The translations under genes and the position numbers were made by a program. 64,000 bases of DNA from Eledone cirrhosa (lineage: Eukaryota), in contig OZ024742.1 of assembly GCA_964016885.1 (NCBI GenBank), positions 326,492,001 through 326,556,000 of the forward strand. The letters are read 5' to 3'. Each line of letters opens with the position of its first letter. Position 1 is the first letter of the stretch. Positions 1 to 64,000 of the stretch are shown here, piece by piece. The notes under the pieces were generated by a model. That model had not been told where the DNA came from, did not search any database, and saw nothing but the letters and a program-made list of their open reading frames with translations.

Positions 1-1273
1 AGTTTCCGTTTACCCAATTTCATTCACTGGCCGACGCCGGACTATAATAAAATACATTTCCCCAAGTTTTCATGCTGTAGGACTGAACCTTGTACCTCAT
101 AGTTTGTATATCTTTTGAATTACAGCAAGTCCCATCTGACAGGCTACCAAAGAGTTCCTGTCTACCCATTTTCAGCCATATGGCTTAGATCAATACTTGG
201 TTATGGATAAAATATAATTACCGAAGGTGCTGCGCAGTGTGATCAAACCCGGAACAGTATGATTGTAAAGCGAATACCTTAAGCTTTCGGCCATGATGCA
301 TCTAATTATCACTATGTTGTATTGATGGTCAATGATAATAAAGGACAGAAATTACCTGCACGTGTAGCCACCTCAATAGCTTAGATTTAAAGAGTTTAAT
401 TTTGTTTTCGTCTAAAACTGGATGCTTTGATCTCTGTTTACATAGTCATGAAAATAAAATAATAAAACAATAAAACTGTGTTTTAAATATAGTTTTAATA
501 ATATCCATCATCTGTTGCTTTAATATATTAATCATATTTCCTTTATATTCGTGATTAATATTTTCAATTAATGAAGTTCACTAGTGACTATATGATTATG
601 TGTGTACACGTATATTTCATTTGTTAGATATACATCTTTATTGCAAAATCTGCGCGCTTTCCTTGTTTGTGTTATCGTTGTTGTCGTTATCGTTCGTGTT
701 CTTGTTACTGTTGGCGTCGTAATTGTTGTTCTTCTTGTTCCTGTTCTTTTATTATTGTTGTTGCTGTTGCTATTTTATGTTTTTTTCTAATCTATAGTAT
801 TCTTTTGTTGTACTAGAAATACATCAGACTATCTACTCTTCAACGTTGATTCTGTGTTGCTAAAGGTCTTTACTCGGAATTTGTTAATTAATACGGTCTT
901 TGCTATGTATTTGTTGTTATACTTTACATCGTGTCATTAAATATTCAACAACAGTTTCTTATTGTTATTGTTAGAATCCACTTAACATTATTGCTGTAAT
1001 TCTTGTTATTATCGTCGGTTGGTTTCAGTCGTTAGAGCCTTGGATATCTGCTCCGGCTCTCTTTGCCTTGAGCTCTAATTCTGCCATGTTCCAATATGCC
1101 TGAAGTCTTTTCAGGGTCGATAAAGGAAATACCAGCTATTGTAGTGCTTTCTTTCCAGCTGTGACATCTTGGGTGTTCCGCTGGAACAAGGAAATCCAAC
1201 TGAGATCCCCTTTGACTTTCATGCTATCTCGATCGATACAGAAAATACCAGTCCAGTGGTGATGCAGCCTCCT

Positions 1274-1364
<91 letters not shown>

Positions 1365-4078
1365 ACACCACACCACACCTTCCAGCTGCCACATCGTGAA
1401 TGTTTCTCTGAACCAAAAGCGGAAGGGTCTAGAGGGTGTCTTTGACTGCTCGCGAAAACATATGTAGACACCCGAAACCGTTAGAAAAGGGATGGTGCAT
1501 ACTACCAAGTAATACTCAATTGCGAGTGACGGCCGTAGTTTTCATTTGCTTGTTTGTTTTTTGTTGTTTTGACGTTGTTGTTGTCCCTGTATAAGAAAGC
1601 ATTGTAGCGAACCGTGTCTACTATGAAGCATTAATTCCCTTTCCCTTTACTGACGCTCTTACTGCTATTCGGAAAGGTATGAACACCGTAATTTATTTTT
1701 TATCACCCTCTCCGCCTAAAATATAACAGTGAAACAGTAGGAACATAGGAATTATTGAGGCTCTGCGTTAATAAATAAATAATATCCATTCATCCATTCA
1801 TCCATCCACGATCCCTTAAAACAGATGGAGTCGTAAGTGGTGGGTCAGTAATAGGACATACGTCTGGGGCATTTAAACCTGTGAGAGTCCAGCACTCACT
1901 ATGCCAGAACACAGCCAATTTCTTCCTGAGAGTATGGCAATTTAAAAGTGTTGTAGAAGAGTCGACCTCAGTATTTTATTGTATGAAATTACTTTATATT
2001 CATGAAAGCGAAGTTAACCTAGGTTGGAATTGAACTCAGATCACAGAAAGCTAGAATGAGTGCCACAAAAATTTTTATTTCTTCTAACAACTTTATTAAT
2101 TCACCATCTAAAACTGAAACGATTAATCAATAGAATTCGAAAGAACTAGTAATGCTCTTCGCTGGTAAATAGTAAGTACAATAGTTATTAGTAATTCGTA
2201 GACTCTCCTCTTCCTCACGGCTAATAATTTATTCCAATTTGTGGAACTCTATATAAGATAATAGATTTTATGTCTGATTAAAAGAAACCAATATTTTTGG
2301 TGTTGTCAGGCATTAAGAACCTGAAAGGGTGAAACATTTCACTTTCAAATATTCTCAATTACATTCGCTGAAGCAAAGAAATTTGGCACTTTGTCATGGT
2401 AACACACTTTGAAAAATACGAGTCGATAAACGTATTGCTTTCTTTAAACTGATATTCAAAGGTGGAATTTCTCACTCTATCTCTTCATCTCGTTTTCTTT
2501 CTCTCTCTTTGTAATATACAGGTTAGTTATTCATAGAATAGACGTTTGAATGTCTTCTTTTAATGACATGTCTATGAATATATTCGATGCACTTTTGCAT
2601 AGCCTTGACTTATTCAATAATACCAAAACATAGGTTAAGATATTAAAAAGTTTGTATCGGCTAAACCGATTGTGATGGGCAGTGAACTGTTATTCTGAGT
2701 TAAATTATTGAATCGGCTGACGTCATGTATCGGATTGAGGGTCAGTCAAAGGTGAAAATACGAAGTGTTTTAGAATTCATGATGTTGTGTTGAAAATTTA
2801 CGTCCTACTTAAGTTATTCTGAGATTGCCTTCAGTCTTGGGAAAAACACTTCAATATGTTATTAGCTCGCCTTGTCCGACACGAGAGATTGATTACCATA
2901 TATATATATATATATATATATGCATATATATATATGTGTGTGTGTATGTGTGTGTGTGTGTGTGTGTGTGTATGCCTATATATATGTGTGGTGTGTGTGT
3001 GTGTGTATGCCTGTATATAAGTGTGTGTGTGGTGTGTGTTCGTGTGTGTTCGTGTATGTGTACGTACATACATATACATGATGTATGTCTTTTTACAAAT
3101 GTGCTTCTTCGGTTGAGATGCATTTTTCAGTTGATCTTCAAATTTTTGTTCTATTCCCTTCAAATGAGAATTACGTCTCATATATTTTCACACTTTTATT
3201 AACGTCTTGTTACGACTAACTTTCTTCTGCCACAATTATTCACTTCCTTTCCATTTCTAACCCTGTGTTGTGGCTCGAAGATCTGTGGTTAGGATGTTCA
3301 TAAAGTTGTAGGCTCAATTCCTGGAATCGGACAAGCGTTGTGCTCCCAAGCAAACCACTTCATTTCATGTTGGTTTTCAAGATAGGAATACAGCCCTTAT
3401 AATTAAAATGCATTAGAAACATAACAGGCAACCTCGTAGGAGGCGAGCTAAATCTGTTTTGCTATTTTTAATTCCATGTTGCATCTAATTCCTGGCGGAG
3501 TTATAGGAGCGCCGTCTTATATCGTTAAACCTGGGGTAGCCTAACCCCCTCTACACGTCAGAACTTGGCTGATTTCATCAAGAAAACCGGGAGAGTGAAA
3601 GGAAGAAAGTGAAACAGTAATAAATAGGAAGCATAGCCTCCAGCAATGGGATTATTCTTTATATATCGATCTTGAAATGATGACTGTTTTCATTATATTG
3701 TGAGAAATTTAAATTCAGAGCAAAGGGAGCTGTAAGAAATACAGTAAAGCATTATATTTGATTCTGCCAATTTTACTCACAACTTTAACTATTATAAAGC
3801 ACTGCATGATAAAGAGATACAGAATTTGGTGCTGATTGTTGCAGAACATTCTGAGTGGACACTTTTTCGCAAGGAACGAATTTCAGGTCATTTTTATAAA
3901 CTCTATTTTCTAAATCTGAGAGGGGACCGTTGCAAAGTAAGTGTGGGAGTGGGTAGCACCATCCAGTTCCCCTCTCTCTTGGTGACGATCCTAGATATAA
4001 CCCTCGTTTATAGCTTGCTGTGTCGTTTCAAATCATTTTGTTGACCTCAATAATGATAAATAAGCCTGATCTTAATTA

Positions 4079-4246
4079 CTGTATATCCCGGCGCCGAAGA
4101 CGCTTCGTCCACGAGGACGCACCCGAATTTTGACAACCAAAAATTTGAAAGAAAATAATAAACAACCTTCGGCCTCCAGGACGCATGGTAGATTTTTGAA
4201 ACTTGTTTTAGGAAAAAAGTAGCGTCTCCGACGCCGGGAAATACGG
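4079..4246. mobile_element. Tc1/mariner-pogo type MITE
   Basis: About 26-bp imperfect TIRs CTGTATATCCCGGCGCCGAAGACGCT / AGCGTCTCCGACGCCGGGAAATACGG, flanked by TA on both sides. Confidence 0.85.
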
Positions 4247-4736
4247 TAATTATACGATTATACCAGAAAGCTATGTTTTATATTGTAACAATTAATCTGG
4301 CACTCCGTCAGATGCGACATATGTAACTGACGACCACAAGCAGTTACAGCTATTTATATTAGCACGCATGTGCACGCAATTTTTCTTGGCATCTGTTATG
4401 CTTCGTCGGTTAAATTCAAATATTCTTACGTCTGAATATAAAGGAACAACGAGGTAAAACCTTGTCGGGTAAATAGGTATTGGTAAATACGTATAATAAT
4501 CAATAAGATAAAATAAAATGTGTTATGTTGTATAATACATACGAATAATACATATATAATCCCCCACCAATCCTAAGCTATGCATATAGATCCTTAGGTT
4601 ACGTCAATAACTACTTACGACCAGTTCATTGGCAGGAAATCCGGTCGTATGTCGGCTAGTACACTAGATTTGAAAATTAAGAAGTATGTTTTCCTTTTTC
4701 TTTAATTCTCAGTATTTTTTTAAATCAATGATGTAA

Positions 4737-4952
4737 TAATTGCTTCTACATTTGGTATAAGGCCAACAATTTAAAGGGAAGGGGAAAGTCGACTAAATCA
4801 ACCTCAACGTATGACTGGTACTTTATTTTACCGAACCCGTAAGGATGAAAGGGAAAGCTAACCTCGGCGGGATTTGAACTCAGAGCATAAAGGGTGATAA
4901 CTCTTTGTTGCAAAGCATGGTGTCCGACGCTCTACCGATGCTACTAATCCAC
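4737..4952 (-). mobile_element. tRNA-headed SINE with Nin/Deu-type core
   Basis: Minus strand has B-box GAGTTCAAATCCC then a core close to GCCTTTCATCCTTACGGGGTCGATAAAATAAAGTACCAG; tail ending in -AGAAGCAATT. Confidence 0.85.
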
Positions 4953-5205
4953 ATAATATCTGAATGAATAAGCTTCTGTGAATCCAGTACCGTAAAGCCA
5001 GGTTTGTTACTATGATTGGCTGGTCTACATAGGAAGATAAAACAGAAGAAGACTAACGTCAGTCAAAGATTTAGCGTTATCAATGCAAATATAAAACTGA
5101 TATACAACATATAAATATTTATTCTTCGACATGTTGCCTTTCCTTATCACGCGATACTCAGCACACAACATTCTTATCTAGTGCAAAATACTTCTACACA
5201 TGATT

Positions 5206-5385
<180 letters not shown>

Positions 5386-5393
5386 GTATATAC

Positions 5394-5424
<31 letters not shown>

Positions 5425-5469
5425 CACAATATATATATATATATATACACAATATATATATATATACAC

Positions 5470-5528
<59 letters not shown>

Positions 5529-5932
5529 ATATATATTTTGAGGGATAGTAAACATGTAAATAGAACATGAAAATTAGATTTTCATTAAATTAGGTCACAT
5601 ATATCAATAGATTGTAAAAATAAAACTTAAAAACCTTGACACATTTCCACACACTGGCAACACAGGTGGAGACAGCTGATTTTCTGCGCGAAACAGAAAC
5701 AGCTGTTCTGTGATCTTCAGACGATGATACTAGTATGGTGTCAAACGAATTTACTTTCGAAATAGCCAGATATAAGCATGCCTGTTGGCAAGAGGTAAAA
5801 CGAACGACATATGCATGTATACACACACACACACACACACACTGGCCCGCGCGCGCATATATATATATATATAAATACAGTTAGTCCTTCATCAGTGATC
5901 TTGCAACCATCATCGGTATCCCATCGCTTTAA

Positions 5933-5988
<56 letters not shown>

Positions 5989-6117
5989 TTAAGGATACTA
6001 TTTATGGTTATGTATATACTAAAACTTTCTATAATTATATATATTTTAAACCCTAAACAGTGAAAGACAGTCATTTATTACCACCTTATTACCAGTAAGA
6101 TAAATAGCTCAATGTAA

Positions 6118-6310
6118 TAACTGTTTCTACTTTTGGCACAAGGCCAGCAATTAAACCAGTGTATTACTGGTACTTTATTTTATCGACCCCGTAAGGATGA
6201 AAGGCAAAGTTAACCTCGGCGGGATTTGAACTCAGAATGGAAAGGGCCGTAACTCTATGCTGCACAGCATGACGTCAGACCATCTAACGATTCTGCCAAG
6301 TCACCACCCT
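6118..6310 (-). mobile_element. Nin/Deu-core SINE, full length
   Basis: Same consensus; TSD aatgtaataac at 6111-6121 and 6312-6322. Confidence 0.9.
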
Positions 6311-6520
6311 TAATGTAATAACATCAGTTGTTCTACAGAGCAGTTATATAGAAATTACATGAATCAAAGTTCTGTTGAAACCATTTATTAGGTTACAATT
6401 GTTTCGTCCAAACCGAGGTTTGGAGTCTTCGGAGCAATTTTTCAATGATATATATATATACAAAATATTAATAAATGAGAAATACTTTCACATAACCAAA
6501 GTATATATTTTATTATATTT

Positions 6521-6699
6521 TGGCAGTATCGGTAGAGGGTTGGACGCCATGCTTTGACGCATAGAGTTACGGCCCTTGCCATTCTGAGTTCAAATCCCGC
6601 CAAGGTTAATTTTGCCTTTCATCCTTACGGGGTCGATAAAATAAAGTACCAGTAATGTACTGGGTAATTGCTGGCCTTGTGCCAAAAGTAGAAACAATT
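6521..6699 (+). mobile_element. Nin/Deu-core SINE
   Basis: A-box-like TGGCAGTATCGG, B-box, core; TSD attatattt. Confidence 0.9.
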
Positions 6700-6946
6700 A
6701 TATTTGTTTAGTACGTTTTCATCAGATAAAACACAAGAAATTGGTTATTCGACATACCGTTATGGTCTTGATCCTTCAATCCCTATAGTGGCAAGTGCTT
6801 CTAATCTGTTGTAAAAATGAATTCGCTGAATAATCAACGAACCATATAAACTTTTGGTCATATATATATACATACATATCCGAAACCGCTTAGCGCCGCG
6901 GTCATAATTTTACACATCTCTATATACATGCATATATATTAAATAT

Positions 6947-6981
<35 letters not shown>

Positions 6982-7214
6982 CTTACATATAATTTTTTTT
7001 TAAGTGTACGTTCCCAAACGCAGAAATCAACACTAACGACAGTCGGCTGCTATAAATAAAAGCTTATAAAATCCCGTAAAATACCTCTATGCACGGAAAG
7101 GCGTGGTACAGTTATTACAGTTATAATAGTGTATATAATAGAGAAAAAAAACGAGCAAGTTTTGTTTACATTTATTATTTATCGACCTGTTACGCGCGCT
7201 TCGCAGATATTGGC

Positions 7215-7475
7215 TCCATGGTGACCCATAGGTGTTATGGACCCGACTTCTTTTTACACCGGTCTCTGTCGAGACCTCTCGTGTCCTTGTTCCCAGCACT
7301 GCTGATTTTCTCCGTAAGGTCGGAAAGACGACGGCCCGCTTGTGGAGAGAGCCGTGTGAAGTGGGGTGGATGTGGCAGGTGATAACTCTGGCCATTCTCC
7401 GCGGTAACGCATTTGCCATTTTGTGGGCGGGGTGTGCCTGAGGCACGTGCCAAACGGTAGACTAATGGCTGTCAT
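7215..7475 (+). mobile_element. CRE-clade non-LTR retrotransposon 3' fragment (restriction-like endonuclease C-terminus)
   Basis: FTPVSVETSRVLVPSTADFLRKVG...REPCEVGWMWQVITLAILRGNAFAIL matches the CRE pattern F-P-AVET-G--G...GE-RE--WL-QR-S-AI-RGNA--I. Confidence 0.8.
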
Positions 7476-7796
7476 TAGTTCTTTTTTTTTTTGCTTGATT
7501 CTTTTTTTTTCTTTTTCTTCTTTTTATTTCCTTATTTCTTCCAGTTTAGTTGCCTTTATAGTCTGTATTGTTTTATTAAGTTCTGCTCAATAATTATTAT
7601 ATCATATCAATGATTTTTTCATGAAATAATTAATATGTACTTCCTATGAAATAAAAGTATTTGTCGTTATAGGAATTGTTTTAGAAAACGAAATTCAATT
7701 AACAGCTGCATCGTCTTCACAAGCAAATTTCAATAATAGTATTTACACCGAGAGGAAGATTATAACATGTGTCTGTGTGTGTGGTTGTGTGTGGGG

Positions 7797-7842
<46 letters not shown>

Positions 7843-7881
7843 ATGTACGATATATACATACATGTATATTTATATCCATGA

Positions 7882-7912
<31 letters not shown>

Positions 7913-7976
7913 TACCTATATATATACAAATATACATATATATATGTATATACAAATATATACAAATATACATATA

Positions 7977-8031
<55 letters not shown>

Positions 8032-8091
8032 TGTGTGTGTGTACATGTACGATATATACATACATGTATATTTATATCCATGCATATAAAT

Positions 8092-9428
<1,337 letters not shown>

Positions 9429-10226
9429 CCTATATATATACATACATATATATTTGTACATACACATATGAACATAGGTTTGGTGGATCTCTGTTATATT
9501 ACGTTGTCTTAGAATATAAATAAAAGTATATATAGTTATTTGCCAGTTAGCTTACAAATTCCAGAGGCCGAGAACTTAACTACACAAGGAACACAATGTA
9601 AACATTGTGTGTGTGTGTGTTTGCGTCTGTGTCCTCAGGATTTTTCTGTGTCATAACACAAACAAATGTACACACACAAACACACGTACACAGACACACA
9701 CACATAAACGCACAAAAACATGTACACAAACAAACACACACGCACACACACACACACAGACATGTATGTATATATACCGTCGAAAACAGAGTAACATGGC
9801 GCCGTTCAAACGTTAAGGACGTGGCAGAATTTTACCAATGGGGGTTTTCATTTTAGTTTCCTTAAAGGAAACTAGAAAGTTTTCAGATCAAAGTTAAGTT
9901 TTGTCTCACGGAAACCAGTTTCCTTGTAGTGTAGCAATATGATGAATTATGTACAGAATTTATAAATAGAATACATTTATGTTATGTTAGGTGTACATAC
10001 AGATCAATAAATATTAGGTAGTAACGATTCTAAAATGATAGCAATGTGTGCTTTTTACATAATCTGGGTCTGAAATCTTAATCGTATTTCAAAATTATGG
10101 TGTATCTATCTCTCGATTTATTAGTCTCACGGCTATATGTGAGTCTACCACAGGTATAGAATCACTGCAGTATATATTTGTTGTTATTTATGTACAAACA
10201 ACTTTACAATGCAAAATTAATCCGCT

Positions 10227-10298
<72 letters not shown>

Positions 10299-10398
10299 CT
10301 AGTCCTGTAGAAGCCATTTCTATATTAAATATTTATACTCTGCTATGTATTAAGTACCTTATTTACTGTGGTTAACCCCGATTCTACCCGGGATAAAG

Positions 10399-10432
<34 letters not shown>

Positions 10433-10537
10433 CGAAGGGGCCCTTCTCTTGTTTCGTCCGTATTACCATCTTAAACCTTGTTTACAGCAACCACACAGTT
10501 CGCTTCGTTTCTTGTAATTTTATATATATATATACAT

Positions 10538-10609
<72 letters not shown>

Positions 10610-10706
10610 GTTTGTGTGTGTAAAAGTAATAACAACAATTTTTAAAAAACGGCACAGTACATGGTACACATATATTAATTTCACGCTTCAAATAGCAAGA
10701 AGAGAT

Positions 10707-10742
10707 TCTTGACGTTTCGGACACTAGACCTTCATCAGAAGA
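10707..10742 (-). ncRNA. Minimal Penelope-type hammerhead motif
   Basis: TCTT-CTGATGA-AGGTCTAGTGTCC-GAA-ACGT-C-AAGA; palindromic ACGT stem III, GTC triplet. Confidence 0.75.
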
Positions 10743-11029
10743 TAAAGTTAGAAATAGAAGATAAATAGAAAGTAAAGAGTTATGAGAGAAAGGAACGGGG
10801 AAAATAGGGAGGGATGATTGGCTCTACCGGTTCTCCCGGTTCTCACGCACTGTCTCACGCTGAATCTTCCTGAGAATGTACATTAAATATAAGTATGTCT
10901 GTGGAATACTCTAAAGCTTAGTCGCTAATTCGATGAGTGAGTAGGTAATTCAGATGAGTAATCGGATGGAACACTCATCGTAGAAACCTCCCTTTCACTC
11001 GTTTTTACTATTCTCAGTTATATATATAT

Positions 11030-11338
11030 GTATGGACCAGTAACTCCTGGGGGACGGCGTTTGGGAGGTATTTTAAGCCTGGCGGAGCCCGTCCTTCCTC
11101 AGATCTGAGTACAGCAGATTTCCTCCAGGGAAAGATAGAAAGTGAGAGAGAGGAAATGAGAAAGAGATATAGAGGAAGAATCGACCCAGTACTAGACTGG
11201 TACTTATTTTATCGACCTCGAAAAGATTAAAGACGAAGTTGACCTCGGTGGGATTTGAACTCAGAGAGCAGAGAACCGGAACGAATAACATAAAGCATTC
11301 TATCCGACCTTCTAACGACTCCGCCATTTCGCCGCCTT
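11030..11338 (-). mobile_element. Nin/Deu-core SINE, long-tail subfamily
   Basis: Head and core at 11190-11338 plus a distinct tail shared with the copies at 21860-22190 and 37880-38185. Confidence 0.8.
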
Positions 11339-11406
11339 CCAGTTATATACACAAGTATATTAAAACAGTATTGATACGATTTCCGACATTCATCTTCTGA
11401 CATTAA

Positions 11407-11627
11407 CCCTTTAGCATTTACATTACTCTATATATACTATTGTATTTTCATGGTAAACGATTTACCTCACATTAATATCTTACATAATATTGAATCTATG
11501 AGATTTTGATATTATTCATTTTGAGAACAATAACTTAACATCAGTATGAGTGGCTAATTATGGCTGGTTTGAACAGAAAAAGGCGAGAGAATTCTAGCCG
11601 GATATGGCTGGTTTAAATGCTAATGGG
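11407..11627. mobile_element. piggyBac-type MITE
   Basis: TTAA TSD on both sides; TIRs CCCTTTAGCATTTA / TAAATGCTAATGGG. Confidence 0.85.
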
Positions 11628-12068
11628 TTAAACATAAATAAGAAAATACATAGCATGAGCTCTTCCTTCTAACTTATGACCTCCCTCCACTTCCGACCAA
11701 ACATAATGTCAGTATCATATTTCCATTGTCACTGTAGTTGTCTCCTGTGTATTTGTTTTGGTTTATTTCTTAATTACTTTTTATGTTTTATATTTTATAT
11801 ATCTTGGTATTAATTTCCGATTGTCTGTTTTGTATTTTTTAATTATCATTATAAAGTAGACGACAACATAGATGTCTATAATATTTAATGATGTAGTAGA
11901 TGGAATTGTCTGGGGCATTGTTGGTTTTGTCATCGTTAGTTATAATATTGTCAAGTTGTGTAAGTTTGTTGTTAAGACACGAGTAAGAGTTTCAGTCGAG
12001 ACAACGTTGTAGAGAGAATATGTTGTGCAATGTTCAGGCTTCATCTACTCACAGACCTACTAGCTCAA

Positions 12069-12111
<43 letters not shown>

Positions 12112-12209
12112 TTATTTGTGGTAGTAGAATGTAGAAATATGACAGAGCCGGGACCCCTACGGCTGAGCTCTTGCCGTTTCAACAGCTCAGTCGTCGGGGT
12201 CCCGACTCT

Positions 12210-12240
<31 letters not shown>

Positions 12241-12784
12241 ATGTGTGTGTGTGAGAGTGTGTGTGTGTGTGAGAGAGTGTGTGGGTGTTTGTGTGTATGT
12301 GTGTGTGTGTGTGTTTATGTATTTGAACAAGTGTCATATGACAAAAGAAGGATCACTCAATATTATGAAAATAGATTTCCTGTGGATATTGGTATTAAAG
12401 AATCACCCCTCCCTGATTTTGAGTTGAAAATTGAGCAGAGGGTGTAAAGAGATGGTGTAAGAAAGGCAGAGAGAGTGATGTGATAGCAGAGAGAGAGAGA
12501 GGATAGAGGAATCCGGTGTCTTCAAGTTTTTCTACTTCCAAATCTATGTCATCCATATTGTTAAATCTAGCATATACACAGACAGCCCCCCACCCACCCT
12601 TAGGAGAAACCACTATGAGGACATCAGTCACATGTTTGGAGAAGTTGCAGTCATATCATTTGTTAAGTGCTCTAGCATCCAACTAGTTCATATATATGTG
12701 TGCGTGTATGTGTGTATGTATATATATATATAAATATATATGTGTATGTGTATATATATATATATATATATACACACACATATA

Positions 12785-12910
12785 GTGAAGGCGTGTGGCT
12801 GAGTGGTTAGAGAATTGTATTCGCAATCGTAAGGTTGTGAGTTCGATTCCTGGACCAGGCGATGCGTTATGTCCTTGAGCAAGACACTTTATTTCACGTT
12901 GCTCCTTCTA
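12785..12910 (+). mobile_element. tRNA-headed SINE of a second family (Meta-domain-like)
   Basis: A-box TGGCTGAGTGG, B-box GTTCGATTCC, then TGTCCTTGAGCAAGACACTT; relatives at 3265-3375 and 28740-29010. Confidence 0.75.
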
Positions 12911-13129
12911 CCTGGAGTTGCGACCGATAGATAGTATTAGCAATTGGAAAGACCAACGGAAACATTGTTCCCTCGGTCCGATTTGACAACAAAGTCGATC
13001 GTTCCTTTATATATATATATAAAATTATAAATATAAGCTATCGCCGTATTTTGACTAAAGAAATTAAAGAAATTATTTAGCCTGATAGTGGGGTTAAGAA
13101 CTCTCGGAGAAATGGAAAAAGATGAGTAT

Positions 13130-13200
13130 TGACGTACATGGGAGTCGAACCCACATCTTTGGTTATCCAGACCACTGTGCTACCATTACACCAACACATC
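13130..13200 (-). ncRNA. tRNA-like cloverleaf (anticodon-position GGA, short variable loop) embedded in a repeat; not a canonical tRNA gene
   Basis: GATGTGT/GTACGTC acceptor, GTGT/GCAC D-stem, TGGT/ACCA stem with CTGGATA loop, GTGGG/CCCAT T-stem with TTCGACT loop. Confidence 0.75.
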
Positions 13201-13489
13201 ACCCGTCTACTTCCATTCAAATTAGAAGCTATAATCTTAACAACTGTAATGTCATGTAAGAATGTTTTCGAAACAGCGAGCGAGTTTGAAATTATAAATA
13301 TAAGCCGTATATATCGTATATATTGCCGTATTTTGACTGAAGAAATACTCAACTTTTTCCATTTCTCCGAGGGTTCTTAACCCCACTATCAGGCTAAATA
13401 ATTTTTGTTATTTCTTTAGTCAACATACGGCGAGAGTTTATATTTATAATTTCAAACTCGCTCGCTGTTTCGAAAATATTCTTACTTGA

Positions 13490-13556
<67 letters not shown>

Positions 13557-14072
13557 TTGGGGAGGGTGATATTGTTGTAATAATATTGCCAGAATGAATA
13601 ACAGAACACACTCACTGTTTGGTTGGTTTTCGCTTCTGTATCTTTTATATCAGTCCTCAATGTTTACCATTGACTGACCAACGGTCAAAAATACAGATAT
13701 AATATACATATATCTATAATATATCTATATTATATCTGTATTTTTGACCGTTGGTCAGTCAATGGTAAACATTGAGGACCGAATGAATTAACTGATATAA
13801 AAGCGAAAACCAGCCAAACAGTGAGTGTGTTCTGTTATTAATTCTGGCAATATTATTAGAACAATATGACCCTCCCCAAGTATAACAATATTTGTTTCGA
13901 CACACGATTTCATATCAAAAACCTCGCAAAACAAATATATATATATATATATATATAACGTTTTTGAAATATCCAGTTCTGCGTTTACAGATTGACTTTG
14001 TTAGTTTCAGAAGATCCCGTTAAGGGTGAAGCAGCGATTCTTTGCTTAAACTTTAATCTGTTATTTTAATAA

Positions 14073-14187
<115 letters not shown>

Positions 14188-14950
14188 TGTTTCTACTTTA
14201 GGCACAAGGCCAGCAATTACCCAGTGTATTACTGGTACTTTATTTTATCGATCCCATAAGGATGAAAGGCAAAGTTAACCTCGGTGTGTGTATATATATA
14301 ATAGTAATAATAATAAATTTGAATACTAAAATCCAAAGAGGGCTCGATAAGCATACGATTTACGTGGTTTTGTCTTTGCGTGTATTGTTCTCCCCGCTCC
14401 ACATAATGACGTATTATCTTTGTTTTTTCCGTTCATTGCCAGAGAACGTCTCCATGAACCACCAAATAGAATATTAGTCTACGACTTCATTTATACCATA
14501 AACGTGGTTTTCTCTTTGCATGTAATTGTTTTCACCGCTCCAAATAATGACGTATTATCTTCGTTTTTTTTTCGTTCTTTGCCAGGGAACGTTTCCACGA
14601 ACCAAAGTATCGTCTTCCTGTCTTCCTTCGGTTGCAACGTTTTTTGAAATATTTACTTCTGCGTTCACAGATTGACTTTTTTAGTTTCAGAAGGTCCCGT
14701 TAAGGGTGAAAGCAGCGATTCTTTGCTTAAACTATAATCTGTCATTTTAATAAATATATATATATCTATATATATATAATATATATATATATTATATATA
14801 TCCAGGGAGTGTAATGTGGAGTTACTATAGGTTCACCCGGGTGAGCACTCGATGTATAGGTTCACTTCTGTGTCGAGGTGTAGAGCTAGACAGTGTATTA
14901 TAAAATTAAAATAAGGACGAGTGGTTACTCCTTCATTACGTTTATTGGTT

Positions 14951-15035
14951 GGTGACGCGCGTTTCGCCACTGATCAGCTCAAGGTTCTATCTGTATCGAT
15001 CTAGCCCGACTCTGTAATTCACGGCTCGTCAGACC
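14951..15035 (-). ncRNA. Type I hammerhead motif with extended stem II and palindromic stem III
   Basis: GGT-CTGACGA-GCC-(about 55 nt)-GGC-GAA-ACGCGCGT-C-ACC; part of element 14801-15045. Confidence 0.8.
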
Positions 15036-15234
15036 GCTTATAATGGTAATGAAAAAAAGATAAGTATATGGGGAGGGTACAAGCGAAAGAAAAGAGGAGC
15101 AATCAACGCATAATAAGAAAGTTGAGAGTATTTATATTACTAGTTTGGCATATCACCGCATTTCCAGCTGTTTCAGGTCGTAAATACATGTTTCATTGTT
15201 TATATAAACACATAGAATTATGTATGTGAGTATT

Positions 15235-15448
15235 TACAGTTTTCTAATCTAGGCATAACGCTAGCAATTTGGGAAGAGGAGAAAATAGACTGTATCGAAC
15301 CCCAATACTTGTCAAGTACTTTATTTTATTGATCCCAGAAAAATAAAAAGCAAATTAGCTTTTATTTGAATTTGCACTCAGAAGCTAAAGAGTTATAACT
15401 AAATGCCGCAAAGCATTTTGTATGACACACTGACGGTTCTGGCAATCA
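15235..15448 (-). mobile_element. Degraded Nin/Deu-core SINE
   Basis: Colinear diverged match to the SINE consensus. Other degraded copies lie near 1020-1140, 1960-2100, 3630-3770, 14184-14285, 20015-20230, 21440-21560, 28050-28170, 40380-40510, 40830-41010, 45305-45445 and 45735-45810. Confidence 0.7.
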
Positions 15449-15851
15449 CTTGCGAAGTTGATAGATATCATTCCATAGTTTCACTTTCACTTCGTATGTG
15501 AAGTCACTAAAATGGCGGTAAATTCTGTTCTACATGTGTGCGTCTGTACATAAAAATTCAAAACATTAGCGTGAAAAATGTTTACACTTTCACACAAAAA
15601 CGGCAGTTATATCTACCATATATTTACTCAAAATCTTTAGATGTTCACTATTTTCTAGTATAAATATATATTATTTATTTAATAACATCGTGAAACCTAT
15701 GAATGTCATGTAAATGAAGCAGATTACATCAGGTATGTTTTATATTCTGTATGATATATGTAAGATAAGGTTTCTAAAAACAGTAACTACCTCTATTTTA
15801 TGTTTACCTTGAATCCTCAAATATATGCTGTTCTAGCATAAATATTGTATG

Positions 15852-15902
<51 letters not shown>

Positions 15903-15965
15903 ATGTATGTATGTATGTATGTATGTATGTATGTATGTATGTATGTATGTATGTGTCAATAATTG

Positions 15966-16105
15966 TCACAAGTGTAGTGTTTGTACCAGAGTTTTCAAGT
16001 CGCTGGCTGGACTAAAAAGTCACACTTGTTCAGCGCATCAGTAGGGGTTCTCCTAAATGGATATAAAGTAGTGGCCGTACTCGAAAACGAGTTGGCAGCC
16101 ACCAT
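15966..16105. repeat. About 140-bp dispersed repeat, near-identical copy at 42917-43055
   Basis: gtcacaagtgtagtgtttgtaccagag...gagttggcagccaccat at both sites, each followed by a microsatellite. Confidence 0.9.
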
Positions 16106-16273
16106 GTATGTATGTATGTATGTATGTATGTATGTATGTATGTATGTATGTATGTATGTATGTATTATGTGTGTGTGTGTGTGTATTTAAAAGGTAAACA
16201 GAAATAACAACACAATCGGTACAGTATATGGAAGGAATATATTAGGTTAACGCTTGATATAGCATGGAGAGCG

Positions 16274-16309
16274 TCTTAACGTTTCAGACGCTAGTCCTTC
16301 ATCAGAAGA
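16274..16309 (-). ncRNA. Minimal Penelope-type hammerhead motif
   Basis: TCTT-CTGATGA-AGGACTAGCGTCT-GAA-ACGT-T-AAGA within element 16187-16410. Confidence 0.75.
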
Positions 16310-16563
16310 AAGAATGAGAAATGAGATAGATTGAAGGGTCGGGCGGGGTGGAATTGGAAAAAATGGTCTTTATATATAAATAACAGGTCCATTCATGTTG
16401 CCATCTCATATATATATATATAGAAAGAGAGAAAGGGAGAGAGGGGAGGGAGAGAGGCAAATGTGAAAAAACAACTTATTGGTGGACACTCACACTTTCT
16501 TTCTCTGTATTTATCTCTGCCTAAATTACGTTACTTATAATATAACGACCCACATACACGTAG

Positions 16564-16622
<59 letters not shown>

Positions 16623-16666
16623 TGTGTGTGTGTGTGTGTGTGGTGTCTGTGTAATGTATCTGCATG

Positions 16667-16714
<48 letters not shown>

Positions 16715-17082
16715 TGTGTGTGTGTGTGTGTGGTATGTGTGTGTTTGGGTATGTGCGAATGTATAGATGTATATATACATCCTCAAACGCAACCACACAA
16801 CTACACACGTGCACACACAATCAGCAATAGTTTCAACTACAAAGCTTACCTCTATTGAATTAACACAGGAAATTGTCGTCTCCATTAAGCAGTAGTCTTT
16901 TCAAAGGCGTTATTTGGTAATCTAGATCATAGACTTAGCTTTGTCGTAGGTTTTTAATTTAAAAATTTCAATTTACTCAGTTTCGACTATCAGCCAAACG
17001 AGGGCCTGAAATCCGTTTAACTAACCGCACCCAAACGCTCTTACAGATGTACACATACACACACCAGTATATACAGGAGGTA

Positions 17083-17114
<32 letters not shown>

Positions 17115-17116
17115 AT

Positions 17117-17173
<57 letters not shown>

Positions 17174-17527
17174 TGCATGTATGTATAAATTTCCTTTGAA
17201 TTCAGTAAATGGAAGGATTAAAGTATTCCTCTTTTACTTTACAAATCATATCTTTTGTTTTCGATTTTCTTTCTCCTACTTTCTCTCTCTCTCCCCCTCT
17301 CTCTCTCTCTCTCTCTCTCTCCATCTCTCTCTCTCTCCCTCCCTCTCTCTCTCTATCATTCTCTTTGTTTCTCTCTCCCTCTTTATCACAAACAAACATT
17401 GATTTTATTATATGTATATATATATAAATGTTGGAGTCTCTCGTCGAAAATGACGTGTGGGTGTTCAGCAGAAGATAAAGCAAATGCAAATCCAAGGCAA
17501 GAACCAGTTGGTGGATTTTTAACAAAG

Positions 17528-17892
17528 TTAATTGTTTCTACTTTTGGCACAAGGACAGCAATTATCCCAGTTCATTACTGGTACTTTATTTTATCGACCC
17601 CGTAAGGATGAAAGGCAAAGTTAACCTCGGTGGGATTTGAACTCAGAACATAAAGGGGCGTAACTCTATGCTGCAAAGCATGGCGTCCGACCTTCTTTTT
17701 AACAAAGATAATTGTTTCTACTTTTGGCACAAGGCCAGAAATTATATCAGTATATTACTGGTACCTTATTTTATCGACCTTGTAAGGATGAAAGGGAAAG
17801 TTAACCTTGGCGGGATTTGAACTCAGAATGTAAAGGGAAATAACTCTATGCTGCAAAGCATGGCGTCCAACCCTTTACTGATTCTGCCAATC
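17528..17892 (-). mobile_element. Two tandem Nin/Deu-core SINEs sharing a triplicated target site
   Basis: Copies 17528-17695 and 17710-17892; ttttaacaaag(t/a)taat occurs at about 17517, 17697 and 17893. Confidence 0.9.
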
Positions 17893-17904
17893 TTTTAACA
17901 AAGA

Positions 17905-18260
17905 TAATATCCCAACGTTATTCCATTTGCTGAGCACCCATGTGTAATTGCAGACCTGTAGCATTTTTAATGGGACGGTTACTGACAGTGCACTTCAGGT
18001 TTTCCAAATTGATACTCTGCAGGAACAGGGTTATGTTGGTAATAGCCTTTTCAATTTACATACAACAGGTTTTGATGTTGAATACGTTCTTCTTCAAAGT
18101 CAATAAACATCCTATTACATTGCTTTCTCCACTCATTCCTATTATTGGCAACATTTTCCCAGCTGTTAATATTCGTATTCAGGCGTTTCAAATTGTCCCT
18201 AATCTTATCTTTATAGTGAATATGAATGAGAGCCTTTTTGCTTTGGGATTCTGACTTCAT
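17905..18260 (-). mobile_element. RTE-clade LINE 3' fragment
   Basis: YKDKIRDNLKRLNTNINSWENVANNRNEWRK matches the RTE C-terminal pattern, followed by a zinc-finger-like remnant. Confidence 0.75.
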
Positions 18261-18468
18261 TCTTTCTCAAAACGTGGCTACATCATCTCATCTGAAATTT
18301 GATCGAAAACGCTTTTATTCAAGAAATATTGCATTGTGATAGTACTTCGCTATACATTTATATGCACATACATATACACATAGTTCATCAGACATAATGT
18401 ATACACAAACATTGTATATATATAATAATAGTAATAAACGAAAGATATAACACTATAGTATCATTATT

Positions 18469-18528
18469 TATTTCATCATATATATTTCTGGGATGCTAAA
18501 TTAGAGCATGCCTTCTTCAGACAAAATA
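18469..18528 (-). ncRNA. Hammerhead-like motif, probably inactive
   Basis: TATTTTGT-CTGAAGA-aggcatgctctaatttagcatccca-GAA-ATATATAT-G-ATGAAATA; G at the cleavage position. Confidence 0.6.
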
Positions 18529-18633
18529 CAATATTAGATGTATAAAATGTTATATGACATACTTATAAGAGAGACCGTATCCGATCAATTCCAAATGGGT
18601 ATATTGATTACATATCAACAAAGTCTCTAACTC

Positions 18634-18698
<65 letters not shown>

Positions 18699-18964
18699 TA
18701 TGTTGGATAAATCTATATCCTGATTCTTTTTGAATTGAGTTTGAATTATTTTTCCCACATCTTACGTTAACTATTTTCCCATTTTGACGCTATAGTCACT
18801 TATATATTATGGAATACTGTTGGCTTCTTGCTACAATAATTTCTATACTTTTCATTTATATATATATATATGTGTGTGTAAAAGGTAAACAGAAATAACA
18901 ACACAATCGGTACAGTATATGGAAGGTATATATTAGGTTAACGCTTGATATAGCAGGAAGAGGG

Positions 18965-19000
18965 TCTCAACGTTTCGGACGCTAGTCCTTCATCAGAAGA
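18965..19000 (-). ncRNA. Minimal Penelope-type hammerhead motif
   Basis: TCTT-CTGATGA-A-GGAC-TAGC-GTCC-GAA-ACGT-T-GAGA within element 18878-19100, homologous to 16187-16410. Confidence 0.78.
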
Positions 19001-19099
19001 AAGAATGAGAAATAAAATAGATGAAGGGGCGGGCGGGATGGAATTGGAAAAAATGTCTTTAGATAAAAATAATAGGTCCATTCATGTTGACATCTCTTG

Positions 19100-19169
<70 letters not shown>

Positions 19170-19619
19170 CAAAGAGACGACAAAACAGAGATACAAGTCT
19201 TATTAGTTTCACGCTCTATATGGAAAAAGGGATAGAAAGTTCGACATGTCGGGCTTCATATATATATATATATATAGATAGATAGATATGTATATATATG
19301 GATAGATAGATATGTATATATATGGATTACTTGATAGTGTTTTTGACTGACGATCCCAACTTGAGAGTTCCATTCCATACTGCGAGTTCCATTTCATTTC
19401 ACCTTGTTCCAGTCAATCATTGACCAAAATGCAAAGCGTTGTATCGTAATATTTGGCCACATGCAAATTAAATTCATTATCAGATTGTTCCATTTATCGA
19501 ATCAGCTGATACGAGAGTCATATATGTATTAGATTATGGATTTTATATTACAAAGAATGTTATAGGTCTTTGTATGAATGTATATGTGTGTACATTTCTG
19601 TGTATGTGTGTCTCTATTT

Positions 19620-19681
<62 letters not shown>

Positions 19682-21859
19682 CATACATACATACATATAA
19701 GCATACATACATACATATATGCATACATACATGTATGTATATGCATACATATATGTATGTATGTAAATAGGTGTCTGTTAGTAATGTCCATAATAGTGCA
19801 ATAGAGGAATTTGGAATAAATTTCTGCGGATTTAAAACAATTTTTTTCTTCGTTTTCATCTTATCGCTTCATTAGTGCCGTCTCTCTCTATAATTCAGTT
19901 GGTTTCTCATTAGCAAATGATCGTTATTCAAATATATATGTGTATATTTGCTTTGTTTTCTAAGGGGAGATTTTGTTCTCTTTTATGTTATTTTATGTGT
20001 ACCATAATGCAGCAGCTGTGGCATCATGACAGAATCATTAGAGCGTCTGACAAAAGTATTTGCTTTATTTGTTCTGGCTCTTTACGTCTTAAGTTTAAAT
20101 CCTACCCAAATAAATACTAGCTTTTATCATTCAGGGTTGGTAATATATGTACCAGTCAAGTACTGGGATCGATATAACCAACTTTTCCATCCCCACGAAT
20201 TGCTGGTTTTGTGCCAATTTAGAAACCGTTATACTATCGGTAGCATAACTAACAAATATTGAAACATTGGAAATATCTCGTTTAATTCACCGGAATCATT
20301 TCGCATTCCATGACTTACAAAAGAATCAATTCAATTAAACATAGTCGGATAGAAGAGAAAACAATGAGAAAACTTGAGCACTCAGTTACACATTACAAGA
20401 AGGAAAGCTGGTGTTGCCTTCTAAAGAAATATTGGAGACAAACCAAGACACTCACAGCATTACCGTGAATCTGGTAATTAATTTTCTTCTTTCAAGATCG
20501 ATTGTCAATGATATCCTATTTTATTTTTAATTCATATTGTTTTTTTTTTTGTTTGTTTACATTTTATTTCGGGTGCAAGATGCGGTTTTCTTGCCAGCTA
20601 TCACAAACGGTCTAAGTAAAAGATGTATTTTATTTGAATTTAATTTCGCCAGGTGATGACTTGTTTTCATTGTTATTCAGAATGAACAGATGGCATTTAA
20701 AAGCAACAATGAACAATATTGACCAAAGTAAGCCATGCTGGCGGAGGTAGTTATAGTACGGGTAAATTACTTGTAAAGTATGTTGTGTTGTAAACATACC
20801 AAATACTCATTCTCTCTTATGTACACATATATACACCAGGTCCGAACTCAATCTATGGAAGAAAACTTTGCAGGCAGAGAATTCCAAAAAGTATTTCTAG
20901 GGATAAATATTTGGAAAATCTGCCTGCGCGGGGTTCATTTGTCTCCCTTTAGACATTTCGTGTCGCATATTATTTTTGTTTTCTATGAGAAGTAGCTAGC
21001 TCCTTGCAATATCTTTCTCATGGGGCAACGTAGCTGATTCCATCAAAGAGAGAAGGGCAGGGGCAATAATAAGCTAGTAGATTAGCCACATCATTAGAAC
21101 TCCTAATATAAAACATTACAGTATTTAATTATGGCAAGAGCGTAGCAGACTAAATAATTGTTTGTGGGTGGCAGTGGTGCTTTGCTTCATGTTCAAAAGT
21201 GCAATTATTTCTCGCAGTAATAATAGAAATGATAGGTAAAAGAAACTAGGCGTTGGCTTGCATTAATGAGTGAAGACATGCCAAACATTGGGTGAATATT
21301 GAGGGAGAAGGGTAATTATTTAAAATGTTGATGTTTATGTGTCTATCAGTTACAACATAGATGTGTCCAGTGTATGATGCATTTGCACTTGCGCAAATCA
21401 TTTCATCCGATGCTATAACAATTACGTCACCTCTATGACCGTGACTGGTATTTTATTTTATCCAACGCGACAGCATATTTGGCCACGGCAGAATTTGAAT
21501 TCTTTGCACTGAGAGCCGGAACAAATACCGTGAAGTATTTTATACAACGCTATCGTTTCTATCAATGTACCTGTTACGATGCTGACACAAAGGAACAACA
21601 GACTAAAACATTCAAATCTGAAGGTGGTGCTCATGCATATGTGAAGAGAAGCTCCGCTGGTTTAGAGGCTATCGTTATTCTGCCTGATGAATTACATTAA
21701 AAAGACACACGTCTCTTTAGTTCTCAGTCATTTACACTATCATTTTGAAACTATCATTTCAAGGGGTAGGTTACCTAGTTGATCAAACAACTGGAATACA
21801 CACCGTCGAAACCGACGGAAATCCATTTTCTTTTACTCCATATTATCTTCCAGATTCAA

Positions 21860-22190
21860 AGTGGGGAAATAGAGGTGTCGTTAGAACGCCGGGTAGAATG
21901 TGTTACGGTATTCCTTCTAGCTCCCTGAGTTCAAATCCCACCAAGGTCAACTTTGCCTTTCATCCTTTCGAGGTCGATAAGATAAGTTCCGATCTAGTAA
22001 TGGGGGTGATTTTTTCCTCTATTCTCTTTCTCGATTCCTCCCTATCAGTCATTCTCTTTCTCTGAAAGAAATATGCTGTGTTTAGATCTGCAGAGGAGAT
22101 GGGTTCACTTAGATTTAAAATATGCACAAGAAACGCCGTATGTTTCTACGGTGCCCCTACGAATCTATCAGGATTTACGGGTAACTACTA
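21860..22190 (+). mobile_element. Nin/Deu-core SINE, long-tail subfamily
   Basis: gagttcaaatccc...gcctttcatcctttcgaggtcgataag, tail cggtgcccctacga. Confidence 0.8.
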
Positions 22191-22269
22191 CATCTTCCAG
22201 ATTAAATAGCTGCCTTGTGTGTATATTATACATTAGTTATACACCTTTCCGTATGTTATATACTAGTGT

Positions 22270-22463
22270 CAGACCTGCCAACCTCTAAAAATCCAAACGG
22301 GGAGTACCATGAAAAAGGGTGCCCCAAAACGGGGTGAAATAAGGCAAAATGGGGAGATTTTACATTATGAAAACTATACCCATTTTCACAAGAGAAGACA
22401 TCTCTCAACTACCACAAAGTGGGTAAGAGATCTTCCCGTCGGACGAGGGGAGTTGACAAGTAC
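22270..22463. mobile_element. Possible degraded hAT-like MITE
   Basis: Imperfect TIRs CAGACCTGCCAAC / GTTGACAAGTAC; no clear TSD. Confidence 0.3.
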
Positions 22464-23164
22464 AAGTTGTGTAGTGTGTAGATTATACACAAGAAAGCAT
22501 GTTTATGGTAATGAAAATTTGACGGATGTTTTTTGTGCTCTACAATTAATCTTTGAATTGTAAACACTAAGAACATACTTCGCCACGAAGCGAACCTCTT
22601 AACCACACATCCACTACAGATTATGCTAGTATTTATAATTTCTTTCTTCACTCAATCCGTTATATTATTTTGAATTTTGTTGTTGTTTGTGTTATTTAAT
22701 TATTTTTCTTTGTTTTTTCATTCATTTTAGTCTATTTTTTTGTTAGCAATAAATCGTATTTCTGGTTTATCTCAAATAGATTTATTTTAAGACTATTATT
22801 TATTTTCAGATTTTTCAGTCAGTTGCGTCTTTGTGTGTGGGGGCGTGCGTGTGGATGTGTTCGTGTAGGGGAAGTGTGTGTGTTTGTGTATGTGCGTTAA
22901 TTTGTGCTTATGTGTGGGTGTGCTTGGTTGTGCTCGTGTGTTTCTGTGTGTGGATGTTTGTGTCTTTTTGTGAGTGTGTTTGTGTTCAGAAGTGGGTGGG
23001 GGTGCGTGCACGTGGGTGGGTGTTTGTGTAGTGGAGGCGTGTGGGTGCGTAGACGTGTGCGTGTGTGTTTGTGTGTGTCTGCGTGTGTGTTTGTTTTTTC
23101 CGATTATTTTAATTTTATTGTAGTAATTGCAATTATTGTTGTGGTTGCTGCTGGAAGTGTAACT

Positions 23165-26100
23165 GTGTTGTTGGTAGTGTAGTCCTTCCTGGCGGTGGCG
23201 GTGGTGTGTGGTGGCGGTGAGGTTGTTGGTGGTAGTGTAGTCCTTGCTGGCGGTGGCGGTGGTGTGTGGTGGCGGTGAGGTTGTTGGTGGTAGCGTAGTT
23301 CTTGCTGGCGGTGGAGGTGGTGTGTGGTGGCGGTGAGCTTGTTGGTGGTAGCGTAGTTCTTGCTGGCGGTGGAGGTGGTGTGTGGTGGCGGTGAGGTTGT
23401 TGGTGGTAGCGTAGTTCTTGCTGGCGGTGGAGGTGGTGTGTGGTGGCGGTGAGGTTGTTGGTGGTAGTGTAGTCCTTCCTGGCGGTGGCGGTGGTGTGTG
23501 GTGGTGGTGAGGTTGTTGGTGGTAGCGTAGTTCTTGCTGGCGGTGGCGGTGGTGTGTGGTGGCGGTGAGGTTGTTGGTGGTAGTGTAGTTCTTGCTGGCG
23601 GCGATGGGGTGTGGTGGCGGTGAGGTTGTTGGTGGTAGCGTAGTTCTTGCTGGCGGTGGAGGTGGTGTGTGGTGGCGGTGAGGTTGTTGGTGGTAGTGTA
23701 GTCCTTCCTGGCGGTGGCGGTGGTGTGTGGTGGCGGTGAAGTTGTTGGTGGTAGTGTAGTTCTTGCTGGCGGCGGTGGGGTGTGGTGGCGGTGAGGTTGT
23801 TGGTGGTAGTGTAGTTCTTGCTGGCGGCGGTGGGGTGTGGTGGCGGTGAGGTTGTTGGTGGTAGTGTAGTTCTTGCTGGCGGTGGCGGTGGTGTGTGGTG
23901 GCGGTGAGGTTGTTGGTGGTAGCGTAGTTCTTGCTGGCGGCGGTGGGGTGTGGTGGCGGTGAGATTGTTGGTGGTAGTGTAGTTCTTGCTGGCGGCGGTG
24001 GGGTGTGGTGGCGGTGAGGTTGTTGGTGGTAGTGTAGTTCTTGCTGGCGGCGGTGGGGTGTGGTGGCGGTGAGGTTGTTGGTGGTAGCGTAGTCCTTGCT
24101 GGCGGTGGCGGTGGTGTGTGGTGGCGGTGAGGTTGTTGGTGGTAGTGTAGTTCTTGCTGGCGGCGGTGGGGTGTGGTGGCGGTGAGGTTGTTGGTGGTAG
24201 TGTAGTTCTTGGTGGCGGTGGCGGTGGTGTGTGGTGGCGGTGAGGTTGTTGGTGGTAGCGTAGTTCTTGCTGGCGGCGGTGGGGTGTGGTGGCGGTGAGA
24301 TTGTTGGTGGTAGCGTAGTTCTTGCTGGCGGCGGTGGGGTGTGGTGGCGGTGAGGTTGTTGGTGGTAGTGTAGTTCTTGCTGGCGGCGGTGGGGTGTGGT
24401 GGCGGTGAGGTTGTTGGTGGTAGCGTAGTCCTTGCTGGCGGTGGCGGTGGTGTGTGGTGGCGGTGAGGTTGTTGGTGGTAGTGTAGTTCTTGCTGCGGCG
24501 GTGGTGGTGTGTGGTGGCGGTGAAGTTGTTGGTGGTAGCGTAGTCCTTGCTGGCGGTGGCGGTGGTGTGTGGTGGCGGTGAGGTTGTTGGTGGTAGCGTA
24601 GTTCTTGCTGGCGGCGGTAGTGTGTGGTGGCGGTGAAGTTGTTGGTGGTAGTGTAGTTCTTGCTGGCGGTGGAGGTGGTGTGTGGTGGCGGTGAAGTTGT
24701 TGGTGGTAGCGAAGTTCTTGCTGGCGGTGGAGGTGGTGTGTGGTGGCGGTGAAGTTGTTGGTGGTAGCGAAGTTCTTCCTGGCGGCGGCGGTGGTGTGTG
24801 GTGGCGGTGAGGTTGTTGGTGGTAGTGTAGTTCTTGCTGGCGGCGGTGGGGTGTGGTGGCGGTGAGGTTGTTGGTGGTAGTGTAGTCCTTCCTGGCGGCG
24901 GTGGGGTGTGGTGGCGGTGAGGTTGTTGGTGGTAGTGTAGTTCTTGCTGGCGGCGGTGGGGTGGGGTGGCGGTGAGGTTGTTGGTGGTAGCGTAGTTCTT
25001 GCTGGCGGCGGTGGGGTGTGGTGGCGGTGAGGTTGTTGGTGGTAGTGTAGTTCTTGCTGGCGGCGGTGGGGTGTGGTGGCGGTGAGGTTGTTGGTGGTAG
25101 CGTAGTTCTTGCTGGCGGCGGTGGGGTGTGGTGGCGGTGAGGTTGTTGGTGGTAGTGTAGTTCTTGCTGGCGGCGGTGGTGTGTAGTGGCGGTGAGGTTG
25201 TTGGTGGTAGCGTAGTTCTTGCTGGCGGTGGCGGTGGTGTGTGGTGGCGGTGAGGTTGTTGGTGGTAGCGTAGTTCTTGCTGGCGGCGGTGGGGTGTGGT
25301 GGCGGTGAGGTTGTTGGTGGTAGTGTAGTTCTTGCTGGCGGCGGCGGTGGTGTGTAGTGGCGGTGAGGTTGTTGGTGGTAGCGTAGTTCTTGCTGGCGGC
25401 GGCGGTGGGGTGTGGTGGCGGTGAGGTTGTTGGTGGTAGCGTAGTTCTTGCTGGCGGTGGCGGTGGTGTGTGGTGGCGGTGAGGTTGTTGGTGGTAGCGT
25501 AGTTCTTGCTGGCGGTGGCGGTGGTGTGTGGTGGCGGTGAGGTTGTTGGTGGTAGCGTAGTTCTTGCTGGCGGTGGCGGTGGTGTGTGGTGGCGGTGAGG
25601 TTGTTGGTGGTAGCGTAGTTCTTGCTGGCGGTGGCGGTGGTGTGTGGTGGCGGTGAAGTTGTTGGTGGTAGCGTAGTTCTTGCTGGCGGCGGCGGTGGGG
25701 TGTGGTGGCGGTGAGGTTGTTGGTGGTAGCGTAGTTCTTGCTGGCGGCGGCGGTGGTGTGTGGTGGCGGTGAGGTTGTTGGTGGTAGCGTAGTTCTTGCT
25801 GGCGGCGGCGGTGGTGTGTGGTGGCGGTGAAGTTGTTGGTGGTAGCGTAGTTCTTGCTGGCGGTGGCGGTGGTGTGTGGTGGCGGTGAGGTTGTTGGTGG
25901 TAGCGTAGTTCTTGCTGGCGGTGGCGGTGGTGTGTGGTGGCGGTGAGGTTGTTGGTGGTAGCGTAGTTCTTGCTGGCGGTGGCGGTGGTGTGTGGTGGCG
26001 GTGAAGTTGTTGGTGGTAGCGTAGTTCTTGCTGGCGGCGGCGGTGGGGTGTGGTGGCGGTGAGGTTGTTGGTGGTAGCGTAGTTCTTGCTGGCGGCGGCG

Positions 26101-26485
26101 GTGGTGTGTGGTGGCGGTGAGGTTGTTGGTGGTAGCGTAGTTCTTGCTGGCGGCGGCGGTGGTGTGTGGTGGCGGTGAAGTTGTTGGTGGTAGCGTAGTT
26201 CTTGCTGGCGGTGGCGGTGGTGTGTGGTGGCGGTGAGGTTGTTGGTGGTAGTGTAGTTCTTGCTGGCGGTGGCGGTGGTGTGTGGTGGCGGTGAAGTTGT
26301 TGGTGGTAGTGTAGTCCTTCCTGGCGGCGGCGGTGGTGTGTGGTGGCGGTGAAGTTGTTGGTGGTAGCGTAGTTCTTGCTGGCGGTGGCGGTGGTGTGTG
26401 GTGGCGGTGAAGTTGTTGGTGGTAGTGTAGTTCTTGCTGGCGGCGGCGGTGGTGTGCGGTGGCGGTGAAGTTGTTGATGGTAGTG
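23165..26485. repeat. GT-rich minisatellite, about 58 units of 55 or 58 bp
   Basis: Unit ggtggtagYgtagttcttgctggcgg(Ygg)cggtggKgtgtggtggcggtgaRgttgtt; period confirmed by the 2-nt shift per 60-nt line. Confidence 0.97.
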
Positions 26486-27066
26486 GTATTTGTGGGGGAT
26501 ATCGAGATGATGGTTATGGTGTTGGTGATTGTGATGATATTGGCAGTGATGGTGGTGGTGGTGGTCGTAATGGCGGTGGATGCGGGTGTGTGGATTGTTT
26601 CTGTTTACATCGTGTTCCTTGTGTAGTTAAGTTCTTGGCCTCTGGAATCTGTAAGTTAACTGGCAAATAACTCTATATACTTTTATTTATATTCTAACAC
26701 AACGTAATATAACAGTGATCCATCAAACCTATGTTCAGATGTGTATGTACAAATATATCTGTATGTGTGTGTTACACGAGTTGTTGCATATTCAGATTAG
26801 ATACAGCTGTAACTGGTTTTATTTGGATTATGTAGGAAGGAAAGTTTTGCTACAGTGAGGGCTTAAAGAAGATAGACATTAGCTGCCGTGTACAATCTTG
26901 GATGTGTCTTTGCACATATAAACTCACATATCTCAGATGTCGAAAAAGAGTCCGGCCCCGGTCAGTATGATTGTACCCTGAGCTGATCGATATTGAAACA
27001 ATTGTAATATGCAATAAACTTTCTACATATATTGCAACACTCACTTCGACTCTACTTACTTTATGT

Positions 27067-27121
<55 letters not shown>

Positions 27122-27479
27122 GTATGTATGTGTACATAAAGAAAAGACAACTGAAAAGAAGGCAGATCGAACACATTTCTTTTTGAAAATAAAAAACAAT
27201 GGCAAGTAAAGACAAACGAAAGATACAGAAGTCCAAGGTTTTCAACCGTTGAGATGGGCTTAGGAAGTTTCTACTCCTACCTACAATATGTCTGGTCTAC
27301 CCTGGGTGACAGCGTCTGACAAACAAGCCAAAGTTTTGTCCCTGGAGTACAAGAAAAACAAGACAAAATAATAACTCAAAAAAGAGTAATTAAGCCATTC
27401 CAGGTACACATGGGATTTCCTAAGACGTCTTTGACAAGGTTTTTGTGCTCTTTATATCATATATATATATATATATACT

Positions 27480-27650
27480 TCACCCACTTATTTCTGAGAG
27501 AGTCATGGGGCAGAGTCATCAAAAACTTCTTCCAGCGGGTTCTTTCAGAAGCAACGGTCTCCAACTGATCCGGCTGGATCCCCAAGCTAGACCAGCCAAG
27601 CTCATGGTTGCTATCCAACCATCGTGCTCGGAGTCACCGAGGGTCTCCTG
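27480..27650 (-). mobile_element. Probable RTE-like LINE 3' fragment between (TA)n tracts
   Basis: GC-richer island whose minus strand resembles an RTE tail; recognised by eye only. Confidence 0.4.
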
Positions 27651-27730
<80 letters not shown>

Positions 27731-28739
27731 TGTGTGTGTGAGAGAGAGAAAGAGAGTCATGAAATTGTATTGTCTCAGATAAACTGATAGCCCATAGTGA
27801 ATGAATTATGGAGCTACATTTTTACTCCAAATATCCAAATGAGTTGCTGTGCATCTTTCCACCTATAATGCGTATCATGCTGAAAATGTAATCGGACTAT
27901 GTTTTTATCATATTGGCAATTTTTGATAATCCAGCCATCTGGCGTGCTATGAAAGGTGTTTTTGGTAGTGCAGCTACACTACAGCCACTTTTCTGTAGTA
28001 CTTCACGTTTTCTCTCTCATCATTTTTCACGAACAGATGAATTGATAAAGACCTGGGAGGATCGGATTAAATGTTTCAGTATTTGATTCGGCTCTCCGCA
28101 CTCTAAGTTCAAATCCCACTGAGGTCAACTTTGCCGTTTATCCTTCCAGGGTTGATAAATAATGTGCCAATCCAGAGGCATTGGCTTTACGGAGTTGTTA
28201 AAAGAGTCGGTCAGGGTGCTTTGCGGTATTTGGTATGGTTCTGTGATATCTTCTTCCAAACTCCGCCTCCATCTGTCATGAGTTGCGACTTACATGTAGT
28301 GTCATTAATGGAGAGAATACTGGAAACATGGTTTCATTGATCTTGTCTGACACTCGACTTCTTTCCTTTTCCATTTATGATTTCTACTTGTTCGATAAAT
28401 CCCGATGATTTCTTTATTTCTTCCACCTTCTTTAAGAGTTATAGTGTTGGTGGCTCAATGATCCTGTAAGAACATATTGTGGTACCTAAAGTATATCTTA
28501 TACAGTGTTATGACAGACTATTGGGCGGTATATTTTGTGTTGAGTGGTTTGGCTATTTTCTTGTTGTTTTGTTTTGTTTTTAATGAGAAGAGTATTAGTA
28601 GTTGAGCAGCTCTAACTCACCCTTCTTGTTCTCTCCCTACAGTGTTATCAGACCTCGACTATAAATGATGAGATTCGGTGACCAATATCTTCTTATAATG
28701 TCTAAGCCGAGGAATTTTCTGTTGAGTATATTCTCTAGT

Positions 28740-29010
28740 AGAGGCGCGGGGCCTACTGGTATAGGTGTTGGACTTACAATTATAATGTTGTGGGTTGCCA
28801 TACTTGGGCTGTGTTGTGTGTTGTGTTCTTGAGTGAAACACTTCATTTCACGTTGTTCCAGTATACTCAGCTGAAAACAAGTACCATCAGTAGCTGGGGG
28901 TTTAAACCTGCGATGGACTGGCGTCCTGTCCAGGGGTAGTCTTGTCCTCTCAGTCACTTTACGCCATGAAACCTAACGAGCCTTATGGCTTAAGACAGAC
29001 ATTAGATTTA
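28740..29010 (+). mobile_element. tRNA-headed SINE, Meta-domain-like, longer copy
   Basis: TGTTGTGTTCTTGAGTGAAACACTT...CCTGCGATGGACTGGCGTCCTGTCCAGGGGTAG. Confidence 0.7.
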
Positions 29011-30893
29011 GATCTATTTTATAGGACTTTCTTCGTTAGCAAGCTCTTAATTTCATATTTTCTTTGTTCAACAAGCTTGCAAGAGTCCTGTTCTTGCTTG
29101 TTAAACATCTCATTTTTTCCCATACAGTAGCTTTTTTTCTGGTGAGGTGTGTTTTTACAGATATTGTGTTGCTTACGTTGAAGCTACGATAGTTAGGTTC
29201 ACTGGCAAACAACCGTTTCACTAATTTATGTATTTATGTTTATAATATGAAGATTTATATTTGAATTTTTTTTTTTTTAGCTCTGGCTGAAGTTCTTGTT
29301 CGGATTAGTTTACGAATACAAATTCTTTGTCCCTGATCTGTTTATTTAATCTCTATTTTACATGTTTCTGGTGGTTTGTTAGTGTATTGTTTGTATTATA
29401 TTTCCAAACTCGAGAATTTGTAAAACGTTTCTTTGTAGAAATAAAATTTATTTTTCACTCCGTGGCGTGGTTACTGGTGTTTTTAGAAATAGCAGCCACA
29501 TCTCTAAGCCGATGGAGATCCAATTATTTTACTTATATCATCTGCAAGGTTAACGCCTGTCTTGTATGTATTATACTATTAAAAAGATCCTTCGTTCTTC
29601 CAACATTCTATTTAATCTTAGCCTGAGGTTTATGTTAAAGCTACACGTGCTTCTGGAATACTCAACTACTTACACTCTAATACAAGATGGACTGTATCTG
29701 TAATTTAAGGGGCCGACCTTGTCTCATACCGACTCACACTTATTCCGCCTGAGTATTACGGTAAAGGTACGCGTAAATGTGTTTGTGGAATACCCAGTCA
29801 CTTACGCTCTCAAGCAGAATGCATTGTGTGTGTAATTCAGATGTCTAGGCTGATTACAGTGTCATGGGTATAATGCCTATATTAAATCGAAATAACTATA
29901 TTAAACTAAAGATACCCGTGTCTCTGGAATGTTCCATCACTTACACTTTAATTTCAAGGAATAGGCTGGATCCATCAGCTGGAATACTCACCATCGAGCC
30001 GACAGAGATCCTTTTTTCACTTCATATTATCTTCCAGATTAAACGTCAGTGTGGTGTATATATCATATTATAAAAACAACCATCGTACTTTCATCCAACA
30101 CTCTATTTTAACTCGGTTTATATCTCTATTATTTTCTTTCTTAATGTTCTTCTTTTCGAGCTTCAGATCTCTACTCTTTTCTCTTTCTTTCTTTCGTTCT
30201 AGCTCTCTTTTATTTATTTTTTTTTTGTTTGTTGCTTAACTTCCTTCCTCCTTTATTTCTTCTTGATATCTTGTATCTTCTTTCTTTGCTTATTTTTTTT
30301 CTTTCTCTCATTCCCCCTTTTTGTCATATTTTGTGGTTTCAAGTTCTTTACGTTTTCCTTTCTTGTTATATTTTAGTTCCTTTACTAAAACTTCCATCCT
30401 CTTTTTCCTCTTAATTCCTTGTGTTTTCATTCCTTGCTCACTTATTCGTTTTCTTCTCCCTATTCTTATTAAATTTTCTTCTTTTCTTTTCCACCCTCGT
30501 TTTTATATATTGTTATTCTTACAAAAAAAAAGTCTTCCTGAATTCTTTAACGTTTTCTTTCCTTTCTCGCGTTTCTTTTTCTATTTGTTCCTTTATTTTC
30601 TTTTTTCGTTCCGTTCATCTATACTGGTGTGTATTTTTTTCCTGTTCTTTTTCCTTCTTCCTTATTTCCTCACCTTTGCTTTTCATCTTTCTGTTTATTC
30701 TTTTCTTCCTTCCTATCTTTCTAACCCTTTCTCTTTCCCTAACCCGGCTTATATTCCTTCCCATTGCATCAACCTCCTTATTCACTCAATTTCTTTCCAT
30801 TTCTCTGTTCTTCATTCGCCCTTTCGTTTTTATTCTGTTTTCTTTTTCCTGTTTCATTTCCTTAGATTTCCTTTTTGAGACAACGTATATGTA

Positions 30894-30984
<91 letters not shown>

Positions 30985-31012
30985 GCGATATGTATATACC
31001 ATTTATTTATAC

Positions 31013-31072
<60 letters not shown>

Positions 31073-31138
31073 ACATATATATATGCGATATGTATATGTA
31101 TATATGATAAATATATAAATATATATATATATATATAC

Positions 31139-31205
<67 letters not shown>

Positions 31206-31343
31206 ATATATATATATGTATATATGCGTATGTATATACGATATATATATATATATATATACGTTATTCCGGGTTGAGTCGGAGGTAACCACAGTAAGTA
31301 AGGTACTCAATACATTGCAGAGTATAAAAGTTTTAATATAGAT

Positions 31344-31396
31344 GAGATTCTACAGGACTAGAACTGTTTCATTCTTTAGAAATCATCAGGAATCTC
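31344..31396 (-). ncRNA. Type I hammerhead ribozyme motif, identical inverted copy
   Basis: Exact reverse complement of 31398-31450. Confidence 0.85.
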
Positions 31397-31397
31397 A

Positions 31398-31450
31398 GAG
31401 ATTCCTGATGATTTCTAAAGAATGAAACAGTTCTAGTCCTGTAGAATCTC
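31398..31450 (+). ncRNA. Type I hammerhead ribozyme motif (canonical core)
   Basis: Stem I GAGATTC/GAATCTC; core CTGATGA; stem II T-TTCT-AA-AGAA-T; GAAA; stem III ACAG/CTGT with an 8-nt loop; cleavage triplet GTA. Confidence 0.85.
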
Positions 31451-31464
31451 ATCTATATTAAAAC

Positions 31465-31497
<33 letters not shown>

Positions 31498-31528
31498 ATG
31501 CGATATATATATACGATATATATATATA

Positions 31529-31594
<66 letters not shown>

Positions 31595-31705
31595 GATATA
31601 TATATATACGATGTATATATGTGTGTACATATATGCATGTACCTACATATATATTTACATATATACATTTCGTAACATTCTCTGTTTCTGCCTCGCTCTC
31701 CCCGT

Positions 31706-31796
<91 letters not shown>

Positions 31797-32512
31797 CACT
31801 CTTTTTTTTCTGCTCTATTCTCATTACCCTTTCTATTTCTCTTGAAACCCGACAATCCGACATCTTACTCTATTTATTTATTCCTTTCTTAATGTTCGTT
31901 GGTGTTGCAAAGAAAAAGAAACAAAACCTAAACCAATCAACGTTAAATGTAGCTGAAACCACTCTCTGATCTGCTTCGCTAGCCATTTCAATATATCTTA
32001 TATATTTATAGTTTTTCTTTTCTTATTATTACTAAATCTGACACAATCTATAAGAATCTCTTACGTTTTCTGCAATAGCGATTATCTAACAACTTGTATA
32101 CGTCGTTTTTTTTTCAAAACAATAAAGACTTATAAACACTCAGTTTTCAACTGTAAGAATATGATGTTTCTATTACTAAATAGTAGACAGATGTGAAGTT
32201 GTTGAATAATGAATAAGTATTTGATGTAGTCTGGTTATAAGAAACTCATGCCTAGAAACGTTGGAACTTGGAATGAACCAGCCGTTCTATCATTACATAA
32301 AACACCTAGCATCGCGATACATATCTGGGGTGACCGTCTCAACAGAGCAGGACTTAGGGGTCACCTCAAACGCCAAGCGTTTTACGTCTTGCATGTAGTC
32401 GTGAGCAGATAAAGTAACATTACGGTCTCACGCCTCACCCAACTCGTCCTGCACAGTAGTTAATATTGTGAAACACTCAGCATAGACAGCTATATTTATA
32501 TATATATATATA

Positions 32513-32625
<113 letters not shown>

Positions 32626-34157
32626 CCTGAACTCCCCACCCTTATTCCTTTAGCATTCGACCGCCCTGTACCCCCCCCCCCCCACCGACACGCACACATA
32701 TCCCCCACTAACACCACTGACACACTCCTCCGTTTCACCGCCCACCCCCTAGGCCCACCCCACAACTAACAATATAAACACCCCCACCTCACCCCCGGCC
32801 ACCCTCCCCCAACTAAAAATACTAACATCCCCACCTATCCCCCTATCACCCACACACCCACCTGTACATATATACACGCACTCACACTATCCACTAACCC
32901 TCACCCACACATCCACTCCAACCACCCCACAACTAATACCACTAACATCCCCCGACGCACACCCACACCGACTTACACCACCCACTCTACACATCCTACG
33001 ACCACTGACCCCCACTAACACACCCGCATTCAACCATTTCCCCACCACCAGTATACTAACACCCACTAACACCCCCTTCACCACACACACACTCATCCAA
33101 ACACGCATACACACACCCGTACACTACACTGCCTCCACCATCCGCCACACCTTTTCTCTCCCTCTCCCCGCCCCACCCACACCCATTCACACACACACAC
33201 ACATCCAACTAACACCTCTACTAATACACACCCCATCCCCCCCACATGACCCCCTCCCCACTCGACCTTTCCCACCTACCCATTCTCTCCCCTGTCCACA
33301 GCACCTCCGCACCCACTAACACACTGACCGCCCCACCTGCCATTCTCCTCTACTGCTGCTATGCCTTCTCCTGTCTTGACCCTCTGACCACTTCTCCGCT
33401 CACACAGATACACAGTCCTATCCACCTGTCATTCTCCTCTACCTTCTTTCTGCCTTGACCCTCTGACCACTTCGTGTTGCGCGCGCACCCCACATCTCCC
33501 CTCTTCCGACCACCACAACCAACGGATTACACACCATCGACCATCGTTTCCACTATCCACTCCATAACATGGAAAATATCCGACAACCCTTCACATCCTC
33601 TACGGAACTACCTTAGGAACTTACCCACGGACATACACTCACAATTTTTTTGCGAACCACGCCACCTATATCCACAAAACGTATAAACACCAACACACAC
33701 GTGCGTACCCCCACATATATACACACTCAGCCTCCGGAATCCTCCCCCTCCCCATCCACACACACACACACACACTGACCTAGACCCACCCCACCCCACC
33801 CCACACACACACTGACCTACACCGCACCCCACACACACACCTTTTCCTGAACATGGAACCTCGTTCTTCCCCCAACTCTCACATTCACATACACACACAC
33901 ACACATACAACTACACACATACACAAACACCACCTTCAGCCCTCCCCGCTCGGATACCCCGCCTCCCCCTCCCTACTCCACCCGCCACCACCCCTACACG
34001 CCCCGCACCCTTCGACCACTTGTTTATCTTCATGTTTATTTTTATTTTTATTTGTACCCCTTCCACCGTTTTTCCTCCCTTTCCTCCCCTCCCCCTTTTT
34101 CTAAATGTCTCTCCACCACTCCCCCACACCCCCTCGGAACTCTCTTCCCACCCACTT

Positions 34158-34195
34158 TTCTCCTGAAGAAGGGCTTATGTTCGAAACGTCGTCCC
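34158..34195 (+). ncRNA. Minimal hammerhead core with weak stem I
   Basis: CTGAAGA-A-GGGC-TTAT-GTTC-GAA-ACGT-C; downstream agcgtgaaactaata is shared with the 10610-10810 element. Confidence 0.6.
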
Positions 34196-34270
34196 CTCCC
34201 CACTCTCAAAAGCGTGAAACTAATAAACCTTTGATTGTACTGCCTCTTTGTTTTGTTCCCGTTCCATTTT

Positions 34271-34329
<59 letters not shown>

Positions 34330-34564
34330 ATGTAGAGGAGATATTTAATTTGTTGGAAATGCAACAAATATAGATGTTTATAACTGATTCAGAGCACTCG
34401 ACAAGATTTCTGGAGTAAGTATTTATTCAATGATATTAAATAAATGGAAACTATATTTATAAAACCATATTTATTCTATTATATATATATCAAGGGTACC
34501 AAAAATTTTGGTACGCTATCATCAGATAAATTTGGTCATGCCAAATATTTATAAAACATTTGGG

Positions 34565-34624
34565 ATTTTATCTGATGATAACGTACCAAAATTTTTGGTA
34601 CCCTTGAAATATATATAATAGAAT
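34565..34624 (+). ncRNA. Hammerhead motif in a fold-back element
   Basis: ATTTTAT-CTGATGA-taac-GTACCAAA-att-TTTGGTAC-cctt-GAA-ATATATAT-A-ATAGAAT; the inverted copy at about 34474-34530 has GAAA changed to GATA. Confidence 0.65.
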
Positions 34625-34725
34625 AAATATGGTTTTATAAATATAGTTTCCATTTATTTAATATCATTGTATATATATATATATATATATATATTTGTGT
34701 ATATATATATGTATATTTATATATG

Positions 34726-34767
<42 letters not shown>

Positions 34768-34800
34768 CATATATAAATATACATATATATATATATACAC

Positions 34801-34860
<60 letters not shown>

Positions 34861-34879
34861 GTGTATATATATATATATG

Positions 34880-34959
<80 letters not shown>

Positions 34960-35027
34960 TATATTTATATATATATTTATGTGTATATATATATATGTAT
35001 ATATATATATGTATGTATATATATATT

Positions 35028-35075
<48 letters not shown>

Positions 35076-35109
35076 AATATATATATATATATGTATGTAT
35101 ATATATATT

Positions 35110-35191
<82 letters not shown>

Positions 35192-35204
35192 TACCGAGAT
35201 AGAT

Positions 35205-35249
<45 letters not shown>

Positions 35250-36787
35250 TAGTTGGAGAGAATGAGTGTGAGATAATGGGATTGCGCCAGTACTAATTTC
35301 GTAGCATGTACGACGCATGTATTAGAAGAACTAACAAGCGTTTTAATACGAGTAACAAATGGCTCTTGGTTGTAAACATTTGATCCAGGTCTGTATCTAA
35401 GGATACTTTCTACCACTTTCGGAGACCTTTAATAAGGTCATGGGTACAGACTTTCTTTCTGACTAAACAGTAAAAAAAAAATGTGTCCGAGGAATATGGG
35501 CGTCGTTGTATTCTAGGAAAATCAGCTAATAAGGATAGAGAGACGCCAGAAGAAGAGACAACCCTGAGATCCAGGAGCAATTTAGCAATATGCAACGCTC
35601 TGAAAACTACAAATTCACTGTTTTGTAAAGTGAGTAGTGCATTCAAAACAGTGACTCATATGATCTAATAGTCTTCATATTTGCCCATTCCGTCTCCAGC
35701 ATGTTTCATTGGTTCCTTGAATTTAGATATCAATAAATTAGAAATTCTCACTTTAATGCTACATTACTAGATACAGCAGAATTAAAATAGAATACATTAG
35801 AAATTTACATTGCATTCCATTACATATTTGCATAATAATTAATTTTGGTTGTATATTTTAATTAAATTATTTATTTATTTTTTCACAGAGAGAAACTAAA
35901 CAGAATTAGTTCCTAAAATGTTATCCGTGTATTTGAATATAAATTAGCTATAACGAGTTGTTTTATGTAGTCAAGAATATATTTTTGAATGCCTTGATAG
36001 CACGGATCACCGAGACAGAGATCCGTTTTCTACCAGCAGTACTGTATTTTACACACATCTTTAGCTATCGTAATATGGCAGTGTTCTCTTCTGGTGTAAG
36101 CATTGTAAAACTAATGAGTGTTTCGCAAGTTAAAAAATAGGGCTCAAATCTTATCTCCATTTGAGGAAATAAGACTCTAGTCCTTCTTAAAATGTTAGCT
36201 TGTCATAGGTCAAAGCAACTTACATGATGTTACAGAAAGCAAATTTTACCAAAATACGTTTTGTAGCTTCTCTTCTCCACCCCTTAATAGAGGCCCGTTA
36301 ATTATACCATTTATCAGTCCGGTATCTTTGCCATAGAAAAACCAGTGCTAGAGTACGAATTGTAGACCATTTATTCGACATTTCACTTCACAGTTTTCAC
36401 AGACGTAAAAATATTAAACCTCAACACTAATAATGTTCCTTTATGTATATCAGGTTTTATGTCGTGAAATGTCCTAATGAGTCAATCGTTCGGTTGGATG
36501 ATCAGTGTTCTAGTTGTTCGGTCAACATAAAAACCTACTCATGAAATTAATGCATAAGTGACTGAGCATTCCACAGACACCCGTACCCTTAACGTAATTA
36601 TCATGGAGATTTAAAGTAACCATGTGTGTGACAAGGCTGGCCCTTTGAATTACAGACACCTTCCATCCATCGGATTTCCATTTAGTTTCAGTTTACCCAA
36701 ATTCACTCGTAACGTATGGGGTAAAGCAAAGCCACTGTAAATGAAACTTGTACAATAGGCCACGCAGTGATATCGAACCCAAGACAT

Positions 36788-36928
36788 AATTGTTTCTACG
36801 TTTGGCACAAGGCCAGCAATTACTCAGTGCATTACTGGTACTTTATTTTATCCACCCCGTAAGGATGAAAGGCAAAGTTAACCTCGGCGGGATTTGAACT
36901 CAGAATGGCAAAGGCCGTAACTCTATGC
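36788..36928 (-). mobile_element. 5'-truncated Nin/Deu-core SINE inserted in the head of an older SINE (36500-36970)
   Basis: TSD gacataat at 36783-36790 and 36929-36936; the flanks rejoin into a tRNA-like head; the older SINE tail recurs near 10820-10990 and 29620-30010. Confidence 0.8.
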
Positions 36929-37879
36929 GACATAATGATTGCGGAGAAGATTTCTTAACCAATCGGTCATGGTATGTCTATAGAGAACCAATAGGCATTG
37001 TACTACCTACTCATGAGATTTTTTTTAGCTTACAAATTATAGTTATTTTCTCAACCAAGCTTCCTACACCTTCCTATAAATGTATTTCCTTGACGCTCTC
37101 GACATTTCGAATCTTCGAGCTTCACACACGACGTTTGTTTATATTTTATAAAAGCTGTTTGATTTAACTCCTTAATTTAGACGGTAAAATGTTTCCAGGT
37201 GTCCCTTAACTCAATGGTTAGAACTCCTAGTCAGTATCTGAGAGATACAGAGTTTGATACTTTGTAGCGGCCACCACAAAACATATTGGCCGTCTCTAAG
37301 GGTCTTTACTCGATTTTTATAAGATATTTTATAGAAATTGAATGTAATTGCAGCTATCTTTTGCACTCAAGCTTCCTACATCTTATACATTTTAAAACGT
37401 TTGAAGGAGTTGTGCATATAAAATAAAAACATTGATATGACAAGCCAAAAAAACCTAAAATTTATTTGCAGATCTCAAGGGACCGCGGACCCCAGAGTGG
37501 CAGCTGCTGGATTTTCCCTTTGTAACATCGTATTTTCTAAAAGAATTACATTTTGCTTTTCCATTTTGCTTTTTTTTTTTCGAAAAATTTGATATTTAAT
37601 TAAATAGAAATCAAATTAATTAATTCTAAAATAGATTGCCCAAAAAACTTGTTTAACGGTTTCTGTGTTGTTTTCTTTTCTTTTTTTTTTTCTGCTTTCA
37701 ATCTTTTCTAGTTAATTTGATATTTTTTTAATTTTGGAACTAGTATTAATCACCCAGATCACTTTATGATGTTAACATTCGGCCTTTCCTATATTTGGAG
37801 AATTAAATGATAAAAACATGCGAAGGCCCTATGTCAGGGGTCTCCAACATAGTCGATATCGCCTCGTAATTATATATAT

Positions 37880-38185
37880 TAGTGGCGAATTGGCAGAGTT
37901 GTTAGCATGTCGGATAGAATGCTTAATAGTATTCGTTCCGGCTCTTTGCTCTCTGAGTTCAAATCCCGTCGAGGCAAACTTTGCCTTTCATCCTTTCGAG
38001 ATCAATAAAAGAAAGTACCAGTCTAGTACTGAGGTCGATTCTTTCTCACTTTCTATCTTTCTCTGGAAGAAATCTGTTGTACTCTGTCCTGGAGAGGGAT
38101 GGACTACGCCAGGTTTAAAATGTTCAAGAAACACTATGTCAGTACGGTGCCCCTACGACTCTATCAGAAGTTACGGAACCATGAA
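37880..38185 (+). mobile_element. Nin/Deu-core SINE, long-tail subfamily
   Basis: Same head, core and tail as 21860-22190. Confidence 0.8.
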
Positions 38186-38205
38186 TATATATATATATTA
38201 TAAGG

Positions 38206-38290
38206 GGTCTGACGAGCCGTGGATTACAGAGTCGGGCTGGATCGATACACATCAGACCTTGAGCTGATCAGTGGCGAAACAGGCGTTACC
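38206..38290 (+). ncRNA. Second copy of the extended-stem-II hammerhead
   Basis: GGT-CTGACGA-GCC...GGC-GAAAC-AGGC-GTT-ACC; element 38198-38445 is the homologue of 14801-15045. Confidence 0.72.
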
Positions 38291-38441
38291 AACCAATAAA
38301 CGTAATGAAGGAGTAACCACTCGTCCTTGTTTTATTTTACTATAATACACTCTGTCTAGCTCTACACCTCGACACAGACGTGAACCTAAACATAGAGTGC
38401 TCACCCGGGTGTACCTACAGTAACTCCAAGTTACACTCCCT

Positions 38442-38544
<103 letters not shown>

Positions 38545-38920
38545 TGTGTGTGTGTTTGTGTTGCTGTTGTTGATAGTTTGGTTTGTTATTTATTACCATC
38601 CTTCGGATAATTTTAAATTAATTTTATACATTTTAATGAGTTAGACGCATTTAACACTACAGAACCGTTTGATAAATACGTATATTTGTTAAACCCAAGC
38701 ATGTTGTGTTGATTGTCTTTTTCATTTGCTTCTACACACAGGTGGATATATTTATATATTGAATGGCCAACGACTCGCTTGATGCTTGATAAATAAGTCT
38801 ATCGCTGACAAATATGTTTCTATCAGGGGTTCTGTGCCCTGCAGTGGCTTTTAAAACCTGCTAAGGGCTTGTGTAATTTGTGGCATTAAGTGCAATATAT
38901 ATACACACATATACATATAC

Positions 38921-39018
<98 letters not shown>

Positions 39019-39415
39019 GTAAGTATGTATACGTACAAACATATATGTATACAGACGTACAGTAGTATGTATATATATACATACATGCACACATATATAT
39101 GTACGTATGGGTTTGCCGAACATTTATTATAATGTTTGGTTTGTTTGTAAACAAACAGCCCGAATTACGCCGTACAGTGTTCGGCAACCATCGTCGCCTT
39201 TTTTTTTTTTTTGCCGAACACTGTACGGAGTAATTCGGGCTGTTTGTTTACAAACAAACCGAACATTATAATAAATGTTCGGTAAACCCATACGTACATA
39301 TATATGTGTGCATATACATACTACTGTACGTATGTATACATATATGTATGTACGTATACATACTTACATTTAAGTATCAGCCGTACTATGAGTGAGAAAT
39401 GAAATTTCGTTTCAT

Positions 39416-39511
<96 letters not shown>

Positions 39512-40184
39512 CATACATACATATGATATGATATGATAGGGAACGTATTCTTGTTTAAAGTGAAAATAATCTCTAAAATACAAACATAAGAATAATCTCT
39601 TGAGTTTTCTGTGTAAATAATTACATAAAAATTGTTTTTACTTTTAGCACAAGACCAGCAATTACCCTAGTACATTACTGGTGCTTTATAATAGTTGGAA
39701 ATGTTTACACTTCACAATTCTTTCATTTCACAGTTAAGGGGTCTAATTCGAAACGGTAGAAATAATCTACATTAATTTTACCCTAAATATTCAATAGGTA
39801 TCATGCTCTAATATAGATATTTAATATACGTGGAAGCTACGAAAAGATTTAATAACAACTCCTAGCTGTTTTACAGCTTTGTTTCCTATTTTCTTTTTCT
39901 TTTTCTTATGCATAATCTGCTTCCCATTGGCCTTCAATATTTGAAATGTTATTTCTATTTTATTTTTCCCTTTTTTTCATTTTTTTATAACTTGTCTCAC
40001 AAGCTCTTTTTGGTTAACAACTGTAAGGAGTACTCGATACTTCACCTAGTCTGCCATGGCTTACTAGCTCTATACTGATATTTAAATCGAATAAATAAAT
40101 ATATAACTAAATAAATAATCATATTTATATATAATTATATTGTTTTACTTTTTCAGATTTTACATTTATCCATCAAAACAAAAA

Positions 40185-40295
40185 ATGGGAAACAGACATT
40201 CAAAAAAGAAATTGACGAAGGAGGATATGCAATTCCTTACAAAGCACACTCATTTCAGCGAATCACAAATCAAAATATGGTACCAAGGTTTTATG
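40185..40295 (+). CDS. Neuronal calcium sensor (NCS-2/neurocalcin-like), coding exon 1 (MGNRHSKKKLTKEDMQFLTKHTHFSESQIKIWYQGFM)
   Basis: MGxxxS N-myristoylation motif and NCS-family N-terminus (W-Y-x-G-F); acceptor tttttcag at 40156 upstream of the ATG, donor GTGAGT at 40296, phase 0. Confidence 0.95.
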
Positions 40296-41703
40296 GTGAG
40301 TAAAGGCATTTTCGTTTATGTGAACGATCCTCCTTTGGCCCTTTCACATAGCGGATTCAGGGAGAGAATTGGGTGAGAGTGATTGAAACCGGCTCCAGTA
40401 CTTGAATGACATTTTCATTCGAAAGGATAAAAGGCAAAGTTGGTGTCGGCGAGTTTAGAATTTGTGTGCAGTGGGTGGAATGATATGGCAAAACGACGCT
40501 GCCGATTCAATAATGTATGTCCTACATTAATTATCGGTAAATATGGAGTTGACAAAACAGTTTAGTGATAACGAAGTTAAAATTTAATGCAAGTAGGACC
40601 GGTGTCAAATTATTCAGGGCCCTAGGCAAACCCAACAACGTGCATATCCTCTCAGTTGTGACTGTTTAGTGAGCCATTGTAGCTCCCCAAGATTTTAGAC
40701 AATTGTCTAGTTTTTCCTACTACTTGCGAGTTTAAACGGCACGAAAAAGAATGTCTTTTCTCTCCGCAATTGCCGTATAAATAAAATTATTTCAATATGA
40801 AAACCCTGTGTCATTATAGAGTCACCGTTGCGTGGTGGATTAGCAGAATAGTCAGATTGTTTTGCGGCATTTCTTTCTGTTTAGGCTCTAAATTCAAATT
40901 CCGGTCGAGGTCAACTTTGTCTGTAATACTTCCGATGTCGACAAAATAAAGTACGAGTCAAGAATTGGGGTTCATTTAATCGACATTCTGCTCCCCCAAA
41001 ATTAGAAACCATTATATATGCACATATGTACGTATGGGTTATAACAGACATTAATAATAATGTTCGATTCGTTTATAAACAATCGGCCCGAATTGAGGCT
41101 GTGCCATGCCGGTGACCGATCGTCAGTACAGTTATATATTTGAATAACTTCAATTCTATATAAAGTAGAATTAATCTGTGAAAATAAGTGTGGAGGTATC
41201 TGATAGGTTCTTTAAAAGATTTTATGTTTATATTGTTAATTTGCAATATTTTCAAAGTCAATATAATATAATATAATAATACAAACTGTGATGTGATGCG
41301 ATTTCATTTTCAGTCATACAGTGAATCACATTAGCTGTCACAGCACGCAAATCATCTACAAAGCGAAGTTTTGATAAATAATCAGTAGTCTTTAGATGTC
41401 TATATAAAATAAATTTGAAGCAATTATTAAACTTTTTTTGAATTTAATAAGCAATTATAATAAATTGTGTGCCTGGCGACGAGCAAATTAATAGATCAAA
41501 CTTCTAAATATCCATTACAGTTTAATTATATCAGATAAAAAACTAGAATTATAAACATTTTATATTTAAAATGGCAAAACTAGATAATGACCTTACATGT
41601 GTTTGTTGAAAGGGTAAGGGAGAGTCAAGTATAATATATAAATTAGAATTTTATTTCTCGCCCTAGCACAGATGATACATAAATGTAAGTATGCACACGT
41701 ACA

Positions 41704-41752
<49 letters not shown>

Positions 41753-41939
41753 CGAAGGAGGTGTGGTAAGGAACCAGATGGACCGTAATGCACCAGAGTA
41801 CTCAATACTTAGGGTAGTAAAGTGGGTAATAGGAAAATGTTTAACCCCGACGGCAGAGCTCAAACCGTTTCGACGGCTATTTCTGGACTCAGAAATAGCC
41901 GTCGAAACGGCTTGAGCTCTGCCGTTGGGGTTAAACATT

Positions 41940-42042
<103 letters not shown>

Positions 42043-42070
42043 ATATATGTGTGTATATATATATATGTGC

Positions 42071-42102
<32 letters not shown>

Positions 42103-42346
42103 GCACATATGTACGTATGGTTATAACAGACATTAATAATAATGTTCGATTCGTTTATAAACAATCGGCCCGAATTGAGTCTGTGCCATGCCGGTGACCG
42201 ATCGTCACCTGTTTGTTCAACACTAACGTTTTCATACTTGGCAAGGCAAGCCGTAACTCGCTCGGTATGGAAATGAGCTACTCAGTCGATGTGTACTTAA
42301 GAAAATACGATATATTTTCAACCGTTCAACGGACTGGCAAAGGTAT

Positions 42347-42390
42347 GCAGTCCCTGATGAAGGGTAATGAGCCAGAAACATGTTGATTGT
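42347..42390 (+). ncRNA. Hammerhead motif
   Basis: GCAGTCc-CTGATGA-agggtaatgagcca-GAA-ACATGT-T-GATTGT; palindromic ACATGT stem III, weak stem II. Confidence 0.62.
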
Positions 42391-43216
42391 TCCTCAAAGC
42401 CAGTGTTGAACAAACAGGTGACTAGTCTACCGTTTCGGACGTTAGTCCTTGGCCAGAAGATAGAATAAGGAATAAAAGAAGATATAGAAAGAAGAGGAAG
42501 AAGACTAAAAAGGTTTTAGGAGAGGGTTCTCTTTTTTGTCAAATCAGCCGTTTTGGAGACATGCGTATAGATATGTCTATATATATATATAAAACCTGTC
42601 AAAGGGCAAAGGAGCTCTTAAGAGTCAATGGCCATCCAAAATCACTGGGAGAGATGACTCCTTAGCCTTTGTCAATGCAGAATTCTAGGAGAAGGAAAAC
42701 TCTGATATAACACCTGCAACCCTGATGATATCCAGTAATCTTGACTTGTTCTTCTTTTTGGTAAATATCATCTTGGTTAAGAGAGTGGGACTGGCTTTGT
42801 GCAGTGCCTTTGCTCACTATAAAAGCTTCACGGCACAGGCATTGCTTTATATATGGAGATCTCTCTGCACTTGTCGTCACATGGTACCATGGGCCCAGCA
42901 CTATGTGTCAATATTTGTCACAAGTGTAGTGTTTGTACCAGAGTTTTCAAGTCGCTGGCTGGACTAAAAAGTCACACTCGTTCAGCGCATCGGTAGGGGT
43001 CTCCTACATGGATATAAAGTAGTGGCCGTACTCGAAAACGAGTTGGCAGCCACCATATATATATATGTATAATTTAAAAGATTGTTTAATGTTTGCTTGT
43101 TCCACTCATCTCATTTATAGTTCTGGTATCTCAAATTAGTACCATTGAACAACAAATGTATTATAGACACCCTATATATTTACGTAGGTACTTAGTACCT
43201 GTGGGGATATTAATCT

Positions 43217-43316
<100 letters not shown>

Positions 43317-43450
43317 CGAAGGAAATGTGGTAAGGAACCAGGTGGACCATAACGCACCAAAGTACTCAATACTTAGGGTAGTAGAGTGCGTAATAGGAAC
43401 GAGTAGGACCCCGAAACGGCTTGAACTCAACCGTCGGGGTCCTACTCGTT

Positions 43451-43544
<94 letters not shown>

Positions 43545-43770
43545 GAATTTGTGTGTGTTCCTTAAGCCAACTACTTTGTTTTCACTTCTCGCTACACGCT
43601 TTCTAGAGAGAAGTTATTGTTGATCAGCGGCTCCTTATTGTAGTGGTTAACGCACTCACCCGGCATCCAAGAGATATGATTTTCGATATCTCCTAAGCAC
43701 TTCTCTCCACATTCATTGTCTCTGAGCGTTCTTTACCTGATTTTCTGAAATATTTAGAGTGATCTACTAA

Positions 43771-43983
43771 TATTGGTTTCTTATATAGGCACAAAGCCAG
43801 TGATTTTGGGGGAGGGGAAATTCGATTAAATCGTCCCCAGTGCGTGACTGGTACTTTATTTTATCGACCCGATGAGGATGAGAGGCAAAGTTAACCTCGG
43901 CGGGATTTGAACTCAGATAATAAAGGGCCGTAACTCTTTGCTGCAAAGCATGGCGTCCGACTCTCTACCGATACTACCAATCC
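43771..43983 (-). mobile_element. Young Nin/Deu-core SINE
   Basis: 17-bp TSD agtgatctactaatatt (43758-43774, 43984-44000). Confidence 0.92.
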
Positions 43984-44003
43984 AGTGATCTACTAATATT
44001 ATG

Positions 44004-44177
44004 ATCGGTAGAGGGTCGGACGCCATGCTTTGCAGCAAAGAGTTACGGCCCTTTATGGTCTGAGTTCAAATCCCGCCGAGGTTAACTTTGCCTTTCATCC
44101 TTACGGGGTGGATAAAATAAAGTACCAGTAATACACTGGGATAAATGCTGGCCTTGTGCCAAAAGTAGAAACAATTA
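44004..44177 (+). mobile_element. Young Nin/Deu-core SINE, inverted relative to both neighbours
   Basis: Consensus match; TSD attatgatc. Confidence 0.92.
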
Positions 44178-44338
44178 TGATCATTTGAGAAACACACATC
44201 TCACACTTTAATTGCTTCTTTATTTAGCCACTTTCTTTATATACATGTGTGTATGTGTATGTGTGTGTGCAAGCGCGTGTGTGTCTGTGTGTGTGTAATG
44301 TTAAGAAATGGAATAATATGACAAGGCGAAGTAGTTAA

Positions 44339-44520
44339 TAATTGTTTTTAGTTTTGGCACAAGGCCAACAATTATTCAGTGCATTACTGGTACTTTATTT
44401 TATCGACCCCGTAAGGATGAAAGGCAAAGTTTACCTCGGCGGGATTTGAATTCAGTCCATAAAAGGCCGTAACTCTTTGCTGCAAAGCATGGCGTCAGAT
44501 CCTCTACCGATACTGGCAAT
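44339..44520 (-). mobile_element. Young Nin/Deu-core SINE
   Basis: Consensus match. Confidence 0.9.
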
Positions 44521-44869
44521 AATCCATTGCTTTACCAACGTTTCAGAGAGGAAAATAATCGATGTACAGACCAATCGATGGTAGTTATACTACTCCATAA
44601 TATTAAAAGCGCAATAATCCTATTTTATGTTATCAAAGTTTCTATTAACATGTTTTTAACAAAACTCAACTTGCATTGTGAAATTACATTTTCTTATTCA
44701 CTTTTAGGGGGGGGGGGGCTGACTATAATCACCGATGTTCCTTTAGATTCTATTGTCTCGCCGTAATAATCTTATTTTACGGTATCAAAGTTTCTATTAG
44801 TAGGTTTTAATTGTTGGATTTCAATTATTCTTCAATTCTTGTTCATTCAATTATTTACTCTTTTTGCAG

Positions 44870-45142
44870 AAAGATTGCCCAAAAGGATTACTGTCAAAAG
44901 ATAAGTTAATGGAAGTATATTCCGATCTTTTCCGACAAGGAAATCCAGAACTGTTCTGTGATCACGTGTTCCGCACATTTGACCATGATAACAGTGGCCA
45001 TATTGATTTCAAGGAATTTATGCTTGCCATCAGTGTGACCTCGGCAAGAGATCCGAAGGAAAAACTGAATTGGGCCTTCACGATGTATGATAAAAATAAA
45101 GATGGCACTATTGAGAAGAGCGAGATGGTAGAAATCATTACG
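44870..45142 (+). CDS. Neuronal calcium sensor coding exon 2 (KDCPKG...EMVEIIT), EF1-EF3
   Basis: Acceptor tttttgcag, donor GTATGT at 45143, 273 nt in frame; inactive EF1 with CPxG, EF2 [24 protein letters not shown]3 [12 protein letters not shown]. Confidence 0.97.
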
Positions 45143-46245
45143 GTATGTATGGGAGATTCTACCTTAATTTTCACTTGTTTAATGTTCGTCTCATATGTAT
45201 TTCTGTATCTTTTTTCCTTTCCCCTTTTTAACTACTTCAGAGAGTGAGTTGCCAGAGATTTTAGAGCGTCATTGGATAGAATACTTTGTGGTGTTTGTTG
45301 CAGGTAACGAATTGGCAGAATTGTTACGCTACCGGATTATATGCCTCTGTATTTGTTCCAGACCTCAGAGCTCTGATCTGAAATCCCGCCAAGATCAACA
45401 TTGCCTCTCATGCTGTACGGGTTGCTAAATAAAATACCAGTCCGAGAGCAGTGGATTAGCAGTCTCGTTAACACATTGGACAGGGTGCTCTGCGGTTTCT
45501 GCACCGAACCTCTGCGTTCTTAGTTTAAATACTACCTCACCTCTTGTCTCTAAGAAAAGCCGTAACATTTCAGCCAAGAGTTACGACCGACTGATAGTGT
45601 ACCTCTTCCTTATCAGGAACACCTTCAGTGGAAAGCAAATGATATTGAAAAGGGACCATGAGCATTCTCAAATTCGAGCTGAAATATGTCCATGACGGTT
45701 TGTATTCTGCTGTAAGCATAAATACCAATTAAACGAAGGTATTTGTTACGGTTCTCTGTGGTCTGAGTTCAAATCCGGCAAAGACCAACTTTACCTTTCA
45801 TCATTTCAACAACAACATGAACCAGCTCATAACAGTCGTATTTTCACTTAGTCTATATATCAAAATCGCTTAACCTTCACAGCTGCCATATAGCTTAGAT
45901 ATAGCGTATATATAATGTTCATATTTTCCTCCAGCTCAAAAGAAATCTTACCATTCATCTAATGGAAGAAACAACCTATGAGTTTCAATTGATTTTCTAA
46001 ATGATCGAGAATTTGGAGGCATTTCCTAATATAACGAACTTTCACTTTATTGATCTGGTGTTTTCATCAATAACTCAACGAAGATTCTTACATGAAATTA
46101 TAAAGAGTCTTTTAATATATAACTATCAGCACGTTACAAAAAAATTGCTTAGTGTTGTTTCTTTACAGCAAAAACTTGTTACACACTTCACATTTGTATA
46201 TATATATATATATATTTGTGTTGGAGCTCTCTATATATATATATG

Positions 46246-46317
<72 letters not shown>

Positions 46318-46379
46318 CATGTATGTAAGTATGTATGTATGTATGTATGTATGTATGTATGTGTGTATGTATGTATTCG

Positions 46380-49300
46380 TCGGAAACATGAACTGTTTAT
46401 AACCCCCAAACAAAATACCTTAGAGCTTTTAGCAGGTATTAGTTATAGATGTTATCGCCACTTTAGCAGGGTGGTAGAATCAGTGGTCGTTAGTTGCCAG
46501 TGTGGTAAGTGATAGTATCCTCGTTGGATTATCTTGTTGACATAGACGTGAGAGAAGGTCCCTCGATCTATTTACCATCTATTTACAATATTCCTTTCGT
46601 CAGGTCGCCAATTCCAGCAGCATGGATTAAAGATGCCATTGAGACACGAGTAACATAATAACGACCTCAACCGCAGTAATTAGAGATGAAATGTTTGTTT
46701 ATTTATATGGTTGAAGTTACAGATAAAAAGAGGTTACAAAAGGGAATGTGCCATTGCGCCGTTAAGCCGGCGAGGCTAGGGGTGCAATATCTCACTGCTA
46801 CATTATGCATGTTGCTGGCTCGAAGTTTCTGATACAGGAGCGAGATTCTTCAAATCTTCGCGGGGAATTTCTTCCTCAGGGCGCGTAGGGATACATCCTC
46901 TTCTACTGGCGCTGATTGGCTGAACTGAGCCAAATCACGCACAGAGAATGTATGTGAGCCCGCGGAATGTAGGTCACTACATCACCTCCAACCAGATTTT
47001 CAGCCGAAAATCGATAACGAAGAAATCAAGGACCCACATATTAAATCAGCAAGAACAAATGCTGAAAGAGCACATCAATGAAAAAATAATTGAGCAGAAG
47101 GTTGCATGCAAGAACAAAAAATGAGGCGCTACGGGCCGTGTTGAGCCGCTGTGTCAAATGACCAGTTGTTTTGTTGTTTATACGTGACCGCCAAAGGTCT
47201 AACAAAAAACGGATAAAGTCTGACATGGGCGAAGTTGCTGTTCTTGCATTAAATGTTAATGGTAAGCGTTGTACCAGTAGCTGTGAACGAAGCTATTATG
47301 GTAGTTTACCAGTGATGGCGAGAAAATGATGGCCCCCAGATGTATTGTCGAATGTGCTGTGGAGCCAGGAAAAAATGGCTGGTTGCTTTGTAAAGAACAA
47401 AAGGCAAGTTTAATCTGTAGGTGGGTTGCAGTGTAAATTCCATAATTCGGGCGAATCCACAGAAGTGGCCGAAATGCTAACAAGTCCAGTTCAATTTGTT
47501 GCTTTCCCAGCGAGTCGGGCAAAAACAACAATACGGATGGCCGTCATGGACGATCAGTGTGCAAAGAGATGCGAAGCTGTTTGAGTTCAGCTGCAATTAG
47601 TATTCTCGTGTTGCGGTGACTGTTTGAATCCAGTGGATTAAGCTCTGTGAGCTGCTAGCATGTGACAGCATCTCAACCAGGTGAAAAGGGACTCGCAGAA
47701 TATTACGTTTGAAGAACATATACCAAGAACAACATGTTGGTGTGTGATAAAAAAAATGTGTGCATATGCAGGCATGTAAAACAGCAAAGAATGTGAATGA
47801 ACAAAAACCATGAGCAAACAAATAGCAAAAGAGCACAAAACAAGTAAATGCATTCTACAAAGAAATATGTGAATGTAACAAATTGATAATTCAAAGTCAA
47901 TCTAGGGGAGCAGAGAAATTGCTCAATAAGTTCAAAGTTTTTCAAAGTCAAATAGTTCACACATCACCAGTGTACAGATACTAGTTCTATCTGAAAACTG
48001 AAAAAGAAGTTTGTTAATGCCGTTAGGGGTTAGATGTATGGTGTTTTTGTGAGATTTCGTGGCCATTTTCCTGTCCCGCCACACGGTTGTGTTGCTTATT
48101 GTTAAAGCAAAGTCAAAGAATCTTCTGTAGAGTAGGAGTCACCAAATATGGCAGTCACGTCTGACGCCATAATGGTGAGAAAACTACTGTCTCAATTTCT
48201 CGCGTCCCTGTGGTAACGAGACAGAAGGTATGGTGGTTGCGTCGGTAAAGTTACAAGCCGTTTTGAAATTTCCGATGTGTGGTGGTTGGCGTCGGTAAGA
48301 TTATGAAGCTACCACTCACTGTTCCCTGTATTGGTCAGTGGTTAAACAACGCTGTCGCTGCTGCTGTCATTGTTGTTGTCAAGCGTAGCCATGACATGTC
48401 GGTAGCCATCTTGAAATTTTTTTCGTGGCGAAAATGTTTTTGAAATACTGCTAATTTTTCAAAAATCTTAAAAGGAATATTCTGGATTTTCGCAAGTTGC
48501 GACGTGGCAATAAAAGTTAAACTGAATGAATAAGAAGGGCTGCGTGATATTCTTACGTCGGTCACCACTTTAGCAGTTATTAGTTATAGATGTTATCGCC
48601 ACTTTAGCAGGGTGGTAGAATCAGTGGTCGTTAGTTGCCAGTGTGGTAAGTGATAGTATCCTCGTTGGATAATCTTGTTGACAGAGACGTGAGGGAAGGT
48701 CCCTCGATCTATTTACCATCTATTTACAATATTCCTTTCGTCAGGTCGCCAATTCCAGCAGCATGGATTAAAGATGCCATTGAGACACGAGTAACATAAT
48801 AACGACCTCAACCGCAGTAATTAGAGATGAAATGTTTGTTTATTTATATGGTTGAAGTTACAGATAAAAAGAGGTTACAAAAGGGAATGTGCCATTGTGC
48901 CGTTAAGCCGGCGAGGCTAGGGATGCAATATCTCACTGCTACATTATGCGTGTTGCTGGCTCGAAGTTTCTGGTACAGGAGCGAGATTCTTCAAATCTTC
49001 GCGGGGAATGTCTTCCTCAGGGCGCGTAGGGATACATCCTCTTCTACTGGCGCTGATTGGCTGAACCGAGCCAAATCACGCACAGAGAATGTATGTGAGC
49101 CCGCGGAATGTAGGTCACTACAAGCTCTTTTTCCAAAAGTGCTTCCATCAAACGCTTAGAATTAGCTGGAAATCTTTTACGGGGGTTTTAGAATGAGCAG
49201 GAATTTCATCAAATTATACTATCCTATTTTAAATTCAGCTGAGGTGAACTGTGCGCTTAATATGAATGGAGGACGACCGCATCCATAAGACTTTTTATAG

Positions 49301-49900
49301 TGAGCTATGTGTTGGAAAGTAAAAACAGTGCAAACCAATAAAGAAAGACATAAATACTTACTAAAAACCAGCATTAAGGAGTTGAATATACCATAGAGAG
49401 ATGTTGAATCTATTTTTCTTGATAAAAGTAAATGGCGAAAAATGACTTCATATTAGGGTACAGGGTTTTGAAGTAAATAAACGGAAATATGCGTAACTGA
49501 AAAGATATCTACAGAAAAATAACACTTTGCTAAGCACAGAAGTATATTGATCCATCTGCTGCTCGGTCTTTGCTAAACGTTGTCTTTCTTAGGCTGGCAT
49601 AACTTCACATCTCAGAACTCATTTTCATACAGTTGATCCAAATTAAACAAATTCCACTCGTGCAGACATTCTCATATGTCATATTTGTAGTAGGACATGT
49701 GAGTTCCATTCCGATCCAAAATAAATAAAATATTCACAAAGCAGACATTACAAGCAAAACTGTGCCATTTAGGGTGAGAGAAATTTGCTCTGTTTGTAAT
49801 GCAAATTTCAAACTGAATCGGGGTTCAAGAGCTACATAAGTGTTGATACGCAGAAAAGGCACATCTGAAGACAAATGGCTAAGGTTTGAAAAGGAACAGA
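46380..49900 (+). mobile_element. Old RTE-clade LINE 3' relic, split by the LTR element
   Basis: ETWTVY-like (cggaaacatgaactgtttat) left of the LTR element; FFQKCFHQTLRISW, MEDDRI..LFYSELCVGK, DKSKWRK and CxxC finger remnants to the right. Confidence 0.7.
46428..49122 (-). mobile_element. Non-autonomous Gypsy-type LTR retrotransposon (554-bp LTRs, 1.6-kb internal region without intact ORF)
   Basis: Direct repeats 46428-46981 and 48569-49122 (about 10 mismatches counted by eye); 4-bp TSD AGCT (46424-46427, 49123-49126); minus-strand LTR starts TGTAGTG; PBS-like TGGTGACCGACGT just inside the 5' LTR; purine-rich GGTTGGAGGTGAT before the 3' LTR. Confidence 0.92.
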
Positions 49901-50099
49901 CTACCTTCATATACATACTTGCACACATACATGTGTGTGTGTATTTATGCACAATCATTCACAAACATACATTCTTGTGTATACAGATAGATAGATAGAT
50001 AAGTTTCTTTATTTTCCACAAGGGCACAAAAGATTGGGACAAATACAAGGGGGCGAAGTTTACATACATTTAAAAGACGTGTAAAAAATATAACAAATA

Positions 50100-53000
50100 A
50101 AATTAAACAATCGAAGTCCTCAATAGGGAGGTGGCGTTGACGTGGGTCGCACACACTCCCGAAAAAATGTGCAACCCTCCTCCTCAGGAGCACAAAGAGC
50201 GGGTACTCCCTTCCTCTCCTCCTTCTCCTCTCTCACCTTTCATAAAACTTGCTGTGGTACAGCACCTCTCGCTCCATACAGATTCTTCTTCCAAAGTGGT
50301 ATTTGAAAAAAAGAATCAGTTGTTGGCCGGAGAGAAAGGTGTCTGACCTCAGCCCTTTTAACCTCGTCCACCATACAAGCTCTTTCGCCATAGCTATCAC
50401 ACAAAGGAAAACCGCCTCTCCTTCGTTTTTGAAGGAGGGTGCCAGTTTGATCATGACAATGGATTCGGTGGTCAACCGGATTGGTCCCACCCGCGACAAT
50501 AGTCGTTCTACTTAGCCCCACAGGTCGGTAACGCCCGGGCAGTGTACGAATGCGTGCGCGACGGTTTCTTCGTCTCCGTCTCGCACGCATCTCGGACAGA
50601 TCTTTTTCGAAGGGTCCCTGCACGGGTGCCCATGTCTGTAGAGCTTGTCTCGTACTGGTAGAGCTCCTCGGTAGCACTGCCAGGCCAGGGACTTTTGGAA
50701 GTTGTCCATCCGTCCCGGGCGGAAGGTCCTACAGATCATACTGGCCAGTTTGTCTTCCTCTACGCCTAGAGTTTCTCGAAGTGGAGTCTCCACTGATCGC
50801 CGGATCCGCCTACCAGAGGGCTGTGAGCTCCTGAGCACATTCAATGTGCCAGTCGCCCATTTTCCTCGGTCTTCGCTTGACCCAGGACTGCAGCTCGGTC
50901 AGCGAGACGAGTCGTGGGAAGGCTCGCCTCACGAACGGGGCCCACACCGGTTGTCCGGTGAGGAATACGTGGAGATGCCGCAGACTGAGCGCTTGTTTGC
51001 GCATCGTCAGCCACGGCATCTCAAGCCCTCCGTTGGAAGGGTGTTCGCAGAAGATGGATCTTCTTACCAAAGGAGCCCGTTTCTTCCAAAGGAATTGGAA
51101 GAGCGCGCGCTCCATTTTAGTGAGCGTTTTGGCTGGACAGGGCACGATGGTAAAGAGATAGTAGATGACGTACGCTATAAAAGTATTCGCCACCTCCGCT
51201 CGACCTTTCAAGGATATTTTGCACTAGGCCCACTTCTGGGTGAGTGCAAACACCTTGGCCGTCACCTCGTTCCAGTTCCTCTCCACCTGGCGGTCAGGAC
51301 CAAACCAGACCCCGAGCAGCTTTACCGGTCCTTCCGTCCAGCGTCCGACGACGTCATCGGAAGGCATCAGTTTGCCTCTCCACGTTCCGAGTTGCAAACC
51401 GACGGATTTGTCCCGGTTCAGCTTCGCTCCTGTGAACCTTTCGTATTCCTCCAGTAAGGTGCCGATCTCACAGATTTGCGAGGTGCTCGACACCATTACT
51501 GTCACGTCGTCGGCGTAGGCCGATGCTGCTTTCTGCAGTCCTGGTTACAGAGGGATGCCCTGCAATAGCTCCATCTTCCGCAGTAGTGGCTCGAGAGTCA
51601 GTACGTACAGAAGGGAGGACAGAGGGCATCCCTTCGGATGGGTCGCGTGATATGGAACGGCTCCGAGAGGTAGCCGTTCACCTTGACCCTTGAGCAGATG
51701 TTGCTGCTGTGCATTGCAGCAATCCAGCCCCTCAACACGGGTCTGAAGCCTGCCGCCTCGGGCACCGCATCCAGGTAACGATGGTCAACCCTATCGAAAG
51801 CCTTAGGCTGATCCAAGTTGATCAGGGCCCCACCGAAGCCGCGTTTACACCCAACCATCTCTACGATGTATCTCATGCGGTGGAGGTTGTGTATGGACCT
51901 GGTCGAGATTACGCATGTCTGCGCTTCTCCCACCAGGTTTTTGACGACAAGCGCCAGCCTCTTTGCCAACACCCTGGCCAAAATCTGTAACTCTGTGTTT
52001 AGCAGAGTTATGGGCCGGAAGTTACCTATGTCATCCCCCTTATTCTCATCCTTCCTGACTAGCGTGACTACGCCCCTGGTCACAGAACTGGGAATTCTCC
52101 CGTTCTGCTGCCAGTTGCAGTAGACCGCTTCCAGGAGAACAGAGAACAAGTCCGACATTGCTACGTAAAATTCGTAGGGTAGACCGTCGAGACCTGGAGA
52201 TTTGCGTTTGCCGCATAGGCACAGCGCGTCTCCTATCTCAGCGGCTGAAATCGGCCTTTCACAGAACTTCGCCTCGCTGTCCGAGAGTCACGGCAGGCCG
52301 TCGAGGTATGGACCGAAATCCATAGCCCCTCCCGGCGCGCCGCCCTTCCCGAACAGTTGAGCAAAGTGCCGCTGAAAGGCCGCGCACATCTGCTTCGGTA
52401 CACGTATCAAGAGTCCGTCTTGGTCCTTCAAAGACCGAATCGTGGACTTGTTACCACTTTTCGCCTCCGTCACCCGGGCCCAGCTAACAGCTTTGGCTCC
52501 CTCGTTACCCAGAGCACGTATTTTCCTTCTGACAACGCAGCCCTCGTGCTGTGCGTCGAGAACTGGTCCAAGGCTGTTTTCGCTGCTAGCACGCTGGCTA
52601 CGTTGCCACTTCTAATTGCATCTTCTACTTTATCTACCAGTTCCTTCTCGGTCCTATTTCTATCTAACGCTAATTCTTTGCTAAAAACTAACGAGTCTAA
52701 TCTAACTGCCCTCTTGAGAGAGTACCACCATCTGTTGTTGACAATGGCCCCTGTCAAGTGCGGTTTAACTAAAGTGCTAATCCGTCTACTGTAGGCTTTG
52801 CATGTCGGTAACGACAAGTTCAGCTTCCAGTAGCCGGGTCCCTGTCTATGGATTCTATCAAGGTTTACCATGCAGGTCACTAGTTTGTGATGTGAATAGG
52901 CAACCATGAACATTTGTGGACAGCTTAACATGTCCCTATCATTATTTCTAACTAGAACCCTATCTAGGTACGATCTAGATGTTCCGCTGAGATTAGTCCA

Positions 53001-53551
53001 CGTCCACTGTGGCACGGTCGTAAAATCTAGTCGATATATATCGGCCAGGTCAAATCGGCCGATTAACTGTTTGAGGCTGTTACACCCCCTTTATCGGCAC
53101 ATGCTCCCACATAGTCCCAACGTGCATCTAGGATTCCATTCCAGTCCCCCACTAAAAGCAAGGAGCAGGACGTTCCCAGAAAAGTCTCTAGACGTTTGAA
53201 GAAGTCTGGCCGCGGAGTCCTGGATGGGGCATATGCGCCCACAAGCCTGAATTCTCCACTTTCACTACCGTCAACGTCTAGTACCACCAGTCGACCCTCC
53301 GGGTCCAGATGTACCGTCTGTGTTACGAGGCCCAGGTGTTTCCTCAGCAAAACGGCAACCCGTTCCCACCTCCCGGCTGACATAGAGATGCGTAGATCTC
53401 ATAGTCATCGAAGATGGGAGCCAGCTGTCGCTTGCTGTCGATCCTGGACTCGCAGATGGCTGTGCGACCTGAGGTCGTTTAAGAATTTGCCCTGTTTCCA
53501 GGGCATCCCCAGGCCGCGCACATTCACACAACCGACTCTTACATTCGCCAT
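50100..53551 (-). pseudogene. Tx1-like ORF2 (APE endonuclease + reverse transcriptase + zf-RVT), multiple frameshifts and stops
   Basis: Starts MANVRVGCVNVRGL; motifs GAYAP, LLVGDWN, SYLDRVLV, GPGYWKLN, NFRPITLLN, LDQPKAFDRVDH, YADD (gtcgtcggcgta at about 51507-51518), CPRC..ETVAHAFVHC. Confidence 0.93.
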
Positions 53552-53591
53552 GTCGGTGAGGAAGCGTTGGAAAAGAAAAGGAAGAGTTCAC

Positions 53592-55379
53592 TCACCTTTT
53601 CGCTTCCTGGAGAGCGAGCCGCTCAAGTTCCATGGGGGTGTTGGAGGGGTTGTCTGGGTGGGTGGTAGTTTCCGGTGGGGTGGGGATGGAGATGTTTGGT
53701 GGGGAGGGGGTGTCTGGTGGGATGGGGCTGTCTGGGGTGGGTAGACATTTGAGAAGGACGCGGTTAAGTGGTTTCACGCAGGAATTCCCCACGTCCTTTT
53801 CAAATGTTTCTTTTAGGGACCTATAAGTTTGTATAGGGACCCTAATCAGTTTTAGGTTCGGTGCTTTATTATTTTTATTAGAGTTTGCGAAAGTTTTCCC
53901 TTCCGTTTTCACCGAAGGGTTGTTCGTGATGGTCTCCATTAGTGTTTTGTTTTCAGTGTTTATGTATGCGTAAGTGTAATTTTCTTGTGTTGTGTTTGTT
54001 TTTGTCTGTAGTGCTTGTGTGTGCTTTCGTTTTGTTGTAGGTATTTTGTTTTCAGGAGGTGGGGGTTTTGGTTGTGATGTTTTGTTGTTTGTGTTGGTGG
54101 TTGTATGTTTGTGGTAGTGTTTGCTGGTTTTTTGATTTTGTGGTGCCTTTTTTTTCTTTTCGAGCGATGGGGTTCTCGTTCGTCTTCACTCGGTGATGAC
54201 GAGATAGCCTCATCTGTTGTATGGTCTGTGTGATTGGGGAGGGGTATGTCTTGGGGAGCTGTTGTGTCTGTAAGTGATTTTGCAGTGGTTTGAGGTGGAG
54301 TTGGGTTGGGTGGGACTGTGTTTATTGTGGTTATTTTTGTGTGTTGGTGTTGTTGTTGTTGTGGTTGTGGTGGTGGTTGTGTTATTTTGATGGGTGTCGG
54401 CAGAAGAGTCTTTTTTTTACTCATTAATTGAGAACAGGAATCCCTCAGGTGACCTCTGCTAAAGCAGTGGTAACATGAAGGCCGACGACCCTCAACCGAA
54501 AGGTTTATGTAGGTGAGTCCGTCCAGGAGTACACGTTGTGGGATCCTAGCTATTCGTTCTGGGCTCATTTGTACCAGAACTTCAACGCTCGTCCCATTAA
54601 ATACATCTGTGGGGGACTTTCCTACTGAAAGTATTCTGTCTTCATCAAAATTGATGAAGCCGCACAGTATCCACCATATGTTTACCTTTGGTGTGACACT
54701 TGTGATTCTGATCTTTTGTGATCTTTTTCCCATGTATGTGGGGGAAAAGGTATACAGGTTGGATACAATTGGCGACACAGAGTAATTTTGGGCCGTCACT
54801 TGATCCTTCGTGAGTACCGAAATACTCCCAAAGCGTTTGCCTCTTTGAATGAATGAAATATCATTCATTGAATTTTTGAAAACCAGTTCAATTTCTTTCT
54901 GTGACAATTGGACCTGTTTTCGGGTAGAATTAGGAACTGTCCTAAAAACTATCGTTTTGAGGGCAGTTTCCTTACGAATTTCTACAGGGGAATTAATGCT
55001 GAAAGCACCATTCTTTTCAAAAGTAACATATCTCCTAGCGTCCTTTAGAAGTTGTTCGGCATTTGATATGTCGAGATATGTTAATTCCTCCTTTTTTCTG
55101 AACTGTCTGTGCAAAGGATATTTTTGGTTTCTTTGTGGAATTGTCCGTGTTGGTGGTGTTGTCATTATTGTTGTTATTGTTGTTGTTGTTCTTGTTGTCA
55201 CTGATGTTGATATTGTTCGTATTTTCCTTGGTGTTGGTGTTGTTGTCTTTTATGCTGATATTATTGGTGTTGTCTTTATTTTTTTCTTTGTTGTTGTTGT
55301 CATTGTTGTTTATCATCATTATTGGTGTTGTTGTTTTTATTTTTGTTGTCATTGTCCTGTTTGGTGTCATTTGTGTCAT
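53592..55379 (-). pseudogene. Tx1-like ORF1 (gag-like), frameshifted
   Basis: ORF pieces 55035-55379, 53960-55201 and 53592-53939; Asn/Thr-rich N-terminus, SFAQTV motif, zinc knuckle CYHCFSRGHLRDSC, Pro/Thr-rich tail. Confidence 0.85.
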
Positions 55380-55772
55380 TATTTTTTTTTTCGGGGGGGA
55401 GGGGTAAATCCGTTTTTACAATTTTATTTCTTCTTTACATCTCCATAATATCTATGGAGAAGGAAAGGGAAGAAGCAGACGTTGACTGCTATCTATGTAG
55501 TCTTAGCGACTCTCCACTACAATTATCGCCAAACGCAACATTCATAGCGTAACCAAACTTCTTAACGATATTTTTTGCAAAATTCGATAGAGAAAAATTT
55601 TTCAAACGAATATTTCGCCCCTGGGAGGGATAAAAATGAGTTGACCCACCGCCTTAAGGTCCAGACGGGAGGTAAAGTTACACAACAATATAAAATTTAA
55701 CTGAAAACTCACGGTCTTTCTTACATACATTTACAGAAACTTCTCCACGAAGTTATACACGTCTGGTAGAGA

Positions 55773-55785
55773 GATAGATAGATGA

Positions 55786-55868
<83 letters not shown>
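55773..55868. repeat. (GATA)n microsatellite
   Basis: Direct reading. Confidence 0.97.
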
Positions 55869-55960
55869 TCTTTATTTGCCACAAGGGCGTACAAGAAATG
55901 GGACATTACAAGACGTGACGGCGGCGTTTTTACATAAAAAATTGTGTAAACATTAACATT
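55865..55960 (-). mobile_element. 5'-truncated 3'-end fragment of a related Tx1-like element inside a (GATA)n array
   Basis: ctttatttgccacaagggcgtacaagaaatgggac resembles 50007-50040; GATA repeats on both sides. Confidence 0.8.
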
Positions 55961-56879
55961 AGATAGATAGATAGATACTTATATATTATTCCATTTAATT
56001 GACGGACAAAAGTATGTTGATAATTAAAAGTTAATATTTGTTTATTTCTTCACTCACAATTCAAACTATATATTTATAAATAAAAATGTGTTTTACTGTT
56101 TTAATTAATGTACGTTTAAACGCAAAAATAGCAATTAGCATGATGTACTTAATAACATTATTAATAGAAGAGAAACGAACATCACTTAATTTTAAAATAG
56201 TTTAGGGGGAAGAATTTAAATTCTAATATTTGATGCCATACTTATATCAATTTTCCAATGCTTTTACTTGATATATTTTGGTATCAGTATTTTAATATTT
56301 TCTAAGGCTAATTATTAGAAACTATTTGATTATGTCATTCTAAGATGGAAAAATAAAAAGGCTGATGATTGTAGACGTGATCTACAATTGTTCGACTGTA
56401 TAAGGTGAAACAGAGTTTTGAGCCATAGCTGCTGCAGTTGGCTGATCAGTAAATACTGCTCAACATGTTGTAGGAAACCTCCATGAAGCATGTGACTATT
56501 CCAACTGTCCTCAATCAAGGCAGCTACAAGAAATAGAGAGAGAGATTGGAAGGTACCAGTTTAGACTAGTAAGACGTCTGTTTAGCCAAGTACTCGTTAC
56601 TTTGGAAAGTAGAGTGTACGTATTGCAAAGAGTTGGTACCCGACAGGTGATCTATTTACAATATATATATATATATATATATGAAAGCGTAGCTCTTAAT
56701 GTCAAATACACCATCATAAACCTGAACAAAGTGACGCTAATCTAACGATATCCACGAACTCAAATAAATATTGTCCACACACCTGGAACCAACCTAACCT
56801 ACCATATACCTACCAAACTTGATATAACGTAAAATAAGCATCAGGTCCTTCGGATCAAAATCCCAAGACACACTTCGAG

Positions 56880-57150
56880 GTAGGTAAACTCTTCAAATAT
56901 CGGTCGCTCTCCGACAGGTTTGCAGTCGAGCCCGTGGCAGTGACGACATCTGGTGTCTTTGGCCCCAGGGCCATCTCCCTGCTCACCACTATCGGCACAG
57001 AGCTAGGTACTCGCATGTGAGAGTCTCGCGAGCTGGTATGGCTTTTCCAGCGCGTTTTTCCTCCCCATCCTGGGAAACGCTTTCTCCATTCAGTCCGCCG
57101 GTAGTATGGGAGCGGCCAGCATGTGAGACCCCATTTGTTCATAATAGTGA
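56880..57150 (+). mobile_element. Second CRE-clade 3' fragment in the NCS intron
   Basis: Hand translation KLFKYRSLSDRFAVEPVAVTTSGVFGPRAISLLTTIGTELGTRM*ESRELVWLFQRV..LGNAFSI. Confidence 0.8.
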
Positions 57151-57501
57151 GAGATGAGGAGAGTGGGAGTTTGGTTCTTTTGTGCCCGGTCCTTGTGTAT
57201 GTGTATATGTTTCACAGACACAAACTCGTGTAATAATATAAAATTAGAACTATTATAATTAGTCTCTTTCGTGGGAAATTGTGATTCTCCGATGCATAAC
57301 AATAAACAAACCTATTCTAGTTAATGACATAGAGGTGACGAATTTTAGGAGCTTCAGCCGTCATATTACACGGTTTCTATATATATATATATTGACACAT
57401 AAATGTGCCTGCATAAATATATTACATTCAAAGTCACCCATACCGACAGTCAAAATATTTCTAAAATGTTTTCTTTTGTTTTCTTTTTCTTTCTTTTATA
57501 G

Positions 57502-57687
57502 GCAATTTATGAAATGTTAGGATGTACAGATAGTCAAGAACCACCAGAAAAACGTACGGAAAGTATCTTTCATAAAATGGACGTGAATAACGACGGAGTA
57601 TTGTCTAAAGAAGAGTTCATTACTGGCTGTTTGGATGATGATGACCTGCGTCAAATGTTAACAGTCGATGCTATTTGTCCGCCATGA
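57502..57687 (+). CDS. Neuronal calcium sensor coding exon 3 (AIYEMLG...TVDAICPP*), EF4
   Basis: Polypyrimidine tract + tag acceptor at 57501; translates by hand to AIYEMLGCTDSQEPPEKRTESIFHKMDVNNDGVLSKEEFITGCLDDDDLRQMLTVDAICPP-TGA; spliced product 37+91+61=189 aa, typical NCS length. Confidence 0.96.
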   Translation, partial: AIYEMLGCTDSQEPPEKRTESIFHKMDVNNDGVLSKEEFITGCLDDDDLRQMLTVDAICPP

Positions 57688-57779
57688 CGGAACAAAGCTT
57701 AAAAATGTTTTCTTTTTTTTTTTCATTTTTTTTTATTGGTTTTGGTCAAGAAATAGAAGAAAAATAACAACATCTACAC

Positions 57780-58354
<575 letters not shown>

Positions 58355-58765
58355 GCAAAATTGAAAAAATAATATTATAATGATTTAATGATAATGATAA
58401 TATATTGATATAATTATAATAATGATAAAGATATCCGTAAACAAAAAGGATTTTTTAATTTTCATTCTTTGCAGTTTAAATGACTAAGAATTTCTTTCTT
58501 TAAAAAACAATTCCATCTTGAGAGAAAAATCCATTTTTTAATAAATTCATGAGAGTTGCCTCCCCTTAATAGAGTAGATCTTTTTTCTTTTATGTAACTA
58601 TTTGAAGATAGTAACCATTAATTTAAATTTTTGTTGTTTTAAATTTTATTGTTTTCATTTATTTCAATTTATCATTTTTTTTGTATTTTTAAAATGTAAT
58701 TATCATTGTGAAGCTGTTTTACATCAGTTTGTTTTCGAAAACTTATTATAATCACAGAATAAAAG

Positions 58766-58825
<60 letters not shown>

Positions 58826-59247
58826 TCACACACATATATATATATACATATTTGGTTTTTTTAATATTCTAATCATAAAGACGAAAGCATAAATAACATT
58901 ATTATTAAAGGGCAATAAAACCGAAATACTTAAACATATAGTTACTTCTCTAACGTATCTCTGCTGAATTTTTCATAGTGCATTCTTTCAAGCAAAAAAT
59001 GTGAAAGCAAAGATTTCTTCTTTTAAATATATACATTTATTATATACTTTTTCTTATATATATATACACTAATTATACACAATTTTTATTTACTTTAAAT
59101 ATTCTATACCTACTTTATAACACTGAGATGGTTAATTTCAAAATTTCTATAGCATAAAATTTCCAAATACAGTGACACCGATTTTTGTTTTTCTAGTAAT
59201 CAAGGCATAATATTACAATTAATCAGTCTGTTTACCATATTCAGATT

Positions 59248-59289
<42 letters not shown>

Positions 59290-61040
59290 AAAGAGCTCAA
59301 TTTGAAAAGGGAATAGAATACAGTAGTATGAAACTTATAGATAAGGTTATGTCTCCAGAAATTTGATGACACCCTAATTTTTTCCTCTCTTTTTTCGTTT
59401 GTTTTCTGGGTTTTTTCCACGGGTTTTACGTGAAAAATCTATGAATCATATGTTATTTTTATTGTTTATTCTAACATTCCCCACCAAAACACTGCTGTTG
59501 GTTGATATTAGACATTCTAAGCACATATTTGAGAAGACGAAAAACCAGCAACATTCCACTAATAGGATTAAAACCTTATATTCTTTACATGCTCAGTGAC
59601 CGCATTATAGACTCCGCAAAGCAGCTGGCATTCCGTCATTTGAAATCAGTCCGAATTATATAAATTATATAAATTTATTATATAGAGAAGCAAACTAAAT
59701 AAACATATATATTGTTACCAAAGATATGCAATTTAATAGATAACATAGATTTAACATATATAGTTCCAAAATATACTACCTAATTATATAACTTTCTATA
59801 TTAAAGTACTTATTAAAATGTATTATTATATTTAATTGCATATAATACTGAATTAAATGGACATATATTTAATAGCAATTATACAAAATAAATATAAGTA
59901 CCAAAATATATGTAGGTGATAATTATGTAAATTTAATTTTTATATTTCATGATTAAATAATTATACATGATAGTAATTATATAAAATCATCATATATAAT
60001 ACCTCATTTTATACTTATTATATATAGTACCTTATGTTATGTATTTATTATATATAGTACGTAACTATATAAATGTATTATATATAGTATTTAAATACAT
60101 AGATTTATTACATGTACAACATAACTGTATAAATATATTATATATTGTGCCTAAGTAAATTTTGGTTCAGTTACTTTACATAATTATATCAAAACAGACA
60201 TTTATTGGTAGACGGACTCGATACTGGTGGTCGAATAAAATTTATCTAGTAAAAGCTTGGGCTCATGGGAACTCCATGATTCACTTTCTGTAGCTTACTC
60301 AATCACTGAATAAAGCTATGGAAGATAGAAATACATGGACGTCGTCAACACAAGCGATATATTATATAGGTGTATATATTTATTATATATAATTATGATA
60401 ATTGGAGTTGTTTGTAATGAAGGCGATTCATGATATGACCACAAATGTAGTCGCTAGTCATGTGACGTATACGGAATAGAAATCCTATATTGAGATCTGT
60501 TGCTCTCTTCTGTTTTCAACATAACGATTACAATTTGTCTAATTAATATTTCTTTAAAATATTAGCAGTTAATTTCATGATTGAACTGCGGTTGTTTCTT
60601 TATACATTATTTTCTTTATTTTTTCGATTTTTGCATTTGTTATTTTTTTTTATTTTTTGTTATGTCTATTAAACACAAAATAACATATTAGAAGAACTGA
60701 TGAATGTTAAGCTTGTTATTATTGTCTTATACACTAACATAAGCTGGGGCGCTGTATTATAATTACATTTAAATTTTAGGCAGTAAAGTTTCCATACATT
60801 CACATAATTACAGACAGCCATACACAAATATATACGCAAATATATACACATATATATACATATGTATGTTATATATAAACATATATATATATATATATAT
60901 ATTTATATAAACATATATATATATATATAATGTATATGTATGTATATATACATACATATACATATACATAAATATATATATATACATATATACATATATA
61001 TACCGTATATATACATATATACATATATATATATATATAC

Positions 61041-61100
<60 letters not shown>

Positions 61101-61307
61101 TGCATTTTGAAATTAAAGTCATGTGAGAAAATTATGAATAAATCTTTTGTTACACAGAATTGTGTGGCCTAAGGATAAATAAATTAAACTTCTGTTGTTA
61201 CTTTTTGTTTTTTGTGCTTTTCAATGTCTTTCTTTTTCATTTTTATTAATACTTATATATATATTTGTGTATATATATATGTATATATGTGTATGTGTAT
61301 GTACGTA

Positions 61308-61354
<47 letters not shown>

Positions 61355-61361
61355 ACATACA

Positions 61362-61485
<124 letters not shown>

Positions 61486-61487
61486 TA

Positions 61488-61555
<68 letters not shown>

Positions 61556-61629
61556 CATATATATATACATACATATATATATATTTATACATACATGCAT
61601 ATATATATCTATATATTTATACATACATG

Positions 61630-61709
<80 letters not shown>

Positions 61710-61715
61710 CATACA

Positions 61716-61781
<66 letters not shown>

Positions 61782-62259
61782 CATACATGCATATATATAT
61801 GCAGAAATGTGTATCTATATATACATGCAAAAATATATATACTTAGATGTTTTAGTATTTTTAAATTATTATTTTTATTGTATTTTTTTGTAGTTTATTT
61901 TTATTTATTTTATCTATATATTTACAAATATGTCCCACATTCAAAACTGACTTACTGTGACACAGCTAAGGTAGCCTTTATTTCAACTCTGACAAAGCTG
62001 TCCCTCTATAAACAGTACAATGTGTTTACTGGAAAATCACATTAAAATGTGACTTCTTTAAACATGGTATTTTTAGACTTTCAGCTTCCCAGCCCAAGGA
62101 TTATTTCTGCACTTCAAGCATCGTATTGTGATCCTATTTTAAAAAATACGTCCTTTTAAATACTATTTATAGGCATTTGTTTAATTTTTTATTTTTTTAT
62201 TTGTGTATCGTATTTGTGTGTATATCAAACACACACATACACACAAATATATATATATG

Positions 62260-62357
<98 letters not shown>

Positions 62358-63145
62358 CTATACAAATCAAAGATTACAGGGTAAAAAGTGAAAATGAAAA
62401 AGAACAGGGGTATAATTCAAAATTATATTTTCTTTAATCCGATAGAATAAACATTTTATGATTTTTACATTAAATAGATTTAAACTTCATCAGTTGTTAC
62501 CGATTTCAATTTGTATATCAACCTTAAAAAATATCAAACAACTTTGTTCACGTATTCTGGGGGATTTAGAACATACGTCCTAATTGTCCACAGAATATGG
62601 GAACAAAGTTATTTTAATATTTGATAAAATTGGCATACCAGTCGAAACCGGTAACATTTGACAAAACTTAAATCCATTTAATACAACAATTATAAAATTA
62701 TTTATTCGGTCAGATTAACGAAGATATAATCTTTAAAATATATCACTGTGTATTTTCCTGTATATTTGTGAAATGATTACATCTAGAAAGCACTAATCCC
62801 GAGAAGATACATATATATAATATAAGTAGACAGTAAGTTACACGAATACACCGTTGACCATACAAGAAGTAATGGCATTTATTACATAACGTTTACATAT
62901 GTTTCATTATTTGTGAAATTATTACATCTGAAAAGCACTAATCCCGAGAAGATATATATATATATAATAAATCCAGATTATAATTTACTTTTGAAATACG
63001 TGAAATATTTTACCTTTTCTACTATTCACATAACATTTTAAATACTTAACATTTACACTTATTGCTTCGGAATTCTCTAATATCAGATATTATGAAACAG
63101 CCTTCCTCTTCCATTCTCTCTCTCTCTCACTCTCTCTCTCTCTCG

Positions 63146-63176
<31 letters not shown>

Positions 63177-63184
63177 ACTCTCGC

Positions 63185-63325
<141 letters not shown>

Positions 63326-63349
63326 CTCTCTCTCACGCATACACACACA

Positions 63350-63380
<31 letters not shown>

Positions 63381-63652
63381 TTTATCCTTCTTAAGATTTC
63401 TGGGCACTCACACTCTTGTCCATCCCCTGCAATAAAACTGAAATAAAATCCTTTTAACAATATTCGTACACACACACACACACACACATATATATACACA
63501 CATACACACATTATATATATATATATATGTGTGCGTGCGCGTGTGTGTGTGTGTGTATTCGTGTGCATACACACACATACAATTTATGTATATATTCTTC
63601 AATGAAAACAAACATTTACAAAACTACGCACTCAGACAGCAATGAAAAAACG

Positions 63653-63799
63653 CTGACACATTAGATCCACATTGGACTCTACCAATCACTGACACATTAG
63701 ATCCACATTGGACTCTACCAATCACTGACACATTAGATCCACATTGGACTCTACCAATCACTGACACAATAGATCCACATTGGACTCTACCAATCACTA
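63653..63799. repeat. 36-bp minisatellite, 4 copies
   Basis: ctgacacattagatccacattggactctaccaatca x4. Confidence 0.95.
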
Positions 63800-64000
63800 T
63801 ATGTTCCAGAAATACTACATTAACTATAAATTTCAAATGTTTCGGGACACAATGTAATTTTCTTTATATTCGAATTTTAAGACCTACCGTAAAATACCAT
63901 GTTTGTATTTAAATATATATGCGTGTGTGCATGCGCGTGTATGCATATATATTTATGTATATTATGTGTGTATGTGTGTGTATAATAAGTAAGTGTATTC

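Follow-up and report, generated by a model that had tools for sequence, protein, structure and literature searches.

The window, a stretch of 64,000 nucleotides of Eledone cirrhosa DNA, contains at positions 13022-13492 one copy of a dispersed repeat family, called here family A; this assignment is confirmed, and the arrangement is not a chance pattern. The direct repeat, the inverted arm and the flanking (TA)n tracts described in a first-pass annotation are all present at 13022-13492. The left arm is a full 267-bp unit (13022-13288, minus strand, which is the RNA sense), adjoined by the next tandem unit, 5'-truncated and with a 15-nt local insertion (13289-13346, minus), so that a partial tandem resembling a pseudo-LTR is formed. 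An inverted 5'-truncated arm (13344-13492, plus) starts just 3' of the tRNA-like segment and ends at the tail end S2. A 17-base direct repeat occurs at 13022 and 13289, as annotated, and its spacing corrects the length of the unit from about 268 bp to 267 bp. The inverted arms (13022-13130 and 13344-13452) are 93% identical, and a second inverted pair (13249-13303 and 13438-13492) 95%. The fixed 3' end S1 (13022-13024, minus) abuts the left (TA)n tract (13006-13021), and S2 (13485-13492), which closes a 33- to 40-nt tail running from S1 to S2 (13453-13492, plus), abuts the right one (13489-13555).

The unit is numbered from the first tRNA base (+1, window position 13200), with the tRNA-like head occupying positions 1-71 and a period of 267. 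The head (13130-13200, minus) comprises A and B boxes, GGA at the anticodon position and a variable loop of 4 nt. The 71-nt cloverleaf without a long variable arm recognized earlier at this place is borne out by a score of 49.7 bits with the Rfam tRNA model (cut-off 29) and by ARAGORN, which calls tRNA-Ser(GGA) there as the only gene in the window. Its acceptor stem has 7 pairs, three of them G-U, and its anticodon stem is paired at four of five positions. The D arm of the family A head resembles that of tRNA-Gln of the same genome, the best overall match to tRNA-Gln being 42/72 in a comparison covering the Gln and Thr genes. Agreement of isotype with anticodon and a canonical anticodon loop, both expected of a functional cytosolic tRNA, are missing: the serine anticodon GGA is combined with the 4-nt variable loop, and position 37 is a U. 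A working tRNA-Ser is unlikely to be made from the family A head, owing to GGA together with the short variable loop.

On the 5' side of the head lie the leader strand (13201-13217, minus), predicted to pair with the trailer strand on the 3' side (13111-13127, minus), and a putative TATA-like hexamer, recognized by its letters alone, ca. 30 nt upstream of the tRNA (13229-13234, minus). The 5' ends of copies suggest a Pol III start near 13204 (position -4, minus). The trailer includes a run of five T residues resembling a Pol III terminator (13116-13120, minus), and 3' of the run there is a short hairpin motif (13090-13103, minus) common to family A and two sister families, B and C. The fold of the window copy shows no excess of stability over shuffled sequences (z 0.03), and within family A the stems have changed more than the rest (79 vs 55 changes per 1000), such unprotected stems being as expected of dead copies. 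A-to-G changes, sought as a sign of editing at an RNA step, show no strand excess (21.6 vs 24.1 per 1000).

Other repeats in the window comprise a TA-flanked fold-back element adjoining the family A copy and unrelated to it (13545-13960), the end of which resembles the 3' end of a hammerhead-bearing Penelope-like element (PLE) at locus L048, a GC-rich array of 58 copies of a 58-bp tandem unit with 94% matches and a strong strand skew (23166-26483), and LINE fragments on the minus strand with endonuclease and reverse transcriptase frames and an ORF1-like frame (50200-55250).

Copies of family A, their ends and targets

A search of the 3.0-Gb genome with 13021-13345 gave 2251 candidates, of which the best 40 were scored, and a single 26-base motif of the S2 end has 348 exact matches, as compared with none for the reversed control. 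Family A comprises at least hundreds of copies and is young, dispersed and non-coding, with a median identity to the consensus of 95% (80 arms). The copies are composed of head-to-tail units, which abut directly without an internal part between them and are usually joined 5'-to-5' to an inverted arm; the longest tandem, at locus L031, has 10 units. This array (L031:2631-5412) is built of ten 272-bp units in which two variants alternate, suggesting expansion at the level of dimers.

In a first set of 48 loci (41 head-to-head, 7 with a single orientation), 3' ends of the 97 arms concentrate at S1 (positions 172-182, 39/97) and S2 (positions 205-225, 41/97), and there is a minor site near position 131. 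S1 and S2 are 33-42 nt apart and lie ca. 105 and ca. 140 nt beyond the tRNA. One of the 97 arms ends at the tRNA end and none at the T run, which contradicts the earlier idea that RNase P or Z cuts set the ends of the element. One S1 and one S2 occupy opposite outer ends in 31 of the 41 head-to-head loci. A second, position-based sample comprised 89 loci anchored on the S2 motif, taken in genome order from the first 94 listed of the 348 matches; five of the 94 were skipped (locus already sampled or already encountered in the family search), three of these being long copies, so that long arms are slightly under-counted. An adjacent inverted 5'-truncated copy is present in 71 of the 89 anchored loci (41 of 48 in the first set), and 44 of these 71 inverted arms, opposite the S2 anchor, end at S1. 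A microsatellite lies within 4 nt of the end in 85 of the 89 loci (the anchor chose the ends, not the flanks), and poly(A) at the end in none of the 89. In 18 copies no inverted arm was detected, and in 12 of them (TA)n is found also on the 5' side. Target-site duplications are unreadable inside (TA)n. The absence of a hammerhead, claimed earlier, is upheld by a search of 52 family A units, in which the core pattern occurs once, antisense and through a single-copy change, and by Rfam ribozyme models, none of which reaches its cut-off in four family loci.

The 5' ends of the anchored arms are distributed unevenly. Counted 5'-ward as stops among arms at risk, they amount to 9/89 at positions 212-140, 4/80 at 139-105 and 12/76 at 104-72, then to 40/64 at 71-52, the 20 nt of the T arm and the 3' acceptor strand, to 1/24 at 51-7, and to 12/23 in the 10 nt around +1 (-4 to +6); 11 of the 89 arms go past the tRNA 5' boundary and 6 are longer than one unit. 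Both pile-ups exceed the neighbouring rates (P 8e-26 for the T arm and acceptor, P 8e-8 for the +1 boundary). All 18 perfect 4-base snap-backs are situated at palindromes 53, 61 or 66, inside the zone of the T arm and the 3' acceptor strand; the nine palindromes at 104-203, which the enzyme reaches first, have none. The 11 snap-backs at position 61 represent five subfamily haplotypes, hence they do not descend from one re-copied master. The pile-ups suggest a template with a tRNA-like fold or with the m1A58 modification (position 56 here), a known block to reverse transcriptase.

Eighteen 5' ends, 12 of main and 6 of inverted arms, lie at the tRNA boundary: one at -5, four at -4 (one of them ambiguous), one at -2, six at -1 and six at +2 to +6. 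An initial count of 2/97 5' ends near +1, made on copies picked for a full-length score, was overturned by the position-based sample. Judged by these ends, the template RNA likely begins at about -4 to +1. RNase P cannot have produced the ends upstream of -1, whose positions agree with Pol III starting on the G at -4. The tRNA had been regarded as internal to the element, unlike a SINE head, and a start of members at the tRNA 5' end as evidence against the proposal; this is borne out in part, as 12 of the 89 position-sampled copies do start at that boundary, so that for the RNA the internal position does not hold, and it holds only in copies of more than one unit, including that in the window, where the tRNA looks internal for this very reason.

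A start of the RNA at the tRNA (12/89 copies) and a SINE-like size are what would be seen in an ordinary tRNA SINE dependent on a LINE and ending in a (TA)n tail, whose inversions came from twin priming and whose tandems from later DNA duplication, as in a SINE-derived satellite; tandem repeats derived from SINEs are known (PMC10702118, at the level of its abstract). Such an origin is very unlikely, being largely refuted by the pairing of S1 with S2, i.e. two fixed 3' ends, one per side. It is also at odds with the duplication of the same 3' part in both arms, the continuation of the tail into the next unit, the inversions in 71 of 89 loci, and (TA)n on the 5' side of 12 of the 18 copies without a detected inverted arm. 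Moreover, an ordinary tRNA-derived SINE of the same genome, used as a control, is mostly full-length (the head is present in 45 of 68 copies) and has visible target-site duplications. SINEs of this ordinary kind are abundant and present in the window at 43780-44510, 17516-17872 and 12785-12890, some of them head-to-head or in tandem; one of these served as the control. At L010:1772-1940, the head of another tRNA-derived SINE continues from the T arm of a family A arm, a fusion such as a template switch at the B-box homology would produce.

Sister families B and C and the leader-trailer stem

The two further tRNA-like modules noted earlier, at 37198 and at 43635, are genuine; each represents an older family that shares with family A its layout and the motif following the tRNA. 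The first is a decayed, partially tandem copy of family B (37023-37403, plus; unit ca. 308 bp, tRNA-like head from ca. 37200), and its flanking direct repeat caagcttcctaca proved to be the partial-tandem duplication of the ca. 308-bp unit. The second is a decayed copy of family C (43545-43790, plus; unit ca. 280 bp, head from ca. 43630). The genome yields 431 candidates of family B and 47 of family C; their copies are 72-88% identical to the consensus and include tandem as well as inverted pieces, with 3' ends that cluster. Every pairing of the three families shows homology over positions 73-140 (0/300 shuffles as good in each); over the rest of the unit it is not clear-cut (40, 6 and 21 of 300 shuffles). 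The T stem has 5 bp in family A and 6 bp in B and C. An RNA model built from B and C gives family A 41.5 bits and genuine tRNA genes more, 48 bits, and therefore provides no proof of kinship of A with B and C. In A, B and C alike, a putative reading frame that runs over the ends is reminiscent of how a PLE ORF begins.

In each family the leader is predicted to pair with the trailer, by which the acceptor stem is extended by 17-20 pairs of differing sequence. The predicted duplex has an energy of -19.8 kcal/mol in A, -27.6 in B and -17.6 in C (4, 0 and 6 of 300 shuffles as good), as against -1.9 to -8.5 kcal/mol for the flanks of ten tRNA genes taken as a control. The pairing is better on the sense than on the antisense strand in all three families, and the predicted stem is interrupted at the -1/73 junction. 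In passages of PMC8457004, an extended stem broken at -1 is tied to RNase P cleavage of mascRNA and pre-tRNAs. The mascRNA of MALAT1 resembles the predicted family A structure in having a tRNA-like fold with such a leader-trailer stem; it differs in forming the 3' end of an immobile Pol II lncRNA, whereas family A is mobile, with RNase P cutting only a possibility.

Maintenance of the stems across copies, on which the first-pass annotation had staked its proposal, is found in part. Across 27 copies of B and C, 73.9% of cells are paired, with 69.7% in shuffles and 41-46% in slid controls, and double changes are seen in the D stem, the T stem and the leader-trailer stem, these measures being inflated by relatedness. 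Against maintenance speak the lack of an excess of pairs with a double change in B and C (19 vs 19.6 in shuffles, 355/500) and the unprotected stems within family A. In most B and C copies, one pair of the anticodon stem and two of the acceptor stem are disrupted.

The tRNA-like segment might be a mere passenger, a tRNA gene or SINE head caught in a non-autonomous PLE and without a role in its cycle, a reading favoured by the neutral decay of the family A stems, the z of 0.03 of the fold, the retention of a terminator-like T run, and scores below the Rfam tRNA cut-off in all 20 B and C loci. It is rendered highly improbable by the sharp pile-ups of 5' ends at the T arm and +1, which indicate that the template RNA was structured and began there, and by the three diverged families, which keep the fold and the flanking stem with different sequences.

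Proposed transcription and copying of the family A RNA

The preferred explanation, with a probability of about 0.65, is that family A is a SINE-like RNA with a tRNA head, transcribed by Pol III and reverse-transcribed in trans by a PLE. In this genome family A has the annotated PLE-type architecture of partial tandems and an inverted arm, with S1 and S2 ends in (TA)n. A role of the tRNA fold as a Pol III promoter, also proposed at the outset, is likely in view of the A and B boxes, the T run and the 5' ends of copies. According to the parts of PMC8557442 on their structure, PLEs form partial tandems with an inverted 5'-truncated copy, often have a 30-40-bp tail at one end, and prefer (TA)n, and Naiads, reported from octopus, have no hammerhead. 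In the in vitro work of PMC11167929, the PLE enzyme cuts and extends both strands, two internal RNA start sites bound the tail, and copying proceeds without need of hammerhead cleavage; S1 and S2 match these two reverse transcription start sites.

In the proposed cycle, the A and B boxes would start Pol III at about -4 to +1 in tandem master loci, and part of the transcripts would pass the T5 run into the body and tail. The PLE enzyme, by analogy with PAc biochemistry, would then nick both strands of a (TA)n tract, with reverse transcription from two internal sites, one per strand, which would correspond to the two observed ends S1 and S2; one start site per strand would leave the tail at one outer end. 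The observed pile-up may reflect reverse transcription stalling mostly in the folded or m1A58-modified T arm, the stalled cDNA snapping back or joining the opposite arm to give fold-backs, and about half of the cDNAs that get past the T arm would run off the RNA 5' end at the tRNA start. Rarer read-through transcripts of more than one unit would give partial tandems and so restore the upstream flank, like a pseudo-LTR. A hammerhead would be unneeded in such a cycle, and RNase P trimming to +1 optional; this trimming is possible, considering the extended acceptor stem and the 5' ends near +1, and cannot give the 6 of 18 boundary ends situated 2-5 nt upstream of +1.

Two features are loose ends of the Pol III model, the T5 run and the 17-pair stem, and both would fit better if RNase P cuts longer RNAs. 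A T5 run right after the tRNA should end most Pol III transcripts before S1 and S2. A start at -4 would leave only 4 of the 17 leader-trailer pairs, so that the stem is unexplained by the monomer.

These features are accommodated by a reading in which tandem arrays are transcribed by Pol II or through host read-through, RNase P cuts the transcript wherever a tRNA-like fold occurs, and the PLE copies the product. The fold would then replace the hammerhead as the maker of monomers, and the leader-trailer stem would join the monomer ends and could allow circles. To Pol II the T5 run is no obstacle, and the leader-trailer stem requires RNA from upstream of -4; the predicted duplex is strong in A, B and C in comparison with tRNA-gene flanks, its break at -1/73 has the geometry reported as needed for RNase P in the passages of PMC8457004 on cleavage, 12 of the 18 boundary ends are at -1 to +6, and arrays of 10 units exist. 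This reading is nonetheless unlikely: the other 6 boundary ends are at -2 to -5, arms of more than one unit are found in only 6 of 89 anchored loci, the alternating variants of the long array suit DNA-level expansion, 3' ends at the RNase Z site are limited to 1/97, and circular RNA, lacking a 5' end, would give no accumulation at +1.

A doubtful but more far-reaching variant is that the tRNA mimic acts both as Pol III promoter and as definer of an RNase P-cut monomer, with the leader-trailer stem holding the ends for ligation, in a long-lived PLE-dependent lineage. If the mimic does both jobs, the copies would document in the genome the stalling of reverse transcriptase at a modified tRNA T loop.

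Relation to Penelope-like and other elements

PLEs are numerous in the genome, which contains 10595 GIY-YIG candidates, of which the best 150 were scored, with reverse transcriptase and GIY-YIG in one frame. A hammerhead-type family, PLE-A, has two ends ca. 40 nt apart in (TA)n and a tail unlike that of family A, and no 3'-end similarity to family A was found in 11 of its loci. The family A unit profile did not match any of 50 GIY-YIG loci (of the 10595 candidates), and a comparison of the 3' ends of family A and PLEs, with the ends taken at the first TA tract, was within the null. In another PLE family, that of locus L100, the last 8 bases are those of S1, a weak match equalled by 78 of 2000 shuffles and 218 of 7452 random windows; a tail end was not seen in 20 of its loci, all chosen for running on into the ORF. 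Among the examined loci, N-terminal-endonuclease (Naiad-type) frames amount to one doubtful hit, and of two 12-base end motifs looked for in the PLE supplement of PMC8557442, one was absent and the other had a single hit, in an unrelated context.

The L100 family is young (L100:4309-7122, minus, with L101, L105, L108, L109, L111 and L274-L293; ca. 96% identity) and has long open frames with a C-terminal GIY-YIG after paired cysteines, a ca. 1.1-kb pseudo-LTR and (TA)n targets; a sense-strand hammerhead core was not found in it. At L033:3901-5250, a 5'-truncated PLE (reverse transcriptase through GIY-YIG) and a family A arm with its 3' end at the minor site meet 5'-to-5', a single case which may represent a two-template insertion or a deletion.

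Family A shares partial tandems, an inverted copy, a one-end tail and (TA)n targets with endonuclease-bearing (EN+) PLEs and their non-autonomous derivatives Naiad, Neptune and Chlamys MRC1, as described in part of PMC8557442, where non-autonomous Chlamys copies are also head-to-tail. In contrast to EN+ PLEs, it has no ORF and has a tRNA-like head as a putative Pol III promoter. The non-LTR retrozymes, in the portions of PMC7761336 and bioRxiv 10.64898/2026.07.22.740005 that describe them, likewise have non-coding tandem units of 150-300 bp and are thought to be moved by PLEs. Unlike theirs, the family A unit has no type I hammerhead, and its 5' ends point to a linear RNA starting from the tRNA and not to a self-cleaved circle; identity with retrozymes was rejected by the absence of the hammerhead.

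The closest idea to family A is found in the TRIMp3 elements Helenus, Ajax and Cassandra, presented in PMC10886601, from which the following points are taken. They are non-autonomous and have, like family A, a small-RNA-derived Pol III promoter inside the repeat and disagreement of isotype and anticodon. They differ in having two LTRs, PBS, PPT, 4-5-bp target-site duplications and dependence on LTR elements, in place of which family A has PLE ends and a tail; identity with TRIMp3 was rejected since family A units abut without an internal part and end at S1 and S2 in (TA)n. The tRNA-derived SINEs (SINE2) are short and have, as in family A, a tRNA-like head with A and B boxes at the RNA 5' end and an unrelated body. 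Family A differs in lacking a LINE-type 3' tail and visible target-site duplications, in having two fixed 3' ends and a circularly permuted tandem unit, and in the loss of the head from most copies. SINE-derived satellites, to judge by the abstract-level description in PMC10702118, apparently have no fixed PLE ends, unlike family A.

Family A works like a non-autonomous PLE and, in its head, like a SINE. A tRNA-headed PLE-dependent element was not found in the open literature, and Repbase or Dfam may list such families under another label. Pol III parasites are known of LINEs, namely SINEs, and of LTR elements, namely TRIMp3; a PLE-moved tRNA-headed element, if true, would complete the set. 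Family A speaks for the idea that PLE-type copying can do without hammerheads, and, being a natural template of 267 nt on which two start sites are mapped, it is a compact substrate for the poorly understood biochemistry of PLEs. From DNA alone, the mapped 5' ends of the copies show where a germ-line RNA started and how it was folded.

Repeats like family A inflate tRNA gene counts with odd G34 anticodons. A second repeat of the genome (L043, L045-L053, L160-L165), ca. 1.8 kb, AT-rich and located in (TA)n, has a terminal hairpin at one end, an internal inverted repeat, and an intact-looking internal tRNA scoring up to 71.5 bits, with the G34 anticodons GGC, GAC, GGT and GTC; of the 16 highest-scoring Rfam tRNA hits genome-wide, 10 belong to it. 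Its layout differs from that of family A, and its leader-trailer pairing is weak. Near 168.21-168.26 Mb (G000:C1, loci L297-L301) there is a tRNA-Gln cluster, in which copies with a CTA anticodon, resembling amber suppressors, alternate with TTG copies.

Follow-up and report, generated by a model that had tools for sequence, protein, structure and literature searches.

An asymmetric palindrome between two (TA)n tracts

The window, i.e. the whole stretch of 64,000 nucleotides of Eledone cirrhosa DNA that was analysed, is part of a 3.0-Gb genome. Its longest perfect palindrome outside simple repeats consists of two arms of 68 bp each (31329-31396 and 31398-31465), which are exact reverse complements around the single base A31397; pairing breaks at position 69, and the runner-up has arms of 21 bp. 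The perfect fold-back with a 1-nt loop that had been proposed from the letters of the window is, thus, present as described, and so is the continuation of the minus arm beyond the palindrome, which ends at about 31260. (TA)n tracts lie on both flanks (30896-31261 and 31465-31665) and a target-site duplication is unreadable within them. The copy has neither an ORF nor a promoter. A relative had been placed at 10297-10410; the alignment covers most of it and 10400-10410 is already (TA)n. All features are listed in Table 1, in which base 31396 of the minus arm is unit 1.

Table 1 The palindrome, its parts and its relative in the window
Feature	Positions	Strand	Description
Long arm	31260..31395	-	Unit 2 to about 137; 100% match to many genomic copies
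Short arm	31399..31465	+	Unit 2-68; exact reverse complement of the long arm
Junction C-A-G	31396..31398	+	Untemplated G at the 5' end of each arm, one base between; the template has C
One-sided tail	31260..31328	-	Unit 69-137; between two inferred reverse-transcription starts
Type I hammerhead motif	31398..31450	+	Core 31405-31411 and 31424-31427; predicted cut after 31443; read from the sequence
Type I hammerhead motif	31344..31396	-	Mirror of the plus-strand motif; predicted cut after 31351
(TA)n target tract, left	30896..31259		Repeat annotation
(TA)n target tract, right	31466..31665		Repeat annotation
5'-truncated subfamily B copy (older)	10298..10399	+	Unit 35-136; 84.6% over 104 nt; between (TA)n

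A second fold-back, from another family, lies at 41752-41944 and has the same asymmetric anatomy, with the long arm on the minus strand and a short arm ending in (CT)n. It has a 21-bp perfect core (41865-41910), its turn is inside a hammerhead-like stretch, and look-alikes are found in the flanks of three loci (L027, L029 and L035). The tails of both fold-back families have GTATTGAGTAC in common, at 31301-31311 (-) and at about 41801-41811 (-), and a one-letter variant occurs close to the end of another Hydra element, the entry that precedes Hydra-1_Obim in the supplement of PMC8557442. This sequence is a candidate for a protein-binding signal between the two start sites. The window also contains minimal hammerhead-like cores in other repeat families, at 10738(-), about 340 nt from the subfamily B copy, 16305(-), 18996(-), 34163(+) and 42354(+), a tRNA-like sequence at 13130-13200 (-) with an Rfam score of 49.7 bits, a G-rich 58-bp minisatellite at 23166-26483 (58 copies, 94% matches) and two tandem copies of a 180-bp repeat at 17516-17872.

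The parent is a Penelope-like element

Longer copies of the family have about 480 nt of unique sequence upstream of the unit, then a microsatellite and, still further upstream, an ORF in the sense of the hammerhead. This partner ORF has the motifs RWR, DKT, YRDD, CxCx5C (CNCLNKGAC), IVY..YIG, CDLC (CxxC) and CMH (CxH); its GIY-YIG part contains one cysteine and no CCHH. In one copy (L075) YRDD and IVY..YIG lie in one frame, so that a single ORF has the order reverse transcriptase (RT), then GIY-YIG. The GIY-YIG match in Pfam is weak (E 4e-4 to 9e-4, under the curated cut-off), no RT profile in Pfam or PDB matched the partner ORF (best PDB E 0.05), and a homolog search with the ORF returned 13 proteins, none of which bears a Penelope element name. 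The RT assignment, therefore, is by motifs and likeness to Hydra proteins. For the Hydra clade, RW[K/R], DKT, CxCx5C, the lack of CCHH, CxxC and CxH are given as the motif set in PMC8557442; the partner ORF has the whole set, with RWR as a variant of RWK. By motifs and by its likeness, judged by eye, to Hydra-1_Obim, the parent is almost certainly a Hydra-type Penelope-like element.

In tandem copies the unit follows a promoter region and runs into an ATG at unit ~183; therefore, it is the 5' end of the transcription unit as well as the 3' end of the pLTR. As expected of a pLTR, the same sequence is found at the 3' end of the element and ahead of the ORF. The long arm comprises the hammerhead and 5' UTR and stops about 46 nt short of the ATG. 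The window copy and the family loci lie in (TA)n, and inverted 5'-truncated copies with a one-sided tail, here of about 68 nt, are found. The original prediction had called the palindrome a product of retrotransposition; it holds, and the arms are the promoter-proximal 136 and 68 nt of a Penelope-like retroelement. Three of the 30 ORF-bearing copies (L095, L111 and L112) begin at unit ~143-146, by TTTTAG, which may point to stalling or to a splice acceptor; these positions adjoin, on the downstream side, the first inferred reverse-transcription start.

The hammerhead motif

The hammerhead corresponds to unit 1-53, with stem I at 1-7/47-53, the core at 8-14 and 27-30, stem II at 16-18/23-25, stem III at 30-33/42-45 and the predicted cut after 46. 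The core letters are complete on both strands (CUGAUGA, GAAA, a 4-bp stem III and the GUA site), and read by eye the motif is of type I (CUGANGA, GAAA, UH and three stems). The claim of an intact hammerhead with a 7-bp stem I holds for these letters and has to be revised for the rest. Stem I has 6 bp in the parent element, and the seventh pair comes solely from the untemplated G, where the template has C. Stem II has 3 bp and is closed by U·U at 10.1/11.1 in both subfamilies; the G10.1-C11.1 pair, called highly conserved in the available text of PMC4209133, is lacking. Rfam returned no hammerhead family at gathering score, nor one among the 58 matches at E<=10; miRNA matches in Rfam were below their own cut-offs and were rejected as a reflection of the hairpin. 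For the monomer the active fold is predicted at -7.1 kcal/mol, 3.4 above the minimum of -10.5, and has an ensemble share of 0.0015; loop III (CUAG) would allow pairing between two hammerhead copies according to the fold computation. Between the subfamilies stem I differs by two compensatory double changes (AGAUUC/GAAUCU versus GGCUUC/GAAGCC), and loop II varies with stem II kept. "Intact" thus applies to the core letters, and self-cleavage is a prediction at most.

It had also been suggested that a transcript could form either the ribozyme or the long hairpin. The whole palindrome folds at -123.6 and -119.6 kcal/mol, and since read-through RNA from either side would make the antisense arm first and the hairpin has a folding energy of about -120 kcal/mol, the hairpin is predicted to win. 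Because the window copy lacks a promoter and read-through RNA would fold as a long hairpin, its hammerhead is predicted to be a passenger that is uncut when copied.

Fold-backs are common in the family

An exact-pattern search of the genome gave at least 284 exact tip-to-tip junctions, and the reversed pattern, used as control, gave 0. In a search with the long arm the best 40 matches were 99-100% identical and 24 more were inverted partial arms adjoining them; its query is biased towards G at position 1, and it was therefore disregarded when the tips were counted. The tail by itself is a query without selection for the structure of the 5' end; it yielded 40 loci, of which 36 were independent, the window copy included. 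Here, five duplicated loci with common flanks (L152-L156) were counted once; they lie within 0.5 Mb (C4:204.1-204.6 Mb) and are likely a local segmental duplication. An adjacent inverted arm was present in 23 of the 36, an inverted fragment in one, and 12 had none within about 1 kb. Both tips were at unit 2-11 in 16 of the 23. Thus, the mapping of turn points that had been proposed as a check reveals a family-wide turn near the start of stem I. Short arms stop at unit 56-70, and the tail is on one arm only in nearly all fold-backs, including 8/8 mapped long inverted insertions; one locus with tails on both arms (L230) is the exception. One fold-back stub with the same 3-nt tip (L086:6300-6505) is nested in the 3' UTR microsatellite of its own parent element.

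Of 60 fold-backs, a sample enriched for window-like copies, 33 have identical arms over unit 12-56 and 27 have arms that differ; in L025 a subfamily variant is on a single arm of the fold-back. The zero mismatches in the window had been taken as a sign of either a very recent event or homogenisation of the arms. With identical arms in 33 and divergent arms in 27, homogenisation is needless and the perfection of the window copy therefore reflects its youth. The window palindrome is a young stub, ordinary in kind and probably inert.

Further evidence, at the level of the family and not of this locus, comes from raw reads of three other samples and the contigs of a fourth run, all reduced-representation libraries in which both subfamilies are pooled. 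Depth in the raw reads rises 6- to 12-fold at the start of the unit and drops steeply after unit 137, loose read ends accumulate ahead of unit 4-5 and after units 68, 134 and 137, and strand-switch joints (5-5, 5-8, 5-23 and 7-23 in unit positions) were seen in all four runs, at few start sites each.

The turn point coincides with the predicted transcription start

TATA and CCAAT boxes are promoter motifs and YYANWYY is an initiator motif. In 51 of the 56 copies that keep upstream sequence, which are relatives and not independent tests, TATAAA(T/A)A starts exactly 30 nt above unit 2. A CCAAT box lies about 50 nt above the TATA box, and unit 2 is within a match to YYANWYY; the rough joint chance is 8e-5. 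Subfamily B has the same TATA spacing in the single promoter seen (L207). The transcription start is, therefore, predicted at the turn-point base, unit 2.

The letters at the tip are not those of the template, which has C at unit 1. Among 50 listed junctions of family A, the tip was C-A/T-G in 21, a single C or G in 14 and a longer C..G in six; counted from the same list, five had the templated C on both arms and four were of other kinds. An untemplated G on both arms is thus present in 27 of the 50. In subfamily B, C-A/T-G was found in 4 of 14 junctions and no insert in another 4. Two of the 50 listed junctions, and also L030 and L031, contain letters that were copied from stem I on its 3' side. 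Copying from there was rejected as the source of the extra G in the common junction because the tip C of subfamily B is given neither by the upstream template nor by the 3' side of stem I. An untemplated 5' G has been ascribed to copying of the cap in L1 and SVA (PMC3287187, accessible part), and by analogy the untemplated G on both arms is likely a copied cap. On this reading the RNA would start at unit 2 with a cap, and each arm would be a run-off copy of it.

The strand of the long cDNA reads C-A-G in 20 of 28 cases. This polarity is not fully reliable because the centre base is flipped between L124 and L126, two contigs with one insertion; the orientation of the centre base was, accordingly, dropped as proof of independent origin.

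One cDNA or two

How are the two arms made? We consider it fairly probable that they are two cDNAs of one capped RNA, joined head-to-head at the predicted start. The original prediction had favoured snap-back self-priming. In the present family a single cDNA from ~+136 would then reach the 5' end of the RNA and copy itself by fold-back, and the second target strand would anneal at +56-70. Private variants are common to both arms in 5/5 long pairs, the closest of which has 1 mismatch in 472 nt. They point to one template or source, which is in line with snap-back and also with two polymerases on one RNA that start at the two tail-bounding sites. The single-C/G junctions (14/50 listed) fit a snap-back with a 3-nt loop equally well, and a few junctions switch via stem I or stem II, so that stem-guided switching does occur. 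Moreover, such palindromes have been interpreted as self-priming before (PMC3846280, in the part available). However, a snap-back has to begin on the long cDNA, so that no short arm should extend beyond its long arm on the 5' side. Judged by the ends of the BLAST alignments, the short arm extends beyond the long one by 4 nt or more in 8 of 23 fold-backs and the reverse holds in 4, while in 11 the two ends differ by no more than 3 nt; in L170 the long arm covers unit 67-137 only and the short arm -205 to 68. Of eight long inverted insertions, each with one end at ~136 and the other at 68-74, four have the greater length in the arm that ends at 68-74. Sequence absent from the long arm is, thus, present in the short arm of both kinds of insertion, and this asymmetry includes the pair with a single mismatch, although a later deletion could shorten either arm and imitate it. 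Snap-back would also require that three bases in agreement with the fold were added to give the C-A/T-G tip, and this in two subfamilies whose stem I differs. Of the two readings snap-back is the weaker and, on balance, unlikely.

The turn-around at the boundary of the ribozyme had been taken as a hint of snap-back. Another reading is that cleavage or structure of the hammerhead, and not the transcription start, sets the turn point. Indeed, stem I begins with the tip base in both subfamilies, and in a second element in L026 the long arm begins near the cut site. Start site and start of stem I coincide in both subfamilies, and position alone therefore cannot separate them. However, the turn is 45 nt upstream of the cut site, and cleavage would give a 5' end at unit 47 and not at unit 2, whereas most tips are at 2-11. 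Furthermore, neither the TATA spacing nor the untemplated G would be explained, and an element of Anolis was inserted in vitro without cleavage (PMC11167929, available part). The ribozyme boundary as the cause of the turn is, therefore, improbable.

We also regard it as very improbable that the fold-backs descend from one palindromic master that spread as a non-autonomous element. One identical 81-nt junction at at least 27 loci would be in line with this, but the subfamily background of this junction varies, with both arms showing the corresponding variants (L053 and L128), short-arm ends range from 56 to 70, many other junction types exist and the window copy has no promoter. Perfect fold-backs are a known library artefact, and for one insertion two contigs disagree on the centre base. 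Against an artefact stand at least 284 junctions at one position, diverged arms in 27/60 fold-backs and the strand-switch joints (unit 5-8) found in raw reads from three other samples and among the contigs of a fourth run. The palindrome is, therefore, unlikely to be an artefact, and an assembly or amplification chimera is hardly credible.

A model for the formation of the palindromes

For the two-cDNA reading we propose the following model. The pLTR promoter would start an RNA at the first base of stem I of the hammerhead, which would then be copied without being cleaved. The protein of the element, supposedly acting as a dimer, would nick both target strands in the (TA)n tract, and reverse transcription would be primed at two fixed internal sites, at ~+134-140 and at +56-70. 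Both cDNAs would run off the capped end of the RNA and thereby copy the cap. The trailing long cDNA would add one base, usually A, and switch to the displaced short cDNA at its 3' end; the insertion would thereby be closed as an asymmetric palindrome. C-A-G on the strand of the long cDNA, as seen in the majority of cases, is expected if the long cDNA adds A and jumps to the short cDNA. Both start sites are close to the 5' end of any transcript, and the majority of products would therefore be short. That inverted ends and the one-sided tail arise in this way from one reaction has, in our view, an even chance of being right.

Comparison with known systems

Statements on published systems refer to the accessible portions of the papers cited. 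The window family resembles the Hydra clade (Craig et al. 2021, PMC8557442) in the order RT then GIY-YIG, the motifs RW[K/R] and DKT, the CxCx5C linker, the lack of a cysteine pair within GIY-YIG, a CxxC and a CxH towards the end of the protein, the hammerhead in the pLTR and the (TA)n target. The partner ORF is co-linear by eye with Hydra-1_Obim (supplement of PMC8557442), but the same by-eye comparison indicates a different family that has RWR for RWK and is clearly diverged. In contrast to the Hydra clade, the 3' UTR of the window family carries a long microsatellite.

Inverted 5'-truncated copies, a one-sided tail and (TA)n targeting have been described for Penelope-like elements (PMC8557442). 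Their inverted pLTRs are like the present fold-backs in the head-to-head truncated copy, the palindrome at the junction and the one-sided tail (PMC8557442, PMC3846280), and the pLTRs have a TATA box and an Inr-like motif, as here. However, in the window family usually no more than the first 68-136 nt of either copy are left, and the tail is about 68 nt compared to the published 30-40 nt. The junction palindromes have been read as self-priming on an antisense template (PMC3846280).

For Poseidon of Anolis carolinensis, both target strands were extended in vitro from two internal sites bounding the tail (Frangieh et al. 2024, PMC11167929). AT-rich targets, an uncut RNA as template and two tail-bounding starts are as inferred here, but the starts of Poseidon are inside the ORF and those of the window family in the 5' UTR. 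The available part of that paper contains no explanation of inverted copies.

Metazoan non-LTR retrozymes are short, non-coding and derived from Penelope-like pLTRs, with a type I hammerhead (bioRxiv 10.64898/2026.07.22.740005). They are head-to-tail tandem repeats, whereas the present copy is a head-to-head stub of an autonomous element, and no tandem array was found at the palindrome locus. Hammerhead pairs on opposite strands, 100-700 bp apart, have also been described (PMC4209133).

A related case is the 5' inversion of L1, with which the window family can be compared at the level of priming. In L1 twin priming both target strands prime on one RNA, which leaves a 5' inversion; each of the two cDNAs represents a different part of the RNA, and the position of the second site varies. 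In the window family, in contrast, the second site hardly moves and one and the same 5' stretch is present in two copies.

What the fold-backs would mean

The formation of tandem and inverted ends of Penelope-like elements is called unresolved in the available text of PMC8557442. The layout as such is already known, and our data suggest that the new part is the tip at the predicted start with a cap-like G on both arms; this was not reported in the accessible portions of PMC8557442 and PMC3846280, and a search of the open-access literature gave no paper in which the tip is linked with the start site, a cap-like G is reported on both arms or the mechanism is stated. The family thus provides evidence, at the level of the junction, for a sense, capped template that is copied twice, as opposed to self-priming on an antisense template (PMC3846280), and the two-cDNA reading predicts exact products in vitro. 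If the proposed reaction is true, the C-A/T-G tip would be its fingerprint, of which the family holds hundreds of natural products, and the hammerhead would begin at nucleotide +1 of the transcript.
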